Of a stretch of DNA of 64,000 nucleotides, positions 1 to 64,000 are shown in pieces; positions within the stretch are counted from its first letter, which is position 1, and every line of letters starts with the position of its first letter. The position numbers and the translations under genes are program-made. This stretch comes from Acidobacteriota bacterium. Lineage in GTDB: Bacteria > Acidobacteriota > UBA890 > WLXD01. The stretch covers positions 368,366 to 432,365 of the forward strand of contig CAXWPL010000003.1 in assembly GCA_963666215.2 (NCBI GenBank), read 5' to 3'. The notes beneath the pieces are model-generated. The model ran no database searches. It had not been told where the DNA came from and worked only from the letters and a program-made list of their open reading frames with translations.

Positions 1-1601
1 CGCAACGCGGGCCACACCATCTCGCCGTCGTTGACCAGCAGGTCGGGCGAGTCGTTGAGGTTGGTGACGATCAAATCGACGTCACCGTCGTTGTCGTAGT
101 CGGCGAGGGCGGCGCTCCGCGACACGGCAGCAAGGTCGAGCCCGTTCGCGGCTCTGTCGACCCGTTCGACGTCGGCAACACCCCCCTCTCCCGCGACCTC
201 GCCCGGCTCGACCCACTCGACGAAAGCCGCCGTACCCGACTCCGCCAGCTGATTGAGGAACAGCAAATTGCGCTGCCGGTAGGTGTCGAGCTCGACGGGG
301 TCCACGCCAGGCTGGAAGGGCGACTCCATCGAAGACGCGGCGCCGAGGTTGGCAGCATCGAGCCGGTCGACTTGAGGATAGATGTGGCCGTTGGCAACGA
401 AGATGTCCTGATCGCCGTCGCCATCAATGTCGACAAACAACGTGCTCCAGCCCATGTACGGGATGGTTGCCGCGCCGATTCCGAGCGGCTCGCTGACGTC
501 TTCGAAGCTACAGCCCCCGACGTTGCGATAGAGCGTGTTGTGATCGTGCTGGAAGTTCGACACCACCAGGTCGAAGTCCATGTCGCCATCGAAGTCGGCG
601 GCAGAGACACCCATCCCTGCCTGCGCAACCCCGCCCCCACTGAGGCCCGCACCACTCAAGAAAGACCAGTCGTCAAGCACGACATCGGCGTCGTAGCGGT
701 ACAACAGATTGATCGTGGAGTCGCTGGCAACATAGATGTCGGGCCGGTGGTCGCCATCGCAATCAGACGCCAACAGCGCGAACCCGAAGGTCTCCTCGGG
801 ATCCACATCCGCCCCCGGCCAGCGCTCAAAGCTGCCATCACCTCGATTGCGGTACAGAATATCGCGCTCGCCGCGAAGTCCGCGCGGACCACAGAACACC
901 TCGATCCCGCCGAGGTAGTGGCACGGCCCCAGCGCCTCCGGATCCTTCAGGTTGGAGCCTTCGACATCGACATAGTTGACCAGGTAGAGATCGAGGTTGC
1001 CGTCGGAGTCCCAGTCGGTGAAGACGGCGCTGGCACCCCAGCCCGGGTCTTCGACGCCTGCCGGCCAGGGCACGAACGTGCCGTCGCCGTTGTTGCGGTA
1101 GAGCCGATTCTCGCCAATCGCGGTGACGTACAAATCGACGAACCCGTCGTTGTCGACGTCGGCTGCCGCAACACCGTTGCCCCAGGCACGATCGGCGGCG
1201 CCGGCGACGCTGGCGACGTTCGTGAAACGTCCGCGGTGGTTCCTCTGGAGCCGATGCCCGCCCGGATGTAGCCCCTGGGAGCTGTCTGCAAGCGCCGCCG
1301 CCGTCGCCTCTACCGGCTCGTTGGCTGGCCCTTCGATCCCGTTCACGAGGAACAGGTCAACCCAACCGTCGCGGTCATAGTCGAGCCAGGCCGCACCAGA
1401 GCCGCCCATCTCGGTGATCAGACGCTTGTCCGGGCCGCCATAAACGTTGACGAACTCGATTCCCACCGCCACGGTAGCCGCGCGCAGACGGACGGGCCGC
1501 CGCGTGGACTGTGCGTCGGCGGCCGGCGACACACACGCCACAGCCAACGTCAACGCACCGTGGACAACGACGCGCCGCGACCAGGAGAAGGAGGCAAGCA
1601 T
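1..1601 (-). CDS. CRTAC1/ASPIC-UnbV-type FG-GAP repeat protein (3' end runs off the window)
   Basis: Hand translation from ATG 1601: MLASFSWSRRVVVHGALTLAVAC...GIEFVNVYGGPDKRLITEMGGSGAAWLDYDRDGWVDLFLVNG, with repeated DxDxDGxxD motifs. Absent from the ORF track because its stop lies outside the window. Confidence 0.88.
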   Translation of the reverse strand, partial: MLASFSWSRRVVVHGALTLAVACVSPAADAQSTRRPVRLRAATVAVGIEFVNVYGGPDKRLITEMGGSGAAWLDYDRDGWVDLFLVNGIEGPANEPVEATAAALADSSQGLHPGGHRLQRNHRGRFTNVASVAGAADRAWGNGVAAADVDNDGFVDLYVTAIGENRLYRNNGDGTFVPWPAGVEDPGWGASAVFTDWDSDGNLDLYLVNYVDVEGSNLKDPEALGPCHYLGGIEVFCGPRGLRGERDILYRNRGDGSFERWPGADVDPEETFGFALLASDCDGDHRPDIYVASDSTINLLYRYDADVVLDDWSFLSGAGLSGGGVAQAGMGVSAADFDGDMDFDLVVSNFQHDHNTLYRNVGGCSFEDVSEPLGIGAATIPYMGWSTLFVDIDGDGDQDIFVANGHIYPQVDRLDAANLGAASSMESPFQPGVDPVELDTYRQRNLLFLNQLAESGTAAFVEWVEPGEVAGEGGVADVERVDRAANGLDLAAVSRSAALADYDNDGDVDLIVTNLNDSPDLLVNDGEMVWPAL

Positions 1602-1680
1602 GCGAGGGTATTCTTCTCGAAACCGATTTCATGAACTGGGCTTGCAGAGAGATCGAACCCCGATCTTATAAGGAGGCTGT

Positions 1681-2649
1681 TTGGTAGCGACGGTCCGGAT
1701 CGGCGTGGTCGGCTGGGGCGACATCGCCCGCGACCACGCATCGCACTTCGCGGCTGCCGGCGCCGAGCTCGCCGGTGTTGTCTCGCGTCGGGACGCCCAC
1801 CACCTGAGGGTGGGCGCTGACGTCGCGGTCTACCGTCGACTCGCCGACATGCTGCCGCACGTCGACGCCATCACCGTCGCCGTCCCGAACCATCTACATG
1901 GGCCCTGCTGCCTCGAGGCCGTGCGCGCCGGCAAGCCGGTGCTGGTCGAGAAACCGATCGCCATCGACGTCGCTCAGCTCGACGAGCTCGAATCAGCATT
2001 CGAGTCGCTGCGAGCGCCGGTGCACGTAGGCTACAGGCTGCGCTGGAACCCCAGCATGATCGAGCTTCGCGAGCGCATCCGCGCGGCCGGCAACGTGCGG
2101 CGTATCCGCTGCGTCTATCGACTCGGCATCGATCAGCTCGCCGACGGCAAAGACTGGACCCGACGGCTCGAGACCACGGGGGGTGCTTTCTTCGCGCTCG
2201 GTGTTCACACGCTGGACTTGGCACGCTGGCTCGCCGACGCGGGAAACTCGGCGCTGGCCGACCTCAGCGCGACCGCCCGTCATCGCGATGACACCGCCGA
2301 CTTCCCGCTCGACGTGCGGCTCTCAGGACGGCTGCCGAACGGAATCGAAATCACCGCCGGTACCGACTTACGCGGCGATGCCGATTCGACCATCGAGCTC
2401 GAAGTCGACGGCGGCAACAAGGACAGCCCGATCTCGATCTATCCCAATCCCACGCTGGCACAACCCGTGCCCTCTGATGAGCCGGTGGAATATGCTGGCC
2501 TCATCTCGAACTTCGTCGCAGCCACGCGCAACCAGAGCGTGAACCTGGAAGACGTGAAGGCCACCGTGCAGACGCATCGCGAGCTGCTGGCCGCCCGCGA
2601 GCTCGCCGATTCTACCGAGCCCGCTCAGCGGGCAGCGACATGCACATGA
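1681..2649 (+). CDS. Gfo/Idh/MocA-family oxidoreductase
   Basis: RIGVVGWGDIA Rossmann motif, VLVEKP, VGYRLRW, GGAFFALGVHTLD; AGGAGG RBS before a TTG start. Confidence 0.92.
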   Translation: MVATVRIGVVGWGDIARDHASHFAAAGAELAGVVSRRDAHHLRVGADVAVYRRLADMLPHVDAITVAVPNHLHGPCCLEAVRAGKPVLVEKPIAIDVAQLDELESAFESLRAPVHVGYRLRWNPSMIELRERIRAAGNVRRIRCVYRLGIDQLADGKDWTRRLETTGGAFFALGVHTLDLARWLADAGNSALADLSATARHRDDTADFPLDVRLSGRLPNGIEITAGTDLRGDADSTIELEVDGGNKDSPISIYPNPTLAQPVPSDEPVEYAGLISNFVAATRNQSVNLEDVKATVQTHRELLAARELADSTEPAQRAATCT

Positions 2650-4121
2650 CCCGGACGATCTCGATCGCCGTTTGTTGCCTCATGGGTGCCCTGGGAGGCC
2701 CACCACCGGGCTACGGGCTGGCGGCGCCCACCACCGCGACCCAGCAGGTGGCCGGACTGCCGGACGCGCGCCGGGCACTCGCCGAGGGTCGGGTCGAAGA
2801 AGCCACCGCTTCGCTGCGCCGGCTCGCCGACGAGCACCCGAGCTCGGCGCTGGTTGCGCTGTGGCTCGGCCACACGCTTCGGCGAGGCGGCGCCCGTCCG
2901 GGCGCCTCTCGTGAGTACCTGCGCGCGTTGGAGATCCGCCCCGACACCACCGGCGCGCTCATCGCGCTCGGCGATCTGCAGCAGGACGCCAGCGATCTCG
3001 CCGGCGCGCTGGGCTACTACGAACACGCCGTCGAGCTCGCGCCCGAGCTGCCGGTCGTACACCGCAAGGCCGCCGCCGTGGAGGTTCGCCGCGAGAATCA
3101 CGGCCCCGCGGCGCGCCACCTGGAACGCTACGTGGAACTGCTACCGAACGACGGTGAGGCACTTACGGTCCTCGGCATCGAGCGCTACCTCAACGAAGAG
3201 CTGGATGCGGCGCTCGAGTCGCTGGAGCGCGCGCTCGCGATCGACCCCGACAACGCGCAGGCCCACTTCGGCGTCGGACTCGTGCTCGCCGACCGGCCCG
3301 CGGAGCACGTACGCTCTCTCGAGCATCTGCGCCGCGCCGCAGCGGCCGACCCCGACAACCCCACAGCGCACTACCTGATAGGACGCGTGCTCGCAGCCCA
3401 GGGCGAGCTCGACCCGGCCCTGGCGGCTCTGCAACGCGCCCTCGAGCTGGCGCCCGAGCTGCCCGACGCTCACTACAGAATCGCGCTGGTGTACGCCCGA
3501 TTGGGAGATCGCGAAGCGGGCCGCCGGCACCAGGATCTATTCAACGAGCTGGAGCAGCAGCAGGATGCAGCGGCAGAGCGTGACCGCCGCGTTGGCCTGC
3601 TGCAGCAAGCGCTCTCTCTGGCCGCCGCCGAGGCGGATATGCAAGCGGTGCGCGACGCGGCCGCAGCGCTCATCGCTGCCGACCCCGACGACCCCGACGT
3701 GCTGGCGGTGCTGGCGCGCGTAGCGCTCGCCGAAGGCGACATCGAAGGTGGCCTGCGCGCCACCACACGAGCGCTCGAAGCCCAGCCCGACCACTGGGAA
3801 GTGCTGTACCTCCACGGCCTTCTGCAGCACAGCTCGGGTCGATCGGCGGAGGCTCGGGCGAATCTGGAGCGCTCGCGCCAGATCAGCCCGCTCTACGCCC
3901 CAACACACGCCGCTCTCGGCAATGTGCTCATGCACATCGGTCAACCGAGAGACGCGCTACCCGCCTACGAGACGGCGGTCCGGCTCGCGCCCGACAACGC
4001 GGCCTACCATCTGAACCTCGCCACCGCGTACGGCCGACTCGGCATGGCCGAGCAGGAGGCGGCCGCGATGGCCACGCACAAGCGCCTGCTCCGCGAGCCT
4101 CGCTCGAGCGAACCGCGCTGA
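2646..4121 (+). CDS. Secreted tetratricopeptide-repeat protein
   Basis: Signal peptide followed by many TPR units (e.g. AHYLIGRVLAAQGELDPALAALQRALELAP); ATGA overlap with the upstream gene. Confidence 0.9.
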   Translation: MTRTISIAVCCLMGALGGPPPGYGLAAPTTATQQVAGLPDARRALAEGRVEEATASLRRLADEHPSSALVALWLGHTLRRGGARPGASREYLRALEIRPDTTGALIALGDLQQDASDLAGALGYYEHAVELAPELPVVHRKAAAVEVRRENHGPAARHLERYVELLPNDGEALTVLGIERYLNEELDAALESLERALAIDPDNAQAHFGVGLVLADRPAEHVRSLEHLRRAAAADPDNPTAHYLIGRVLAAQGELDPALAALQRALELAPELPDAHYRIALVYARLGDREAGRRHQDLFNELEQQQDAAAERDRRVGLLQQALSLAAAEADMQAVRDAAAALIAADPDDPDVLAVLARVALAEGDIEGGLRATTRALEAQPDHWEVLYLHGLLQHSSGRSAEARANLERSRQISPLYAPTHAALGNVLMHIGQPRDALPAYETAVRLAPDNAAYHLNLATAYGRLGMAEQEAAAMATHKRLLREPRSSEPR

Positions 4122-4226
4122 TCGCGCTGTCGCCTCTCTCTCGCCGGCGCACCTCGTCGGCGCACTCCCGCCGGCGTAGGCCGCCGACCTCGCATGTAAC
4201 GAGCGCCGCCGTCAGCTCGTCGCGGC

Positions 4227-5653
4227 TTAGCTCGCTGGCTGCTGCTGGCTGGCGCAATGCATGCCGCCACCGTAGTAGTTGATCCCCAGCGTATGGAGCT
4301 GGACGATCTCGCGGTCGGGGAACAGCTCAGCGAAGATCTCGCGTGCCCGCTCGTCCTTCTGCCTTTGCGACTCGGGCATACCCTCCTGCCAGTATTTCGG
4401 GATCAGCACGAGCCCGTTGGTGACCAGGTAGTTGAGGTAGCTGGCGGCAGCCACCTGGTACATCGTATCGCCCGGCTTCAGGCCAGCGGCGTCGAACTCG
4501 CTCTTGCCGCGCTCGTAGCGCTCCTCGGTCAGCGTGTATTCGCGCCGCAACGGATCGACCTCGGGTAACGCGATACGAATGATCTCGAAGAGGTTGCCAT
4601 CTTGGTCGGTCTGCTGCCGCAGCGCGAGCAGGTTGTTCTCCAGCACGTCGTAGTTGAGCTCGTTGACCGGGTTGTCGTGGCGTTCCGCCTCCGGCACTTC
4701 GGCAAGCAAGATCGTCGACGAACCCACAAAGCGGGCGTACTCATCGAGATGACCATTGGCTCCACCGCCCGTGTAGTTGGCCGCAATCGGGCCAGGAAGC
4801 CAGAGGTCCTCGACAAGCGGCTCGGGCACCCAGACGATCTTGCGCTGCCCCATGACTCGCAGATATTCGGTTTCGATCTCCTCGAGCGAGTGATCCGGGT
4901 TGCGCTGCAGAGTGGTCCAGCGGGTCACCATCAAGGTGCCGCGGCCGTTGACCGTCATGCCGCCACCCTCCCGGTCGAGATCACCTCGAGGCCGAGCATG
5001 TCGGCGACGTAGCGGTCGGTGTCACCGGTCAAGCGCCGACGGCGGGCACGCTCCGAATCTTCATCATCGTCGGTCTGGCTCGCCCGGCCGTAGCTCGTCC
5101 AGCGGAAGTCGACGACCTTCGTGTCTCCGGCGCTGTTGCGCACGAACAGCGGGCCAGGGTCGCGCATCCAGAAGTAGGGCAACTCGTGGACGTGGAGCGA
5201 GACGCGACTGCCCCAGGCGCCTTCGGCGCGTAGACGCTCCTCGGCCTCGACCGCTGCATCCTCGGACTCCACGAAGACCTCCACATCAACATGGTCGCGG
5301 AGCACACGCACCATCTCGACGGTCATCGCGTTCATCGTTACCTTGCGCTCCGAGCTCCTGCCGCCGAGCCCCTCCCCTACCCAGGCCACCCAAACCGCAT
5401 CGTGAGGCTCCCACTCCGCTGGAAAGCTATAGTGCTCGGGATCGACGACAGCCTCGGGCTCGGCGGGCGGGATTCCTTCAGAGGAGCCCGCCGGGGCGGC
5501 GCAGCCGACCGAAGCCGTCGCGGTGAGAACCACAACCGCCAGGCCAACCGCCATCGATCGCCGACTCGCGCCCATTGCCGTCTCCATCGCCCGAGCACAT
5601 CCAGAACCGCCCCAGCGCCTCAGCCCATCGGACATCTTGTATCCCCTCGTCAA
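4227..5653 (-). pseudogene. Agmatine deiminase/PPAD-family lipoprotein, split by a frameshift near 4970
   Basis: The N-half has FPAEWEPH and WMRDPGP; the C-half has EGGGMTVNGRGT, GHLD and catalytic GGGMHCASQQQP. The halves are in different frames. May be an assembly error. Confidence 0.88.
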
Positions 5654-5803
5654 GTCTCCAGGTCGTGCTTCAACTACATCGGCCGCACACTACACAAGAT
5701 CCCCAATCACTCCAACGGGGGCCTCCCGCGCGCCGGGCTCGGCCAATCGATCGTGGCGACTCGCAAGGCCGGCGAGGCCCGCGGACGGCCTCGCGGCCAC
5801 AGA

Positions 5804-6550
5804 CTAGAAGCGGGGCTCTCGCGTGAAGAGATAGCCGGCGCCGCGCACGGTGTGAAAGTGTTGCGGCCGATGCGGATCCGTCTCGAAGCGGCGCCGCAGT
5901 CTCAGGACGAAGTTGTCGATCGTGCGATCGGTGGGATAGAAGCCCGCACCCCACACGCGGTCCAGGATCTCGTTCCGCGACACCACCTCGCCCTCACGGT
6001 CGGTCAGGAGTCGCAAGATCGCGGCTTCCTTGCTGGTGAGAAAGTGCTTGGCGCCGTCGGGACCGCGGCCGACGTAGCGCACCAAATCGACCTCGCTTTC
6101 GCCAAACGTCAGCGGCGGTGGCGGATCGGAGTCAGACGGTCGGCTGCGCCGCAGAATCGCCGCCACGCGCAAGAGCAGCTCCTCGAGTCGGAAGGGCTTC
6201 GGCAGGTAGTCATCGCCACCCGCGGCAAGTCCCCGGATGCGATCGTCGGGATCGCTCCGGGCGGTCAGAAAAAGAACCGGCACCTCGTTGCCCGCCTGCC
6301 GCAATCTCTCGCACACCGAGAAGCCGTCGAGCCCCGGAAGCATGACGTCGAGGACGATGAGATCGAAGCGCTCGCCGGCACGCGCCAGTGCATCGATACC
6401 GTCGTGCTCCACCGCCACCGCATAGCCTTCAGCCTCGAGGTTGCTGCGGATCTCATCCGCTAGGCCGGGCTGATCCTCGACGACGAGCAGCCGGCTGGCA
6501 ACGCTCTCGCCTGCGGACCGACTCACGACGGTGGTGCCGCGAGCGGCCAA
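5804..6550 (-). CDS. OmpR/PhoB-family response regulator
   Basis: LLVVEDQ, DLIVLDVMLPGLDG, FLTA, DDYLPKPF, winged helix TVRGAGY. The exact start is uncertain. Confidence 0.95.
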   Translation of the reverse strand: MAARGTTVVSRSAGESVASRLLVVEDQPGLADEIRSNLEAEGYAVAVEHDGIDALARAGERFDLIVLDVMLPGLDGFSVCERLRQAGNEVPVLFLTARSDPDDRIRGLAAGGDDYLPKPFRLEELLLRVAAILRRSRPSDSDPPPPLTFGESEVDLVRYVGRGPDGAKHFLTSKEAAILRLLTDREGEVVSRNEILDRVWGAGFYPTDRTIDNFVLRLRRRFETDPHRPQHFHTVRGAGYLFTREPRF

Positions 6551-7614
6551 CGAACCTCGAACGTGGCACCGTGTCCGTGACCCGGTGACGTTGCCGTGAT
6601 GCCACCATCGGACAGAACGACAACTTCCCGAGCGATGTGCAAGCCCAGGCCAGCACCGCTGCCGCCGCGGCGCAGCTCGTCCCCGGGTCGGTAGAACTTC
6701 TCGAACAGCAGATCGACATCGTCGGGATCGAAGCCGCAGCCGTTGTCGCGAACGACAACAGAGACGTCGTGCGCGCCGCGTGTCGCGTCAACCGACAAGC
6801 GGGGCTGCTCGGTCTCCAGCAGGGCCTCCAGCGCGTTGTCGAGCAGGTTGCGCATGACAGCTCGCAGCGCTTCGTCGTCGGCCATGACCCAGAGGTCGCC
6901 AGGAAGGTCGACGGAGAGATCGACTCCGGCCTCGCCGCAGTTGTCCTCCAGGTTGCGCATGACCGGTGCCAGAGCCTCCTGGAGGTGGAGCGCGGCCGGA
7001 CGCAGAACGAAGCGTCCCTCGCCTAGACGGACCGTGTCGAGCAGGTTGCTGATCATCGACTCGAGCCGCAACAGGTTGCGCACGATCCGCGACGTCTTGA
7101 CGCCGCGTTCTTCGGGGGCAAGGTCGTGTCGTTGTAGGCCCTCGGCCGCGAGCAGCGCCGTTGCCAATGGGCTCTTGAGCTCGTGGCTGGCCGCTGCCAA
7201 GAAGTTCTCTTGTCGCCGTCGCAGCACGGCATCCTGTTGGACCGCCCGCGCCACGACACTCACCGCGCCGAGCAGGACGAGCAGAAAGAAGCCCCCCTCC
7301 CAGCCGTATTGGTTCAATCGGTGCCAACGCTCATCTGCCTGTGCGGTGTCGCGCTGTGGATCAACAATCACGCGGCGACCGTCAACTCGAATCGCCGGCA
7401 GCACCCTCTCGACCGCCGAGGGTGTCTCTCCGAGCTCGAGAAGCCGCTCGGCGGCTCTCACCTGTTCCTGGTCCGAGCGGTCTGCGCGCTCCTCCACCAG
7501 GGCGATGAACCGCCACTGATCGAGCATCCACCAGGCTACCTGTGCCGCGCTGATGATCAGCAGCACACCGAGCCCGATGCTCAGAAAGCGAGTCGTACGG
7601 CGTTTTGTCGGCAA
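6523..7614 (-). CDS. Sensor histidine kinase (2 TM, HisKA + HATPase)
   Basis: SHELKSPL H-box, NLLDNA N-box, DNGCG, FEKFYR, GAGLGL; two TM helices around a short periplasmic loop. Confidence 0.95.
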   Translation of the reverse strand: MPTKRRTTRFLSIGLGVLLIISAAQVAWWMLDQWRFIALVEERADRSDQEQVRAAERLLELGETPSAVERVLPAIRVDGRRVIVDPQRDTAQADERWHRLNQYGWEGGFFLLVLLGAVSVVARAVQQDAVLRRRQENFLAAASHELKSPLATALLAAEGLQRHDLAPEERGVKTSRIVRNLLRLESMISNLLDTVRLGEGRFVLRPAALHLQEALAPVMRNLEDNCGEAGVDLSVDLPGDLWVMADDEALRAVMRNLLDNALEALLETEQPRLSVDATRGAHDVSVVVRDNGCGFDPDDVDLLFEKFYRPGDELRRGGSGAGLGLHIAREVVVLSDGGITATSPGHGHGATFEVRWPLAAPPS

Positions 7615-7706
7615 GGAGGACCTCGAACAGTTGGCCAGAGCAAGCTCTCAACGATCGCCACGATTCTAGCGGCGTCGCCTGCTCCGGCCTCGCTGCCCGC
7701 CGCCTT

Positions 7707-10700
7707 CTAGAAGCGCACCGTGGTACCCAAGCGAATATCGCGCCCAATGCCCGGCGTCCCGAAGCGCGCATTCTCGTAGCTGCGATCGGCCAGGTTACTG
7801 ATCGCCAGGTGCAGCTCCAACGGCTGCCCGGCGACCCCAGTGGCCCAGGTTGCCTGGAAATCGTGGAGCACGTAACCCGCCGTCGCCTCGACGCCCGTCG
7901 GCACGCGATCACGATCGCCGTAGATGCGGGTGAACCAATTGGCGCGCAGGCCGAGCTCCGGCCGGCGCCACTCGGCTCCGAGAACGAGCTTGTCGTTGGG
8001 AATCTGCAGCAACGGCTCTCCAGTGGCGTTGTCCTCGCCACGAGTCCGCGAGAACGATCCCCGCAGAACGATGTCGCGCTGCGGACTCAGGTCAACGGAG
8101 GCTTCGAATCCCGTCATCTGGGCGTCGAGGCGATTGGTCGCCTGCCACAGCTGGATCTGAGTGCCTCCGGTCACAGGAAACTCCGAAGTGAATACCGGCA
8201 GCAGCTCGATGAAGTTCTCGACGTCCGCACGCCACAGCGAGGCACGCGCCGAAACGCGCCCACGACGGAACCTCAGGCCGCCGTCGAAGTTACGGCTGGT
8301 TTCGGCGACAAGATCCTCGTTGGGCAGAAACAGCGCCAGAAAAAAAACGTCTTGCGTCAAGGGAAAGGCGAAGTGGGTGCCCGTCAGGAAGAGCTCCTGG
8401 AAGAAGGGCGCACGGAACCCACCGCCGTAGCTGGCCGAGGCGAAGAGACCCTCACTGAGCTGGTAACTCGCCCCCAACTTGGGCGAAAGGCGATCGACCT
8501 TCTGGGAGCTGAGCTCGACAAGGTCCGGCTTGCTGTTCCAGCGGTCGTAGCGCAGGCCAGGAACCACCGACAGTCGTCCGTCGAACAGCGACAGCTCGTC
8601 TTGCACGAAGGTGCCGAGCTGCGTGCGGCTGCCCGACGGGAAGAATGCGTGGGCATCGCCGTTGCGAACGGCGTCCTGGCGCTCCTGCACGAGCTCGAAG
8701 CCGTAGGTGACGGCGTGCGAGCCGCCCACGAGCGCCGTGTTGCGCGCATCGATGCCCCAGGTGCGGTAGCCGATGTCGTCAACGCGACCGTCGGCGATCC
8801 GGGACTCGTCGATCTTGGTCTCGTTGACGTAGACGGTGGCGTTGAGGCTGTTGTCCCACCAGTTCTCCCCTGTGCGGGTGTAGCGCGCGTTGACGCCCGC
8901 CGAGCGAGTGGCGCGGTCGATCAACTCGGCAGCGCCGACATCCATCAACGCGAGGTTCGTTGACGATCTGCCTTTCTGGCGAAAGTAGTTGCCCGAAAGG
9001 CGCAGCAGGCCGGAGCTACCGAGCGGCGTGTGCAGGCGGGCGTTGAAGTCGTTGATGTCCTCCTCGGCCTGTTCCAGATTGGACTGGACGCCGGCAATCT
9101 GAATCGAGCCGTCGTTGCGCCTGCCGGTGTAGGAGGCCATCCAGCTGAGGCCCGAGTCGGACCTACCGTAGAGACGAGGAGCGACGGTCCACTCGCCGTA
9201 GGCCGACGAGTAGGTCGAGCGCACCTGAGCGCCCAGGGTCTGGCGCGGATCGAGCAGGTCGCCCGGCGCGCGGGTGGTGATCGAGATGACGCCACCGATC
9301 GCCCCCGAGCCATACAGCGCTGAGGCCGGACCCTTGACGATCTCCACCTTCTCGATGTCATCGGTGTCGAAGAAATACGTGCCCCGGTGACCCGAGTTGA
9401 ACTGCGCCACACGAGCTCCGTCGCGGAGCGTGAGGATTCGCTGGTCGTCGAAGCCACGGATGTTGGGCGTTTGCCCGAGGCGTCGAGGCGACTCGCTCAT
9501 CTCGACACCCGGCTCATAGCGCAGCACGTCATCGAGCCCACGCGCCTGCGTGCGGTCGAGATCATCGCGATCAATCACCGTCACCTCGCCAGGCACCCCG
9601 AGCGTGTCGCGCTCCGTGTGCGTTGCCGCCACCGTGATGCGCTTGGAGTAGGGCGCCAGCTGCAGCTCCACGTCGAGGTTCAACGAAGATCCAGAGGAGA
9701 TCTCCACGGCCTGAGCCCAACGCCGGAAGCTGTCGACATCGACCACCACGAGGTACGTGCCTGGACCGACCTGTTCGAAGCGAGCCAGGCCCTCCTGGTT
9801 GGTCGTACGTGAGATCACCTCGTCTCCCAATCTCAGCGAGACGGGTATCGATGGCGCCAACCGACCGTTGGGTGAGTAGACGGTCACCTCGACGATGGCT
9901 GACTGTTGCGCCTGCGCGACGGGAGCCACCGACGCCACCAGCATCACAGCGCCCACGACGGTCGCGGCTGTTCTGACCGCGGGTCGGGCCGGCGACGGCG
10001 ACCGTCGTCGAACGTTGAGCCAGTAACCGGTCCAGATCAGGAGGATTCCGATGATTTCCATGACGTACAAGACCTCCGTGCGCCCCATGCGACTGGCCGC
10101 ACCGCCGATGCCCGGCAGAATTGCGCCGGATGCGATGAACACGTTGCCGACGAACCGATCGCGGGCAACAACAGCACCGCTGCCGTCCCCCCGGGACGCG
10201 CGGTAGAAACGCCAAGCGGAGTAGATGGCTCCGCCGATCAGAAAGATCACGGCGTAGGTGTTGATGAAGGGGCTGAACGCCCGTACCCATTGCCAGGCGA
10301 ACGCGCGTCCACTCGGCAGGTGGGGGTCCACCACCGCCATGTTGATGGGGCTGGCGATCACGCACGCGGCGGCGACTGTGACCACCGACACCAGAGCGAT
10401 CGTCAGGCGCCGCGCTACCCGCGGTCGAAGCAGCAGCCAGACCGTTCCCTGCGCCAGCGGCGCACCCCCGAGGAGAGCCCCGACCACGTACCAGAACTTG
10501 AACATCACCGGGCTCCAGCCGAAGAGCGTGAACCAGCTCTCCGCAAAGGTCCCGAGCCCGTAGACGAGAATGCCAGCGCTCCACCAGAGCAGGTGGTTAC
10601 CGCCACCCCGGTACAGGTAGCGGCGATACACCACGACGGCAAACACGAACGAGATCACGGTCGTGGCGATCGGTAGGTAGTGAACAGCGGTGGGTTGCAT
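7707..10700 (-). CDS. Fusion of a 7-TM membrane domain, internal signal peptide and TonB-dependent heme/hemoglobin-type receptor
   Basis: aa1-230 has seven hydrophobic helices; aa231-264 is RRR...VVGAVMLVASVAPVAQA; then a carboxypeptidase-regulatory-like domain, plug (NIRG, SGHRG, KGPASALYGSGAIGG), FRAP...GTHF...PNEDL and a C-terminal Phe. Confidence 0.9.
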   Translation of the reverse strand: MQPTAVHYLPIATTVISFVFAVVVYRRYLYRGGGNHLLWWSAGILVYGLGTFAESWFTLFGWSPVMFKFWYVVGALLGGAPLAQGTVWLLLRPRVARRLTIALVSVVTVAAACVIASPINMAVVDPHLPSGRAFAWQWVRAFSPFINTYAVIFLIGGAIYSAWRFYRASRGDGSGAVVARDRFVGNVFIASGAILPGIGGAASRMGRTEVLYVMEIIGILLIWTGYWLNVRRRSPSPARPAVRTAATVVGAVMLVASVAPVAQAQQSAIVEVTVYSPNGRLAPSIPVSLRLGDEVISRTTNQEGLARFEQVGPGTYLVVVDVDSFRRWAQAVEISSGSSLNLDVELQLAPYSKRITVAATHTERDTLGVPGEVTVIDRDDLDRTQARGLDDVLRYEPGVEMSESPRRLGQTPNIRGFDDQRILTLRDGARVAQFNSGHRGTYFFDTDDIEKVEIVKGPASALYGSGAIGGVISITTRAPGDLLDPRQTLGAQVRSTYSSAYGEWTVAPRLYGRSDSGLSWMASYTGRRNDGSIQIAGVQSNLEQAEEDINDFNARLHTPLGSSGLLRLSGNYFRQKGRSSTNLALMDVGAAELIDRATRSAGVNARYTRTGENWWDNSLNATVYVNETKIDESRIADGRVDDIGYRTWGIDARNTALVGGSHAVTYGFELVQERQDAVRNGDAHAFFPSGSRTQLGTFVQDELSLFDGRLSVVPGLRYDRWNSKPDLVELSSQKVDRLSPKLGASYQLSEGLFASASYGGGFRAPFFQELFLTGTHFAFPLTQDVFFLALFLPNEDLVAETSRNFDGGLRFRRGRVSARASLWRADVENFIELLPVFTSEFPVTGGTQIQLWQATNRLDAQMTGFEASVDLSPQRDIVLRGSFSRTRGEDNATGEPLLQIPNDKLVLGAEWRRPELGLRANWFTRIYGDRDRVPTGVEATAGYVLHDFQATWATGVAGQPLELHLAISNLADRSYENARFGTPGIGRDIRLGTTVRF

Positions 10701-10788
10701 CGAGAGCTCCCTAGAACGGCGTCGTACGACGACTTCGGTTCTTTACGAGCTCTGATTGAACCAACGCGGCGGGGCCGCTATGTCATCC

Positions 10789-11319
10789 CTACGTCACGAG
10801 ATCGGAATCTCGATCAACGCCGTCTTTCGCCGCCTCGCTGGCGTCGGTAGCGATCGTCAGCTGCGCCTCGGTGGGAGCATCGAACTCCAGCCTGATCGAG
10901 TCGCGCTGCAGCAGGAAACGGGTCCACAGCCCTAGGATCGTGCCGAAGGGAACAAACAGGCACAGGAGAACCACGGCGATACGGCAGAACCGATAACGCT
11001 GGCGACGCTGGATGAAGAAGCTGGCGCGCAGAATCGTCACCGACCACCAGATCACGAGTATCGCGAAAATCGTCGTCAGCGAAGTCGCGACCAGATCGAT
11101 GAGCGCCACCAGCAGGCTCTCGGAGCCGAGAGTGCTCAGCGCGCCCAGCATCGGGCCGCACATCAGCAGGCCCATGAAGATGAAGAAGGCCCCGATCACC
11201 CGCATGACAAAGACCATGTTGCGCAGGTGACCGTGCAGACTGCTCGGTCGCAGGTTCATATGAAGAGCTCCTTGGCGGTCGAGGAGACTAGACTGGCGCT
11301 TCCCGAAACCATCGAGCAA
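10789..11319 (-). CDS. Hypothetical membrane protein (3-4 TM)
   Basis: Hydrophobic helices and a CLFVPFGTILGLWT motif; the true start may be ~11260 (MNLRP). Confidence 0.7.
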   Translation of the reverse strand: MLDGFGKRQSSLLDRQGALHMNLRPSSLHGHLRNMVFVMRVIGAFFIFMGLLMCGPMLGALSTLGSESLLVALIDLVATSLTTIFAILVIWWSVTILRASFFIQRRQRYRFCRIAVVLLCLFVPFGTILGLWTRFLLQRDSIRLEFDAPTEAQLTIATDASEAAKDGVDRDSDLVT

Positions 11320-11333
11320 CTGGCGATCTGTCC

Positions 11334-11731
11334 GTGCAACGAAACACCCTTAACCGGAAGCTAGCCGCTGCGGCAACCGTCGGCAACGCTCTCGCCCTCC
11401 TCGCCACGGCTTGTATACCCAGCGCCGACCCGGGCTCCCCGGCCGACCATTGGCCCGGATTCCTCGGGCCCACGGGGATCGCGGTAGGCCATCATCCGGA
11501 CCTGCCGGAATCCTGGTCGGCGTCGCAGAACATCGAGTGGAGCGCGGAGATCCCGGGCAGGGGCTGGTCCTCGCCGGTCGTCTGGGGCGATCGAGTCTTC
11601 CTGACCGCCGAGACCAGCGAGCAGACGCTGAAGGAGCCGGGGTTCGGTGTGGACTTCGGCAACGAGTACATCGCCGAGCTCCTCGCCGAGGGGCGCAGCG
11701 AGGCCGAAGCCTCCGATATGGCCGACGCCCG
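11334..11731 (+). pseudogene. N-terminal fragment of a PQQ-like beta-propeller (BamB-type) lipoprotein
   Basis: LATAC lipobox, HWPGFLGP, LPESWS..NIEWSAEIPGRGWSSPVVWGDRVFLT; family resemblance stops abruptly at ~11731. Confidence 0.8.
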
Positions 11732-12168
11732 CCGGCACGCTGTCGCTGCTGATGGCCGATCTCGACGGCGACCATCGCCTCGACGCTGTCCACGGGCAGG
11801 GCGAGAATCCCGCGGCTATCGAGGAGAAGATCTTCCTCGGCAGCGGGCTGGATCCCGATACAGCGCCGCCTGTCGTGGCGCGAGTCGAGGCCGAGCTGAA
11901 GCCGGTCGATGGGCGCCAGGCGCTCCGGATCCGAGCCCGTGTCCATGATCGTAAGAGCCCGACGATGCCCCACGACTGGCAATCGGTGACCCTGCGCTGG
12001 GCTCAGGAGGGCAGCGAGGAGGAGATCCCGATGACCTGGTATGGCGAATACCTGTGGTTCGCCGAGATCCGTTCCGAAAACCTTTCCGGGATCACCTACC
12101 GTGTCTGCGCCATCGACGCGGCCGGCAACCAGTCGTGCTCGAGCCCCCACTCCGCGGAAGGGACATAG
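11730..12168 (+). pseudogene. C-terminal fragment of an FG-GAP/VCBS repeat protein
   Basis: LLMADLDGDHRLDAVHGQGE followed by an Ig-like tail (DTAPPVV...PMTWYGEYLW...VCAIDAAGNQSC); no N-terminus. Confidence 0.65.
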
Positions 12169-12175
12169 CACAGCT

Positions 12176-12244
12176 CACCTGGCCCATACCGCCCGCACCG
12201 AGGGGCTCGAGCAGACGGTAGGGCCCGAGGGTTTCGCGATGCAT
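12176..12244 (-). pseudogene. N-terminal remnant of a Ser/Thr protein kinase
   Basis: Hand translation MHRETLGPYRLLEPLGAGGMGQV matches Hanks kinase subdomain I; similarity is lost afterwards. Confidence 0.75.
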
Positions 12245-12249
12245 GGGCG

Positions 12250-12825
12250 TTAGCTCTGGGTTCTTTGCGAGAAGAACAGCGTTTCGGTGACGCGAATGTC
12301 GTCCGCAGGACGCTCGGCGCTGACGCTCTCGAGCGTCTCACCGGTTTGCGGATCTTCGAAGAGGATCGTCCAGCTGCCGGGATGCGGGTTGAAGACACAC
12401 TCAGGGAAGACGATGTGGTGGTGCCAGTGTCGGTCGTGAGCACTGAGCTCCGCAGCCCGTCGCATCATCGCAATGACATTCGGTGAACAGATCTCGAGCT
12501 CGAGATCCTCATCCGTTGAGGGATTCGTCGATCGGTCCGCCGGCCGGTGCCGTGACGCGAGCGGATCCACGCCGTGCACCAGAGTCGCCAGCCGGCGCCC
12601 CACCTCCATCATCGGCTCGTCGGAATAGACGACGTAGACCTCGCCGCGATCGGACGCCTCGACGACAAGCGCACACTGCGGACGGTCGTTGAGCCTGCAG
12701 TCGGTCGACAGCACATGGTTGTGCCAACGCTCACCGCTTGCCGCCAGCTCGTCACCGAGCTCGAGCAGCCGATCCACACTCACCTCGATCACGTCAAAGT
12801 CGCTGAGGGTCTTCACAAAGAGCAC
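12250..12825 (-). CDS. Hypothetical protein with a duplicated WHxH-x5-C domain
   Basis: Two aligned halves, RWHNHVLSTDCRLN and HWHHHIVFPECVFN; AGGAG RBS. Confidence 0.8.
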   Translation of the reverse strand: MLFVKTLSDFDVIEVSVDRLLELGDELAASGERWHNHVLSTDCRLNDRPQCALVVEASDRGEVYVVYSDEPMMEVGRRLATLVHGVDPLASRHRPADRSTNPSTDEDLELEICSPNVIAMMRRAAELSAHDRHWHHHIVFPECVFNPHPGSWTILFEDPQTGETLESVSAERPADDIRVTETLFFSQRTQS

Positions 12826-12909
12826 TCCTGGCGATTCTTCATAGAGAGCGGTCCACGCAATCGAGCCTCCCGAGTACGCGATAGCCCATCAGCCGCTGGT
12901 TGCGAGTTA

Positions 12910-13670
12910 CTACATGAATTGTCCACCGTTGACGCTGAAGCACGCTCTGGTGCTGAATTTGGCGCCCACGACACCGTCAACCATCCGCAGCAGGTCATCG
13001 AGCTCGCCAAGCCGGTTCATCGGGATACGGCCGAGCTCGACCTCCAGGCCCGATTCGGACTCCAAGTTGTACCGCTCCATGACCTCGCGCGTCTTGATCG
13101 ACCCGGGAATCACGCAATTGACGCGAATGCGCGGCGCCAGCTCGAGCGCCATGCATTTGGTGAGCGCCAGGATGCCGCCCTTGGCACTGCAGAAGTTGGC
13201 GCCGTTCTCGCGACCTTCGATGCCGCAGGGAGCGGCAAAGTTGATGATCAGGCCTTCGTTGTCGGGACTATGGAAGACAAACTCCTGCGAGCAAACGAAA
13301 TGGCCGCGCAAGTGGGAGGCGATAACGCTGTCCCAGTGCTCGTCGGTGAGCTCGAGGAACGGAGCGTCGCGGTTCCTACCGGCGGAGTTGATGAGCATGT
13401 CGACGCGGCCGAATTTCTCGATGACCGCATCGAACATCGCCCGCACCTGATTGCGATCGGCGACATCAGCCTTGCACTTGATGACCGCCGAAGATCCCGC
13501 CGGAGCGACCGCGAGCAGCTCACTCTCAGCACGCTCGCCGCGGGACTCGGAAATGTAATTGACGCACACACCGAGACCCTTGCCGGCGAAGTGCGCGGCG
13601 AGCGCGGCGCCCAGACCGCTGGAGCCGCCGGTGATGACCACCACCTTCTCGTTGAATGTGTCGGACACGT
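12910..13670 (-). CDS. SDR-family (FabG-like) oxidoreductase with an atypical active site
   Basis: VITGGSSGLG, DMLINSAG, IRVNCVIPG; YxxxK reads FCSAK. Start approximate (VSDTFNEK). Confidence 0.88.
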
Positions 13671-13774
13671 GCTGGCTCCTCGCGTCTGCGCGCTCACTTT
13701 TCCCAGGACGGGTCAAGCGGAGAGCCTCGAAGGGGTAGCATGCCCGGCGATACCTCTCAAGCAATCAACGCTGG

Positions 13775-14746
13775 GTGCCTGTATTTTGGGCGGTTCCTGG
13801 CGGTACACATGCGTTTGGTAGAGAAGAAGTAGTGCTAGTTCCCGCGCTCGTCGGCGATTGGTGGCAGGTTGCAGGCATTCCCAACTTGGGGGCCTTCAAC
13901 AGCAACGGACAGCAGACCGCTGCGTTCGGCCTGTGGCAGGCGGCCGACGGCACCTGGCAGCTTTGGGGCTGTATCCGCAAGACGAACGTCGGGGGCCAGT
14001 CCCGGCTGTTCTACCGCTGGGAGGGCGCCAAGATCACCGATACCGAGTGGGAGCCGAACGGTATCGCCATGGTCGCGGAACCCGACTACGGCGAGGCGCC
14101 GGGCGGACTGCAAGCGCCTCACGCATCGCGGATCGGCGACGAGTATCTGATGGTCTACGGCGACTGGGAGAGCGTCTGCCTGGCACGGAGCGACGACGGC
14201 AAAAGCTTCGAACGCCGAGTCGTGACCTCCGAGAATCCGGAAAATGCGGCTAACCCGGGGAACACCGGCAAGACCGGGATGTTCAACGAGGGACTCGGAA
14301 ACGCCACTCGCGACCCCATGATCACCAAGATCGGCGATCTATACCACGTGTACTACACAGCCAGCCCGGGCGGCGTGGGCTCGGTGTACTGCCGGACGTC
14401 GCCCGACCTGCGAGCCTGGAGTGAATCCGTGATCGTCTCGGCCGGGGGCAGCGCCGGCAGCGACTGGAGCGACGGCGAGGAACCCTACGTTCTCTTTCAC
14501 GACGAGGAAGCGGCCTTCTACCTCTTCCGCACGCACACACAGCCCGACACCGAACACATGCTCACGTCGGTCTACCGGTCGACCGATCCGCTCGACTTCG
14601 GAGTCGACCACGACGAGAAGCTGGTAACGACTCTGCCGGCCGAGGCGTCGTGGATCGTCCGCGAGGACAACAACTACTACATCGGCTCGGTGCTGCCGAA
14701 CCTACAGGGGTACCGCATCGCGCGGCTCGAGTGGGTCCTTCGATGA
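13775..14746 (+). CDS. Five-bladed beta-propeller glycosidase-like protein (GH32/GH43-like fold); 5' end uncertain
   Basis: Asp-box-like SDDGKSF and SPDLRAW, RDPMI, YHVYYT, EEPYV. Confidence 0.7.
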   Translation: MPVFWAVPGGTHAFGREEVVLVPALVGDWWQVAGIPNLGAFNSNGQQTAAFGLWQAADGTWQLWGCIRKTNVGGQSRLFYRWEGAKITDTEWEPNGIAMVAEPDYGEAPGGLQAPHASRIGDEYLMVYGDWESVCLARSDDGKSFERRVVTSENPENAANPGNTGKTGMFNEGLGNATRDPMITKIGDLYHVYYTASPGGVGSVYCRTSPDLRAWSESVIVSAGGSAGSDWSDGEEPYVLFHDEEAAFYLFRTHTQPDTEHMLTSVYRSTDPLDFGVDHDEKLVTTLPAEASWIVREDNNYYIGSVLPNLQGYRIARLEWVLR

Positions 14747-14798
14747 TGACGACCGTGGGCTGAGCCGAGCGCCACTCCTGGAGCATAGCGGCGACGAC

Positions 14799-16175
14799 TC
14801 AGCGAATGATGTGGAACTCGGTCTGCCTGTTGAGGTACTCGAAACCGTCCTCCGTAAACGCGACAATCTGGCCGTGGCCGAGCTCGAGACCCTGGTCGCC
14901 CCATCCCGGGATGTGCACGTCGATGTGGGGCTCGAAGGCGTAGAGCGTGTTGGTGTGCAGCTCGTGGTCGTTGGTGACGATCGAGGTCGGAGCATAGCCA
15001 GGCCCGGAAGTCATGCCAACGACGGCTGTCTTGGTCGACAGCATCCAGCCGTCGCGGAGGAAGCGGTAGAAGTACTTCGGCGGCGGGTGGAAGTCATTGG
15101 TCGCGCCGACGACGTTTGCGGGGAAGGTCAGCGCCTCCGACGCCGCAACGATCTCCTTGCCGGTGCGCCCTACATTGAACTCCGCCGCGAAGCGGTCCTC
15201 GATGTGGTTGGCCAGATGGAGGGCCGCCCTGAGCTCTGCGGGCACCTCGGTTTCCCCCGTGCGCAGCACGTAGGCGTACTGATGTGTGTCGGTAACAAGC
15301 CCGAACATGAAGATGTCGGTGTCGACGCGGAGAACGTCGCCGCGTCGGATCACGACGTCGATGTCGTTGCGCGTCCGCGCTCCAGTGACGTGCTCCAGCG
15401 GGTCGTCGTACTTGGCGATGTCGGCGAGACTGCGCTGGATCGAGATGCTGGGGTGGTTCTCGTGCTCGATGCCGAGATCGGCGGTGCGCTGGCGAAACCA
15501 CCAGTTGAGGTCGTCGGTCGTCGTGACGTTGGGAAGTATCACCTGGTTCGAGTAGGCCTCGGCGATGAGGTCATCGGCGATGCCTACCATGTGGCGATAG
15601 ATATCGATCATGTGAGGGCCGACGGTCTCGTACCATCGCACACCGAGCGTCCAAGAATCGACGGTCCTGGACGCGTGCTCGCCCAAGGCCGCCACCATCG
15701 GCTCGTTCCGAAAACCGCTGATTGCGATACGTTGCGGGTCGCGCGCCGCAACCAGCTCGCTGATGTGGGCGTAGTCGCGCGCGTCGACGTATTCGATCGC
15801 GGTGCCGGTGTCGTGGAACATCAGGAAGACCGGCCGCGCATCGCCGTGCTCGCTGTCGAAGATCATGCCGCGCGAGTCGGCTGGAACCAGCGACGAGAAG
15901 ATCGGCCCCTCGTTGTTGTAGTACTTGTCGGCTTCGTCGTCGCGGACGATCCACATATCGACGCCCTGCTCGCGCATGACCATCGGCAGCACATGCTCCT
16001 TGCGCCACTGCCAGAAGCCCTCGGTAATCCGGACGCGATCGCGCAGCGGCAGGATATTCTTGACATAGTCACCAACGCCGATCTTGCCGTGCTGAGCCGC
16101 GGCGCGCTCGGATGGCGCAAGTGCGCTGAACATCATCAGACAGAACGCGATGACCAAGATCGATTGCCGTCGCAT
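14799..16175 (-). CDS. Secreted M24 (Xaa-Pro aminopeptidase-like) peptidase
   Basis: Signal peptide; MREQGVDMWIV; RGDVLRVDTD..GLVTDTHQYAYVLR; YAFEPH. Confidence 0.82.
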   Translation of the reverse strand: MRRQSILVIAFCLMMFSALAPSERAAAQHGKIGVGDYVKNILPLRDRVRITEGFWQWRKEHVLPMVMREQGVDMWIVRDDEADKYYNNEGPIFSSLVPADSRGMIFDSEHGDARPVFLMFHDTGTAIEYVDARDYAHISELVAARDPQRIAISGFRNEPMVAALGEHASRTVDSWTLGVRWYETVGPHMIDIYRHMVGIADDLIAEAYSNQVILPNVTTTDDLNWWFRQRTADLGIEHENHPSISIQRSLADIAKYDDPLEHVTGARTRNDIDVVIRRGDVLRVDTDIFMFGLVTDTHQYAYVLRTGETEVPAELRAALHLANHIEDRFAAEFNVGRTGKEIVAASEALTFPANVVGATNDFHPPPKYFYRFLRDGWMLSTKTAVVGMTSGPGYAPTSIVTNDHELHTNTLYAFEPHIDVHIPGWGDQGLELGHGQIVAFTEDGFEYLNRQTEFHIIR

Positions 16176-16263
16176 GGTTGTTTCCTCTTTGTCGAGCTGT
16201 CGAGCATGTCGACGCAAGTGGTCCCGGCTCCGCCTCGAAGCTCCTTGGCCTGACTCTTTCTAG

Positions 16264-18228
16264 CTAGTCGTCGTCGGGGCGGGCGCCAAGCGTGATCGAC
16301 CGTGAATCTCGCCCGGCCTGGGGGGCTTTCGCGGCGACGGTGACGCTAATCGGCCCGTCACCCGTTCGCCGGATGCGCCATTCGACCACTTTCGTGGACT
16401 CATCGGCCCCGGCGCCCCAGCGCCAGATGTAGGAATGACGCCCGAGGATGTGCCCGGCATTGAGCAGGCTGCGCGAGCCCACGACCTCGGCACCTTCGAG
16501 CTGCAGCTCGGCCAGAATCGGGACGTCGCGCCGAATTTCGAGCGCCTTGCGACTGACGTAGGTGGCCAAGTACCCGGTGTTCTGCAGGGTCGCCACCACG
16601 CGGTACTCATCGTCGCCAACGGGCTCTGTCTGAAGATCAGCAACGCTCAACATGGGCGACAGGTCGGCGAGATAAACCAGGAACTTGTAGTGCAAATCGC
16701 CCTCGACCCTCATGCGCTCATCGAGCGCCGGCGGCATGCCACGTAGGCCGCCGATCTCCACCTGCCCGAGCGTCGGATCCTCGCTGGCCTCCCACGGAAT
16801 CCAGAACTGGCCGTTCTTCTCCTCGTCGTTCCAGCGCAGGATCTCGAGCATCGTCACGTAGCGGTCGCCGTCATAGTCCTTGCCGACCGCCATGCCCTCG
16901 GGCATCAGCGAGTGAATGCCACGACCGATGTAAGCCCAGTCGACCTCGCAGCCATGCTGGATGTCGGTGTACGCCCCGGCCGCGATCTCCTGGCTGTAGT
17001 AGTTGTTCTCGATGATGTTGCCGCCGCCGAGCGCCGACCAGACGGCGCCAATGCGGTTGTAGAACTCGTTGTCCTCGGGGTCCATCCAATCGTACGGATG
17101 GTGCATGCCGGGCCGGGCGGTGTAGTTCCTCGCCGTCTGGTCGGCGTGCATGTTGTATTGGAAGAAGATGTTCTGGTGCGCGGCGATGAACTTGGCTGCG
17201 GCTCGCGTCTCGGGTAACGAGAACGGGAACGCGCCGCCGCCCGGCTCGTCGGGCCGCCACTCGGCGCTCCAGTCACGATTGAAGTCGGACGGCGGCGGGT
17301 CAAAGCCGACGTTGCGCTCGAAGCCATCAACCGTCAGGTTGAAGTCGTCGCGCCGATGCAGCGGAGACGAGCCCTCGGTATAGATCGAGTAGCGGTTCTC
17401 CGGTGGCGCCAGGTAATCGATCTGCGGCGGGTCCTCGCCGGTTGGCATCCAGCGCGCCTGCGGACCGACGGTCGTGGCGCCCACGACCTGCGGACCCGAG
17501 GAGCGGAAGAACTTGGTCTCGTCGTAAACCGTCGGGACGTAGTTCCAGCGCCCCTCGTCGCGCGCCCGCAGTCGCAGCATCAGGCGATCGTCCTTGGGGC
17601 TCGCGTACCACATGCCCTCTGGATCCTTGACCCGCATGCTGGTAACGAAGCCGTCGCCGTTGAGGTCGCTGCCCAAGTGCTGTGAGGGCTGGTGGCCAGG
17701 CCAAGCTGGGTGACGCGTGAGCGAGCGCTCGCCGCCGTCGGCGTCGAACATCGGGACAATGTAGAAGACCCTGCTGTCGAGGATCCGTGTCACCACCTCG
17801 TCGCGGCCGTACGTGGCGAGCAGCCGCTCGATCATGTACATCGCGCGCACCCGGCCGTTTGACTCGTGGGCGTGCAGGTTGCCATCGATCCACAGCCCGG
17901 GCTTGTTGTCCCCCGGACCGGTCTCCGTGTTGGTGACCTCCATCAGCCACAGGTCGCGCCCGGCTGCCGTCTTGCCGATGCTGTGCAACGTGGCGATGTT
18001 CGGATGCTCTGCCGCCAGCTCCTGGAGCCTCGCGGTGACCTCGGCGTAGAGCGGATAGGGCCAACGCCCGAAGTCGTAGTCGATGTCGATCAGGTTCTCG
18101 GCGATCGCGTCGAGGGCCCCTTGGCCGCTTGCTGCGGGCGCGATGGCCGACAGGCTGACCATGGCGATCAGGCAAGCCACCAGAAACGAAATACGTAGCA
18201 GCGGATCACGCATCAGTTGTCTGATCAT
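16264..18228 (-). CDS. Secreted M14 zinc carboxypeptidase-family protein
   Basis: SIGKTAAGRDLW, IDGNLHAHE (HxxE), DFNRDW, SLPETRA, NMH. Confidence 0.9.
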   Translation of the reverse strand: MIRQLMRDPLLRISFLVACLIAMVSLSAIAPAASGQGALDAIAENLIDIDYDFGRWPYPLYAEVTARLQELAAEHPNIATLHSIGKTAAGRDLWLMEVTNTETGPGDNKPGLWIDGNLHAHESNGRVRAMYMIERLLATYGRDEVVTRILDSRVFYIVPMFDADGGERSLTRHPAWPGHQPSQHLGSDLNGDGFVTSMRVKDPEGMWYASPKDDRLMLRLRARDEGRWNYVPTVYDETKFFRSSGPQVVGATTVGPQARWMPTGEDPPQIDYLAPPENRYSIYTEGSSPLHRRDDFNLTVDGFERNVGFDPPPSDFNRDWSAEWRPDEPGGGAFPFSLPETRAAAKFIAAHQNIFFQYNMHADQTARNYTARPGMHHPYDWMDPEDNEFYNRIGAVWSALGGGNIIENNYYSQEIAAGAYTDIQHGCEVDWAYIGRGIHSLMPEGMAVGKDYDGDRYVTMLEILRWNDEEKNGQFWIPWEASEDPTLGQVEIGGLRGMPPALDERMRVEGDLHYKFLVYLADLSPMLSVADLQTEPVGDDEYRVVATLQNTGYLATYVSRKALEIRRDVPILAELQLEGAEVVGSRSLLNAGHILGRHSYIWRWGAGADESTKVVEWRIRRTGDGPISVTVAAKAPQAGRDSRSITLGARPDDD

Positions 18229-19403
18229 CTCTGTGCTCTCAAGGTGAGTGTTTCCTGGTCGCTGCCGGCCTTGTGGGCCGAGGCGCGCACGCGCACGGTC
18301 ACCGGCCCGGGGCCGGTGGGGCGCACCCTCCATTCGACCGTCTTGGAAGGAACCTCCTCACCGCCGTCTGCCCATTGCCGGATGTGGGCAAGCTTGCCGA
18401 GCAAGTGCCCGATCTCCTGACTCGAGGCGCCTGAAACCAGCTCGCCTCCTTCGATCTGGATCTCGACCACAACCGGGAACTCGCGACGGCGGATGTTCAG
18501 AGCCGCGCCAGGGCCGGCCTGGGTGGTGGCGCCGCCGATCTCGAGTGCCCTGCGAGTGACGTAGGTCGAAATCCACCCGTCGTTGCGGACCGTGGCAAGC
18601 ACCCGATGCGTCCCCTGCGACGCCGGCTCCGAAGTCACCTCCACGAGGCTCACCTCCGGAGCCAGGCCAGCCACGTACATCAGGAACTCGAAGCTCTTGT
18701 CGGTGCGGTCGCTCATCAGGCTCCCGATCGCCGGAGGGAACTGCCCCTGCGACGAAACGTGCGGGCCACCGATCTCGATCGAGCCGAGCACAGGGTGCTC
18801 GTAGGGTTGCCAGGGTTGGGCATAACGGCCACCCATCTCCTCCTGGTGCCAGCGCTCGAGCTCATCCGGCAACACTTCACCATTGCCGTCGTAGTCGATG
18901 CCACTGCCGCCCAGCTCACCGCCGAAGCCGAAGATGCCCTGGTGCAGATACGCCCAATCGGGCGGCAGGCCGCCGATCGTCGCCCCCGTCCCATCGGGCG
19001 TGTAGTAGTCGTCCAGTGTGAAGTCGCCGGGGCTGATCACCGACCAGGCCGCTGCCAGTCGCACATGCCAGTCGTTGTCCTCGTGGTGCATCGCCTGGTA
19101 GGGTGCGTTGCTGAGCCCGCGGATCATGAACTCGCGGCCGACGTTGGCCGAGTGGACGTCGTAGAAGAAGTAGATGTTGCGACGATCGGTGACCGCCTTG
19201 GCGACCGCGTAGAACTCGGGCAGCGAAAAGGGATAGTCGCCTGCTCCCGGATCGGCGGCGTTCCACTCCTCGGCCCACTGGCGGTTGTAGTCGGGCTGCT
19301 CGCGCCGGCCCGTCCAGTGGCGCTCGCGGTCCTTCATCTCCCAGCGAGCCGGGTTGTTCGGGCGCGGTCGCCACACGTAGCCCATGCTGTCCTCGTGCTG
19401 ATT
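18225..19403 (-). pseudogene. C-terminal part of a second M14 peptidase paralog (N-terminal HxxE region missing)
   Basis: DYNRQW..YPFSLPE..DVHS and a C-terminal beta domain clearly paralogous to 16264-18228; the frame is closed by TAG at ~19404. Confidence 0.8.
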
Positions 19404-19510
19404 CTATTCTCTTGATTATTTATTTGGATATTATGCTCGTGTTAGCTTGTTAAGCTGCAGAATGCCCCGGCCGCCGGGCCGGGCTCGCATCGACCGACGG
19501 AGGAGACGAA

Positions 19511-19729
19511 ATGATCGCCAGGCTGCTACCTCGGAACGAGAACATCGCCGATCGATTGTTCCGCGGGTACCTCGGAGCGACGCTGCTGAGCACCGTCTGG
19601 ATTGGGCCTCAGACCGCCTGGGGCTGGATCGGCCTGATCCCGCTCGTCACCGGCCTAATCGGCAGCTGTCCCGCTTACACGATATTTGGGGTCAGCACAT
19701 GCGCGGACTGGCGCCGCCGCGACACCTAG
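19511..19729 (+). CDS. DUF2892/YgaP-like small membrane protein
   Basis: NE..ADR..R, WGWIGLIPLVTGLIGSCPAYTIFGVSTC; GGAGGAG RBS. Confidence 0.9.
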   Translation: MIARLLPRNENIADRLFRGYLGATLLSTVWIGPQTAWGWIGLIPLVTGLIGSCPAYTIFGVSTCADWRRRDT

Positions 19730-19795
19730 GGCGGTGTGCGTGTCGACGTCTACGCGATCATGAGTCGGCCAAGTCGCCCTGATTGAGTGAGGACG

Positions 19796-21184
19796 TTATT
19801 GCAGGTAGCCCAAGGCTCGTAACTCGCGGAGCATCTCCGGGGAGTTTTCGATAACAACGTCCATCGCGGCGCCCTCTTCGATATAGCGCGCGAGTCGCGC
19901 CAAGAGGTTGTCACGCATCTCGGCGGCGCGCTCGGGATGTTGGGCGATCACGTCGGTGCTCTCGTGTGGATCCGAGCGCAGGTCGTAGAGCACGTCGGCA
20001 TCCTGAGTGTGGTGCAGGTACTTCCACTCGGGCGTCTGAAGGGCGAAGCGCTTGCCCTCGCCCCATTGGTTCGGGCGCTCTTTGAAGGTGCGCTGCGAAA
20101 AAGCCTCGCCGCGCTGGGCGGCGAGCAGGTCGATGCCCTCGAACTGCGCCAGAGCGGCTCGATCGAGTGGCAGATCGATCGCGGCAGCGATCGTCGGCAG
20201 CACGTCGATACCTGAGGCCAGCCCGCTGTAGCGTCGCGGTTCGATTCCGGCTGACTCCGGAAACTTGACGATCAGAGGCACGGTGAGCTGCTCGTTGAAG
20301 ATCTCTCCGTGGCCGATGATGCCGTGCTGTCCGAGTCCCTCGCCGTGGTCACCCGCCACCACGATGACAGCGCGGTCGTACCAGCCCGTGTCCCGCAAGC
20401 CTTGAAAGAGGCGGGCAAGTTGATCGTCGACGTACTTGAGCTCGGCGTCGTAGTTGACGTTTTCCTTGAGCGTCGGCTCTTCGATCGAGTTCGCGATGCC
20501 GAGCTCGTTCAAGAAGGCCACCAGATCGTCGTCGGCCCTGAAGTGACGACGGTAGCCCGGCGGCGGCTTGCGCGGCTCGTGCGGATCGAAGTAGTGAACC
20601 CACAGAAAACTCGGATCGGTGGCTTCCTCGCCGAGCCACCGCAGCACCAGATCGGTGGTGTCGCCGCCCGGCCGCTGGCCCTTCTCAGGCTCATCGAAAA
20701 CCTCGAAGCCAGCATCCATCCCGGTGCGTGCCTTGACCGGCGAGGCGGAAACGAAACCGGCGGTGCCGTAGCCGAGATCGCTGAGCATCTGGGCCAGGAA
20801 ACGCACGTCGGGTCCCAGAGCATTGATACGAGTGCCGTTGGCCACGACTCCGGTCTGCAGCGGATACATCCCGGTGAACAACGAGACGTGTGCCGGCAGC
20901 GTAGTCGCCATCACGCTGATGGCGCGCTCGAACACGATCGCTTCCTCGGCGAACGCGTCGAGCGCTGGCGTGGTATCACGGAAGTAACCGTAGGTGCCGA
21001 GGCGATCGGCGCGCGTGGTGTCGAGCGTGATGAACACGATCGGCGGAGCGGTGGCCATCCATTCGGCGCGGCCGTCGCCGCGCATGCGCGAGCAGCCGAC
21101 CGCCGTTACGGCGGCGAGGAAGAGGGCCACCATCAGAAGAGCGACGGGTGGCCGCTCCGAATGGCTTTCGTGAGTGTCGTGCAA
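19796..21184 (-). CDS. Sulfatase-fold (alkaline phosphatase superfamily) lipoprotein
   Basis: ITLDTTRAD, TLPAHVSLFTG, WVHYFDPH, GDHGE, C-terminal LRALGYLQ. Confidence 0.9.
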   Translation of the reverse strand: MHDTHESHSERPPVALLMVALFLAAVTAVGCSRMRGDGRAEWMATAPPIVFITLDTTRADRLGTYGYFRDTTPALDAFAEEAIVFERAISVMATTLPAHVSLFTGMYPLQTGVVANGTRINALGPDVRFLAQMLSDLGYGTAGFVSASPVKARTGMDAGFEVFDEPEKGQRPGGDTTDLVLRWLGEEATDPSFLWVHYFDPHEPRKPPPGYRRHFRADDDLVAFLNELGIANSIEEPTLKENVNYDAELKYVDDQLARLFQGLRDTGWYDRAVIVVAGDHGEGLGQHGIIGHGEIFNEQLTVPLIVKFPESAGIEPRRYSGLASGIDVLPTIAAAIDLPLDRAALAQFEGIDLLAAQRGEAFSQRTFKERPNQWGEGKRFALQTPEWKYLHHTQDADVLYDLRSDPHESTDVIAQHPERAAEMRDNLLARLARYIEEGAAMDVVIENSPEMLRELRALGYLQ

Positions 21185-21370
21185 GTCCGGCCTTCCGAGC
21201 TTTCTCAGGGGGGTGGGGGCAAGTGCGCGGCATCGGCGACCCGACGCGCAGCCAGCAGGTTAGCATTCGGAGGCTTCAGATGTCCTGGATGTTTCTTTAG
21301 AGTGGCGCGGGCGTCAAACACCTACGGTTGCTGGCGTCACGTCGATTCCGCCAAGCTCACGAGGTTTTCG

Positions 21371-23203
21371 TTGCGTCGTCTGCGCCGCCATGCTTCTTTC
21401 GGGTCGCTCCCCACGCTCAGCTTTGTGCTCGTGAGTCTCGCCGGCCTCGCGACAGGGATCATGGCGGGCTGCGCTCCCACCGACCCCGACCCGTACGGGC
21501 TCGAACAGCCGAACCTCCTCGTGGTCCTCACCGACGACCAGCGCTGGGACACCCTCTGGGCGATGCCGTTCGTCACCGAGCGTATGGTCGCCAACGGCAC
21601 CAACTTCGTTAACGCCATCGTCACTACGCCCGAATGCTGCCCGTTTCGCGGCAGCTACATGTCGGGCGGGTACTACGCTCGCGACACCGGAGTGCTGACC
21701 AACCATCTGCCCAACGGCGGCATGTTGCAGTTCGACGACACCAACTCGCTGGCCGTGCAACTGCAGCGCGCCGGCTACCGCACGGGCTTCATCGGCAAGT
21801 ACTTCAACAACTACGAGACCAGCTCGAGGATTCTCTTGAAGCGGCGGCAGCTGGTTGCCGAGGGAGATACCGGATCCGCCTACATCCCCCCGGGATTCGA
21901 TCTTTTTCTCGCAACGAGCACGCAGCAACGCATCGGTGACGCCGCCTGGACCGACTACCTCGTGGCGCGTGGCTCGAGCACTGCCGATGCCTCGACGATC
22001 GGCGACAGCTTCCGCACCACGCAGTACGTCACCGACTATCACACCGACCAGGCGCTCGACTTTCTCGATTGTTTTGGGCAGCAGCCTTTCTACCTGCGCG
22101 TCGCCACCCACGCGCCGCACCTTCCCGCGATCCCGGCGGAAGAGGACCTGGACGATTTCACCGATTTCGTCTACCGCGGCCGCGCCTTCGGCGAGGACGA
22201 CCTGCGCGACAAGCCGGTGTGGATGCGAAACCGCGGCACCGACGACACGTTCCGCGATCGCTGGGGCGATCGGCTCGAGGTGCCACGTCGGCAGCTGCGC
22301 ACGCTTCTCGCCGTCGACCGTGGCGTCGAGGCCCTCGTGACCAAGCTCGAGGAGCTCGGTGTGCTCGACAACACGATCGTCGTATTCGCCTCCGACAACG
22401 GCATGCTGTGGGGCGAGCATCGTGCTTTTGGCAAGAATCAACCGTACGAGGAGTCGATTCGTGTACCGCTGGTGATCCTCTACCCAGGCGGCCGCCGAGT
22501 GGATGTGGAGGAGCTCGTGGCGGTGAATCTCGACCTGCCAGCAACACTGCTCGACTACGCTGGCATCAGCACCCCCAACAGTGCCGGCGGTGTGCCGCGG
22601 CCGGAGAACCAGACCCCCAAGTCCTACGGCGGAGAAGGACTCAGTCTTCGTGGACTGATTGCGCAGCGCGAGCAACCGCAGACATGGAGTCGTGAGCTGC
22701 TCATCGAGCGCTACGGCGACCCCGTGTGGGCCGGCCTCCGGCGGATAGAGCTGCAGAACGGCCGCGTTGTCGCCAACTGGAAGTACGTCGAGTCGGCGGG
22801 CCACCACGTCGAATACTACGACTTGATCGCCGATCCCTACGAAGAGTTCAGCAAGCATGAGGATCCGGATCTGGCCACCGATCTCGCCGCCCTGCATGAG
22901 CGCCTCGGCGAAGCTCGAGGGATCTCGCTGCGTCGCCCCAAGCTCCCTGACGCTCGCGTGGGGAGCGTCTACCTTGCCGACTTCGATCTCAGCGGGGGCG
23001 TGGCGCCACTGACCTGGCGAATCCGCGGCGAGCTGCCACCCGGCCTCGAGTTCGATGAGGACAAGGCATTCGTCCAGGGAACGCCCACGCGCGCCGGGAG
23101 CTACCCGCTTGTCGTGCGCGTTTCCGACTCGTCGACGCGCCGATACACAGGCGTTCCCCGCGAGTACGTCCGCGAGTACCAGATCGATGTGTCGGGTCGC
23201 TAG
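21371..23203 (+). CDS. Cys-type sulfatase lipoprotein with a C-terminal putative Ig domain (start approximate)
   Basis: IMAGC lipobox, VLTDDQR, CCPFR (CxPxR), GKY, HAPH, SDNG, PYEESIRVPL; tail SGGVAPLTW...LPPGL...GTPTRAGSY. Confidence 0.9.
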   Translation: MRRLRRHASFGSLPTLSFVLVSLAGLATGIMAGCAPTDPDPYGLEQPNLLVVLTDDQRWDTLWAMPFVTERMVANGTNFVNAIVTTPECCPFRGSYMSGGYYARDTGVLTNHLPNGGMLQFDDTNSLAVQLQRAGYRTGFIGKYFNNYETSSRILLKRRQLVAEGDTGSAYIPPGFDLFLATSTQQRIGDAAWTDYLVARGSSTADASTIGDSFRTTQYVTDYHTDQALDFLDCFGQQPFYLRVATHAPHLPAIPAEEDLDDFTDFVYRGRAFGEDDLRDKPVWMRNRGTDDTFRDRWGDRLEVPRRQLRTLLAVDRGVEALVTKLEELGVLDNTIVVFASDNGMLWGEHRAFGKNQPYEESIRVPLVILYPGGRRVDVEELVAVNLDLPATLLDYAGISTPNSAGGVPRPENQTPKSYGGEGLSLRGLIAQREQPQTWSRELLIERYGDPVWAGLRRIELQNGRVVANWKYVESAGHHVEYYDLIADPYEEFSKHEDPDLATDLAALHERLGEARGISLRRPKLPDARVGSVYLADFDLSGGVAPLTWRIRGELPPGLEFDEDKAFVQGTPTRAGSYPLVVRVSDSSTRRYTGVPREYVREYQIDVSGR

Positions 23204-23237
23204 AGCGCCCGACAAAGCCGACGGAGCCTGTGCACCC

Positions 23238-26003
23238 ATGGACCGACTGAACTTCAAGCTGACAATCGCCGCGCCCTCGATCGTCCTACTCGTGGTCCTG
23301 GGGGCCACCATGGGACCGGCCCAGAGCCAGGAGGCGACCTGGTACCCCGACCCTTCCGATTACGATCCTGCGATCCCGACGCTCGAGCAGGTCGTCGGAC
23401 ATGCCCCAGGTGATCGCATCACATCGCCCGAAGAGGTCGGTCGTTACCTGCAGGCGCTCGCCCAGGCAACGCCGCGCGTCCAGGTGTACGAGTACGCCCG
23501 CACCTGGGAGGATCGACCGCTGTGGTACGCGGTGGTGGCGTCGGAAGAGAACATGAGCCGGATCGAAGAGATCCGATCTGACAATGTTGCGCTCGCCGAC
23601 CCCAATGCCACGTCAGAGGCAGAAGCGGATGCAATCATCGCCTCGAATCCGGTGGTCACGTGGCTTGCGTACGGCGTGCACGGCAACGAGATCTCGAGTA
23701 CCGACGCCGCGCTGCTGACGATCTATCACCTCGTCGCCGCTCGCGCCGACAGCCTGGCATCCAGCGTTCTCGCGAGCTCGGTGGTGGTCGTCGACCCCAT
23801 GCAGAACCCCGACGGTCGCAACCGATTCGTCAACCACTACCGGCAGGCTGTGGGACGCTGGCCGAATGCATCGAGCGCTTCGGTGGAACAGAACGAAGCC
23901 TGGCCGGGCGGCCGCACGAACCACTACCTGTTCGACCTGAATCGCGACTGGTTCGCCCAAACGCAGCCCGAGTCGCGCGGCAAGGTGGCGGCGTTCATGC
24001 ACTGGCGCCCGCAGGTCTATGTCGACCTACACGAGATGGGCGGCAACTCGAGTTATTACTTCCCGCCACAGGCCGCACCCCTCAACCCACACATGGCGGC
24101 CGACACCCACAAGTGGACGCAGGTCATCAGCGACAACAACGCGCGCTGGTTCGATCGCCTGGGCTTCGACTACTTCAACAACGAGGTGTTCGACTCCTTC
24201 TACCCCGGGTACGGCGCCAGCTGGCCAACCTACCAGGGCGCGATAGGCATGACCTACGAGCAGGCATCGTCGCGTGGCCTGCTCTACCAGCGCAACGATG
24301 ACACTGTGCTCGCCTACCGTGAGACGGTCCGCCACCACTTCATCGCCTCGCTGTCGACCGCCGAGGCAACGGCGAACAACCGCGCGGAGATCCTGCGCGA
24401 CTTCTACGACTTCGGCCGCGAGGCAATCGATGAGGGCGCTGCCGACGAAATGCGCGAGGTCATCATCGATCCCGCACGCGACCCTGGCCGCGCCGCCAAG
24501 CTGGTGCAGCTACTGATGACGCAGGGGGTGGAGGTGTCGCGCTCCGCGGCCTCGTTCAGCAACGTCGTGGTCGGCTACCACGGTGGCGATCCGGCGCCGC
24601 GCGACTTCCCCGCTGGCACCTACCGCATTTCTCTCGCCCAGCCGGCGAAGCGGCTGGTGAAGGTTTTACTGGCCCCAGAAACGCCCATGGACGAGGAGTT
24701 CATGGCTGAGCAGCGTCGACGCTACGCGCGCCGTCTCGGCGACCAGATTTACGACATCAGCGGCTGGTCGCTGCCGCTGCTGTTCGACCTCGACGCCTAC
24801 ATCGCCTCGGAGCCCTCGAGCAACGCCGACACGCTTGCGGCCGACCGACTGGCACCGGCCGACGACGCCTCGAGCACCGACCTCGCAGCGGGCGGCGTTC
24901 ACGGCGACACCGCCAGCGTGGCCTACCTGCTCCCCTGGGGAACGCAGTCGACCCTGCGCGCACTGGCGATGATGCATCGGCACGACATCCGCGTGCACAG
25001 CGCCGACGACGAGTTCGCCATCGGCGGGCGTGACTACCCGGCGGGCTCGCTGATCGTCAAGGTCGCCGGCAACCCCGACGACCTGCACGAACAGTTGGTT
25101 CGCATCGCGAGCCACTCGGGTGCCGACATCTACCCGGCCAACAGCTCGCGCGTGACCTCGGGCGTCAACTTCGGCTCCGGTCGCGTGCGCTACCTACCCA
25201 AGCCGCGTGTTGCGCTCGCCTACGACGTGCCCACGAGCGCCTATTCCGCAGGCTGGGCGCGCTACCTGCTCGAGGCCGCCTACGAAGTGCCCGTGACGAT
25301 CGTTCGTACTTCCCAGCTCGCGGGGCTGGCGGCGCGCGAGCTCGAGAAGTTCAACGTGATCATCCTCCCGGACGCCGGGGGCTTCTCCGGAGGTGGTGGC
25401 GGAGGCTACGGAAGCTCGTTTGGTGAGACATCACTCGACAGGCTCAAAGCCTGGCTCCGTGCTGGCGGCACGCTGGTCACGATCGGCGGCGCCACCCGAT
25501 GGGCCACCGACGAAGAGGTCGGCCTACTGGCCACCAAGCGTCGCCGGAAGACCAACGACCTGGAGAACGAGGACGCCGTTGGCCAAGCAGACTCCGAGCG
25601 ACCCGCCGACCCAGGACTACCAGACGGTGTCTACGCCGAGGAAGAAGAGCCCACGGCGTTACCTGGCGCCGTGCTGCGCGCCCAGGTCGACGGAGAGCAC
25701 TGGCTCGGCTTCGGGTACAGCGACCGCGTGAACCTGATCGCACAGTCACGCAACTTCTACGATCCATTGACGCTCGACGAGGGCCTCAATGTCGCAACTT
25801 ACCTACCAGCCGAGGAGCTGCTCGTCTCCGGAGTCGCGTGGGAGCCGGAGCTCGAGCTCATCGCCGGAACGCCCTTCCTGATGGTGCAAAGCCACGGCCA
25901 AGGCAACGTTGTGGCCTTCACCGAGGACCCCAACTTCCGCGCCTACTTCGACGGGCTCAACCTGCTGTTCCTCAACGGCGTCCTCCTGGGCCCGGGCCAC
26001 TAA
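23238..26003 (+). CDS. Secreted M14 zinc carboxypeptidase with a C-terminal class-I GATase-like domain
   Basis: YGVHGNE, NPDG, NHYLFDLNRDW, DLHEM, YEQASS. Confidence 0.92.
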   Translation: MDRLNFKLTIAAPSIVLLVVLGATMGPAQSQEATWYPDPSDYDPAIPTLEQVVGHAPGDRITSPEEVGRYLQALAQATPRVQVYEYARTWEDRPLWYAVVASEENMSRIEEIRSDNVALADPNATSEAEADAIIASNPVVTWLAYGVHGNEISSTDAALLTIYHLVAARADSLASSVLASSVVVVDPMQNPDGRNRFVNHYRQAVGRWPNASSASVEQNEAWPGGRTNHYLFDLNRDWFAQTQPESRGKVAAFMHWRPQVYVDLHEMGGNSSYYFPPQAAPLNPHMAADTHKWTQVISDNNARWFDRLGFDYFNNEVFDSFYPGYGASWPTYQGAIGMTYEQASSRGLLYQRNDDTVLAYRETVRHHFIASLSTAEATANNRAEILRDFYDFGREAIDEGAADEMREVIIDPARDPGRAAKLVQLLMTQGVEVSRSAASFSNVVVGYHGGDPAPRDFPAGTYRISLAQPAKRLVKVLLAPETPMDEEFMAEQRRRYARRLGDQIYDISGWSLPLLFDLDAYIASEPSSNADTLAADRLAPADDASSTDLAAGGVHGDTASVAYLLPWGTQSTLRALAMMHRHDIRVHSADDEFAIGGRDYPAGSLIVKVAGNPDDLHEQLVRIASHSGADIYPANSSRVTSGVNFGSGRVRYLPKPRVALAYDVPTSAYSAGWARYLLEAAYEVPVTIVRTSQLAGLAARELEKFNVIILPDAGGFSGGGGGGYGSSFGETSLDRLKAWLRAGGTLVTIGGATRWATDEEVGLLATKRRRKTNDLENEDAVGQADSERPADPGLPDGVYAEEEEPTALPGAVLRAQVDGEHWLGFGYSDRVNLIAQSRNFYDPLTLDEGLNVATYLPAEELLVSGVAWEPELELIAGTPFLMVQSHGQGNVVAFTEDPNFRAYFDGLNLLFLNGVLLGPGH

Positions 26004-26011
26004 AGGCCGAC

Positions 26012-26914
26012 ATGCGTGGGCCGCTTCGCACGGTGTGGCCGATTCTGCTGGTCGTGTTCCCGCTCCCGCTCCCGCTCCAAGCCTTGTTGCCCGCGTCGGC
26101 CGCGGGCAACGCCTCGCGACCGGTGCCGACGGCCGCGCTGCCCCACGCCAGCTCGCAAGGCGCAACGTGTGCCGACCCCGCGCTCGCCGCTCTGACTCCG
26201 CCCGAGGTTCCGTCGGAGGAGCCGCCTATCCTCCCCTACGAGAAGATCAACCCGGCCGGATCCAGGCTCTACCTGGGCATCGGCCGCCTCCACCCGACCG
26301 GGGGTGGCGGCTGGGATTGGTATCGCCAAGCACGAATCCCGCTCTTCGCAGCCCCAGGCGAGGAGCCGCTCCTGTGGATCCTCGACGGCTGGCTGCTCGT
26401 TGGTCGTCGTCCGAGCGGCACGTTCAGCACGGTGCAACCTCTTGAAACGGCCGGCATGGTGGAGACCGAATACGAGGTCCCCTCGTTCATCGTGCTCGAG
26501 TCGCGTAACGACGGCTGGATTCGTCTGCGCTGGGCACCCGACAGTGCCGGCGTCGCGTGGACCCACAGCTGCCTGCTCAGCCTCGGGCGGCAGCCGCTTG
26601 TTGTGCAGACGTGGGCCGAGCTGTTCGAAAGCTTCGAAGACTCTCCGATGTACTTCCGCTCCGAAGTTCGACATTCGCTGCGCACCGGCGCCTCGATCGA
26701 CAGCGCCCGCATCGGCTGGGTGCCGGCAAGCCCCAACGACTACCACTTGGAGCCGCTGGAGATACGTGGCGACTGGATGCGGGTTGAGCTCGTGGAGCCT
26801 TCCGACTACTGCGCCGGCCCCGATGCGCCAGCATCAACCCGGCGCGAAGGCTGGGTGAAGTGGCGCGACGACGAGATCGGACCCTGGGTCTGGTACTACA
26901 CGCGCGGCTGCTGA
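26012..26914 (+). CDS. Hypothetical secreted protein (C-terminal SH3-like strand pattern)
   Basis: Signal-like N-terminus MRGPLRTVWPILLVVF; EIRGDWMRVE...EGWVKWRD. Confidence 0.7.
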   Translation: MRGPLRTVWPILLVVFPLPLPLQALLPASAAGNASRPVPTAALPHASSQGATCADPALAALTPPEVPSEEPPILPYEKINPAGSRLYLGIGRLHPTGGGGWDWYRQARIPLFAAPGEEPLLWILDGWLLVGRRPSGTFSTVQPLETAGMVETEYEVPSFIVLESRNDGWIRLRWAPDSAGVAWTHSCLLSLGRQPLVVQTWAELFESFEDSPMYFRSEVRHSLRTGASIDSARIGWVPASPNDYHLEPLEIRGDWMRVELVEPSDYCAGPDAPASTRREGWVKWRDDEIGPWVWYYTRGC

Positions 26915-26981
26915 GACCTATCATCCGCAAGACTCGCGCCCCGTAGGCTTCGCCAGGCAACACCACCGCGTTCGAGACACC

Positions 26982-28784
26982 ATGAAACACGTCCGCAATT
27001 TCTGCATCATCGCGCATATCGACCACGGCAAGTCGACCCTCGCCGATCGGTTGATCCAGGCGTGTGGTGGCGTGTCGGATCGCGACTTCCACGACCAGCT
27101 GCTCGACTCGATGGACATCGAGCAGGAGCGTGGAATCACCATCAAGAGCAACACGATCACGCTGTCGTACAAGGCCGCCGACGGTGTCGAGTACGAGCTC
27201 AACCTCATCGACACGCCCGGTCACGTGGACTTTTCGCACGAGGTGCGCCGCTCGTTGATGTCGTGCGAAGGCGCCCTGCTGCTCATTGACGCCTCGCAGG
27301 GTGTCGAAGCCCAAACGGTGGCGAACCTCTACCTGGCGCTCGAGTACGACCTCGAGGTCGTTCCGGTCATCAACAAGATCGATCTTCCGTCGGCCGACCC
27401 AGAGAGAGTTCGCGAGCAGATCGATGCCGATCTCGGGCTCGATCCATTCGAAGTCGTGCTGGCGTCGGCCAAGACGGGCGACGGCCTCGACGATGTGCTC
27501 GAGGCGATCGTCAGCAAGCTACCAGCGCCCAAGGGCAATCCCGACCCGGAGGCACCTCTGCAGGCGCTGATTTTCGATGCCGAATACGACGCCTATCGCG
27601 GCGTCATTCTTCTCGTGCGCATTTTCCAGGGGCGTCTGCGCAGCGGCGAAGCGATCAAGCTCATGCACACCGATGCCGACTACCAAATTGAAGAGCTCGG
27701 CAAGTTGCGACTGAAGCGCGTGCCCGACAAAGAACTGCTCGCTGGCGACGTCGGCTACCTGATTGCGGGCGTGAAGTCGGTGAGCGACATCGATGTGGGC
27801 GACACGATTACACACGTCAACGCGCCTGCCGCCGAACCGCTCCCCGGGTACGTGCCCGCCAAGCCAGTGGTTTTCTCGTCGATGTACCCGATGTCATCGG
27901 ACAAGTACATCGAGCTCGGCAAGGCGCTCGACAAGCTCAAGCTCAACGACGCCTCTCTGACGTTCCAGAAAGACTCGTCGAGCGCTTTGGGGTTCGGGTA
28001 TCGCTGCGGCTTTCTGGGGATGCTGCACTTGGATGTAGTGCAAGAGCGCCTCGGGCGTGAGTACGACTTGTCGCTGCTGCTCACGGCGCCGTCGGTGCAG
28101 TACCGCGTGACCACCACCGATGGTGTGCCGCGCGTACTCGAGAATCCGATCGAGTTCCCCGATCCCGCAACCATCGAGTCTGTCGAGGAGCCCTACATCA
28201 AGGCCTCCGTTCTCATGCCCGACCGCTACCTGGGGGTGGTCATGGAACTGCTACTCGACAAGCGCGCCAGCGCAACGAAGTTCAGCTACCTGGCGGTGGG
28301 TCGGGTGGAACTGACCTGCGACGTACCGCTGGCAGAGGTGCTGTTCGACTTCTACGACCGGCTGAAAACAATCACTCAAGGCTACGGCTCGTTCGACTAC
28401 GAAGTTATCGACGACCGCCCCACCGACGTTGTCAAAGTCGACATCCTGGTCAACGGCGAGCGTGTCGACGCGCTGGCGATGTTGGTGCACCGCGAAAAGG
28501 CCCGCGCTCGCGCGCTGCAGGCCTGCGAACAGCTGCACAAGCACATCCCTCGACAGAACATCAAGATCGCCATCCAGGGCGCCATCGGCCGCGACATCAT
28601 CGCCCGCAAGACACTCTCGCCGTACCGCAAGGACGTCATCGCCAAGTGCTACGGCGGCGACATCACCCGCAAGCGCAAGCTGCTCGAAAAGCAGAAGGCG
28701 GGCAAGAAACGCATGCGATCGTTCGGATCGGTGGAGATCCCGCAGGAGGCTTTCCTCGCGGTGCTCCGAACCGACACCGAGTAG
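26982..28784 (+). CDS. lepA: Elongation factor 4 (LepA)
   Basis: RNFCIIAHIDHGKSTLADR, ERGITIK, DTPGH, NKID, KCYGGDITRKRKLLEKQKAGKKRM. Confidence 0.99.
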   Translation: MKHVRNFCIIAHIDHGKSTLADRLIQACGGVSDRDFHDQLLDSMDIEQERGITIKSNTITLSYKAADGVEYELNLIDTPGHVDFSHEVRRSLMSCEGALLLIDASQGVEAQTVANLYLALEYDLEVVPVINKIDLPSADPERVREQIDADLGLDPFEVVLASAKTGDGLDDVLEAIVSKLPAPKGNPDPEAPLQALIFDAEYDAYRGVILLVRIFQGRLRSGEAIKLMHTDADYQIEELGKLRLKRVPDKELLAGDVGYLIAGVKSVSDIDVGDTITHVNAPAAEPLPGYVPAKPVVFSSMYPMSSDKYIELGKALDKLKLNDASLTFQKDSSSALGFGYRCGFLGMLHLDVVQERLGREYDLSLLLTAPSVQYRVTTTDGVPRVLENPIEFPDPATIESVEEPYIKASVLMPDRYLGVVMELLLDKRASATKFSYLAVGRVELTCDVPLAEVLFDFYDRLKTITQGYGSFDYEVIDDRPTDVVKVDILVNGERVDALAMLVHREKARARALQACEQLHKHIPRQNIKIAIQGAIGRDIIARKTLSPYRKDVIAKCYGGDITRKRKLLEKQKAGKKRMRSFGSVEIPQEAFLAVLRTDTE

Positions 28785-28814
28785 CTGGCTGCGCTACCCA
28801 ACAGAGCCTCGCCC

Positions 28815-31557
28815 ATGATCGGCACGACCGTTTCCCACTTCAAGATCACCGCCAAGCTGGGTGAGGGCGGGATGGGAGAGGTATTTCGAGCCGAGGACAC
28901 GAAGCTCGGCCGCGAGGTGGCCCTCAAGGTGTTGCCAACCGAGGTGGCCAGCGATCCGGAGCGGCTGAAGCGGTTCAGTCGCGAGGCCAAGTCGGTCGCG
29001 GCGCTCAACCATCCGAACATCGTGACCATCTATGCGGTCGAAGATGCCGTCGGTGTCCCCTACCTCGTCATGGAGCTCGTCGAAGGCAAGAGCCTCGATC
29101 GGCTAATGCCGCCTTCCGGCTTCGACCTCGCTTCCTTCTTTCCGATCGCGATTCAACTCGCCGACGCGCTGGCCGCAGCTCACGACCAGGGCATCGTCCA
29201 CCGTGACATCAAGCCGGCCAATGTCATGGTCACCGAATCGGGCCGGGTCAAGATCCTCGACTTCGGTCTGGCCAAGCTGGCAAAGGCCGCGACTGACAAC
29301 GCCGAGACCGAGCTCACGCGGGACGGCATGATCCTTGGGACAGCGCCGTACATGTCTCCGGAGCAGGCGCAGGGCGACACGGTGGATCCGCGCAGCGACA
29401 TCTTCTCGCTCGGGATCGTGCTCTACGAGATGGCGACCGGTCAGCGGCCGTTTCAAGGCGACAACGCGATTGCCGTCATCTCCGCGATCCTGCGCGACGC
29501 GCCACCTCGGGTAACTGAGGTGCGGGCCGAGCTTCCTCGACACCTCGGGCGAATCATCACCCGCTGCCTCGAAAAAACCCCGGCTGAACGCTACCAGGCC
29601 GCTCGCGAGCTTCATCTGGAGCTTCGACGACTGTACGAGGAAACACAGGCCCCGAGCCTCTCGACGCCTGTCTCGACCGTACGGCTGCCCGCGCAACCAA
29701 CACTCTTCATCGGGCGCGCGAAGGAGGTAGCGGCGGTGAAACAGTTGTTGCGGCGCGATGACGTTCGGCTGGTAACGCTGACAGGGCCTGGCGGGACGGG
29801 GAAGACGCGCTTGAGTCTGCAGGTCGCCACCGCTCTCCGCGACGAGTACGAGCATGGAGCCTATTTCGTCGATCTGGCGGCGGTCACCGATCCCGAGCGC
29901 GTGCCATCGGCAATTGCGACCGCTTTGGAGGTCACCGAGGTCGCCGGCCAAGCGATGGGAGACACGCTCGGGCACCACCTCCAAGACAAGCAGGCGCTGC
30001 TTGTGCTCGACAACTACGAACAGATCGTCGAATCGGCTCCTGTGGTGGGTGATCTGCTGGCGGCGGCACCCGGCGTCAAGGTCATGGCCACTAGCCGTGA
30101 GTCGCTGCGCCTGAGTGGCGAGCAGAACTACGCCGTGCCACCACTGGGTCTGCCCGACCTGCAGCGTACCGAGCCGATTGCCGAAACCTCGCGGTACGAG
30201 TCGGTCGCCCTGTTCATTCAGCGCGCGAAGGCCGTGCGGCCTGATTTCGAGATCGACGAAGAGAACGCCGTCGAGGTCGCCAAGATCTGCGTGCGGCTGG
30301 ATGGCCTGCCACTGGCAATCGAAATGGCGGCGGCTCGTGTGGCGATCTTCTCGACGGCGCAGCTGCTTGAACGTCTCGAACACCGGCTCAACACGATGAG
30401 CAGTCGGCTACGCGATCTCCCTCTTCGCCAACGCACACTGCGCGGCACGATCGACTGGTCCCATGACCTTCTGGATGAAGACGAGAAGACGCTTTTCAGG
30501 CGGTTGGCTGTCTTCACGGGTGGGCGGGCACTCGAAGCGGCAGAAGCGGTGTGCGGAGGTGGTGCCGGCGGGGCCGAGCACCTGGCGCCCCTGCAGATCG
30601 ATGTGGCGGAAGGGCTCGAGTCACTGGTTCACAAGAGTCTGTTGCGGCGAATACCAGGACCCGGTGGCGAGCCTCGCTTCGTCATGTTGGAAACGATTCA
30701 CGAGTATGCGCGCGAGCGTCTGGACGAGCACGACGAAGGCGAGCGGTTGCGTGGTCTACACGCACAGTATTTCGCCGCGCTGGCTGAAGAAGCCGAACCC
30801 GTTGTCGACACCGGCGAGTTCGCCACTTGGAAGCCGCGCTTTGTCGCCGAAGCCAACAACATCTCATCGGCGCTCGCCTGGTCGTTGACGAGTCGCGATA
30901 TCGCGCCGGGAATCAGATTGTTGACGGCTATCAGCTTCTACTGGTTCCGCACCGGAAGTCATGCGCCCTTTCAAGAGTGGGTGAATCGAGCACTGGAGCG
31001 GATAGACGACGTGCCCGTGGCGCTACGATCCAAGTTCTTGCTGACAGCGGGGCTGAGCGCTGCCTCAGAGGGTACGATGGCACGATCACGCGGGTTCGCG
31101 CAGGAAGCGCTTGCGATTGCCCTGGAGGAGGGGAACAAGCAGCAAACTGCGCGCGCGTACCTTTCTCTGATGATGACGGCAGTGGGAATGCGCGATTCAG
31201 ACTTGTATGAGCAATCCAAGCTATGGCTGGACGAAGCCTTGGTGATCGGCGACGAATTGCAGGATCGCAATATGAAAGCCAAGGGTCTGAACGCGATGGG
31301 TGAGATCGCCCGTTCAAACGATGACTACGTGACAGCCAAGCGCATCGATCGGATCGAAAATCCAGGCCGCAGACGTCGCCCAGTACGAGCGTGGTCGGGC
31401 CGCTGTAAGAGCGCTCATGGAGGCTGCGGAGTTCGACAGGTTGCGGGCGGAAGGGCGGGAGATGTCGCTTGATGACGCAGTGGCCTACGTGCTCGCCGAC
31501 GACACCGAGGAGCGAGCGACTCGGACGGGTGGTATTCCGGATCGAGGTCCTGGCTAG
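28815..31557 (+). CDS. Ser/Thr kinase + NB-ARC-like STAND ATPase + TPR protein, with an internal deletion/frameshift near 31345
   Basis: LGEGGMGEV, HRDIKPAN, DFG, GPGGTGKT, LVLDN, RLDGLPLAIE. The family-typical tail (FDRLRAEGREMSLDDAVAYVL) is in another frame and ends at TAG 31557. Confidence 0.9.
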
Positions 31558-31643
31558 TTCGCGGCTCGATCGAAGGCGGTGCGCGCGGCGGAGACTCGCC
31601 GCGACTAAAGATGGGCATGGGATTCCGCGGCGTCCAGCCGGGC

Positions 31644-32396
31644 TCAGCCCAGCTCCCGACGAGCCGCCGCGAACACGTCGGCGAGCATGGGACGCGTGAG
31701 CTTGCCTGTGAAGGTGTTCTGCTGGCTCGGGTGATACGAGGTGATCAAGGTCAAGCTCGACGGGCCGGCCGCGGCGATCGGATCGTCGCGGATCACCGAG
31801 ACGTGGCGACCATGGCCGAACTTCGGCTTCGGCACCGGCACTCTGAAACGGCGATCACGTAGCACGCGCAGCGTGTGGTCGTAGGCGAACTGGCCCAGAA
31901 CGACGATCACGCGGAGCCGATCGTCGCCACCGAGCAGGTCGAGCTCGCGCTCCAGAAACGGGCGACAATTGTCGCGCTCACCCGGGGTTGGCTTGTTGGC
32001 CGGCGGGGCGCAGCGCGCCGCCGCCGTGATGAAGCAATCGGTGAGCTCGAGCCCGTCGTCAACCGAGTTGGACGCCGACTGGTTGGCGAAGCCGGCCTCG
32101 TGCAGTGCCCTGAACAGCCAGTCTCCGGAACGATCGCCGGTGAACATGCGCCCGGTGCGATTCGCTCCGTGTGCGGCGGGGGCAAGACCCACAATCAGCA
32201 ACCGCGCGCGACGGTCGCCCAGCCCTGGGACTGGCTTACCCCAGTAGGTCTCGTCCGCGAAGGCAGCTCGTTTGACGCGGGCCATCGTCTCGCGATGCTC
32301 GACGAGCCGCGGACACCGCCGGCACGCCGTGACGTCGGCGTCGAGCGCGTTCCAGCGCGAGGCGGCGTTGACGCTTGTGCGCTCGCTCAACCGCAC
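31644..32396 (-). CDS. Uracil-DNA glycosylase, family 5 (UdgB type)
   Basis: CRRCPRL Fe-S motif, GLAPAAHGANRTGRMFTGD, HPSQQNTFTG. Confidence 0.95.
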   Translation of the reverse strand: MRLSERTSVNAASRWNALDADVTACRRCPRLVEHRETMARVKRAAFADETYWGKPVPGLGDRRARLLIVGLAPAAHGANRTGRMFTGDRSGDWLFRALHEAGFANQSASNSVDDGLELTDCFITAAARCAPPANKPTPGERDNCRPFLERELDLLGGDDRLRVIVVLGQFAYDHTLRVLRDRRFRVPVPKPKFGHGRHVSVIRDDPIAAAGPSSLTLITSYHPSQQNTFTGKLTRPMLADVFAAARRELG

Positions 32397-33566
32397 GTGG
32401 GCTCGTATCCGTGGGGAATCGTCAGCTCGTCGAGATCTCGAACCGAAACGTACGGCACAAAGCCTTGCGCCAGTGCGCGGGCGACGAAGTCGGCGATCTT
32501 GGCGGCGTCGGTCAAGTAGTCGATTGCCAGGACGGGTAGGCCCGCGGCAACGAACTCGCCGAGCAGCTCCACGGTCTCGAGCTGTGGGTCGAGCTTGTTG
32601 TTCTCGCTCTTGTTGCCGAAGTAGAAGGTGTCTTCAGCGCCGATCACGTCGATCTGCTTGAAGTACTTGCGACGCTGCTTCGCGGCTTCCTTCACGGGAT
32701 CGGAGGCATCGGGATACGACCAGTCCGCGATGATCGCCGAGCCGTTCTGAGGAATCGTCAGGAGGAATCGTCAGAAAGAACGGCACGTTCCGTTTCTTGC
32801 GCGCGTACTTGGAGAGCTTCTTGACGAGCTTGACCATGTCGGCGGCTGCTTGGCGACGCTCGTCGTTGCCACCGTTCTCCGACGACCCCCAGAACTCGAA
32901 GGCGTCGATGATGTCGAGATAGACGCCATCGAAGCCAGCACCGATGATGCGGTCGAGGTAGCTCTTGCCGGCCCCCGACTTGACGCCGAACAGGATCTTG
33001 CGCCAGGCCTTGTGCCAGAAACGAACCTTGTAGTTGTCGGGGAAGTCGGGATTGAAGCCACCGAGCCAGGCCGGCGCCACCGCCGTCGGCAGACCGGCGG
33101 CGGCGATCCAAGCGTCGTCCCAGTAGTAGCGATACGTCTCTGCCTCGCCGATGCTCAGGTAAGCGAGAACCACTCTGCGGCCGCACGGCCCGTCCTGCTT
33201 GAGGGATTCAATCTGCGCCGCTGGCCACTCCGAGTCGCCATCGCCATAGCGCGCGTAGTCGATGACCACCAGATCGAAGCGCGACGCACCGATGACGCCC
33301 AGGTCGGCGCCGTAGCCCTGCAACTGGTAGGCATAGTCGTCGATATCGATCGGAAAGTGATCGCCAACACCGCGAACAGGCACGCCGACGACGCCAGGCG
33401 AACTGCTCAGCCACGCGAGCGGGAGCAGAGCCATACTTGCCACCAACGCCGATCTGCGTCTGGGCCTCGAGCCCCTCCGGTCACCGGACTCAGCGGCCAG
33501 ACTCCGATGACGCCGACAGCGCCACCTCGACGCCGCGGCGCTGTGACCGAGGCGGAGGCGTCTCAA
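32387..33566 (-). pseudogene. GH114/TM1410-like endo-alpha-1,4-polygalactosaminidase-family protein, frameshifted by a 13-bp duplication
   Basis: YQLQ, DLVVID, AYLSIGEAETYRYYW, GFDGVYLD; GAEDTFY and VLAIDY in the second frame. Removing one GAGGAATCGTCAG copy restores FFLTIPQNGSAII. Confidence 0.88.
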
Positions 33567-34198
33567 GTCGTTCGCGTGCGGCGACCGTGCCAGATGTACC
33601 AGCAGCCGATCGAACGGTACGGGCGCCAGGGCTCGGCAATCTGTGATACGCGGTCTGCCGATGGGCGATCTCGGAGATCGTAGAACTGCTGGATGCCGTC
33701 CTGAATGCCGAGATCGTCGGCCACCAGAACATCGAGACGTCCGAGCCGGAAGAGCAGGAACACTTCCGCGGTCCAGCGCCCGATACCGAGAACCTGCGTG
33801 AGCTCGGCGATGACCTGGCTGTCGGTCATCGCCTTCAGGCGGCGGAGCCGGACAACGCCATCGTCGACCTTCGCAGCGAGGTCCTTCAGGTACCGAAGCT
33901 TCCGAGACGACAAGCCGGCGGCGCGCAGATCGTCGTCTGCTGTGGCTCGGAGTCTCGCCGCGGACGGCGCCCGACCTCCGTACAGGGCCAGGAACTTCCT
34001 GCGAATCGACGCCGCTGCTGCCACCGAGATCTGCTGCGAGATGACCGCGTAGATCAAAGCGGCGAGCGCGGGATGGTACGGAGTCTCGTCGATCCGACAG
34101 CGACCGACTTCGGCCATCACGTCACCCATGACCGGGTCGACGCGTCGCAGGTGGCGCTCGGCTGCCCTCAGCTCGCGTGGGTCGAAGATCCTCGGCAT
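33563..34198 (-). CDS. alkA: DNA-3-methyladenine glycosylase II (HhH-GPD)
   Basis: SQQISVAAA, GLSSRK, GIGRWTAE, DLG, WRPYRS. Confidence 0.93.
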   Translation of the reverse strand: MPRIFDPRELRAAERHLRRVDPVMGDVMAEVGRCRIDETPYHPALAALIYAVISQQISVAAAASIRRKFLALYGGRAPSAARLRATADDDLRAAGLSSRKLRYLKDLAAKVDDGVVRLRRLKAMTDSQVIAELTQVLGIGRWTAEVFLLFRLGRLDVLVADDLGIQDGIQQFYDLRDRPSADRVSQIAEPWRPYRSIGCWYIWHGRRTRTT

Positions 34199-34360
34199 CG
34201 GGGCAGCGTAACGACTTGTCGGGCTGGACGCGAGGTTCTAACGTGCGGCCATCTGCCAACCACGAGGCGTTGCGGCGTCCTCGATAGGGCACGACACCGT
34301 CTGGCGGGGCCGACTCACCTCGATCCGTCTCATTCCGAGCAACGCTCTACCTGGGAGCCC

Positions 34361-35539
34361 ATGGAACAGCTCACGCAATTGATCGACACCGAACGCTGGC
34401 TGGAAGTGTTTCAGACGTTTGTGCTACCGCGACTCATTCAGACCGGGCTGCAGATCCTCGGCGCCACCGTGGCTCTGTACGCCTTCCGGTGGCTCAGTGG
34501 AAAGATCCATACGCACCTCGCAAGCCGTACAAGAACTCTCGTCGACGACATCTTGTCGCACGCGGTGCGCGGCTGCGGTCAGATATCGATTGGCTTCTGG
34601 GCAGCGATGCGAATCGCGCAGATCTGGGATCTCGGCGGACTGGCCGACACCCTCGTGGCAGTGTGGATCGTTGTTTTCTCCTTCCCGGTGAGCAAGTTCG
34701 CCACCGACCTGCTGGAGATCGCCGAAGCCGGAATCGTCGGCCACACGGGCAGCAAGCTCGACGACACGGCGCTGCCGTGGGTCAACCGGCTGGCGCGAAT
34801 CGCGATCATCGGCGGCGGTGTCATGATGGCGATGAACTGGCTCGGGGTGAGCATCACGCCGCTGCTTGCCGGAGCCAGCGTGGCGGGATTGGCCTTTTCG
34901 TTCGCCGCCAAAGACACGCTGTCGAACCTGATCGCCGGGATCCTGCTCATCATCGACCGACCGTTCCAGGTGGGCGATCGCATCGAGCTGTGGGGAGGCC
35001 TGCCGTCGCAACAGGCAACCTGGGGCGACGTCAAGGAAATTGGGCTGCGCGCAACAGTCATCGAAACACCCGACAAGCTGACCGTGATCATCCCGAACAG
35101 CGCGATCATGCAGCGCGACATTGTCAACTACACCGCATCGGGCCCTCTGATGCGCCTGCGCATCCCGATCGGGGTCGCCTACGATGCCGATATCGACCTC
35201 GCGAAGCGTCTGGCGGTGCAGGTGGCCGAGGGAACCGAGGGCGTACTCGAGAGCCCGAAGCCGGTGGCGATCGTGCGCAGCTTCGGCGACTCGGCCGTCG
35301 ATCTGCAGCTGCGAGTGTGGCTGAGTGACGCCCGCAAGCGTCGTGACATCGGCGACGTGATTACGGATCGCCTGAAGACTATCTTCGACGAGAATGGGGT
35401 CGAGATCCCCTACCCCAAGCGCGATCTCTACATCAAATCCATGCCGCAGGAGCTCGGCGCCGCGACCGGCGTGGGACCCGCTGCCACGCCCCGAATCGAC
35501 CACACCGCCGAGAGCTCTAGCGAGGAGTCCGAAGCATGA
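34361..35539 (+). CDS. Small-conductance mechanosensitive channel (MscS family)
   Basis: FAAKDTLSNLIAG, RPFQVGD, IGLRAT, IPNS, FGDS, GVEIPYP. Confidence 0.95.
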   Translation: MEQLTQLIDTERWLEVFQTFVLPRLIQTGLQILGATVALYAFRWLSGKIHTHLASRTRTLVDDILSHAVRGCGQISIGFWAAMRIAQIWDLGGLADTLVAVWIVVFSFPVSKFATDLLEIAEAGIVGHTGSKLDDTALPWVNRLARIAIIGGGVMMAMNWLGVSITPLLAGASVAGLAFSFAAKDTLSNLIAGILLIIDRPFQVGDRIELWGGLPSQQATWGDVKEIGLRATVIETPDKLTVIIPNSAIMQRDIVNYTASGPLMRLRIPIGVAYDADIDLAKRLAVQVAEGTEGVLESPKPVAIVRSFGDSAVDLQLRVWLSDARKRRDIGDVITDRLKTIFDENGVEIPYPKRDLYIKSMPQELGAATGVGPAATPRIDHTAESSSEESEA

Positions 35540-35895
35540 GCACGGGCATCGTGAAATCACGCGACGCGATCGATCTCCACGAGGTAGCCGCGGGCACGGC
35601 GACGCAGATGCACACGCTGCTCGGTCCCGACGACGGCGCCCCGAACTTCGCGCTCCGCCGCTTCGTGATGGGCGAAGGCGGCGGCATGCCGCGGCACACC
35701 AACGCGGTCGAGCACGAGCAGTACGTGCTGTGCGGTCGCGCGCGCATCAGCATCGGCGACGCGGTCCACGAGGTGAAGGCCAACGACGTGGTCTACATCC
35801 CGGCCGGCGCGCCGCATCACTACGAGGTGCTCGAGGCGCCATTCGAGTTCCTCTGCATGGTGCCCAACAAGCCGGACCGCATCGAGCTCGAATAG
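35536..35895 (+). CDS. Cupin domain protein
   Basis: MPRHTNAVEHEQYVLCG and YIPAGAPHHY cupin motifs; ATGA coupling to the MscS gene. Confidence 0.92.
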   Translation: MSTGIVKSRDAIDLHEVAAGTATQMHTLLGPDDGAPNFALRRFVMGEGGGMPRHTNAVEHEQYVLCGRARISIGDAVHEVKANDVVYIPAGAPHHYEVLEAPFEFLCMVPNKPDRIELE

Positions 35896-36020
35896 AGGAC
35901 CCTCCCCGCATCCGATCTGGCGCTGCCTGCCGCGCCTGCGTAGGCTGTCGAAACCGCCCGCGGCCGACGCCACCAACTTCTTGGCGGCGCCATCGCAGAC
36001 TGGAACCGGAGGCTCTCGTC

Positions 36021-36872
36021 ATGTCCAGGACCGCTCTAAGAGCACAGGCCCTTGGCCTTCTCGTCCTCACGCCCGTATTCGTCGTCGTGGCCGGGTGCAG
36101 CGCTACGATTGAGTCGGGAAATGGGCCTTCGGGCGACGCCAACCAGACAGGGCTTCCTGGCGGTTCGGACTGGCGCATTGTCGAGCTGACCCACGAGCTC
36201 AGCCCCGACTCCATCTACTGGCCAAACGGCTCGGCGTTCGAATTCGAACGCGAAGTGTGGGGCCACGACGAGGCCGGCGACTGGTACGCGATGGCGCGTT
36301 ACGCGACGCCGGAACACCTTGGAACGCATCTCGACGCGCCAGTTCACTTCGCTGAAAACGGCTGGACAACCGCGGAGATCCCGCTCGAACGCCTGATCGG
36401 GCCGGCGGTGGTCATCGACATCTCGGCGCGGGCCGCCGAGAACGCCGACGCCGCGCTGCAGCCAGACGACGTCGACGCCTGGGAGGCGCGCAACGGCAAG
36501 ATACCCGACGGCGCGATCGTGCTCGTGCGCTCGCGCTGGTCGGAGCGCTGGCCGGATTGGAACACCTACTACGGCAGTGACGATCCGTTCGACACGACTT
36601 CGCTGCACTTCCCCGGCGTTTCTCCCGAGGCCGCCCAGGCGTTGGTGAGCCGTCGCGTCGCCGGAGTGGGTGTGGACACCACCAGCGTCGACCCCGGCAA
36701 CGACACGGCCTTCCGCGCCCACCGTCTGCTCGGCCCGGCCAACATCTTCAATCTCGAGAACCTGACGAATTTGAGCGAGCTGCCCGAATCGGGAGCGATG
36801 GTGTTCGCGCTACCCATCAAGATCGCCGGCGGCAGCGGCGGCCAGGCCCGCGTGGTCGCCCTAGTCCGCTAA
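36021..36872 (+). CDS. Cyclase/kynurenine formamidase-family lipoprotein
   Basis: VAGC lipobox, EHLGTHLDAPVHF, GVDT, ENLTNL. Confidence 0.92.
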   Translation: MSRTALRAQALGLLVLTPVFVVVAGCSATIESGNGPSGDANQTGLPGGSDWRIVELTHELSPDSIYWPNGSAFEFEREVWGHDEAGDWYAMARYATPEHLGTHLDAPVHFAENGWTTAEIPLERLIGPAVVIDISARAAENADAALQPDDVDAWEARNGKIPDGAIVLVRSRWSERWPDWNTYYGSDDPFDTTSLHFPGVSPEAAQALVSRRVAGVGVDTTSVDPGNDTAFRAHRLLGPANIFNLENLTNLSELPESGAMVFALPIKIAGGSGGQARVVALVR

Positions 36873-36904
36873 TCCGCTAATCCGCTAATCCGCTAGTCCG
36901 TTAG
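36862..36904. repeat. 8-bp tandem repeat TA(A/G)TCCG(C/T) x5
   Basis: tagtccgc taatccgc taatccgc taatccgc tagtccgt tag, overlapping the cyclase stop codon. Confidence 0.9.
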
Positions 36905-37001
36905 CTCGCCAGGTGGCGTCGCGAGCTCGACCTCCGGCCGAACGCCAGCGCTGCTGTCAGACGCGCGACTCCGTCTCCGGCGACCAAGCCGCCCACCCGT
37001 G

Positions 37002-38126
37002 CTAGTAGCTCGTAAAGATGCGGCGCAGCTCGGCCGGATCGTCGGTGTGGGCGAGCGCCACCATCAGCAGGATGCGCGCCTTTTGCGGCGTCAGGTCGTC
37101 GGCCGCGACCGAGTTGCCACGACCGCCGCGAACACGCCCCGAACCGGTGCGGCTACTACGAACAACAATCACGCCTTGCTCCGCCACTTCGTCCGCAGCC
37201 TCTGACTGCGCGCGAGTGGTGGCGCCGCCGCCGGACCCAGCGATGATGACGCCGCGGGCACCGGCCGCCGCGAAGGCACGGATATCGGTGCCGTCGGCGC
37301 CGTTGTAGGTGTACGAGATGTCGACGCGCGGTAGCTCTTCGGCGCTGAGCCCCGACACGTCAAACTCACTGTCGGCGGTATGCCGTTTCTCCAGGCGCCG
37401 ATAAAAAACCGGGCCGTCTGGATCGACCGTTCCGAGCGCCCCCCACACGCGCGACTGGAACGTCTGTACTCGCAGAGCGTTCGTCTTGGTGGCGTCACGC
37501 GCCGCGTTGATCTCCTGGTTGAGCACCACCAGAGCGCCGCGGCCACGCGCCCGCTCGTCGGCCGCCACTTGGATCGCATTCATGAGATTCAGCGGTCCAT
37601 CGGCCGACACGGCCGTGGCCGGGCGCATCGCCCCGACGATGACAACCGGCTTGTCGCTGCGCACCGTCAAGTTGAGAAAGTACGCGGTCTCCTCGAGCGC
37701 GTCGGTGCCATGCGTAACCACAACGCCGTCGACCGTGTGGCCGTCAACGCCTTCCGTAAAGAGAACGTTGATCCGCTGCGCCAGCGCCAGCCAGTCGGAG
37801 GGCAACAGCGACGTGGAGCTCACGTTGCTGTACTGCTCGGCGCTGACGTTGGCGATCTCGTCGATATCTGGAACCACCGCGAGGAGCTCCTCCACGGGAA
37901 TCGCTCCGGACCGGTAGCCCGAGAGCTGCCCGGGCCCCGCCGCCCGACCGGCAATGGTGCCGCCAGTTGCAACCACGCGTACGTATCGGAGCGCCTCTTG
38001 CGGCACCGCGACTTGGGCCTGCGAGTTCGCGAAGGCGGGCACAACCGCCAAGCCCGCGACCAGCAACAACCCCGATGCTTGCCTGGCGCCGATTCCGCGT
38101 CGTCGGTGCTGGTTGGTTCGATTCAT
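37002..38126 (-). CDS. Secreted type II L-asparaginase
   Basis: ATGGTIAG, THGTDALEETAYFL, GAMRP, SADGP, PQKARILL; signal peptide. Confidence 0.95.
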   Translation of the reverse strand: MNRTNQHRRRGIGARQASGLLLVAGLAVVPAFANSQAQVAVPQEALRYVRVVATGGTIAGRAAGPGQLSGYRSGAIPVEELLAVVPDIDEIANVSAEQYSNVSSTSLLPSDWLALAQRINVLFTEGVDGHTVDGVVVTHGTDALEETAYFLNLTVRSDKPVVIVGAMRPATAVSADGPLNLMNAIQVAADERARGRGALVVLNQEINAARDATKTNALRVQTFQSRVWGALGTVDPDGPVFYRRLEKRHTADSEFDVSGLSAEELPRVDISYTYNGADGTDIRAFAAAGARGVIIAGSGGGATTRAQSEAADEVAEQGVIVVRSSRTGSGRVRGGRGNSVAADDLTPQKARILLMVALAHTDDPAELRRIFTSY

Positions 38127-38220
38127 GTCGTTCCTCGCTCGTGTCGAGTCAATGCCATGGGGAGTAGAGCGCAAGGCGCCCGCGAGCCGCGCAAAACCCG
38201 ACGCAGGCTACTACGCGTAG

Positions 38221-38889
38221 CTACCTGAACTCGCGCACACCGGTGTCGCTTCCCATGAGCACGAGGTCGGCACGGCGCTGCGCGAAGATGCCGCAAGTCA
38301 CGACGCCCGGCATCGCTTCGATCTCGAGCTCGATCGTCAGCGGGTCGACAATGCGAAGCCCGTGTACGTCGAAGATGACGTTGCCGTACTCGGTAATGAG
38401 GCCTTGACGCAGCTTGGGATCGCCGCCGAGGTCACGGAGCTGGCGAGCCACCGACGCGTGGGCCATCGGGATCACTTCCACCGGTAGCGGGAAGCCGCCG
38501 AGCACGTCGACGCGCTTGCTGTCGTCGACGATGCAGATGAAGGTCTGCGCTGCGGTGGCGACGATCTTCTCGCCGGTCAGCGCCGCCCCGCCGCCCTTGG
38601 TGAGCGCCAGCCCAGGCTCGAACTCGTCGGCCCCGTCCACATAGATCGCCAGCTGCGGAACGTCGTTGAGATCGAGAACCGCGAAGCCGCCATCGAGCAG
38701 CAGCGCTGTGGTCCTTTGCGAGCTCGACACCGCCGCGGGGAGCGATCGCCGGCCGCTGTCGACCTCCGCCGCGAGCAGCTCGATGAGGTGATTCACCGTC
38801 GAGCCGGTGCCAAAACCCACCACGGGCTCCTCGCCGAGATACTCGATTGCCGCTGCCGCAGCGGCACGTTTGGCTGTGTCACTACTCAT
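38221..38889 (-). CDS. rpiA: Ribose-5-phosphate isomerase A
   Basis: GTGST, DGADE, KGGGAAL..EK, PLPVEV. Confidence 0.97.
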   Translation of the reverse strand: MSSDTAKRAAAAAAIEYLGEEPVVGFGTGSTVNHLIELLAAEVDSGRRSLPAAVSSSQRTTALLLDGGFAVLDLNDVPQLAIYVDGADEFEPGLALTKGGGAALTGEKIVATAAQTFICIVDDSKRVDVLGGFPLPVEVIPMAHASVARQLRDLGGDPKLRQGLITEYGNVIFDVHGLRIVDPLTIELEIEAMPGVVTCGIFAQRRADLVLMGSDTGVREFR

Positions 38890-38913
38890 CAGAAAGACCT
38901 CTGAAGAAACGCC

Positions 38914-39891
38914 TCAAGTTGCCGCTCCAGCTAGCGGCGTAACAACGATCTGCTGCAGACGGCGGATGCGATCTTCGGTGGGTGGATGCGTTGCGAGCAA
39001 CCCGCGCGCCCGCTTCTCGAACTTCTTGATGGGCTGCACAACATAGAGGTGTGCCGTGGCTCGGTTAGCCGCCTCGAGCACCTCGTCGTCGGCGTCGAGC
39101 CGGCGTAGCGCCGAGATCATCGCCTCCGGGTTCCGCGTCAGCTCCACGGCGCCAGCGTCGGCAAGATACTCGCGCTGCCGGGACACCGCTAGTTGCAGCA
39201 CCCGCGCCACCAGCGGAGCCAAGATCGACAGCACGATCGCCAGCACGAACAACACCAGAGCCATCCCGCCGCCGCCACCTTTCGAGTCGCGCCGGCCGCC
39301 GCCTGCGCCGCTCCAGGATCTGAAACGAAGCGTCCGCCAGAAGAAGTCGGTGACCAGCGCGACGATCCCCACAAGCGTCGCCAGCAGCATCATCAGCCGG
39401 ATGTCGAAGTGGCGGACGTGCGACATCTCGTGCGCCATCACCGCCTGCAATTCGTCGCGCGACAGCTTCTGGCGTAGCCCCCAGGTAATGGCCACAGCCG
39501 CGTGCTCCGGATCGCGCCCGGTAGCGAACGCATTCATCGCCGTGTCGCGAATCAAATAGACCGGCGGCACGGGCACGCCGGCACCAATCGCGAGCTCCTC
39601 GACAACGTTGTAGAGCTGCGGGTCGTCGTTCTTGGCGATGCGCTCGGCGCCACTCATCCGAAGTATCGCTGGTCCTCCGCCGTAGTAGCTCCAAACCGCC
39701 ACCACGCCCGCCACGCCCATGGCGAACAATCCCACCGGCGCCGCGGCCGCGGGTTCGCCGCCGACGAGCGCCGCGCTCAGAAGGCCAACCAGGACACCCG
39801 TGAAGGCGATGAAGCCGACCACCAAGAGCACGCTGTTGCGCTTGTTGCGCGCAATCAGATCGTGGTAGGTGGCGTCACTGTCGTGGCCCAT
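38914..39891 (-). CDS. htpX: M48 zinc metalloprotease HtpX
   Basis: NAFATG, HEMSH (HExxH), SRQREYLAD, THP. Confidence 0.95.
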   Translation of the reverse strand: MGHDSDATYHDLIARNKRNSVLLVVGFIAFTGVLVGLLSAALVGGEPAAAAPVGLFAMGVAGVVAVWSYYGGGPAILRMSGAERIAKNDDPQLYNVVEELAIGAGVPVPPVYLIRDTAMNAFATGRDPEHAAVAITWGLRQKLSRDELQAVMAHEMSHVRHFDIRLMMLLATLVGIVALVTDFFWRTLRFRSWSGAGGGRRDSKGGGGGMALVLFVLAIVLSILAPLVARVLQLAVSRQREYLADAGAVELTRNPEAMISALRRLDADDEVLEAANRATAHLYVVQPIKKFEKRARGLLATHPPTEDRIRRLQQIVVTPLAGAAT

Positions 39892-39953
39892 GATGCCATC
39901 CTACGCCACAAACGAAGAGCGCCGAACATGGTCGCAACGTCCGAGGGCGACGG

Positions 39954-40508
39954 CTAGAACTCGACTTTCGGAGCTGCGCGCTCGGCGTCGAGCTCAACTT
40001 CGAAGAACTCGCGACCGGCGAAGCCAAAGGTGCCGCCGACGAGGTTGTTCGGGAAGGTTTCGAGCCCCGTGTTGTACTGCCGCACGGTGTCGTTGTAGTG
40101 CTGGCGGGCGAAGGCAATCTTGTTTTCGGTCGACGAGAGCTCTTCCTGCAGCTGCGCGAAGTTGGTGTTGGCTTTGAGGTCGGGATAGGCCTCGGAGAGG
40201 GCAAACAGCTTGCCGAGCGCTCCCGTGATGAGGTTCTCAGCCCGCGCCTGATCGCCCACGCTGCTGGCGTCGATGCCCACCTGACGAGCCTGGATCACGG
40301 CCTCGAGGGTCTCGCGCTCGTGGCTGGCGTAGCCCTTGACGGTTTCGACGAGGTTCGGGATCAGGTCGTAACGGCGTTTGAGCTGGACGTCGATCCCCGC
40401 CCATGCATCTTCGCAGCGCACCTTGAGGCGAACGAGTCGGTTATAGATGCCGATCAACCAAACGCCCACGACAACAAGCAGTCCACCGAGCCCGAGCAAT
40501 GCGGTCAT
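39954..40508 (-). CDS. lemA: LemA family protein
   Basis: YNRLV, IDVQLKRRYDLIPNLVETVKGY, EAYPDLKAN, TENKI. Confidence 0.97.
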   Translation of the reverse strand: MTALLGLGGLLVVVGVWLIGIYNRLVRLKVRCEDAWAGIDVQLKRRYDLIPNLVETVKGYASHERETLEAVIQARQVGIDASSVGDQARAENLITGALGKLFALSEAYPDLKANTNFAQLQEELSSTENKIAFARQHYNDTVRQYNTGLETFPNNLVGGTFGFAGREFFEVELDAERAAPKVEF

Positions 40509-40928
40509 CACGTCCTCTACGGGTAACCGATGCGGCGGTCTGCCAAAGCGGCGCACCGCTGCGACGCCCCACTCTTTTTCGGGGCGGCCGCGCCTAGGTT
40601 ATCAGCGCCGTGACACTGCGTTGGCGCCACTCAGGCCGTAGGACCTTTGGCATATGCGCATAAACGATGCGTCGCACGCGCGGCGTTGGACGTATAATGT
40701 TCGGGCTTTTCGAGCGGTGGGTGAGCTGCCCGCCCAGCCCCCGGAAACGGTTGCCGATCGCGACAGGTTCTCGAAACGACCATCAAGGATCTCGACAAGG
40801 TTCCGCAGGTTTCGAACCGTCTTTCACCGATCTTCGGGGGCACCCCTATATGGTGGCCGCGCCCGAAGTCCCGAGCTGCGCGCTCCTGACCCCGACACGA
40901 TCGGGCGGGAGAGTGGAGAGTCGAGGCA

Positions 40929-42887
40929 TTGGGTAGCAACGGCAAGATCCAAGACATCGCCTGGCGTACCGGTGGTCCGCAGGGCAGTGGTATCGACACA
41001 GCTGCACTGATCTTCTCGCGCTCGTGCGGACTCGCTGGCCTGGAGCTATTCGGCCGCCGCGAGTACTACTCCAACATCATGGGGCGGCACAGCTACTACG
41101 ACGTGCGCGCCTCCGACGCCGTTCAGACATCGCATCGTGACGTCGTCGACATGCTCACCACCTTCGAGGCCGAGACGCTGTTGCGTCATTACACAGCTGT
41201 CTGCCCGGGTGGGGCAATCGTGTACCCGAACACCGAGGCCGACGTTCCTCTGTCGATCGCGACCTTCCTGGACGAGCGCTTTACGGCCGACATCGCGGCC
41301 GAGCTCGAAAGCCAAGGCCTGCCGCCCACGACCGCCGGGGCCATCGAGTCGGCGCGGGCGCGCGGAGTGCTGTGCTACGAGATCAACTTCGATGAGATCA
41401 TCAACGATCTCGCCGAAACGCTCGGCGTGCCGTACAAGATCGCCGCGAGAGCCCGCAACACGCTCGCCGTGGCGGTCTCGACGGCGATCCTCGAGTTCCG
41501 CCGCGACATCGTGAAGCTGGCGTTGGAGAAACAGTGGCCGGGCCGCCAAAAGATCATCGACATGAACGTCGAGGCGGTTGAGCAGGCCTACAACTACACG
41601 CGCGAGAAGCTCGACCTCTCGGGATTCATCTTCCGGCTCGACGCCAGCGAGAGCACCGACAAGCGCATCATGGTCAACGGCAACCAGGCGGTGGCGCTAG
41701 GCAAGCTGGCCGGCGGCTTGACGATGCAGAGCTACTACCCGATCAGCCCGGCCACCGACGAGAGCACGTACCTCGAGGCGCACGCCGAGTTCCCGACACG
41801 CGACGGCGGCGAGGGCTACGTTCTGGTCGTACAAACCGAGGACGAGATCTCGGCCATCACGATGGCGGCCGGGGCGGCGCTCACCGGCGCCCGCAGCTCC
41901 ACCGCCACTTCCGGTCCCGGCTTCGCGCTCATGACCGAGGGCATCGGCTGGGCCGGGATCAACGAGGTGCCTCTGGTGGTCACGCTTTGGCAGCGTGGTG
42001 GCCCGTCGACTGGCATGCCGACGCGCAACGACCAAGGCGACCTCCTTTTTGCCTGCAACGCCGGTCACGGCGACTTCCCCAAGATCGTCATCTCCTCGGG
42101 CGACGTGATCGAGGCGTTCTACGACGCCGCACAAGCGTTCAACTACGCCGACCGCTACCAGACGGTTGTCGTCCACATCCTCGACAAGGCGCTCTCGAGC
42201 CAGTCGCGAACGATCCCGCCGTACGACCTCGACCAGGTCAAGATCGAGCGCGGCGAGATCGCCGAGCCACGCGGCCTGACCGATGGAAAACCCAACGGCG
42301 AAGGGGCCTTCCATCGCTTCGCGTTCACCGAGTCGGGGATCTCTCCACGGACGCTTCTCGGCCAGCCGGGCAACGCACACTGGATGACCGGTGGTGAGCA
42401 CACCCCTCAGGGTCGTGTCACCGAAGACCCGATCATCCGCGAGAAGATGATGGAAAAGCGTGCCCGCAAGATGGAGCTGGCGGCCGCCGAGATTCCCGTC
42501 GACGAGAAGTTCAAGGTCTTCGGCGACCGCGAAGCTGACCTGACGATCCTCACCTGGGGGTCGAACAAGGGCGCCGTTCTCGAGGTGCTCGACAAGCTCG
42601 AGGCGCAAGACGCGTCCGCGCGGCTAGTGCAAGTTCGGCTGATGGTCCCGTTCCCCATGGAACTGGTCGCCGTTCTCGAAAGTGCCAAGCCCCTGGTGAT
42701 CGTCGAGTCGAACTTCTCCGGACAGTTCGCTCAGCTCCTGAGGCAACAAACGGGGATCACGCCGGACCATCAAATCGTCAAGTACAACGGCCGACCGATC
42801 TCCGGCGAGGAGCTTCTCCGCGCGATCAACGAAATTCGCGAAGGCGGCGCCGACAGCCGCATCGTCCTCCGCAACCCCTACCAGTAG
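40929..42887 (+). CDS. korA: 2-oxoacid:ferredoxin oxidoreductase alpha subunit
   Basis: GGPQGSG, YYPISPA, EDEISA, TATSGPG, QRGGPSTGMPT. Substrate not determinable from sequence. Confidence 0.95.
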   Translation: MGSNGKIQDIAWRTGGPQGSGIDTAALIFSRSCGLAGLELFGRREYYSNIMGRHSYYDVRASDAVQTSHRDVVDMLTTFEAETLLRHYTAVCPGGAIVYPNTEADVPLSIATFLDERFTADIAAELESQGLPPTTAGAIESARARGVLCYEINFDEIINDLAETLGVPYKIAARARNTLAVAVSTAILEFRRDIVKLALEKQWPGRQKIIDMNVEAVEQAYNYTREKLDLSGFIFRLDASESTDKRIMVNGNQAVALGKLAGGLTMQSYYPISPATDESTYLEAHAEFPTRDGGEGYVLVVQTEDEISAITMAAGAALTGARSSTATSGPGFALMTEGIGWAGINEVPLVVTLWQRGGPSTGMPTRNDQGDLLFACNAGHGDFPKIVISSGDVIEAFYDAAQAFNYADRYQTVVVHILDKALSSQSRTIPPYDLDQVKIERGEIAEPRGLTDGKPNGEGAFHRFAFTESGISPRTLLGQPGNAHWMTGGEHTPQGRVTEDPIIREKMMEKRARKMELAAAEIPVDEKFKVFGDREADLTILTWGSNKGAVLEVLDKLEAQDASARLVQVRLMVPFPMELVAVLESAKPLVIVESNFSGQFAQLLRQQTGITPDHQIVKYNGRPISGEELLRAINEIREGGADSRIVLRNPYQ

Positions 42888-42906
42888 CCGACTGGGACCG
42901 AGCACA

Positions 42907-43884
42907 ATGACGACCGCAACGGAAACTCCCAAACTCAAGGCCAAGGACTTCCAGGTTCCGCACCCCAACGACTGGTGTCCCGGCTGCGGCGACTTTGGCA
43001 TCATCAATGCCATCCAGCAGACGTTCGCCAGGATGGGCCTCGACCCGTCGAGCGTCGTCATGGTGGGCGGCATCGGTTGCTCGGGGAAGGCGCCGTACTA
43101 TGTCGGCTCCTACGGCGTCCATACGCTGCATGGCCGTCCGCTGCCCTTCGCGACCGGCATCAAGCTCGCCAACCCCGAGCTCACGGTGATCGCCGCCGGC
43201 GGCGACGGCGATGGCCTCGGCATCGGCGCCGGCCATTTCGTCAACGCGGGGCGGCGCAACGTCGACATGACGTACGTGCTGTTCAACAACGCTGTCTACG
43301 GCCTCACCAAGGGCCAGGCGGCGCCGACACTGCCGATGGGCCTGCAGACCAAGAGCCTCGCCGAGCCCAACATCCAGATGGAGATCAACCCGCTCATGCT
43401 GGCGTTCGCGTCGGGCTTCACATGGATCGGTCGCGGCTACAGCTACAACATCAAAGAGCTCGTGGGGTTGATGCAGCGAGCCATCGAACATCCAGGTCTG
43501 GCGTATCTGGATGTCTTGCAGCCCTGCCCGACGTACAACAACATCCACACCAAGGAGTGGTTCGCGGGCAAGGATCTCGAGGAAGTACGGCCACGCGTGC
43601 GGCCGCTGCCCGAAGATTACGACGGCATCATCGAGCAAGGCGCCAGCGAAGAAGACGTTTTCGCGAAGATGAATGACTTCATCGCGATGGCGCACGAGTG
43701 GGGGGACTACATCCCCACCGGGGTCTACCTCGAAAACCGTTCGGTCTCGAAGTTCGAGGACCGCATCAGCAACCGCATGCCGAGCTACGCGGATGCGTCG
43801 CCGGCGGGGCGTCCGATCGCAGACGCCGACGGGATCACGCGGACGGAGCTGGCGAGGATCTTCGAGGAGCTGGCGATTAACTAG
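42907..43884 (+). CDS. korB: 2-oxoacid:ferredoxin oxidoreductase beta subunit
   Basis: WCPGCGDFG, GIGCS, HGR, GGDGD TPP motif, YGLTKGQ, QPC. Confidence 0.95.
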   Translation: MTTATETPKLKAKDFQVPHPNDWCPGCGDFGIINAIQQTFARMGLDPSSVVMVGGIGCSGKAPYYVGSYGVHTLHGRPLPFATGIKLANPELTVIAAGGDGDGLGIGAGHFVNAGRRNVDMTYVLFNNAVYGLTKGQAAPTLPMGLQTKSLAEPNIQMEINPLMLAFASGFTWIGRGYSYNIKELVGLMQRAIEHPGLAYLDVLQPCPTYNNIHTKEWFAGKDLEEVRPRVRPLPEDYDGIIEQGASEEDVFAKMNDFIAMAHEWGDYIPTGVYLENRSVSKFEDRISNRMPSYADASPAGRPIADADGITRTELARIFEELAIN

Positions 43885-43903
43885 TCGGGGGTGCGGGCGG
43901 TGC

Positions 43904-44036
43904 GGCGAGAGGCGCCCCTCGTAGCGGGGCCCGCACTTGTGCTGCGCCCTTCGTCCGCTAGGCGACAGCTCGGCACCCGTCAACGGCAGCGACACTGAAG
44001 TTGAAGCGCGCCCCGCCTAGAGGGGTGCCTCTCGCC
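43904..44036. repeat. Structured intergenic repeat, copy 1 (REPIN/MITE-like long hairpin)
   Basis: 17-bp arms at 43904-43920 and 44020-44036; shares CGTAGCGGGGCCCGCACTTGT, GGCGACAGCTCGGCACC and GCGCGCCCCGCCTAGAGGG with copy 2. Confidence 0.85.
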
Positions 44037-44148
44037 CCAGGCCCGTCCCAACAGACTCTCGCCCTCGCCAAACACCCGAGGCGCCGCGCTATCATCGCGA
44101 GCCAGAGGTCGCGTTCCCTGTCCGCTCGACGATTCCCGGAGGCCGCTG

Positions 44149-44694
44149 ATGAAGCGCTTGTTCTGTTTGGTTCTGATGGTGTCTCTGCTCCCCGCTTGCA
44201 ACACGGGATCACCCAGCAACGGCTCCAACGGGGTGTTCAGCGTCGCGCTCGGCGACGTGGTCTCGGAGCTGCGCAGCGTGATCCAAAGCGGCAAGGTCCG
44301 GTCGCTCGGCCCGTGGAAGCGCACGTTCGAGGAGCTCACCAGTGGTACGTACTTGGTCGGCGTCGCGATCATCGGGGTGAAGGCGGATGGTACGCCCAGG
44401 AAGGCCGTCAACCAGATCCGGCTCAACGCGAACGGAAAGCGCAGCATCGGTCGTTACCAGGCCGACATCGGCGCCGCGGTCGCGTGCGTGAACGTGTCGA
44501 TTCCGCCTGCCGGCAAGGACCTCAATGTGACCGTGGTGGCACTCGGCGGGCCCAATCTCCCGCCCGGTACTTTCTTCGGGCACGTGGCGACGGCTGCCAG
44601 TGTTACCGGCTTGGGAGTCACCCCGAACGATTGCAAGAACGTCCTCGGCGCCACACTTGCAACCGGTGTCGAGAGGATGTTGCGGTCCGAATAG
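44149..44694 (+). CDS. Hypothetical lipoprotein
   Basis: MKRLFCLVLMVSLLPAC lipobox; GGAGG RBS. Confidence 0.8.
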   Translation: MKRLFCLVLMVSLLPACNTGSPSNGSNGVFSVALGDVVSELRSVIQSGKVRSLGPWKRTFEELTSGTYLVGVAIIGVKADGTPRKAVNQIRLNANGKRSIGRYQADIGAAVACVNVSIPPAGKDLNVTVVALGGPNLPPGTFFGHVATAASVTGLGVTPNDCKNVLGATLATGVERMLRSE

Positions 44695-44801
44695 CCGCGT
44701 CGGCAGCACCCATCGCGACACCCGCGGAGCGGAGGGTGACTCGACAAGCGCACGAGCACCACTGCGCACTCGATGCCGCGTGGCACGGTGGAGTCACCCG
44801 A

Positions 44802-45506
44802 TCAACGCTCCGAGGACGACTCGAGCTCAATCGATTGAACGTCCAGCGATGCGGTGTGCGTGCCCTGAGCCCACGACTCCTCGTGGAACGGAAACAACAC
44901 GCCGGAAACGTCGCGGAAATCGGAGTAGTCGGTGGCGAACTGCAGCTGCATCTCGCCGGCCGAGACGAGCGATTCGGTACGTACGATGCGATGCGTCTCG
45001 GGCTCGATCGAGATCCGTAGCGAGACGCCCGCGGGCGACACCAGGCCGACCACGATGCGCTCGGGCTCTCTCGAGAGAACCTCGACGGAGTCGCGAGCCC
45101 CCGCCAACAACCACGGCAAGTTGGCGCGCATCGCCTGTCCGATCATCGACGTCAGCATCGGTCCTTCGGCCGCGCGTAGGTCTTCCTCCGAAGAGCCGCG
45201 CCAACCCTCCCCTGCAACCAGCCGCCGGATCTCTGCGCGATCGGGGTAGCTGATGCGCACCTCGAGCGTATCGGCTCCAGACGACACCCTCACAACCGTC
45301 GCGTCCTCACCTCTGCTGGTGCGCATGGTCGCGTCATAGCGATACCCGGCAATAGCGCGCAGCCGCTGGACGCCTCCATACGCGCCGAGCACAGCGTCAA
45401 CAACCTGGCCGGCCTCCTGCGCCCCCACGGACACACTCGAGGCGCTCGCTACGACAGCCGCGAGAACGATCCCCGCCCGTATCCGCACGCACACCTCCGA
45501 CGTCAA
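44802..45506 (-). CDS. Hypothetical secreted protein (LolA-like beta-rich fold suspected)
   Basis: Signal peptide; AYGG..L near the N-terminus; YSDFRDVSGVLFPF. Confidence 0.72.
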   Translation of the reverse strand: MTSEVCVRIRAGIVLAAVVASASSVSVGAQEAGQVVDAVLGAYGGVQRLRAIAGYRYDATMRTSRGEDATVVRVSSGADTLEVRISYPDRAEIRRLVAGEGWRGSSEEDLRAAEGPMLTSMIGQAMRANLPWLLAGARDSVEVLSREPERIVVGLVSPAGVSLRISIEPETHRIVRTESLVSAGEMQLQFATDYSDFRDVSGVLFPFHEESWAQGTHTASLDVQSIELESSSER

Positions 45507-45605
45507 GAAGTTCTGGGAGCACTGCCGCGATTCTAGCCCGCCCCCCGCGCTCCACCGAGCACTCGATCGAAACGTGCAATCGGACTCGCAACGGATCCGA
45601 GCCAG

Positions 45606-47424
45606 CTACTGCAGATACCCCAACGCTCGCAACTGCTCGAGAAGCTCGCTGCTCGGGGCCGGCCGCGCACCCGCGGGGTCGAGACGCGCAGCGGCGAGCC
45701 GATCGGTCCAATCGGCCAGCAGACGCGAAAGCGCGGTAACGCGTTCGTTGGCCGTACCCAGTTCGTCGAACAGATCGCGCAGCTCACGAGGGTCAGAAGC
45801 GAGGTTGTGCATGCGATAGCTCTCCGCGCGGCGATCGTGAACGAGCTTCCAGTCGTCCCATCGGATCGCTGCGAGGTTGCGACCATCGAGAGCCAACTCA
45901 GCCAGCAGGGCCCGCGCAGGGGGCGGCGCGCTTCCGTCGCCGGCTCCGAAGACCTCACTGAGGTCTTCGCCGTTACCGAAGTCGACCGCCACTTTCGCCA
46001 ACGACAGCAGCGTGGAGCCAACGTCGACAAGGGAAGCCGGACGGGTCACATCCCCCCGCGCCGGTACCACTCCGGGACCCCACACCACGAGCGGGACGCG
46101 CAGCTCTTCCTCGAAGAGCGTGCGGCCGTGGCCGAAGCGATCGTGCTCGGCGAACTGCTCGCCGTGGTCGGAGGTGACGACAACGATCGTGTTGTCCAGG
46201 GCGCCGCGCGCGCAGCGCCTCCAGGAAGCGCGCCAACTCGCGGTCTGCGTACGCCAGCTCACCGCGGTAAAGAGTGCGCAGGTCGGCGATCGTGCGCTCG
46301 TCGGCACCTTCGCCGTCGAGTCCGCCGAGCACCTCGGGCGTTGCAGCGCCGGCGGGACGTTCGCCCGGCAGTAGCCACTCCGAAGGGTCGTATGGGGCAT
46401 GCGGCTCTACCGTATGGACGTACATCAGGAACGGTCGCGACCGATCCAGGCGCGACAGAGCGCCGAGGGCGAGCTCGTGAACCTGTTCGGCCCGGGCGGG
46501 GTGCGAGGAGGCGATCTCGCCGGCATCCTGGTTGTCGTCATCGCCTTCAGGACGGGCGCGATCGTACACCTCGAATCCCTGATCGAAGCCCCAATGGGCG
46601 GCGATGTTGGGGTTCGACACCACAGCCGCAGTGGCGTATCCGGCGGCGCGAAAACGCTCGGCGAGAGTCCATGCCGCTTCCGGCAGTACGTCGTCGCGCC
46701 CCTGTACTCCGTGGACGCTCGAGTAGAGCCCCGTCAGCAATGAGGCCATGGCCGCGCGGGTCCAAGTGGCCGCGGTCCAGGTGGTTGTAAACCGCACACC
46801 TTCCGCCGCCATACGCCGGAGCTGAACAGTGGCCGGAGCATCCTCGGGTCGATCGAGGACGTCGTTGCGCAGAGCGTCGATGACGTACAGCAGCACATTC
46901 GGGGCGCGTACGGGGGCCACGATGTGCCAGCTCGCTGGATCGCCGCCTCCGGCGTCGGATTGCCCCTCGACCTCGATCGCCAGCTCGCGCCAGCGGATTC
47001 TCGGCCGCGGACCCATCTGTACCGACACCGACAGCAGGAGCTCGCGGCCCGCCCAGGCGCCCAGATCTACGCGCTCGCGCAGCTCGGCGGTCAACTCGCG
47101 GTCGAGCAGCTGCTGTGCCCCCCCGTTCTCGTCGTGCGCCCAGACCGCCAGCCGTGATCCGGCGTCGCGGCCGCGCAGGCGCGCCTCGAGGTCGAGTACG
47201 AGCGCAGCGGAGTCAGGTGGTAGCCGCAGGGCCACATCCACGCGAGACCGGGTGGATTCGGCCTCTGTGTCTTTGCTGGCTCCCGTCACAGCGAGCAAAT
47301 CGAGCCGCCGGGGATCGTTTGACTGATCGAACCAGGGGCTCGAGCAGGCGGTCGCCACGAGAACCAGCAGCACCAGCACAAGACGAGCTCCGCTCGGCTC
47401 GGGCGTCGCTCTGTCACGGCTCAC
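45606..47424 (-). pseudogene. Sulfatase-fold lipoprotein with a single-base frameshift near 46205
   Basis: ATAC lipobox, PNVLLYVIDALR, WTRAAMASLLTG, HTVEPHAPY in one frame; ALDNTIVVVTSDHGE...LRALGYLQ in the other. Confidence 0.88.
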
Positions 47425-48923
47425 TGGATGTAGCCCAACGCGCGCAGGCGGCGGGTTTCCTCGGGCGTCAGCCGGATCTCAGCCGGCTGGCGAACGCTCT
47501 GCCGGCTGCGATCGAGCTCGGCCGCCCACTCGTCTGCAAGATCGCGAAATGTCGCCACGTCGTCAGGTCGATCGGCGCTGACGTCGAGGCGTTCGAGCGG
47601 GTCGTTGGTCAGATCGAAAAGACTGAAACCGCTGCCGTCGGTGACGAACTTGAGACCGTCGCGCACGAAAGCTCGCGCCGAGCCCAGCTGGCTCATGGCC
47701 AGTCGGGACTCGGACTCAGCGCCTTCCCATACACGGGCCAGATCAGAGCCCTGGTAGTGCGACGGCGGCTCGATGCCCGCGATACGCAGCAGAGTTGGGG
47801 CCACGTCGACGTTGCGCACGGTGCTTTCGATGCGCCGTGCGGCTGGCACGCCCGGCCCCGCCACGATCAACGGTGTGTGGATGAGCTCGTTGTACAGCGT
47901 GTGCGCGTGTGTTGCCACGGAACCGTGCTCGCCGAATTCCTCGCCATGATCCGAGACGACGGCGATGCCGGTCGACTCCATCATCCCCGAGGCCCGCAGT
48001 CGCTCGAACACATCCCCGAGAAACGCATCGAGGAACGCCAGCTCCGCGTCATACATGGCACGCAGGTGCTGCACGTCGCGCTCGCCAATCGACACGCTGC
48101 CGCCGTTGATCGCCATGATCTGGTCGCGTCGGATCTCGTCACCGAGCGGGCCGTCGTAGCCGTCGTCGAAGCGCTCCAGGTACTCGGGCACCGGCCGGTA
48201 CGGCAGGTGGAGGTCGTAGAAGTGCAAGAGCAGGAACCACGGACGATCGCCGTTGGCGTCGAGCCATCCTCCGACTGCTTCGAGGTTACGTTCGGCACGC
48301 CGCTGGTTGCGGTGCGGTGTAAGCCTCTCGTAGGTATCGAAGCCTCGCCGATAGCTCTCTCCCTCGAGCTGGGTGAACCCTCCGGTGGCATACCCCGCGT
48401 CGCGCAGGATCTCCGCGAGAGTCGGGACCGTGTCGTCCAGCACATGTCCGTGCTCCCACACGCCGTGAACCGCCGGGTAGAGCGAGGTGAGAATCGAAGT
48501 CTGCGACGGCGCCGTGTAGGGCGCCTGTGCATAGTTCTGAGTGAAGAAAACTCCTCCGGCGGCGAGCGCGTCGAGGTTTGGCGTGGTGGGCCGGTCGTAT
48601 CCGTAAACCCCAACGTGGTCGGCGCGCAGCGTGTCGATCGAGATCAACACCAGGTTCGGCCGCGGCACCGAAGAAGAGCCCTCCGGCCCCGGGCGAGCGC
48701 AAGCTGTCAGGGCCAAGTGCACCCCGAGGAGCACGGCGATCGCGGCCGTCGAGCTCCGCGCGGCGGGCGCGGCGAGCTTCAATGGATCCGACTGTGCGGG
48801 CGCTCGCATGCAGCGTATCGAGATGACCATCGCTCCACCTTGCTGCGGTTCGACGCCCGACCAGATTGGCGGCGCGTGCTGGGAAACTAGGAGCAGCGAA
48901 CAGCAGAACCAGTCGTGAATCAA
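47421..48923 (-). CDS. Sulfatase-fold lipoprotein (start probably downstream of the ORF start)
   Basis: LTAC lipobox, PNLVLISIDTLRADH, YTAPSQTSILTS, SDHGE, LRALGYIQ. Confidence 0.9.
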   Translation of the reverse strand: MIHDWFCCSLLLVSQHAPPIWSGVEPQQGGAMVISIRCMRAPAQSDPLKLAAPAARSSTAAIAVLLGVHLALTACARPGPEGSSSVPRPNLVLISIDTLRADHVGVYGYDRPTTPNLDALAAGGVFFTQNYAQAPYTAPSQTSILTSLYPAVHGVWEHGHVLDDTVPTLAEILRDAGYATGGFTQLEGESYRRGFDTYERLTPHRNQRRAERNLEAVGGWLDANGDRPWFLLLHFYDLHLPYRPVPEYLERFDDGYDGPLGDEIRRDQIMAINGGSVSIGERDVQHLRAMYDAELAFLDAFLGDVFERLRASGMMESTGIAVVSDHGEEFGEHGSVATHAHTLYNELIHTPLIVAGPGVPAARRIESTVRNVDVAPTLLRIAGIEPPSHYQGSDLARVWEGAESESRLAMSQLGSARAFVRDGLKFVTDGSGFSLFDLTNDPLERLDVSADRPDDVATFRDLADEWAAELDRSRQSVRQPAEIRLTPEETRRLRALGYIQ

Positions 48924-49132
48924 CTCGCCCGGCGTCGAAGCCAGAACAGAGGCGAGAGCGCGCTCATGTGGGGCTGTCGGGCTGCGAGCGTCCTACCGGC
49001 CAGCGCGAGCCTTCGACCTCCGTCCCGGAGCAGAAAGTCGAACACTGAGAAACGAAGAAGCGAACGATGACTTGCAGATCAACCCGCCGATCGCCGCATC
49101 ACACCGGTGGCGTCGCAAAACCGACGGCGCAA

Positions 49133-49280
49133 GGCGTGGGGCGAGCGGCGTCACTCGTAGCGGGGCCCGCACTTGTACGACGCATGTCGTCCCCCCGGCG
49201 ACAGCTCGGCACCAGTCGGCCGAAGCGACGCCAAGCGTGGAGGCGCGCCCCGCCTAGAGGGATGCCGCTCGCCCCACGCC
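49133..49280. repeat. Structured intergenic repeat, copy 2
   Basis: 24-bp arms at 49133-49156 and 49257-49280; same conserved blocks and spacing as copy 1. Confidence 0.85.
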
Positions 49281-49705
49281 CGGCCCCCCCCAATTGCGAC
49301 CCCGTCGTGTCGCTCTCTCTACCTAGCGACCCCGCGAGGCCGCCACGTCAGGCTGCTGACGCAGCCACTGGTAAACCTGACCGAACCGGAGCCGGATCGC
49401 GGCGTTCTTCGCGGGTGTTTGCGGGCAGCAGTAGCTGAACTTGCTGAAGGGCACGCCAGGGGCCGACTCGGGCCCCATGGTCCAACGCCACGTCTCTTCG
49501 GCCATCGCCAAGTAGGCAGCCCGACGCGTGGGGGACGTGGAGAGCAGCGCGCCGTAGGCGTAGCCGTCGGTGAGAACCTGGTTGATGGCGTCGAGCACGC
49601 GGAACAGCGCCTGCTCGGCGGCGGGATCGGGTCGCTTCACGTGACGACGGGCAAACGCGTAACGACCGAGCGCTTCGCTGACGTAGCCGTTCTGCCAGGG
49701 CGCGG

Positions 49706-51114
49706 GGGGATGTCCCACCGTCCGTTGAACTAAGGCGACGGTGAAGTGGTTGGGGATTGTTACGCAGTACGGCGCTCCTGCTCAAGGGGAACGTCGACGG
49801 CGGTGTTGAGTACGGCATCGAGCTTGGCGATGTCGCGGTAGCCACGAACCCTCCGGAACTTGCTCTCGGCCTCGATGAGTGCAGTAACCGCCCATCGAAC
49901 GATCATGCTCCCGGAGCGCCACCGCTTTACGTTGCGGCTGACGTGTTTGATCGTCCCGTTCAGGTTCTCGATCGTATTCGTTGAACGTAACGTCCGAAGC
50001 AGCGGCCCCTGAACTCGGAGCCGAGTGACGGTGAGCGTCTCTTGCATTCCTTCTCTGAGCGAGGCCGCTGCACCGGGGTGATCGGTCTCCAGCTCCTTGA
50101 CCACGGCGTCGAGCTGCTTGGTCGCTGCCGTGGCCGTCTCCGCCTTCCACGCCTTGCGGATCTTGGCTGCGAACCAGGGCCGGATATGCCCTGGCAGATG
50201 CTCCAATACATTCTTGATCTTGTGGACACGGCAGCGCTGGATCAGGGCCCACTCGCCGAACGTGTCGCGCACTGCTTTACGGAGGCCCTTGGAGCCATCG
50301 ATTACCACCAACCGCGCCCGTTCGACGGGCATGCCGCGCTCGATCAACTGCCGCAGCAGCGACCGGCACACGTGGGAGCTCTCCGTGGTGCCCTCTACGA
50401 CACCCAGCACATGCTTGACGCCGTCCGCGTCGATGCCCATGGCGATCACCAACAAGTGCTTGCCCATGTGCGTGCCGTCGATCACCAGCACCGGCAGGTC
50501 CACTTCATTGAGCGGTTGGGCCAGGTACTGCTGCACCTGCTTGGCTGTACGCGCTACGAACCGCCGCGACACACTCGAGCGACTCGTTCCCGACGAAGCT
50601 CGCCCGTCGTCGAGCCGCTCTAACGAGCGCTCGTACTTGCGCGTCGTGACGCCGCACAGGATCTGCTCTACGGCGCGCTCTTCGAGCGGATCTGTTGCCT
50701 TGAACCTCTCCCAGTGCGGCAGCGGCAGCTCTTGGCCATCGACGCTCCGAGCCCGCGGCTTGCGTACCTTGACCCGCCGGCCGCCCATCACCAGCGAGCC
50801 CTCGTCGTAGCCGTGTCGGTACGCCCGCCGCTGCTGTGACCGCGCGTAGCGCTCTCCGCAGAGCTCCGCCCGGTCTTCTTCCAGCAGCGAACCCAACACC
50901 CCGAAGCCCGCGTCCATGACCAGCGCTCGTAGATCCGATCGCGCCGCTACCACTGCCTCCAGGAGCGGGTTCTCTTGGCGCTCCGCTTTCCTACTTGTCT
51001 CTGTTCTGCGACTCTTGCTTATGACGGTGATCCTCCATGCCAGTGGATTGACCCCGACACACTATCGAGGTCGGATCACCGTCACCCTTTTTCAACGGAG
51101 CCTGTGACATCCCC
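49706..51114 (-). mobile_element. IS256-family insertion sequence (~1.4 kb)
   Basis: Imperfect terminal IRs GGGGATGTCCCACCGTCCGTTGAACTAAGGCGACGGTGA and (reverse complement) GGGGATGTCACAGGCTCCGTTGAAAAAGGGTGACGGTGA; flanks GGGCGCGG / TGGCGCGG (7/8 TSD). Confidence 0.95.
49760..51022 (-). CDS. IS256 (Mutator-type DDE) transposase
   Basis: YRHG, VIDG, VIDGSKGL, QRCRVHK, RSTNTIENLN; the frame is open up to an ATA at 51022 preceded by GGAGG. Confidence 0.95.
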   Translation of the reverse strand: MSKSRRTETSRKAERQENPLLEAVVAARSDLRALVMDAGFGVLGSLLEEDRAELCGERYARSQQRRAYRHGYDEGSLVMGGRRVKVRKPRARSVDGQELPLPHWERFKATDPLEERAVEQILCGVTTRKYERSLERLDDGRASSGTSRSSVSRRFVARTAKQVQQYLAQPLNEVDLPVLVIDGTHMGKHLLVIAMGIDADGVKHVLGVVEGTTESSHVCRSLLRQLIERGMPVERARLVVIDGSKGLRKAVRDTFGEWALIQRCRVHKIKNVLEHLPGHIRPWFAAKIRKAWKAETATAATKQLDAVVKELETDHPGAAASLREGMQETLTVTRLRVQGPLLRTLRSTNTIENLNGTIKHVSRNVKRWRSGSMIVRWAVTALIEAESKFRRVRGYRDIAKLDAVLNTAVDVPLEQERRTA

Positions 51115-53493
51115 TGGCGCGGCGTTCCCCTTGTCACGCTCGCCACGGTCCCCTTCCCAGTCGAGCGCGGCGCACGGGTAGCGCGCCCCAGACAGGTTCT
51201 GCTCGCTGATGATCTCGGCTTTGAGGAGCTTCTTGGCCAGCGTCAAGTACTTGGCCTTGCCAGTGACCTCCCAGAGTTCCGTGAGAGCCAGCGCTGGCCA
51301 GGCCTGCGACCGCGTTTGGCTGTTGAAGTCGAGCTCGCCATTGCCCGCGATCATCGCGTCGAGCCAAAGGGCGGTCTCCTCGGCGGCATCCAGCATCGCG
51401 CGGTCGCCGGTGAGCACATACCAGGCGAGCAACCCGCGCACCCAATAGTGGCTCGGCAGGGGCTCATTCGAGTGGTCGGTGTCGCTGTTGTCGTGCTGGC
51501 GGACGCCGTGGGAGTAAACGCCGGCATCCTTGCCGGAGTGGTAGATGTCGATATCGACGAGATGACGCAGTATCGACTCCGCGGCGTCGAGGAAGGCACG
51601 GTCGGGCTTGGCCTGCCGCAGGTACTGGACCAGTAGTGACCAGCCGAAGTCGAACTCGTTGTTGCCGAAGTGACGATCGTCCTTGTTGCCGGCGCGATAG
51701 CTGTCGCCCCAGTCGCGCCAGCCATAGATGTCGTCCGCTAGACGCTCGCCCCAGAGGTCCTTGCCGCGGGGTCCGTTGACCACGCGATCGCCGATCTCGG
51801 TGAGCCGCTTCGTCGAGGAGTCTCCCGATTGCGCCGCCGCGATCGGCCCCAGGGCCAGGGTCTCCGCGACCCACTCCGGTTCAACGGTTCCGTGCAGTGG
51901 CTCTGCGAACGCCGCGAAAGAAGGAGACTGACCTTGATGCGCTCCGCGATGGAAATCGAACAGAATCTCGTGAGTCTTCTGACGCCCGCCTTCGAGCCGG
52001 TGCGGTTGTCGCGAGCCGGCAGGCCACAGGTCGATCGACACCGTTCCGTCGCCGGCGACCCGGAGACCCTTGGGGAAGTTCTGCCAGAAGTGCCGCATCC
52101 CGAACGCTACGCCCCAGGCAGTCGTGCTCAGATCCGCCCAGCCACTCGCTTGCAGCCCGCGACCCGGCGCACCGTCTACGCGAAAGCCGCGGAAGCTCAC
52201 GCCGCGGTCGCCGTCGTTGCTCTCGCCCCATTTCGGGCCGCCGCTGCTGTCCTGAAACACGCCAACGCTGGCCGCCGCCGGCAACGGCCCCGAATACAGC
52301 CTGTTGCCCGTCGCGGCTCCGCCCTTGTTCGGATACTCGACTCCGGCGGGAGTCTCTCCGCCGAGCGTGAACCTCGTCGTCGCGCCGCCGGTCATCACCG
52401 GAAGCACCAGACTCAATCGCTCGAACTCGTGCTAGAGGCGCGAGCCACCCTGGTTGTGCTCGGTGGTCAGGAACCGCTCGGGGTTCCTCACGCTGTAGAA
52501 GACGCGCACCCAGGACTTGCCGCGATAGACGTGAATCCGTGCCGTGAACTCCAGATAGGGCAGCGGCATCCGCCCGTTCGATAGCTGCCGACCATTGTCG
52601 GTATTCGACGTGTGCCGACCGTCGACTCGAATCACCCCGTGCAGCGGCCCGTTCTGCTCGATCGTCACCTTCACAGACCCGTCGGCACTCGAACGGAAAA
52701 CCGTGCCGTCGAGGCGCTCGATCTCCACGCCACCCGTATGTCCCGAGGCCACCCTCAGGGTCTCGGGCTCGCCATTGCCGTCGACGTCGAGCTGAACATT
52801 CTCCAGCAGACGAAACCCACTCGCGCCCACGCGGAAGCTCAGTGCACCCGTGTTAGCCAGAACAGCCGCGCCGGCGCGTCTCAGTAGATCCCGTCCGCCC
52901 TGCTTGGAAGCGCCTGCCCGCGCCCGGAGCTCGAGATTCAGCGTCTTCCGTGCAGCGACGTCGGCCTGGAAATCAACCTGAACCCACTTGATCGCCCGCG
53001 CCTTCTTGTTCAGAGCGCCTCCCCAGCGCGACAGCACCGTCAGCTGAGCATCAACGCGGTCACCCTGGCTGTTGAACAACCGCAGGTCGTCGACGCGCTT
53101 GGTGCCGTCCAGAAAGGGCAAAGGGACACCCATGGTGACCGGATCGGACGACCGCTTTACGCCAGCCGGCTCGGTCAGACGCAGAGCGATCGGCGGCAAA
53201 ACAGCGATTGCGGCAACAGCGCTCGCTCGTATTGCGGGCCCCGCGTCGGTACGCACCATCGGCGCCGAAGCCACGGCAAAAAGGGCAACCAGCAGGACGG
53301 CGCGGATAGCGGGACTCTCGAGGGTGGGCATCGTTCAACGATCCCATGCAGAACATCCGGAGCGAAGCTGCTTCTCAGCGCTCTCCCGGTCGCGCCGCTA
53401 CCCGTGCGGGTGCCCCCGTACTATAGACGCTCCGCCGGAGCCCCCGCACGGCCACGTGATCGCCCGTGCGGACGCTCAGATCGCCCGGGTCTG

Positions 53494-55512
53494 CTACCCC
53501 CGCTCCACCTGGACCCGTGCATCGTTGAAGCAGGCCCCGTCTCCGATGTCGGTGTAGCTGCTCGGCGTCAGCGAGTTCGACGACGTCCCTGTGAGCGTGT
53601 TGTGACTCCACATTCCCTTCGGATGCATCACAACGCCCGGCCGCACGTTCTCGGTGACGTCGACATAGCAGCGCATCTCGCCGAGGTCGTTGAAGACGCG
53701 CACCACGTCGCCATCCTCGAGCGACCGGGCAAGGGCGTCGACCGGATTGATTTGCAGCGGCACCTGACGCTTGCGCAGCTGGCCGAATGTTGAGCTGACC
53801 GTGTGCCGCGTAGCTGGAGAGATCAGCGCCAGCGGGTACTCCTCGGTACCCGGATCGTCCCGATACCCGTAGAGCCCGTTGGCCGCCGCGGCGTCGAGAT
53901 CGGCGGGAACGAGATGCACCTTCTCGTCGTCCGTGAGCGGCACGACGTCCTTGAACTGAATGGGCGCATAGCCCGACGTCGGGTAGGCGATGAGATCGCG
54001 GTCGAGCTTGCCCGCGAGCCCGTTGCTCGCAGCACCGCCGTTACTCGAAAGGATGGCCTCAACCATCTCCGCGGCGGTCCCCGGGTCCCCCTCTCGTGCC
54101 AGCCCCATTCGTTGGCAGAGCTCGTGGAAAACGTCGGTGTTCGACCTTGCCTCCCCGGCAGCCGTAGCAACGGGTCCGCTGTGCTGAAGGACCATTGCAC
54201 CGTATCCACTGCTGAGCTCCGAGTGCTCCACAAAGCAGGTTGCGGGCAACAGTATGTCGGCGTATCGCGCGGTGTCGGTGTGCACCTGGTCGAAGACGAC
54301 CGTGAACAGATCCTCGCGCTGCAGGCCGGCGATGACGCGCTGCTGGTCGGGCATTGTGGCAACGGGGTTGCAGTTGTAGACGAACAGCGCGTTGACACGC
54401 GGCGAGCTCTCCTCGAGCAGCACCTGACCGAGGCGATTCATGTTGATCGTGCGCGCCGCGGTCGGCGGTTCCGCCGCCGCTTTCTCCGCTCGGAGGTCGA
54501 AAGCTCGAGAGTTGCTCATGGTGTAGCCGCCGCCGCGTACGCCGAACTTCCCTGCCACCGCCGGCAACGCGAGCACCGAGGCCACTGCCGAGCAGCCGTT
54601 GCGATTGCGTTCGAGCCCCCAGCCGCAGCGGATGATTGCGGGCTGAGCGTCGGCGTACAGACGCGCTAGGTTCTCGATCTGTTCTGGCCGCAGGCCGGCA
54701 ACGTCGGCGGCACGTTCGGTCGGCCAGCGGGCCGCACGTTCCCTGAGCTCGACTACACCCGTGGCATGAGCCGCGAGAAACTCCAAATCGGCGCGCTCGT
54801 TGCGGAATAGCCAATCGATCATCGACAGGGCCACCGGCAAATCGGTTCCCGGCCATGGTGCGATGTGGATGTTGGCGGTGCGCGCCAAACGATTCCGTCG
54901 CGGATCGACAACGACCACCTTTGCGCCCACGTCCTGCGCGCGACGCAACCAGGGCAGAGCATGGATACCCGTGGCGCCCGGGTTGCAGCCCCACACGATA
55001 ATCAGCTCGGCGTCCGGGTAGTCAGCGAAGGCAACACCCGGCATTTTGCCGTACAGGCCGCCGGCCGCCAGGCCGGAGGGCACGGCGCAGACCGTGCGCG
55101 CCAGATTCGATGCGCCCAGCCGACGGAAGAAGCGCACATCGGACGTGTCTTGCGTCAGGAGTCCGTTGGAACCGCCATAGTAGAAGGGCAGGATCGACTC
55201 AGAACCGTGCTCGTCGGCGACGGCAACCAGCGATCGCGCGATCCGATCCAGAGCCTCGTCCCAACTGACGCGTTCGAACGCGTCCCGACTCGCGTCGCCT
55301 TTGGGAGCACCCGATCTGCGAACTGCCGGGTAGAGCAGGCGATCCTCGCCGTAGAGGTGCTCCGGAAGCCGTCGCACCTTGCCGCAGATGTAGCCCTCGG
55401 TAAGCGGGTTGATCTCCGTGCCATCGACAGCAACGACGCGGTCGTCGACGACCTCTACCCGAAGGCTGCAGGCATCGGGACAGTCGAGCGGACAGTGGCT
55501 GGCGTGTTCCAT
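53494..55512 (-). CDS. Molybdopterin (DMSO reductase family) oxidoreductase
   Basis: CPLDCPDAC...ICGK 4Fe-4S motif, WGCNP, PGTD, TDTARYADILLPAT, FNDARV. Confidence 0.93.
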   Translation of the reverse strand: MEHASHCPLDCPDACSLRVEVVDDRVVAVDGTEINPLTEGYICGKVRRLPEHLYGEDRLLYPAVRRSGAPKGDASRDAFERVSWDEALDRIARSLVAVADEHGSESILPFYYGGSNGLLTQDTSDVRFFRRLGASNLARTVCAVPSGLAAGGLYGKMPGVAFADYPDAELIIVWGCNPGATGIHALPWLRRAQDVGAKVVVVDPRRNRLARTANIHIAPWPGTDLPVALSMIDWLFRNERADLEFLAAHATGVVELRERAARWPTERAADVAGLRPEQIENLARLYADAQPAIIRCGWGLERNRNGCSAVASVLALPAVAGKFGVRGGGYTMSNSRAFDLRAEKAAAEPPTAARTINMNRLGQVLLEESSPRVNALFVYNCNPVATMPDQQRVIAGLQREDLFTVVFDQVHTDTARYADILLPATCFVEHSELSSGYGAMVLQHSGPVATAAGEARSNTDVFHELCQRMGLAREGDPGTAAEMVEAILSSNGGAASNGLAGKLDRDLIAYPTSGYAPIQFKDVVPLTDDEKVHLVPADLDAAAANGLYGYRDDPGTEEYPLALISPATRHTVSSTFGQLRKRQVPLQINPVDALARSLEDGDVVRVFNDLGEMRCYVDVTENVRPGVVMHPKGMWSHNTLTGTSSNSLTPSSYTDIGDGACFNDARVQVERG

Positions 55513-55748
55513 CGACGCTCCTACTGGCGACGCTGAGCCGCGTGATCTCTGGGCCACCCAGTTCAAGGATGCCCGCACCAGATGTACGAATGGCCGTCTC
55601 AGACTATTATGTCGGCGACGTTGCGGGCGAGTTCCCAGAGCACGCTCGCCGCTTTCAGTCGAGTGATCGAAAGCAACGACACCGGCGCCTGGGGGCGGAC
55701 GCCGGGTTTTGGGGTGCGTCCGTTTCTACGAGACGACGGGGTGGAATC

Positions 55749-57239
55749 ATGCCGGCCTTCAGCTTCCTGCACTGTGCCGACGTCCACCTTGGTGCGCCTG
55801 TACGCGGCCTGGGACCCGTGCCGGACGCCATCCGCGAGCGCCTTCGCAACGCCCCCGCAGCGGCGTTCGAGCGCATCATCGACGTTGCGATCGATCGCTG
55901 CGTAGCCGCCGTTTTCGTTGCAGGCGACCTGTTCGACGGCACCGAGCGCAATCTCTACGCCCAGTCGCAACTGCGCGACCAGCTCGTGCGCCTCCACACT
56001 GCCGACATCCCGTCGTTCATTGCCGGAGGCAACCACGACCCGCTCGGCAGCTTTCGCTCCAGCATCAACCTGCCCGAGTCGACACACCTGTTCGGCGAGC
56101 GCGTCGAGCGCCACATCGTGCGCCATGACGGCAAGGTTGTAGCGCACGTCTATGGCGTTTCTTACCCGGCCTCGGCAGTGCACCGCAACCTCGCGGCCGA
56201 GTTCCCCGATGCTCCGGTTGGCCCGTTCAATATCGCTGTGTTGCACGCAAATATCGGCCACGAGCCCGGGGGTGGACCGTACTCGCCGTGCACCGTCGCA
56301 CAGCTCGAGAAAAGCGGGTTCGATTATTGGGCGCTGGGGCATGTCCACGCACGAGAAACCATCCGTGCGGCCAGGCCCACGATTCACTATCCCGGCAACC
56401 CGCAGGCGCTGCACACAAAGGAAACTGGCGCCCGTGGCGCCACCTTGGTTTCGGTTTCGGAGGCCGGCACCGTTGAACTGACGCCGGTCTGGACCGACGT
56501 CGCTCGCTGGCATCGCATACCGACGGCAATCGACGATGTCGAATCGATCGACGAGCTACAGGGCTCGTTCGCCGAGATCGCGGGGGCGCTGAGGGGGCTG
56601 AACCCGAACCGGATCCACCTCATTCGGTGGCGTCTCGAAGGCTACGGCCCACTGCATGCGGAGCTGTCACGACCGGGGGCGATCGACCAGCTCTGCGAAA
56701 CATTGCGGGCTCAGCAAGGGCAACCGTCGGAGGGCAGCCCCGTGTGGCTCGAGCGCCTCGAGCTGGCGACATCGCCGGTGCCCGACATCAAGCACATGCT
56801 CGAGCAGCAGGATTATCTCGGCGATATGCTGCGGCTGGGCGAGACACTGCGCGGTCGGGCTCCGTCAGGAGGCATGGGAACGGCCCGATCCGCGGCGGCC
56901 GCGGCAACGGCAACCACGGACAGCGGCGGGGCTGAATCGCCGGAGACTCCCCCACGGGCTTCCCTGGTGCGTTCGGTTGGCGCCGAGCTCGGCGAGCTCC
57001 TCGACCACGCGCGACTCCATCGTGCACTCGGCGAAGACCCTTGGAGCTCGCTGGACTGGGATCACTTGATCAGCCGCTCCCAAGCACTGGTGGTCGAGCG
57101 GTTGGCCCCGCACGAGCTCCACTCGACCGCCGAGCCAACGCACCACGCCCTCGATCTGAAACCGGCGACCGCCGAAGCTGGCCCCGGCAACTCAGCGCAC
57201 GACGAGCGGGCGCCGCTCGCCGAGGTGCCCGAGCAATGA
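55749..57239 (+). CDS. yhaO: Mre11/SbcD-like metallophosphoesterase (YhaO family)
   Basis: ADVHLG, AGDLFD, GNHD, LHAN, YWALGHVH, YPGNPQ. Confidence 0.92.
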   Translation: MPAFSFLHCADVHLGAPVRGLGPVPDAIRERLRNAPAAAFERIIDVAIDRCVAAVFVAGDLFDGTERNLYAQSQLRDQLVRLHTADIPSFIAGGNHDPLGSFRSSINLPESTHLFGERVERHIVRHDGKVVAHVYGVSYPASAVHRNLAAEFPDAPVGPFNIAVLHANIGHEPGGGPYSPCTVAQLEKSGFDYWALGHVHARETIRAARPTIHYPGNPQALHTKETGARGATLVSVSEAGTVELTPVWTDVARWHRIPTAIDDVESIDELQGSFAEIAGALRGLNPNRIHLIRWRLEGYGPLHAELSRPGAIDQLCETLRAQQGQPSEGSPVWLERLELATSPVPDIKHMLEQQDYLGDMLRLGETLRGRAPSGGMGTARSAAAAATATTDSGGAESPETPPRASLVRSVGAELGELLDHARLHRALGEDPWSSLDWDHLISRSQALVVERLAPHELHSTAEPTHHALDLKPATAEAGPGNSAHDERAPLAEVPEQ

Positions 57240-59914
57240 TCTTCAAGCGAATCCACGTCGACGGCTTCGGCATTTGGCGCGACCTGACGCTCGACAATCT
57301 GAGTCCTGGGCTGAACGTCCTGGCGGCCCCGAACGAGGGCGGCAAGTCCACCCTCATGGCGTTCATCAGGGCGCTGCTGTTCGGTTTCAAGCGCCGCGGC
57401 CACGCGTGTCGCTATGAGCCGCTCCGAGGCGGTACTCACGGCGGCTACATCGAGCTCAGTAACGAGGGCGCGCATTATCGCGTCGAGCGCCGAGAGGGCG
57501 TGACCTCGCGAGGAGACGTGAGCGTAGTAGCGGCCGACGGCAAGGAGCTGCCGGCGACGAAGCTCGACAGCCTGCTGCACGGCACAACAGAGACCTTGTA
57601 CGAGCACGTGTTCGCCTTCGGCCTCGACGAGCTGCAGGCGCTCGACACGCTGCAGGCCGAAGATGTCGCGGGCCATATATACAGCGCCGGCATGAGCGGT
57701 GGCACGGTCAATCCAGTGGCTTTCCACGCCAAGTTGCGCGCCGAGATGGCCGCGATCTATCGCCCCAGGGGCAAGCGTCAGCCGGTCTGCCGCCTATTGA
57801 ACGAGATCGAGGCCGACGGAGAGAGCATCGAGATGCTCTCGCAGCGGCCGGAGGAGCACGCCGAGCTTCATCGTCGCCGCCTGGCGCTGGAGCGTCGGCT
57901 CGAACAGCACGACCAGCGTCTCGAGCAGAGACGCGCCCGATACGACGAAGCCCGTCGCGACCGACGCGCCTGGAGTCACTACAGCGTGCTCCTTCGAGCG
58001 GAAACCGGACTGGAGACGCTCGGCATCCCGGCCACCGCGCTCGCCGAAGCCGGGCGAAGCTCTCGCACAGCGGTCGCCACCGCCACGGTCACACCGGCTT
58101 CGTTGCCAGCAAGAGCCACCGCGCAGGCCCCTGCCCCGACGGCCTCGTCGACAGCAGTGGCGACAGCCCTCGCAACCGACGGGTCGGCGGTGGCCCCGGA
58201 TGGGCGCACCCTGGCTGGCGAGCTGATGTCGAGCGCCCAACGACGGCTGCTGTCCGAATCGAACCGCATCCGTGGATTGGCGGCGAGCGGCGAGCGACTG
58301 GGCGAACTGCACGCCACGGCGGTTGCCCGACGCGAACACGCCCGCGCTCTGCGGAAGGGGCTATTCGGTGAGCTCGAGGGCTTCGGCGAGGGCTGGTCGC
58401 TGGAACGCGCGCGCCGCATCCGCACCGACGTCACGGCTCGTGACGAGATTCGCGCGCAGGCCGATGCTCGGGCCCGCGCGACCGTCGAGATCGACGGTAG
58501 CCGCGAGCGTGCCGAGGAGTCACACTCGATCTACGCCGCCATGGTCCAGAACGCCGAGCAGATCTCTCGCGGCAGCATGCTCGCCTCCTGGATGCTCATC
58601 GGCGCCGGGGTCGTATTGAGCGCGGTGCTGGTGCCCGAGCAGGCTCGTCTCGCGAGCACCGCGAGTGTCTCGGTCGTCGGCTTGGTGATTGGAGCCGTCA
58701 TCACCTGGCTGCACTTCCGTGGCCTGGTGCGAGGCCGCACCGAGCGACAGGTCGCTTCGCAGCGCGAGGCCGAGCACTGGCAGCGCCACGAAGACGCGAA
58801 GATCCACGAGGAGCGCCTCGAGGCCGACTGGCAGCGCTGGCTCGCGGCCGAGGCGCTGCCCCACGACCTGACCTTCGGCGGGGCACTCGATCTGCTGGCG
58901 CGCGTATGCGCCCTGCAGGCCAAAGATGGCAGAGCCGACGCCGCGGAAGACTCGGTCAACGCGGCGCTCGCCGAGCTGCAGCAATCGTGCATGAACGTGC
59001 TCACCCTGCTCAACGATCTCGGCAGGTCGCACCTGGAGCTCACCTACAACCCCCTCAAGATGGTCGACCCGCTGCTGAGCACCATCGAAGCCTTGCATGC
59101 GGAGTTCGACAGCGCCGAGGACTACCGCGAGCGCATCCGCAAAGGACTCGACGAGCACTCTCAGGCGATCGCGGCCTTGCGCGCGCTCGCCGGCGACGAC
59201 GGGGCCGAGGCGCTGCGTGCGCGCCTCGAGGCTACCGATCCCGACAGCCGCGAACGAGCGGTTGGTGCCGCCAAGGGAGAGCTCGATTCGGCTCGAGCCG
59301 ACCGCGACGCGGTGAACGAGAGTCTCGGGGCGTTGCGCGAGCAAATTCGCGGCCTCGAAAACGACGCAGAGTTGACGACTCATCTCCAGCGGCGAGAAGC
59401 GCGACGTTCGACGCTAACCAGCCAGGTCGAAGAGTGGGCGGTGCGGGCCCTCGCCGTGTCGTTGTACGAGCAGGCGAAGAACACCTACGAATCGGAGCGC
59501 CAACCGGAAGTGTTGCGGTTCGCCAGCGACTATCTGGAGACCATGACCGACCGCCGCTACTTGCGCGTGATCGCACCCTTGGGAGAAGACCGGCTCGAGA
59601 TCGAGCGCGCCGTGAGCGGTGAAAGACTGTGTCCGGCCGATCTTTCGCGTGGCACCCGCGAGCAGCTCTACCTGGCCCTGCGGCTGGCACTCGCCAAGGT
59701 GTACGGCGCACGTGCAGTGGCCCTGCCACTCGTCGCCGACGACATCCTGGTGAACTTCGACGACGACCGCGCACGATCCACCACGCGACTCCTGGCCGAC
59801 TACGCCGCCGACGGCCATCAGATCTTGGCCTTCACCTGCCATCGGCACCTGATCTCGACTTTCGAGCGCAATGCGCCGGGCGCCAGCATCCGTTTGCTTC
59901 CGGCTCACGCGTAG
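57236..59914 (+). CDS. yhaN: YhaN-family SMC-like ATPase with an internal TM pair
   Basis: APNEGGKST Walker A, coiled coil, LSRGTREQLYLALRLA, DDILVNFD, FTCH; ATGA coupling. Confidence 0.92.
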   Translation: MIFKRIHVDGFGIWRDLTLDNLSPGLNVLAAPNEGGKSTLMAFIRALLFGFKRRGHACRYEPLRGGTHGGYIELSNEGAHYRVERREGVTSRGDVSVVAADGKELPATKLDSLLHGTTETLYEHVFAFGLDELQALDTLQAEDVAGHIYSAGMSGGTVNPVAFHAKLRAEMAAIYRPRGKRQPVCRLLNEIEADGESIEMLSQRPEEHAELHRRRLALERRLEQHDQRLEQRRARYDEARRDRRAWSHYSVLLRAETGLETLGIPATALAEAGRSSRTAVATATVTPASLPARATAQAPAPTASSTAVATALATDGSAVAPDGRTLAGELMSSAQRRLLSESNRIRGLAASGERLGELHATAVARREHARALRKGLFGELEGFGEGWSLERARRIRTDVTARDEIRAQADARARATVEIDGSRERAEESHSIYAAMVQNAEQISRGSMLASWMLIGAGVVLSAVLVPEQARLASTASVSVVGLVIGAVITWLHFRGLVRGRTERQVASQREAEHWQRHEDAKIHEERLEADWQRWLAAEALPHDLTFGGALDLLARVCALQAKDGRADAAEDSVNAALAELQQSCMNVLTLLNDLGRSHLELTYNPLKMVDPLLSTIEALHAEFDSAEDYRERIRKGLDEHSQAIAALRALAGDDGAEALRARLEATDPDSRERAVGAAKGELDSARADRDAVNESLGALREQIRGLENDAELTTHLQRREARRSTLTSQVEEWAVRALAVSLYEQAKNTYESERQPEVLRFASDYLETMTDRRYLRVIAPLGEDRLEIERAVSGERLCPADLSRGTREQLYLALRLALAKVYGARAVALPLVADDILVNFDDDRARSTTRLLADYAADGHQILAFTCHRHLISTFERNAPGASIRLLPAHA

Positions 59915-60113
59915 CAGGGCTGGGTTTGCTGTAAGGCCGGGCTGAGGGATTCGGGGCGCTCGGAACGCCTCTCGGCGAACGAAAGTACTCCCGCACACTT
60001 GTCAGGTGTTGGCCTGATGGTGTAGGTCTGTGGCCGCCGGCATGGAATTTGTTGACGGTGAACGCCGTCACGCCCTCGCAGGGCCAGTAACTCGGCCCGT
60101 TCGGAGCTACTGA

Positions 60114-60776
60114 ATGAGTAAACGCAAACCGGGCGCCGAGCCTCGCCCAGAGGTCTCTCGGCGATCGTTCATCAAGGGTGTCGGGGCCGGTGGCATCGGA
60201 ACCACGCTCCTGGCGTCACAAGCGTTGGCAGCCGAGCAAACCGTCGACCCCAACCTCGGGCGCGTCGATGGTCCTGGAGCGGTCCCTGTCACGCTCAACG
60301 TCAACGGTGAGACCATCGAGATGAACGTCGAGCCGCGCGAAACGCTGCTCGACGCGCTGCGCCAGGGAAAGACGCCGGACAACGAGTATGTCGATTTGAC
60401 CGGCAACAAGCGTGTTTGTGATCGCGCCACGTGTGGTGCCTGCTCGATGCTGCTCGACGGCGAGATGATCTACGGCTGCTCAGTGCTCGCCGTCGAAGCG
60501 CAGGGAGCGGCAATCACGACCATCGAAGGCCTTGGCACGCCGGAGAGCTTGAGCTCGGTTCAAGAGGCCTTCATAGAGCACGACGCCACCATGTGCGGCT
60601 TCTGTACGCCCGGGATGGTGATCGCGGTTACCACGCTCCTGCAGAACAACTCGAGCCCGCCACACGAGCAAATTCAGAAGGCTCTCGACGGCAACATCTG
60701 CCGCTGCGGGACCTATGCAAAGATCTTCCAGGCTACCGACGCGGTTGCTGCGAAGATGCGCGGGGCGCGGACATGA
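60114..60776 (+). CDS. Tat-exported (2Fe-2S) subunit of a xanthine/aldehyde oxidoreductase (PaoA/YagT-like)
   Basis: SRRSFIK Tat motif, CDRATCGAC, CGFCTPG, CRCG. Confidence 0.93.
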   Translation: MSKRKPGAEPRPEVSRRSFIKGVGAGGIGTTLLASQALAAEQTVDPNLGRVDGPGAVPVTLNVNGETIEMNVEPRETLLDALRQGKTPDNEYVDLTGNKRVCDRATCGACSMLLDGEMIYGCSVLAVEAQGAAITTIEGLGTPESLSSVQEAFIEHDATMCGFCTPGMVIAVTTLLQNNSSPPHEQIQKALDGNICRCGTYAKIFQATDAVAAKMRGART

Positions 60777-61058
60777 GCCGAGCGAACGAGGGGACGGGCA
60801 CGGTGCCACGTAGCGATCGCTACGCCGGCAAGGTCGAACCGACCGGTGCCGCGGCAACAATCACCGAACGAGCCCGCACATGGGCCCAGGAAGCCGGCGA
60901 ACCACGGCAGTGGTCTTGGCCCGAGGAACGCCGCCTGATCGGGACCCGTATCCAGCGGATCGACGGCTCCGTAAAGGTGACGGGCGCGGCGCGCTACAGC
61001 TACGACATCAACCGACCGGAGATGTGCTACGGGAAGATGGTGCGCTCTCCGTACGCCC
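60773..61058 (+). pseudogene. N-terminal fragment of a xanthine dehydrogenase-family Mo-binding subunit
   Basis: IGTRIQRIDGSVKVTGAARYSYD...VRSPYA, then an abrupt loss of similarity. Confidence 0.85.
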
Positions 61059-61061
61059 AGC

Positions 61062-61691
61062 GTGGCCTCTCTTCCAGTCAGGCCACTCGCCGAGAACTTT
61101 TCGCTGCGCGCCGATGCCGCGGCGCTCGAAGCGCTGCCCGACGCCATCGCCGCGGTGCTCGACGGCGACGCCCTGACGCTGGTCGACGGCGACGAAGATG
61201 TTCTGACCGTGAGGCTGATTAGCCAACTGCCGCCCTCTACCGGGGAGTCGGCGCGCGGCTTTCTGCGCTATCCGATGATCGAGATCGGCTCGCTGCTCGG
61301 CGTCATGCAGGTCCATCGTGAGCACGACGACTACCGCGGCCAGAGCGTGCCGCCCGGGCTGTACGGCGTCCGCTATCTGCAACAGTCACTCGACGGGGCG
61401 CACGCGGGCATGACGTTCTTTCGCGACTTCGCCGCCCTCGTGCCGCTGGACGATTCAACCATCGCGGAGCCCATCAGCCAGGACGACGGCCTCGACGCCG
61501 CACTGGAGCTGAACACGCACGCATTCGTGTGGGGGCTATGGCCGGCGAGCGACGTGAGCGCCACTGAGCTGCCAGCGTTAGGGCGGGTCGATGACCTGTG
61601 GGTGCTGCGAGTCGATCTCCCGCAATCCGGTGAAGCCCCTCTCGCTTTCGGCCTGGTTGTCGTCGGCGGTGAGGCCCCCGAAGGATACTAG
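61062..61691 (+). CDS. Hypothetical protein, probably 5'-truncated
   Basis: Protein-like ORF (DYRGQSVPPGLYGVRY.QQSLDGAHAG.TFFRDF) that begins at the junction with no RBS. Confidence 0.7.
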   Translation: MASLPVRPLAENFSLRADAAALEALPDAIAAVLDGDALTLVDGDEDVLTVRLISQLPPSTGESARGFLRYPMIEIGSLLGVMQVHREHDDYRGQSVPPGLYGVRYLQQSLDGAHAGMTFFRDFAALVPLDDSTIAEPISQDDGLDAALELNTHAFVWGLWPASDVSATELPALGRVDDLWVLRVDLPQSGEAPLAFGLVVVGGEAPEGY

Positions 61692-61983
61692 GGCCACTCG
61701 CGGCTTCTCTCGGGTGCCCTCAGCGGCTCCCCGAAGGTCGTCAGGTCGGGCGGCAGGCCCCACCGGCCGCAGCTACCGCCTCTCGAGTCGCGAGCGGAGA
61801 GCAGCGAGCCTAGGCGAGGCGCGGGCAAGCGAACATGTGTTTGCTGTGTCGCATCTCAGACCGCATCCTATGGACTCTATTGACCCTGCGGATTCGACCC
61901 ATCGATCTGGTGATCGTTCGGGTTGGCGCGCCGGCACGCGCGGCCTCCCCTCGCCGAGCTGCCCGTCACGAGGCGAATACTCG

Positions 61984-62736
61984 ATGACACTCGATCTCGA
62001 GCGCATCGACGCGATCTTCTTCGATCTCGACGACACGCTCATCGATACCTCGGGCGTGCTCGTTGATCCGGCGCTTCGGGTTACCGCCCGCCGACTGCTC
62101 GACGCCGGAATGCCCGGAGCAATCGCAGAGGTCGAACAGTTCCTTCTCCGCCAGGCGCAGGCCGGACGCGGACTCGACTACTTTCGCAACGCCGCCGTGC
62201 ACTTCGGCGCATCCGATATGGACGTCGATCGTCTGGCGGAGATCGGGCGTCGGACCTTCCTCACTGTCGAGGTCCCGGCCATTCGCACGCTTCCCGGCGT
62301 CGCACAGCTGCTCGACACACTCGAAGGCAGGTGCCGGCTGTTTCTTGTCACCGCCGGCGATCCGGCAACGCAGCGAGCCAAGATCGCGCAGCTCGATATT
62401 GGCTCGCGATTCGACGAGATGCGCTTTGTCTCCTCGCTCGAAGGCGAGGACAAGGACGCCGCGTTCGTCGATCTGATGCAAGGGCACGACCTGGAAGCGG
62501 AACGGTGCGTGTGCGTCGGCGACCGGTTGGTGGGTGAGATCCGCAGCGGCAACCATCTCGGCATGAAAACGGTCTGGCTGCGCCGCGGCGAGTTCAGCCG
62601 CATGGCGCCAGCAACACCCATGGACACTCCTGATTTCACCATCAGCGATCCGCGCGAGCTCGGCACACTTCTCGGGCTCGCGAGCACGCCGGCTCGTCGG
62701 GTCGCCGCTACCGAGGCAACTTCGTGGAGCGAATAA
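61984..62736 (+). CDS. HAD-superfamily hydrolase
   Basis: FFDLDDTL, LVTAG, VGDRLVGEIRSGNHLG. Confidence 0.92.
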   Translation: MTLDLERIDAIFFDLDDTLIDTSGVLVDPALRVTARRLLDAGMPGAIAEVEQFLLRQAQAGRGLDYFRNAAVHFGASDMDVDRLAEIGRRTFLTVEVPAIRTLPGVAQLLDTLEGRCRLFLVTAGDPATQRAKIAQLDIGSRFDEMRFVSSLEGEDKDAAFVDLMQGHDLEAERCVCVGDRLVGEIRSGNHLGMKTVWLRRGEFSRMAPATPMDTPDFTISDPRELGTLLGLASTPARRVAATEATSWSE

Positions 62737-63144
62737 GCCGTCGGACTGCAGATCGCATCGAAGCGCTTACGAGGCCGTTCGAGATCGGCGGACATGGGCT
62801 CGTATTCTGTCCCTGTCGAGTGCTGCCGGAGACTGTGCTCGCCCTCAAAACGGTCATGCACGAGATTGCGCGGCTCTGGGGAGAGACGCTCGGCGGGGAC
62901 GTGCTGAGCGCCCTGCTCGGCACCCGTGAAGGAGCAGACTTCTTCCAAGGAACGGTGCGCCTGGTGCAGGTGCAGGCGGGGCGGCCCGACATGGCGGGGG
63001 TGTGGTTCGCCGTGCCACCCGACTACCCACGGCGAGTGAAGGTGCAGCTGATCGACATGTTCGAGCCCTACGAGTTTCCCCTGGATCGAAGAAGACCCCG
63101 CGCCGCACGACGGGCTAGGCCCGGCCCCGGAGATCATGGATTGA
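62724..63144 (+). CDS. Hypothetical protein of ~140 aa (not in the ORF track); reads in frame into pyk as assembled
   Basis: Hand translation VERISRRTADRIEALTRPFEIGGHGLVFCPCRVLP...VWFAVPPDYPRRVKVQLIDMFEPYEFP, with no stop before pyk. Confidence 0.6.
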
Positions 63145-64000
63145 AGCCAAGCATTCGCAGTTCACGCCGCACGAAGATCGTGTGCACGATCGGCCCGGCC
63201 ACGGAGTCGCGCGAGAGCCTCGAGAGTCTCGTAACCGCCGGCATGGACGTCGCACGTCTGAATTTCTCGCACGGAAGCCCGGCCTGGCACCGGGAACGGG
63301 TGGAGCTGCTGCGCCAGATCAGCCAGGAGCACGGGCGCCCCATCGGCATTCTCCAGGACCTGCCAGGGCCCAAGCTCCGGGTTGGTGAGATCGCCTCGCC
63401 GGACGGCGAGCCCGTGGAACTGCGCACCGGATCGACGTTCCGAATACATATGGGTGACAGGGTCGGCAACGCGCTCGAGGCGTCGGTCGATTACCTCGAG
63501 CTCGCCAGTCAGGTCAGGCCGGGAGACCGGATCGTCCTTGGCGACGGCGATGCCGAGCTGGAAGTCCGCCATTCCGACCCCGAGCTCATTACCTGCGAAG
63601 TCATCGCCGGGGGCCCTCTTTCGAGCCGTAAGGGGCTGACGCTTCCGATGCGCCCACTCGACTTCCCCGGTCTGACCGATGAGGACCGCGCTGCCCTCGA
63701 GATCGGTCTCGAGATCGGTGTTGATTTCATCGCGCTGTCGTTCGTGCGCAGCCGCGAGGACATCCGCGCCGCGCGTGACGCGATCCTGGCCTGTGGCGGT
63801 TCCGTGCCGCTGATCGCCAAGATCGAGCGTCCGGAGGCCGTGGAACAGCTCGAGGCAATTCTCGAGGAGTCCGACGGGTTGCTGGTGGCGCGCGGCGACC
63901 TCGCCGTCGCGATGCCACTCGAGATGATCCCGCAGGTGCAAAAACGGATCATCCGACTGGCCAACGCCGCCGGCAAGCCGGTGATCACGGCACGCAGATG
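63141..64000 (+). CDS. pyk: Pyruvate kinase (3' end beyond the window)
   Basis: RRTKIVCTIGPA, GMDVARLNFSHG, DLPGPKLR, IALSFV, IAKIE, LVARGDL; TTG start with a GGAG RBS. Confidence 0.97.
   Translation, partial: MKPSIRSSRRTKIVCTIGPATESRESLESLVTAGMDVARLNFSHGSPAWHRERVELLRQISQEHGRPIGILQDLPGPKLRVGEIASPDGEPVELRTGSTFRIHMGDRVGNALEASVDYLELASQVRPGDRIVLGDGDAELEVRHSDPELITCEVIAGGPLSSRKGLTLPMRPLDFPGLTDEDRAALEIGLEIGVDFIALSFVRSREDIRAARDAILACGGSVPLIAKIERPEAVEQLEAILEESDGLLVARGDLAVAMPLEMIPQVQKRIIRLANAAGKPVITARR

Follow-up and report, generated by a model that had tools for sequence, protein, structure and literature searches.

The 64,000-nt stretch of DNA analysed here (the window) carries, on its minus strand, one open reading frame that appears to join an inner-membrane protein to an outer-membrane heme receptor, and the question it raises is whether a single gene can supply two membranes with one protein each and, if so, how the second protein would reach its destination. 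An earlier note on this DNA had described the frame as an uninterrupted ORF of 997 aa. That description is confirmed: the ORF starts at an ATG at position 10700 on the minus strand, as read from the sequence, and a GGGAG run lies upstream of it. The features of the locus are as follows, with G003 denoting a second genome from the same family as the window genome.

7707-10700, minus: whole fused ORF (P0001), 997 aa plus stop
10707-10711, minus: GGGAG, a Shine-Dalgarno-like run 7 nt before the ATG (sequence reading)
10011-10700, minus: predicted 7-TM inner-membrane domain, residues 1-230 (AF2 and homologues)
9972-10010, minus: putative basic cytoplasmic linker or n-region, residues 231-243 (RRRSPSPARPAVR, five Arg; sequence)
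9909-9971, minus: putative h- and c-regions of an internal signal peptide, residues 244-264 (TAATVVGAVMLVASVAPVAQA; sequence and comparison of fusions)
9660-9899, minus: CarboxypepD_reg beta-sandwich, residues 268-347 (PF13620, E 3.9e-8; AF2 strands at 268-345)
9621-9650, minus: TonB-box region, residues 351-360 (RITVAAT...; alignment with ChuA/ShuA)
9288-9599, minus: Plug domain with His438, residues 368-471 (PF07715, E 2.3e-31)
7710-9236, minus: beta-barrel, residues 489-997 (PF00593, E 1.5e-46; TIGR01785; Foldseek)
6523-7614, minus: sensor histidine kinase (two TM helices, HisKA and HATPase_c), directly downstream of the fused ORF (synteny with G003, 51% identity)
5804-6550, minus: OmpR-type response regulator, downstream of the kinase (synteny with G003, 63.5% identity)

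The two halves of the chain and their neighbours

The receptor half scores 383.2 bits against TIGR01785 (cut-off 316.85) over profile positions 3-677 of 677, and its Pfam barrel match spans residues 566-970. According to the PF07715 and PF00593 matches and the AF2 model (pLDDT 86), the plug lies inside a complete beta-barrel. All of the landmarks from which a full TonB-dependent receptor had been claimed were located, namely SGHRG at 436 (with His438), FRAP at 762, His776, PNEDL at 793 and a terminal Phe at 997. The closest solved structures are those of ChuA, ShuA and PhuR (phmmer E 4e-44 to 2e-43; Foldseek TMt 0.88-0.89 to ChuA/ShuA). The heme ligands of ShuA are His86 and His420. The TonB box, RITVAAT, corresponds in the alignment to the N-terminal TMTVTAT of the ChuA/ShuA chains. 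Residues 350-360 around it are modelled with pLDDT below 50, and across 62 fusions T356, V357, T358, A359 and T360 are fully or almost fully conserved. Profile matches and model alike indicate that the receptor part is complete and of the ChuA/ShuA heme type. Heme receptors are expected to open with an N-terminal signal peptide; here the signal-like segment lies at residues 231-264, behind the 7-TM domain.

For residues 1-230, AF2 predicts a bundle of seven helices (5-30, 35-60, 64-90 with a kink, 93-116, 137-169, 174-203 and 208-230) with a pLDDT of 92.4 and a pTM of 0.89, in agreement with the helix count proposed from the letters. The basic loops RRYLYR, RPRVARR and RFYRASR and an RRR tail are found in this domain, and across 110 homologues the mean number of K and R residues is 15.9 in the four predicted cytoplasmic regions versus 4.5 in the four predicted periplasmic ones. 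Because of this difference, the predicted topology is N-out/C-in, which likewise bears out the earlier proposal.

Stand-alone homologues of the 7-TM domain are numerous, with more than 6400 matches among clusters at 90% identity (129-412 aa; best identity 80%) and 1423 family representatives at E<=1e-3. The window domain matches the family (profile A1) over its full length, including the invariant residues, among which are H36, W40, E54, W70, R140, N147, Y212 and E215; Y149 and R204 are nearly invariant. No fold or sequence relative with a known function was found for the domain in Pfam (no match at E<=10), NCBIfam (nothing better than E 0.13), a sequence-profile search of the PDB (no match), Foldseek against the PDB (generic GPCR/rhodopsin bundles only, best E 9e-3, TMq <=0.61) or the ESM Atlas (unnamed clusters only, the nearest named cluster being HisKA_7TM with a score of 0.83). 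Homology of the family to HisKA_7TM (PF16927) was considered and rejected as unsupported, with hhalign probabilities of 5.4% and 12% and no Pfam match at E<=10.

A search of a protein database, counted as clusters, retrieved 81 long proteins (548-1745 aa) matching residues 1-235, and 65 of these consist of a 7-TM domain, a Plug domain and a barrel (the window's own protein and 64 further clusters). The other fusion partners of the 7-TM domain are HmuY with a lipobox (LSAC), GDPD with a signal peptide, FecCD and MMPL. All five partner types open with a segment that is required to insert N-in/C-out, i.e., the receptor signal, the HmuY lipobox, the GDPD signal, FecCD TM1 and MMPL TM1.

Unfused relatives of the 7-TM domain keep similar company. 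A heme-type receptor adjoins the 7-TM gene in 53 of 80 loci (8 of the 80 are cut by contig ends), the type being given by the best match. Of ten partner or neighbouring receptors tested, nine do not reach the cut-off of the heme family, and one has its best score with a B12-type family. In 35 loci, the gene directly upstream, on the same strand and within 200 nt, encodes a receptor whose best NCBIfam match is the heme family; in 16 others such a receptor lies 200-1500 bp upstream, in one it lies farther away, and L077 also has one. The 16 loci with the wider gap have an intervening gene between receptor and 7-TM gene. This gene is HmuY-like in L014 (by Pfam), L021 and L029, and the neighbour cluster to which it belongs occurs in 15 loci. 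Within the window itself, no family was found for the upstream ORFs at 10789-12825. On the downstream side, a PAD_porph gene (4227-5653) occupies two frames in the window assembly.

This synteny and the fusions together sustain the suggested link of the 7-TM family to heme handling. Judged by sequence comparison, the family appears to be a conserved partner of heme-type receptors and the 7-TM protein is likely a partner in heme uptake; most likely it would act at the inner membrane on heme or on some other tetrapyrrole, either transporting it as a permease or serving as an acceptor that faces the periplasm. The existence of a fusion to a FecCD permease argues against its being a self-sufficient permease. 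In the window's own genome (a 92%-complete assembly), searches found no heme oxygenase (PF01126) and no HemS (PF05171), and one strong FecCD permease is encoded elsewhere than at this locus; these findings weigh neither for nor against a permease role of the 7-TM protein. A bolder generalisation can be put forward only tentatively, and we consider it rather doubtful: that bacteria of several phyla routinely make an outer-membrane TonB-dependent receptor as the C-terminal half of a polyprotein whose N-terminal half is its inner-membrane partner, with signal peptidase I cutting between them, and that the large 7-TM family is the missing non-ABC inner-membrane permease for heme (tetrapyrrole) in minimal two-gene uptake modules of receptor and 7-TM protein, as in Gemmatimonadota, Acidobacteriota, Fidelibacterota and relatives.

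The neighbouring genes would also allow the 7-TM protein to be a signalling receptor related to the HisKA 7-TM sensor modules, serving the adjacent two-component system and not heme. Histidine kinase genes adjoin the pair in 40 of the 80 loci, as well as in the window and in G003; 5 of 38 distant family members match HisKA_7TM weakly (best E 2.9e-5); and the nearest named Atlas cluster is the one already mentioned. However, alignment of the 7-TM family to 12 true HisKA_7TM domains with hhalign gave probabilities of 5-12%, PF16927 has no match in the window genome at E<=10, the window kinase has two TM helices and a periplasmic loop of its own, and the 7-TM domain is fused to uptake proteins and not to kinases. 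We therefore regard a role in signalling as unlikely and favour the reading of the 7-TM protein as a partner in heme uptake.

The putative internal signal segment and the fate of the precursor

Residues 231-264 read VRRRSPSPARPAVR-TAATVVGAVMLVASVAPVAQA, then |QQ. Five Arg are followed by a 19-residue uncharged stretch and by AQA|Q, where signal peptidase I is predicted to cut after A264, between nucleotides 9909 and 9908. The full-length AF2 model comprises three confident modules, and residues 236-265 can be assigned to neither fold since they have a pLDDT below 50 and lack secondary structure; the basic linker at 231-243 is likewise modelled with pLDDT below 50. In the same model, the first strand of the beta-sandwich begins only about three residues after A264.

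A signal-peptide-like segment is present at the junction of all 65 receptor fusions, including the window's own. Its linker after TM7 has a median of 3 K/R versus 1 D/E; the uncharged stretch that follows is 10-29 aa long (median 19) and ends in a small-x-small site, which is a weak criterion in Ala-rich sequence (a simple site picker gave Pro at +1 in 5 of the 65); and position +1 is occupied by Q in 35 fusions, by D in 8 and by E in 5. It is the character of the segment that is conserved and not its sequence. In position and character, the window segment also matches the N-terminal signal peptides of the receptors of L108, L111 and L112, relatives in which the two genes are separate. The Sec-type features that the earlier note had read at 231-264 are thus all present in the window and are common to the fusions at large.

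From these observations, we propose the following course of events. The 7-TM domain would insert in the inner membrane so that its N-terminus faces the periplasm and its C-terminus the cytoplasm, upon which the basic linker and hydrophobic stretch (231-264) would act as an internal Sec signal and launch export of the 733 residues that follow. Cleavage by signal peptidase I would occur after AQA264, and the released chain (QQSAIV...), consisting of the CarboxypepD_reg domain and the ChuA/ShuA-type TonB-dependent heme receptor, would be placed in the outer membrane by BAM. The inner-membrane product would be residues 1-264, i.e., the 7-TM protein retaining the signal helix as an eighth helix. 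The earlier note had not raised this retention of an eighth helix.

Such a scheme presupposes that the receptor is made as part of the fused chain. Alternatively, the receptor could be translated separately from an internal start; the read-through fusion would then be a minor product or one without relevance, made because the translational punctuation has been lost. Unfused relatives do carry a Shine-Dalgarno sequence and an ATG right ahead of the signal peptide, several fusions still open their signal segment with Met followed by Lys or Arg, L110 carries an in-frame ATG at that position, and GTG, GTG and ATG stand in frame at codons 250-253 of the window ORF. These three codons, the only in-frame GTG or ATG codons in the window linker, nevertheless lie inside the hydrophobic stretch, such that starting there would yield a signal without a basic n-region, and no Shine-Dalgarno-like run was seen before them or elsewhere in the linker DNA on reading the window sequence. 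The earlier claim that no ribosome-binding site or start would give the receptor its own n-region accordingly stands. In addition, G003 has no Met before its h-region, and in 65 clusters the frame has stayed open over some 1000 codons, even where whole-protein identity falls to 29-34%. The linker of the fused relative L109 has neither a Met nor a Shine-Dalgarno sequence, and the fused chain is therefore the only possible source of the L109 receptor. By the same reading of codons, the window receptor can seemingly be obtained only from the fused chain. Separate translation as the general explanation is consequently, in our estimate, quite improbable; given the retained Met and K/R in several fusions and the ATG in L110, an internal receptor start could also occur in some members.

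If the receptor is indeed made as part of the fused chain, that chain might still remain uncut, in which case the hydrophobic stretch would be an eighth TM helix and the receptor would stay attached to the inner membrane, where it would have no function or a different one. The case for cleavage is built by inference, residues 236-265 are unstructured in AF2, and some of the predicted sites have Pro at +1. Against this, only roughly three residues lie between A264 and the beta-sandwich, and the same segment is an ordinary N-terminal signal peptide in the unfused L108, L111 and L112 receptors. Furthermore, the TonB box, the plug, the 22-strand-type barrel, both His residues and the C-terminal Phe have all been retained, and the protein is for that reason unlike a barrel that never reaches BAM. 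We consider an uncut chain very unlikely. The reading that fits best is cleavage by signal peptidase I, after which the two products would be located in the outer and the inner membrane.

Authenticity, recurrence and origin of the fusion

The 997-aa ORF is a genuine, conserved fused gene. The region around its junction (9000-10800) is found as a single piece in Logan contigs from four runs of four studies, one of which may be the source sample itself, with 0-1 substitutions and 0 indels, which speaks against the misjoin that the earlier note had asked to be checked. The fusion was also to be sought in independent genomes, where it recurs: beyond the 64 other protein clusters, G003 encodes an equivalent fusion of 1004 aa (62.9% identity) with the kinase and response regulator downstream as in the window, and two more fused genes (G136 and G170) occur among 151 genomes of another class. 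It is hardly credible that the fusion is an artefact of assembly or sequencing or an incipient pseudogene left by a recent inactivating event, since, even with the neighbouring PAD_porph gene (4227-5653) split over two frames in the window assembly and with deletion remnants of such fusions known elsewhere, four independent assemblies agree without an indel, G003 keeps both the fusion at 63% identity and its downstream genes, and the receptor motifs are all intact.

In the unfused relatives L108, L111 and L112, the 7-TM gene comes first and the receptor gene second. Two of the three have the genes in frame, separated by one TGA that is followed by a Shine-Dalgarno sequence and an ATG, and the third has an ATGA overlap; 7-TM-first unfused pairs overlap by these 4 nt or are up to 24 nt apart. 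Because the unfused pairs differ from a fusion by a single stop or an ATGA overlap, the fusion appears to have arisen by loss of a stop codon in a tightly coupled pair of 7-TM gene and receptor gene. All three relatives are placed within the large fused clade. In the one unbiased sample, only two of five genes ordered 7-TM then receptor are fused, and fusion may therefore be neutral and not under selection. Close relatives also switch between fused and separate genes, so that the 1:1 stoichiometry could be a side effect of stop loss that is tolerated and not a selected trait. Fused genes do decay, as seen from P0018 and P0045, which retain the 7-TM domain and the signal followed by only the last barrel strands.

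Significance and comparison with known systems

Every prediction of the two-membrane precursor reading that could be tested in silico held, and the reading is supported to that extent. With one conserved gene encoding a 7-helix protein, a mid-chain signal and a receptor, the cell most likely cuts the precursor into two proteins. The explanation as a whole, comprising the two-membrane precursor, export by an internal signal, cleavage by signal peptidase I, origin by stop loss and a 7-TM heme partner, we judge to be probable.

In the usual picture, an outer-membrane barrel bears its signal at the N-terminus and is exported once translation is complete. A ribosome on the window gene, as its sequence is read here, would arrive at the complete heme receptor only after producing a 7-helix inner-membrane protein that has been inserted; export of the receptor would thus need to be co-translational and to rely on an internal signal. 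Should cleavage be confirmed, the known range of signal peptidase I and of the Sec/BAM route would be wider, and the gene would be a natural device for 1:1 expression. The fusions and the synteny also give an initial clue to the function of a very large 7-TM family that has no name, and they point to heme uptake in lineages where no gene for an inner-membrane heme transporter adjoins the receptor. The literature covered on receptor polyproteins, internal signals in TonB-dependent receptors and 7-TM heme uptake proteins contained nothing relevant.

The plug and barrel of the window receptor match ChuA, ShuA and PhuR (PDB entries 9dhe, 9dir, 3fhh and 8the) over their whole length. With ChuA/ShuA, the TonB box, the GH of the plug, the FRAP..HF..N-x-x-L region (PNEDL in the window versus PNPNL) and the terminal aromatic residue all align. 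In contrast to these receptors, the window receptor has its putative signal peptide behind a 230-residue 7-TM domain and not at the N-terminus of the gene product, and it has a CarboxypepD_reg domain ahead of the TonB box.

The unfused pairs, whether ordered 7-TM then receptor (L108, L111 and L112) or receptor then 7-TM (e.g., L037), consist of the same two families on the same strand but, unlike the window gene, have a stop codon and a receptor start of their own. The loci ordered receptor, HmuY, 7-TM (L014, L021 and L029) resemble the Porphyromonas-type hmuY-hmuR locus in that a heme-type receptor adjoins a gene of the HmuY family; to our knowledge, the Porphyromonas-type Hmu locus as described has no 7-TM gene.

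A similar design is that of FbcH of Bradyrhizobium japonicum, reportedly a precursor of cytochrome b and cytochrome c1 that is cut at an internal signal peptide. Both are single ORFs in which a polytopic inner-membrane part ending in the cytoplasm is followed by an internal signal and an exported partner of the same pathway, and the window protein has, by prediction, the upstream domain with a cytoplasmic end as well as the n-, h- and c-regions and the -3/-1 site of such a precursor. Cleavage is said to have been demonstrated for FbcH, whereas for the window protein we infer it from sequence. The second product of FbcH remains at the inner membrane; that of the window would be a beta-barrel that crosses the periplasm and is folded by BAM into the outer membrane.

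Domains of the fused protein

The receptor domains of the fused protein (P0001) were assigned with Pfam, and its open reading frame and start region were read directly from the sequence.

7707-10700, minus strand: uninterrupted open reading frame of 997 codons with an ATG start
7 nt upstream of that ATG, minus strand: GGGAG run
Residues 270-347 of the fused protein: CarboxypepD_reg domain
Residues 368-471 of the fused protein: Plug domain
Residues 566-970 of the fused protein: TonB-dependent barrel

Residues 354-997 score 383 bits with the NCBIfam TonB-dependent heme/hemoglobin receptor family (cut-off 317), and the heme-receptor motifs that the earlier note had listed are all present (SGHRG at 436, including H438; FRAP at 762; H776; PNEDL at 793; F997). 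When aligned by sequence, the TonB box, plug GH, FRAP..HF and N-x-x-L of the receptor part match those of ChuA and ShuA. Of the fusions, only those in the window's own group, seven in number, keep both histidines; a large second group of fusions carries Arg at the plug position and has no His insert.

We generated a predicted structure of the full-length protein from an alignment of 62 fusions (pLDDT 86). The model consists of three confident modules, and its receptor part overlays the structures of ChuA, ShuA and PhuR with a TMt of up to 0.89. The TonB-box region (350-360) is of low confidence, as are residues 236-265, whose pLDDT stays under 50 and for which no secondary structure is predicted, so that in the model the signal-like segment is part of neither fold.

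The N-terminal domain was modelled separately with AlphaFold2 from 110 homologues (pLDDT 92.4, pTM 0.89), yielding seven predicted transmembrane helices (5-30, 35-60, 64-90, 93-116, 137-169, 174-203 and 208-230), the third of them kinked at a conserved GGAPLAQGT. Across 110 sequences, Lys and Arg together average 15.9 in loops 1-2, 3-4 and 5-6 plus the C-terminal tail, versus 4.5 in the N-terminus and loops 2-3, 4-5 and 6-7, a charge bias that predicts an N-terminus outside and a C-terminus inside. We read the conserved polar residues E54, R140, N147, Y149, R204, Y212 and E215 as lying, judging by the predicted helix limits, in the periplasmic helix halves or a periplasmic loop.

Residues 1-235 retrieved no Pfam match even at E<=10 and nothing meaningful in NCBIfam. 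Foldseek returned only generic seven-helix bundles, none of known function (best E 9e-3), a profile search of the PDB returned no matches, and an Atlas search returned unnamed clusters only. Kinship with HisKA_7TM, hinted at by 5 of 38 distant members, was rejected at a profile-profile probability of only 5-12%. The family is nonetheless large, with more than 6400 matches among proteins of 129-412 aa and 1423 representatives at 50% identity (E<=1e-3). Stand-alone members end 5-25 residues past the seventh helix in a polar tail. Elsewhere in the window's genome, part of a 199-aa open frame weakly matches residues 145-227 of the domain (G000:C4:611594-611818; 44% identity, E 3e-9).

Fusions and gene order across the family

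A search for long proteins carrying the seven-helix domain found 81, of which 65, the window's own included, have the domain followed by Plug and barrel. Two others are fused to FecCD permeases, and one each to HmuY, a GDPD phosphodiesterase and an MMPL/RND protein.

P0190: fusion of the seven-helix domain to HmuY
P0160, P0192, P0132 and P0138: fusions to the GDPD, MMPL/RND and FecCD partners

The remaining 11 (P0193-P0203, about 1053-1075 aa) resemble COX1 and have a distant copy of the domain at the C-terminus (about residues 830-1057), which matches the family profile with E 1e-22 to 1e-28. The PF00115 heme-copper-oxidase subunit I domain was found in 10 of them, P0198 having no Pfam entry.

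The 80 closest genomic loci, which comprise stand-alone genes of the family only, usually have the receptor first and the seven-helix gene second on the same strand. The gap between them is at most 200 nt in 35 loci and 200-1500 nt in 16, and the receptor lies farther upstream in one; L077 also has an upstream receptor, which an over-long ORF had hidden from scoring. No upstream receptor was found in 20 loci despite enough room, and contig ends truncate 8. Where the gap is 200-1500 nt (16 loci), an extra gene intervenes, a member of a neighbour cluster that occurs in 15 loci; it matches the HmuY part of P0190 in two loci (L021, L029) and Pfam HmuY in a third (L014).

The reverse order was found when 151 genomes from another class were sampled, of which 11 carry the family. 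The two genes are fused in two of these genomes (G136, G170), and three loci have the seven-helix gene followed by an unfused receptor. In two of the three, L111 and L112, both genes are in the same frame, separated by one TGA followed by an SD-like run and ATG, such that read-through of the TGA would yield a fused chain; in the third, L108, the genes overlap as ATGA. In a tree of the domain, all three fall inside a large fused clade (59 fused and 3 unfused; support 79). Fused and stand-alone genes are interleaved within the window's own group, and the fused state switches no fewer than 12 times across 282 rows; this sampling is biased, as it was the long-protein search that supplied the fused rows. 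Two short proteins, P0018 (315 aa) and P0045 (338 aa), consist of the seven-helix domain, the signal-like segment and just the final 60-90 residues of a barrel, and look like internal-deletion remnants of fusions. In two further genomes (G006, G010) the seven-helix gene ends in a true stop with no receptor nearby.

The junction and its proposed processing

In the window's protein the seventh helix is followed by VRRRSPSPARPAVR, containing five Arg, then by the uncharged stretch TAATVVGAVMLVASVAPVA and the predicted cleavage site QA|QQ. Residues are not conserved in the junction segment of the receptor fusions; its character alone is. In all 65, Lys and Arg exceed Asp and Glu in the linker (medians 3 and 1), and 10-29 uncharged residues (median 19) follow, with a small-x-small site at the end, the latter being a weak test in Ala-rich sequence. 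According to a simple site picker, the residue after the predicted cut is Gln in 35, Asp in 8, Glu in 5 and Pro in five. A rule of this kind, with Gln at the mature N-terminus, is reported for Bacteroidetes and not for related phyla (PMC5837995). The non-receptor fusions agree with this: HmuY comes with a lipobox (LSAC) and GDPD with a signal peptide, and the FecCD and MMPL partners begin with a helix that needs N-in/C-out insertion.

We infer that the precursor is probably processed at an internal signal, which fits all the observations. The seven-helix domain would insert first, the hydrophobic segment after it would act as an internal Sec signal, and signal peptidase I would cut after A264, leaving the signal helix on the inner-membrane product while the barrel continues to the outer membrane. 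Internal initiation, by which the receptor would have a start of its own, is improbable; one fused relative (L110) has an internal ATG in the linker region, and another (L109) has a linker with neither a Met nor an SD-like run. That the chain stays uncut and tethered is less probable still. An artefact or pseudogene is very improbable, given that contigs from four Logan runs in four studies each span the whole of 9000-10800 unbroken, differing by at most one substitution and by no indel (one run may be the source sample), and that G003, which belongs to the same family, has such a fusion too (1004 aa, same layout, 62.9% identity), followed by the same downstream genes (histidine kinase, 51%; response regulator, 63.5%). 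The window's assembly is 4.65 Mb in 5 contigs.

Role of the seven-helix family and precedents

Gene neighbourhoods and fusions alike link the family to heme-type receptors, to HmuY and to a FecCD permease. Ten partner or neighbouring receptors were tested, and the best score was to the heme family for nine and to a B12 type for one, all under cut-offs, so "tetrapyrrole" may be a safer word than heme for members beyond the window's own group. Individual loci that were examined closely have a receptor, the seven-helix gene and a two-component system with no ABC importer, which suggests that the seven-helix protein acts at the inner membrane as a permease or acceptor of heme. The window's genome has no matches to PF01126 or PF05171, and its one strong FecCD gene is located elsewhere. 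In some lineages, to judge from the FecCD fusions, the protein works alongside an ABC permease and does not replace it.

Two-component systems adjoin the receptor and seven-helix genes in unrelated lineages, with kinase genes in 40 of the 80 loci.

Window 5804-7614, minus strand: HisKA/OmpR-type system, also present in G003
L037 (Gemmatimonadales locus) 3190-5627: GAF-HisKA_3/LuxR-type system

Also in the window, at 4227-5653 on the minus strand, is a Porphyromonas-type peptidyl-arginine/agmatine deiminase (PF04371) in two ORFs overlapping by 4 nt, with profile positions 2-113 in 4955-5653 and 136-321 in 4227-4958; this split could reflect a frameshift or mark a pseudogene.

The accessible parts of the literature give no account of a receptor produced as a polyprotein, nor of this seven-helix family. 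The nearest known precedent is FbcH, a cytochrome b/c1 precursor from Bradyrhizobium.
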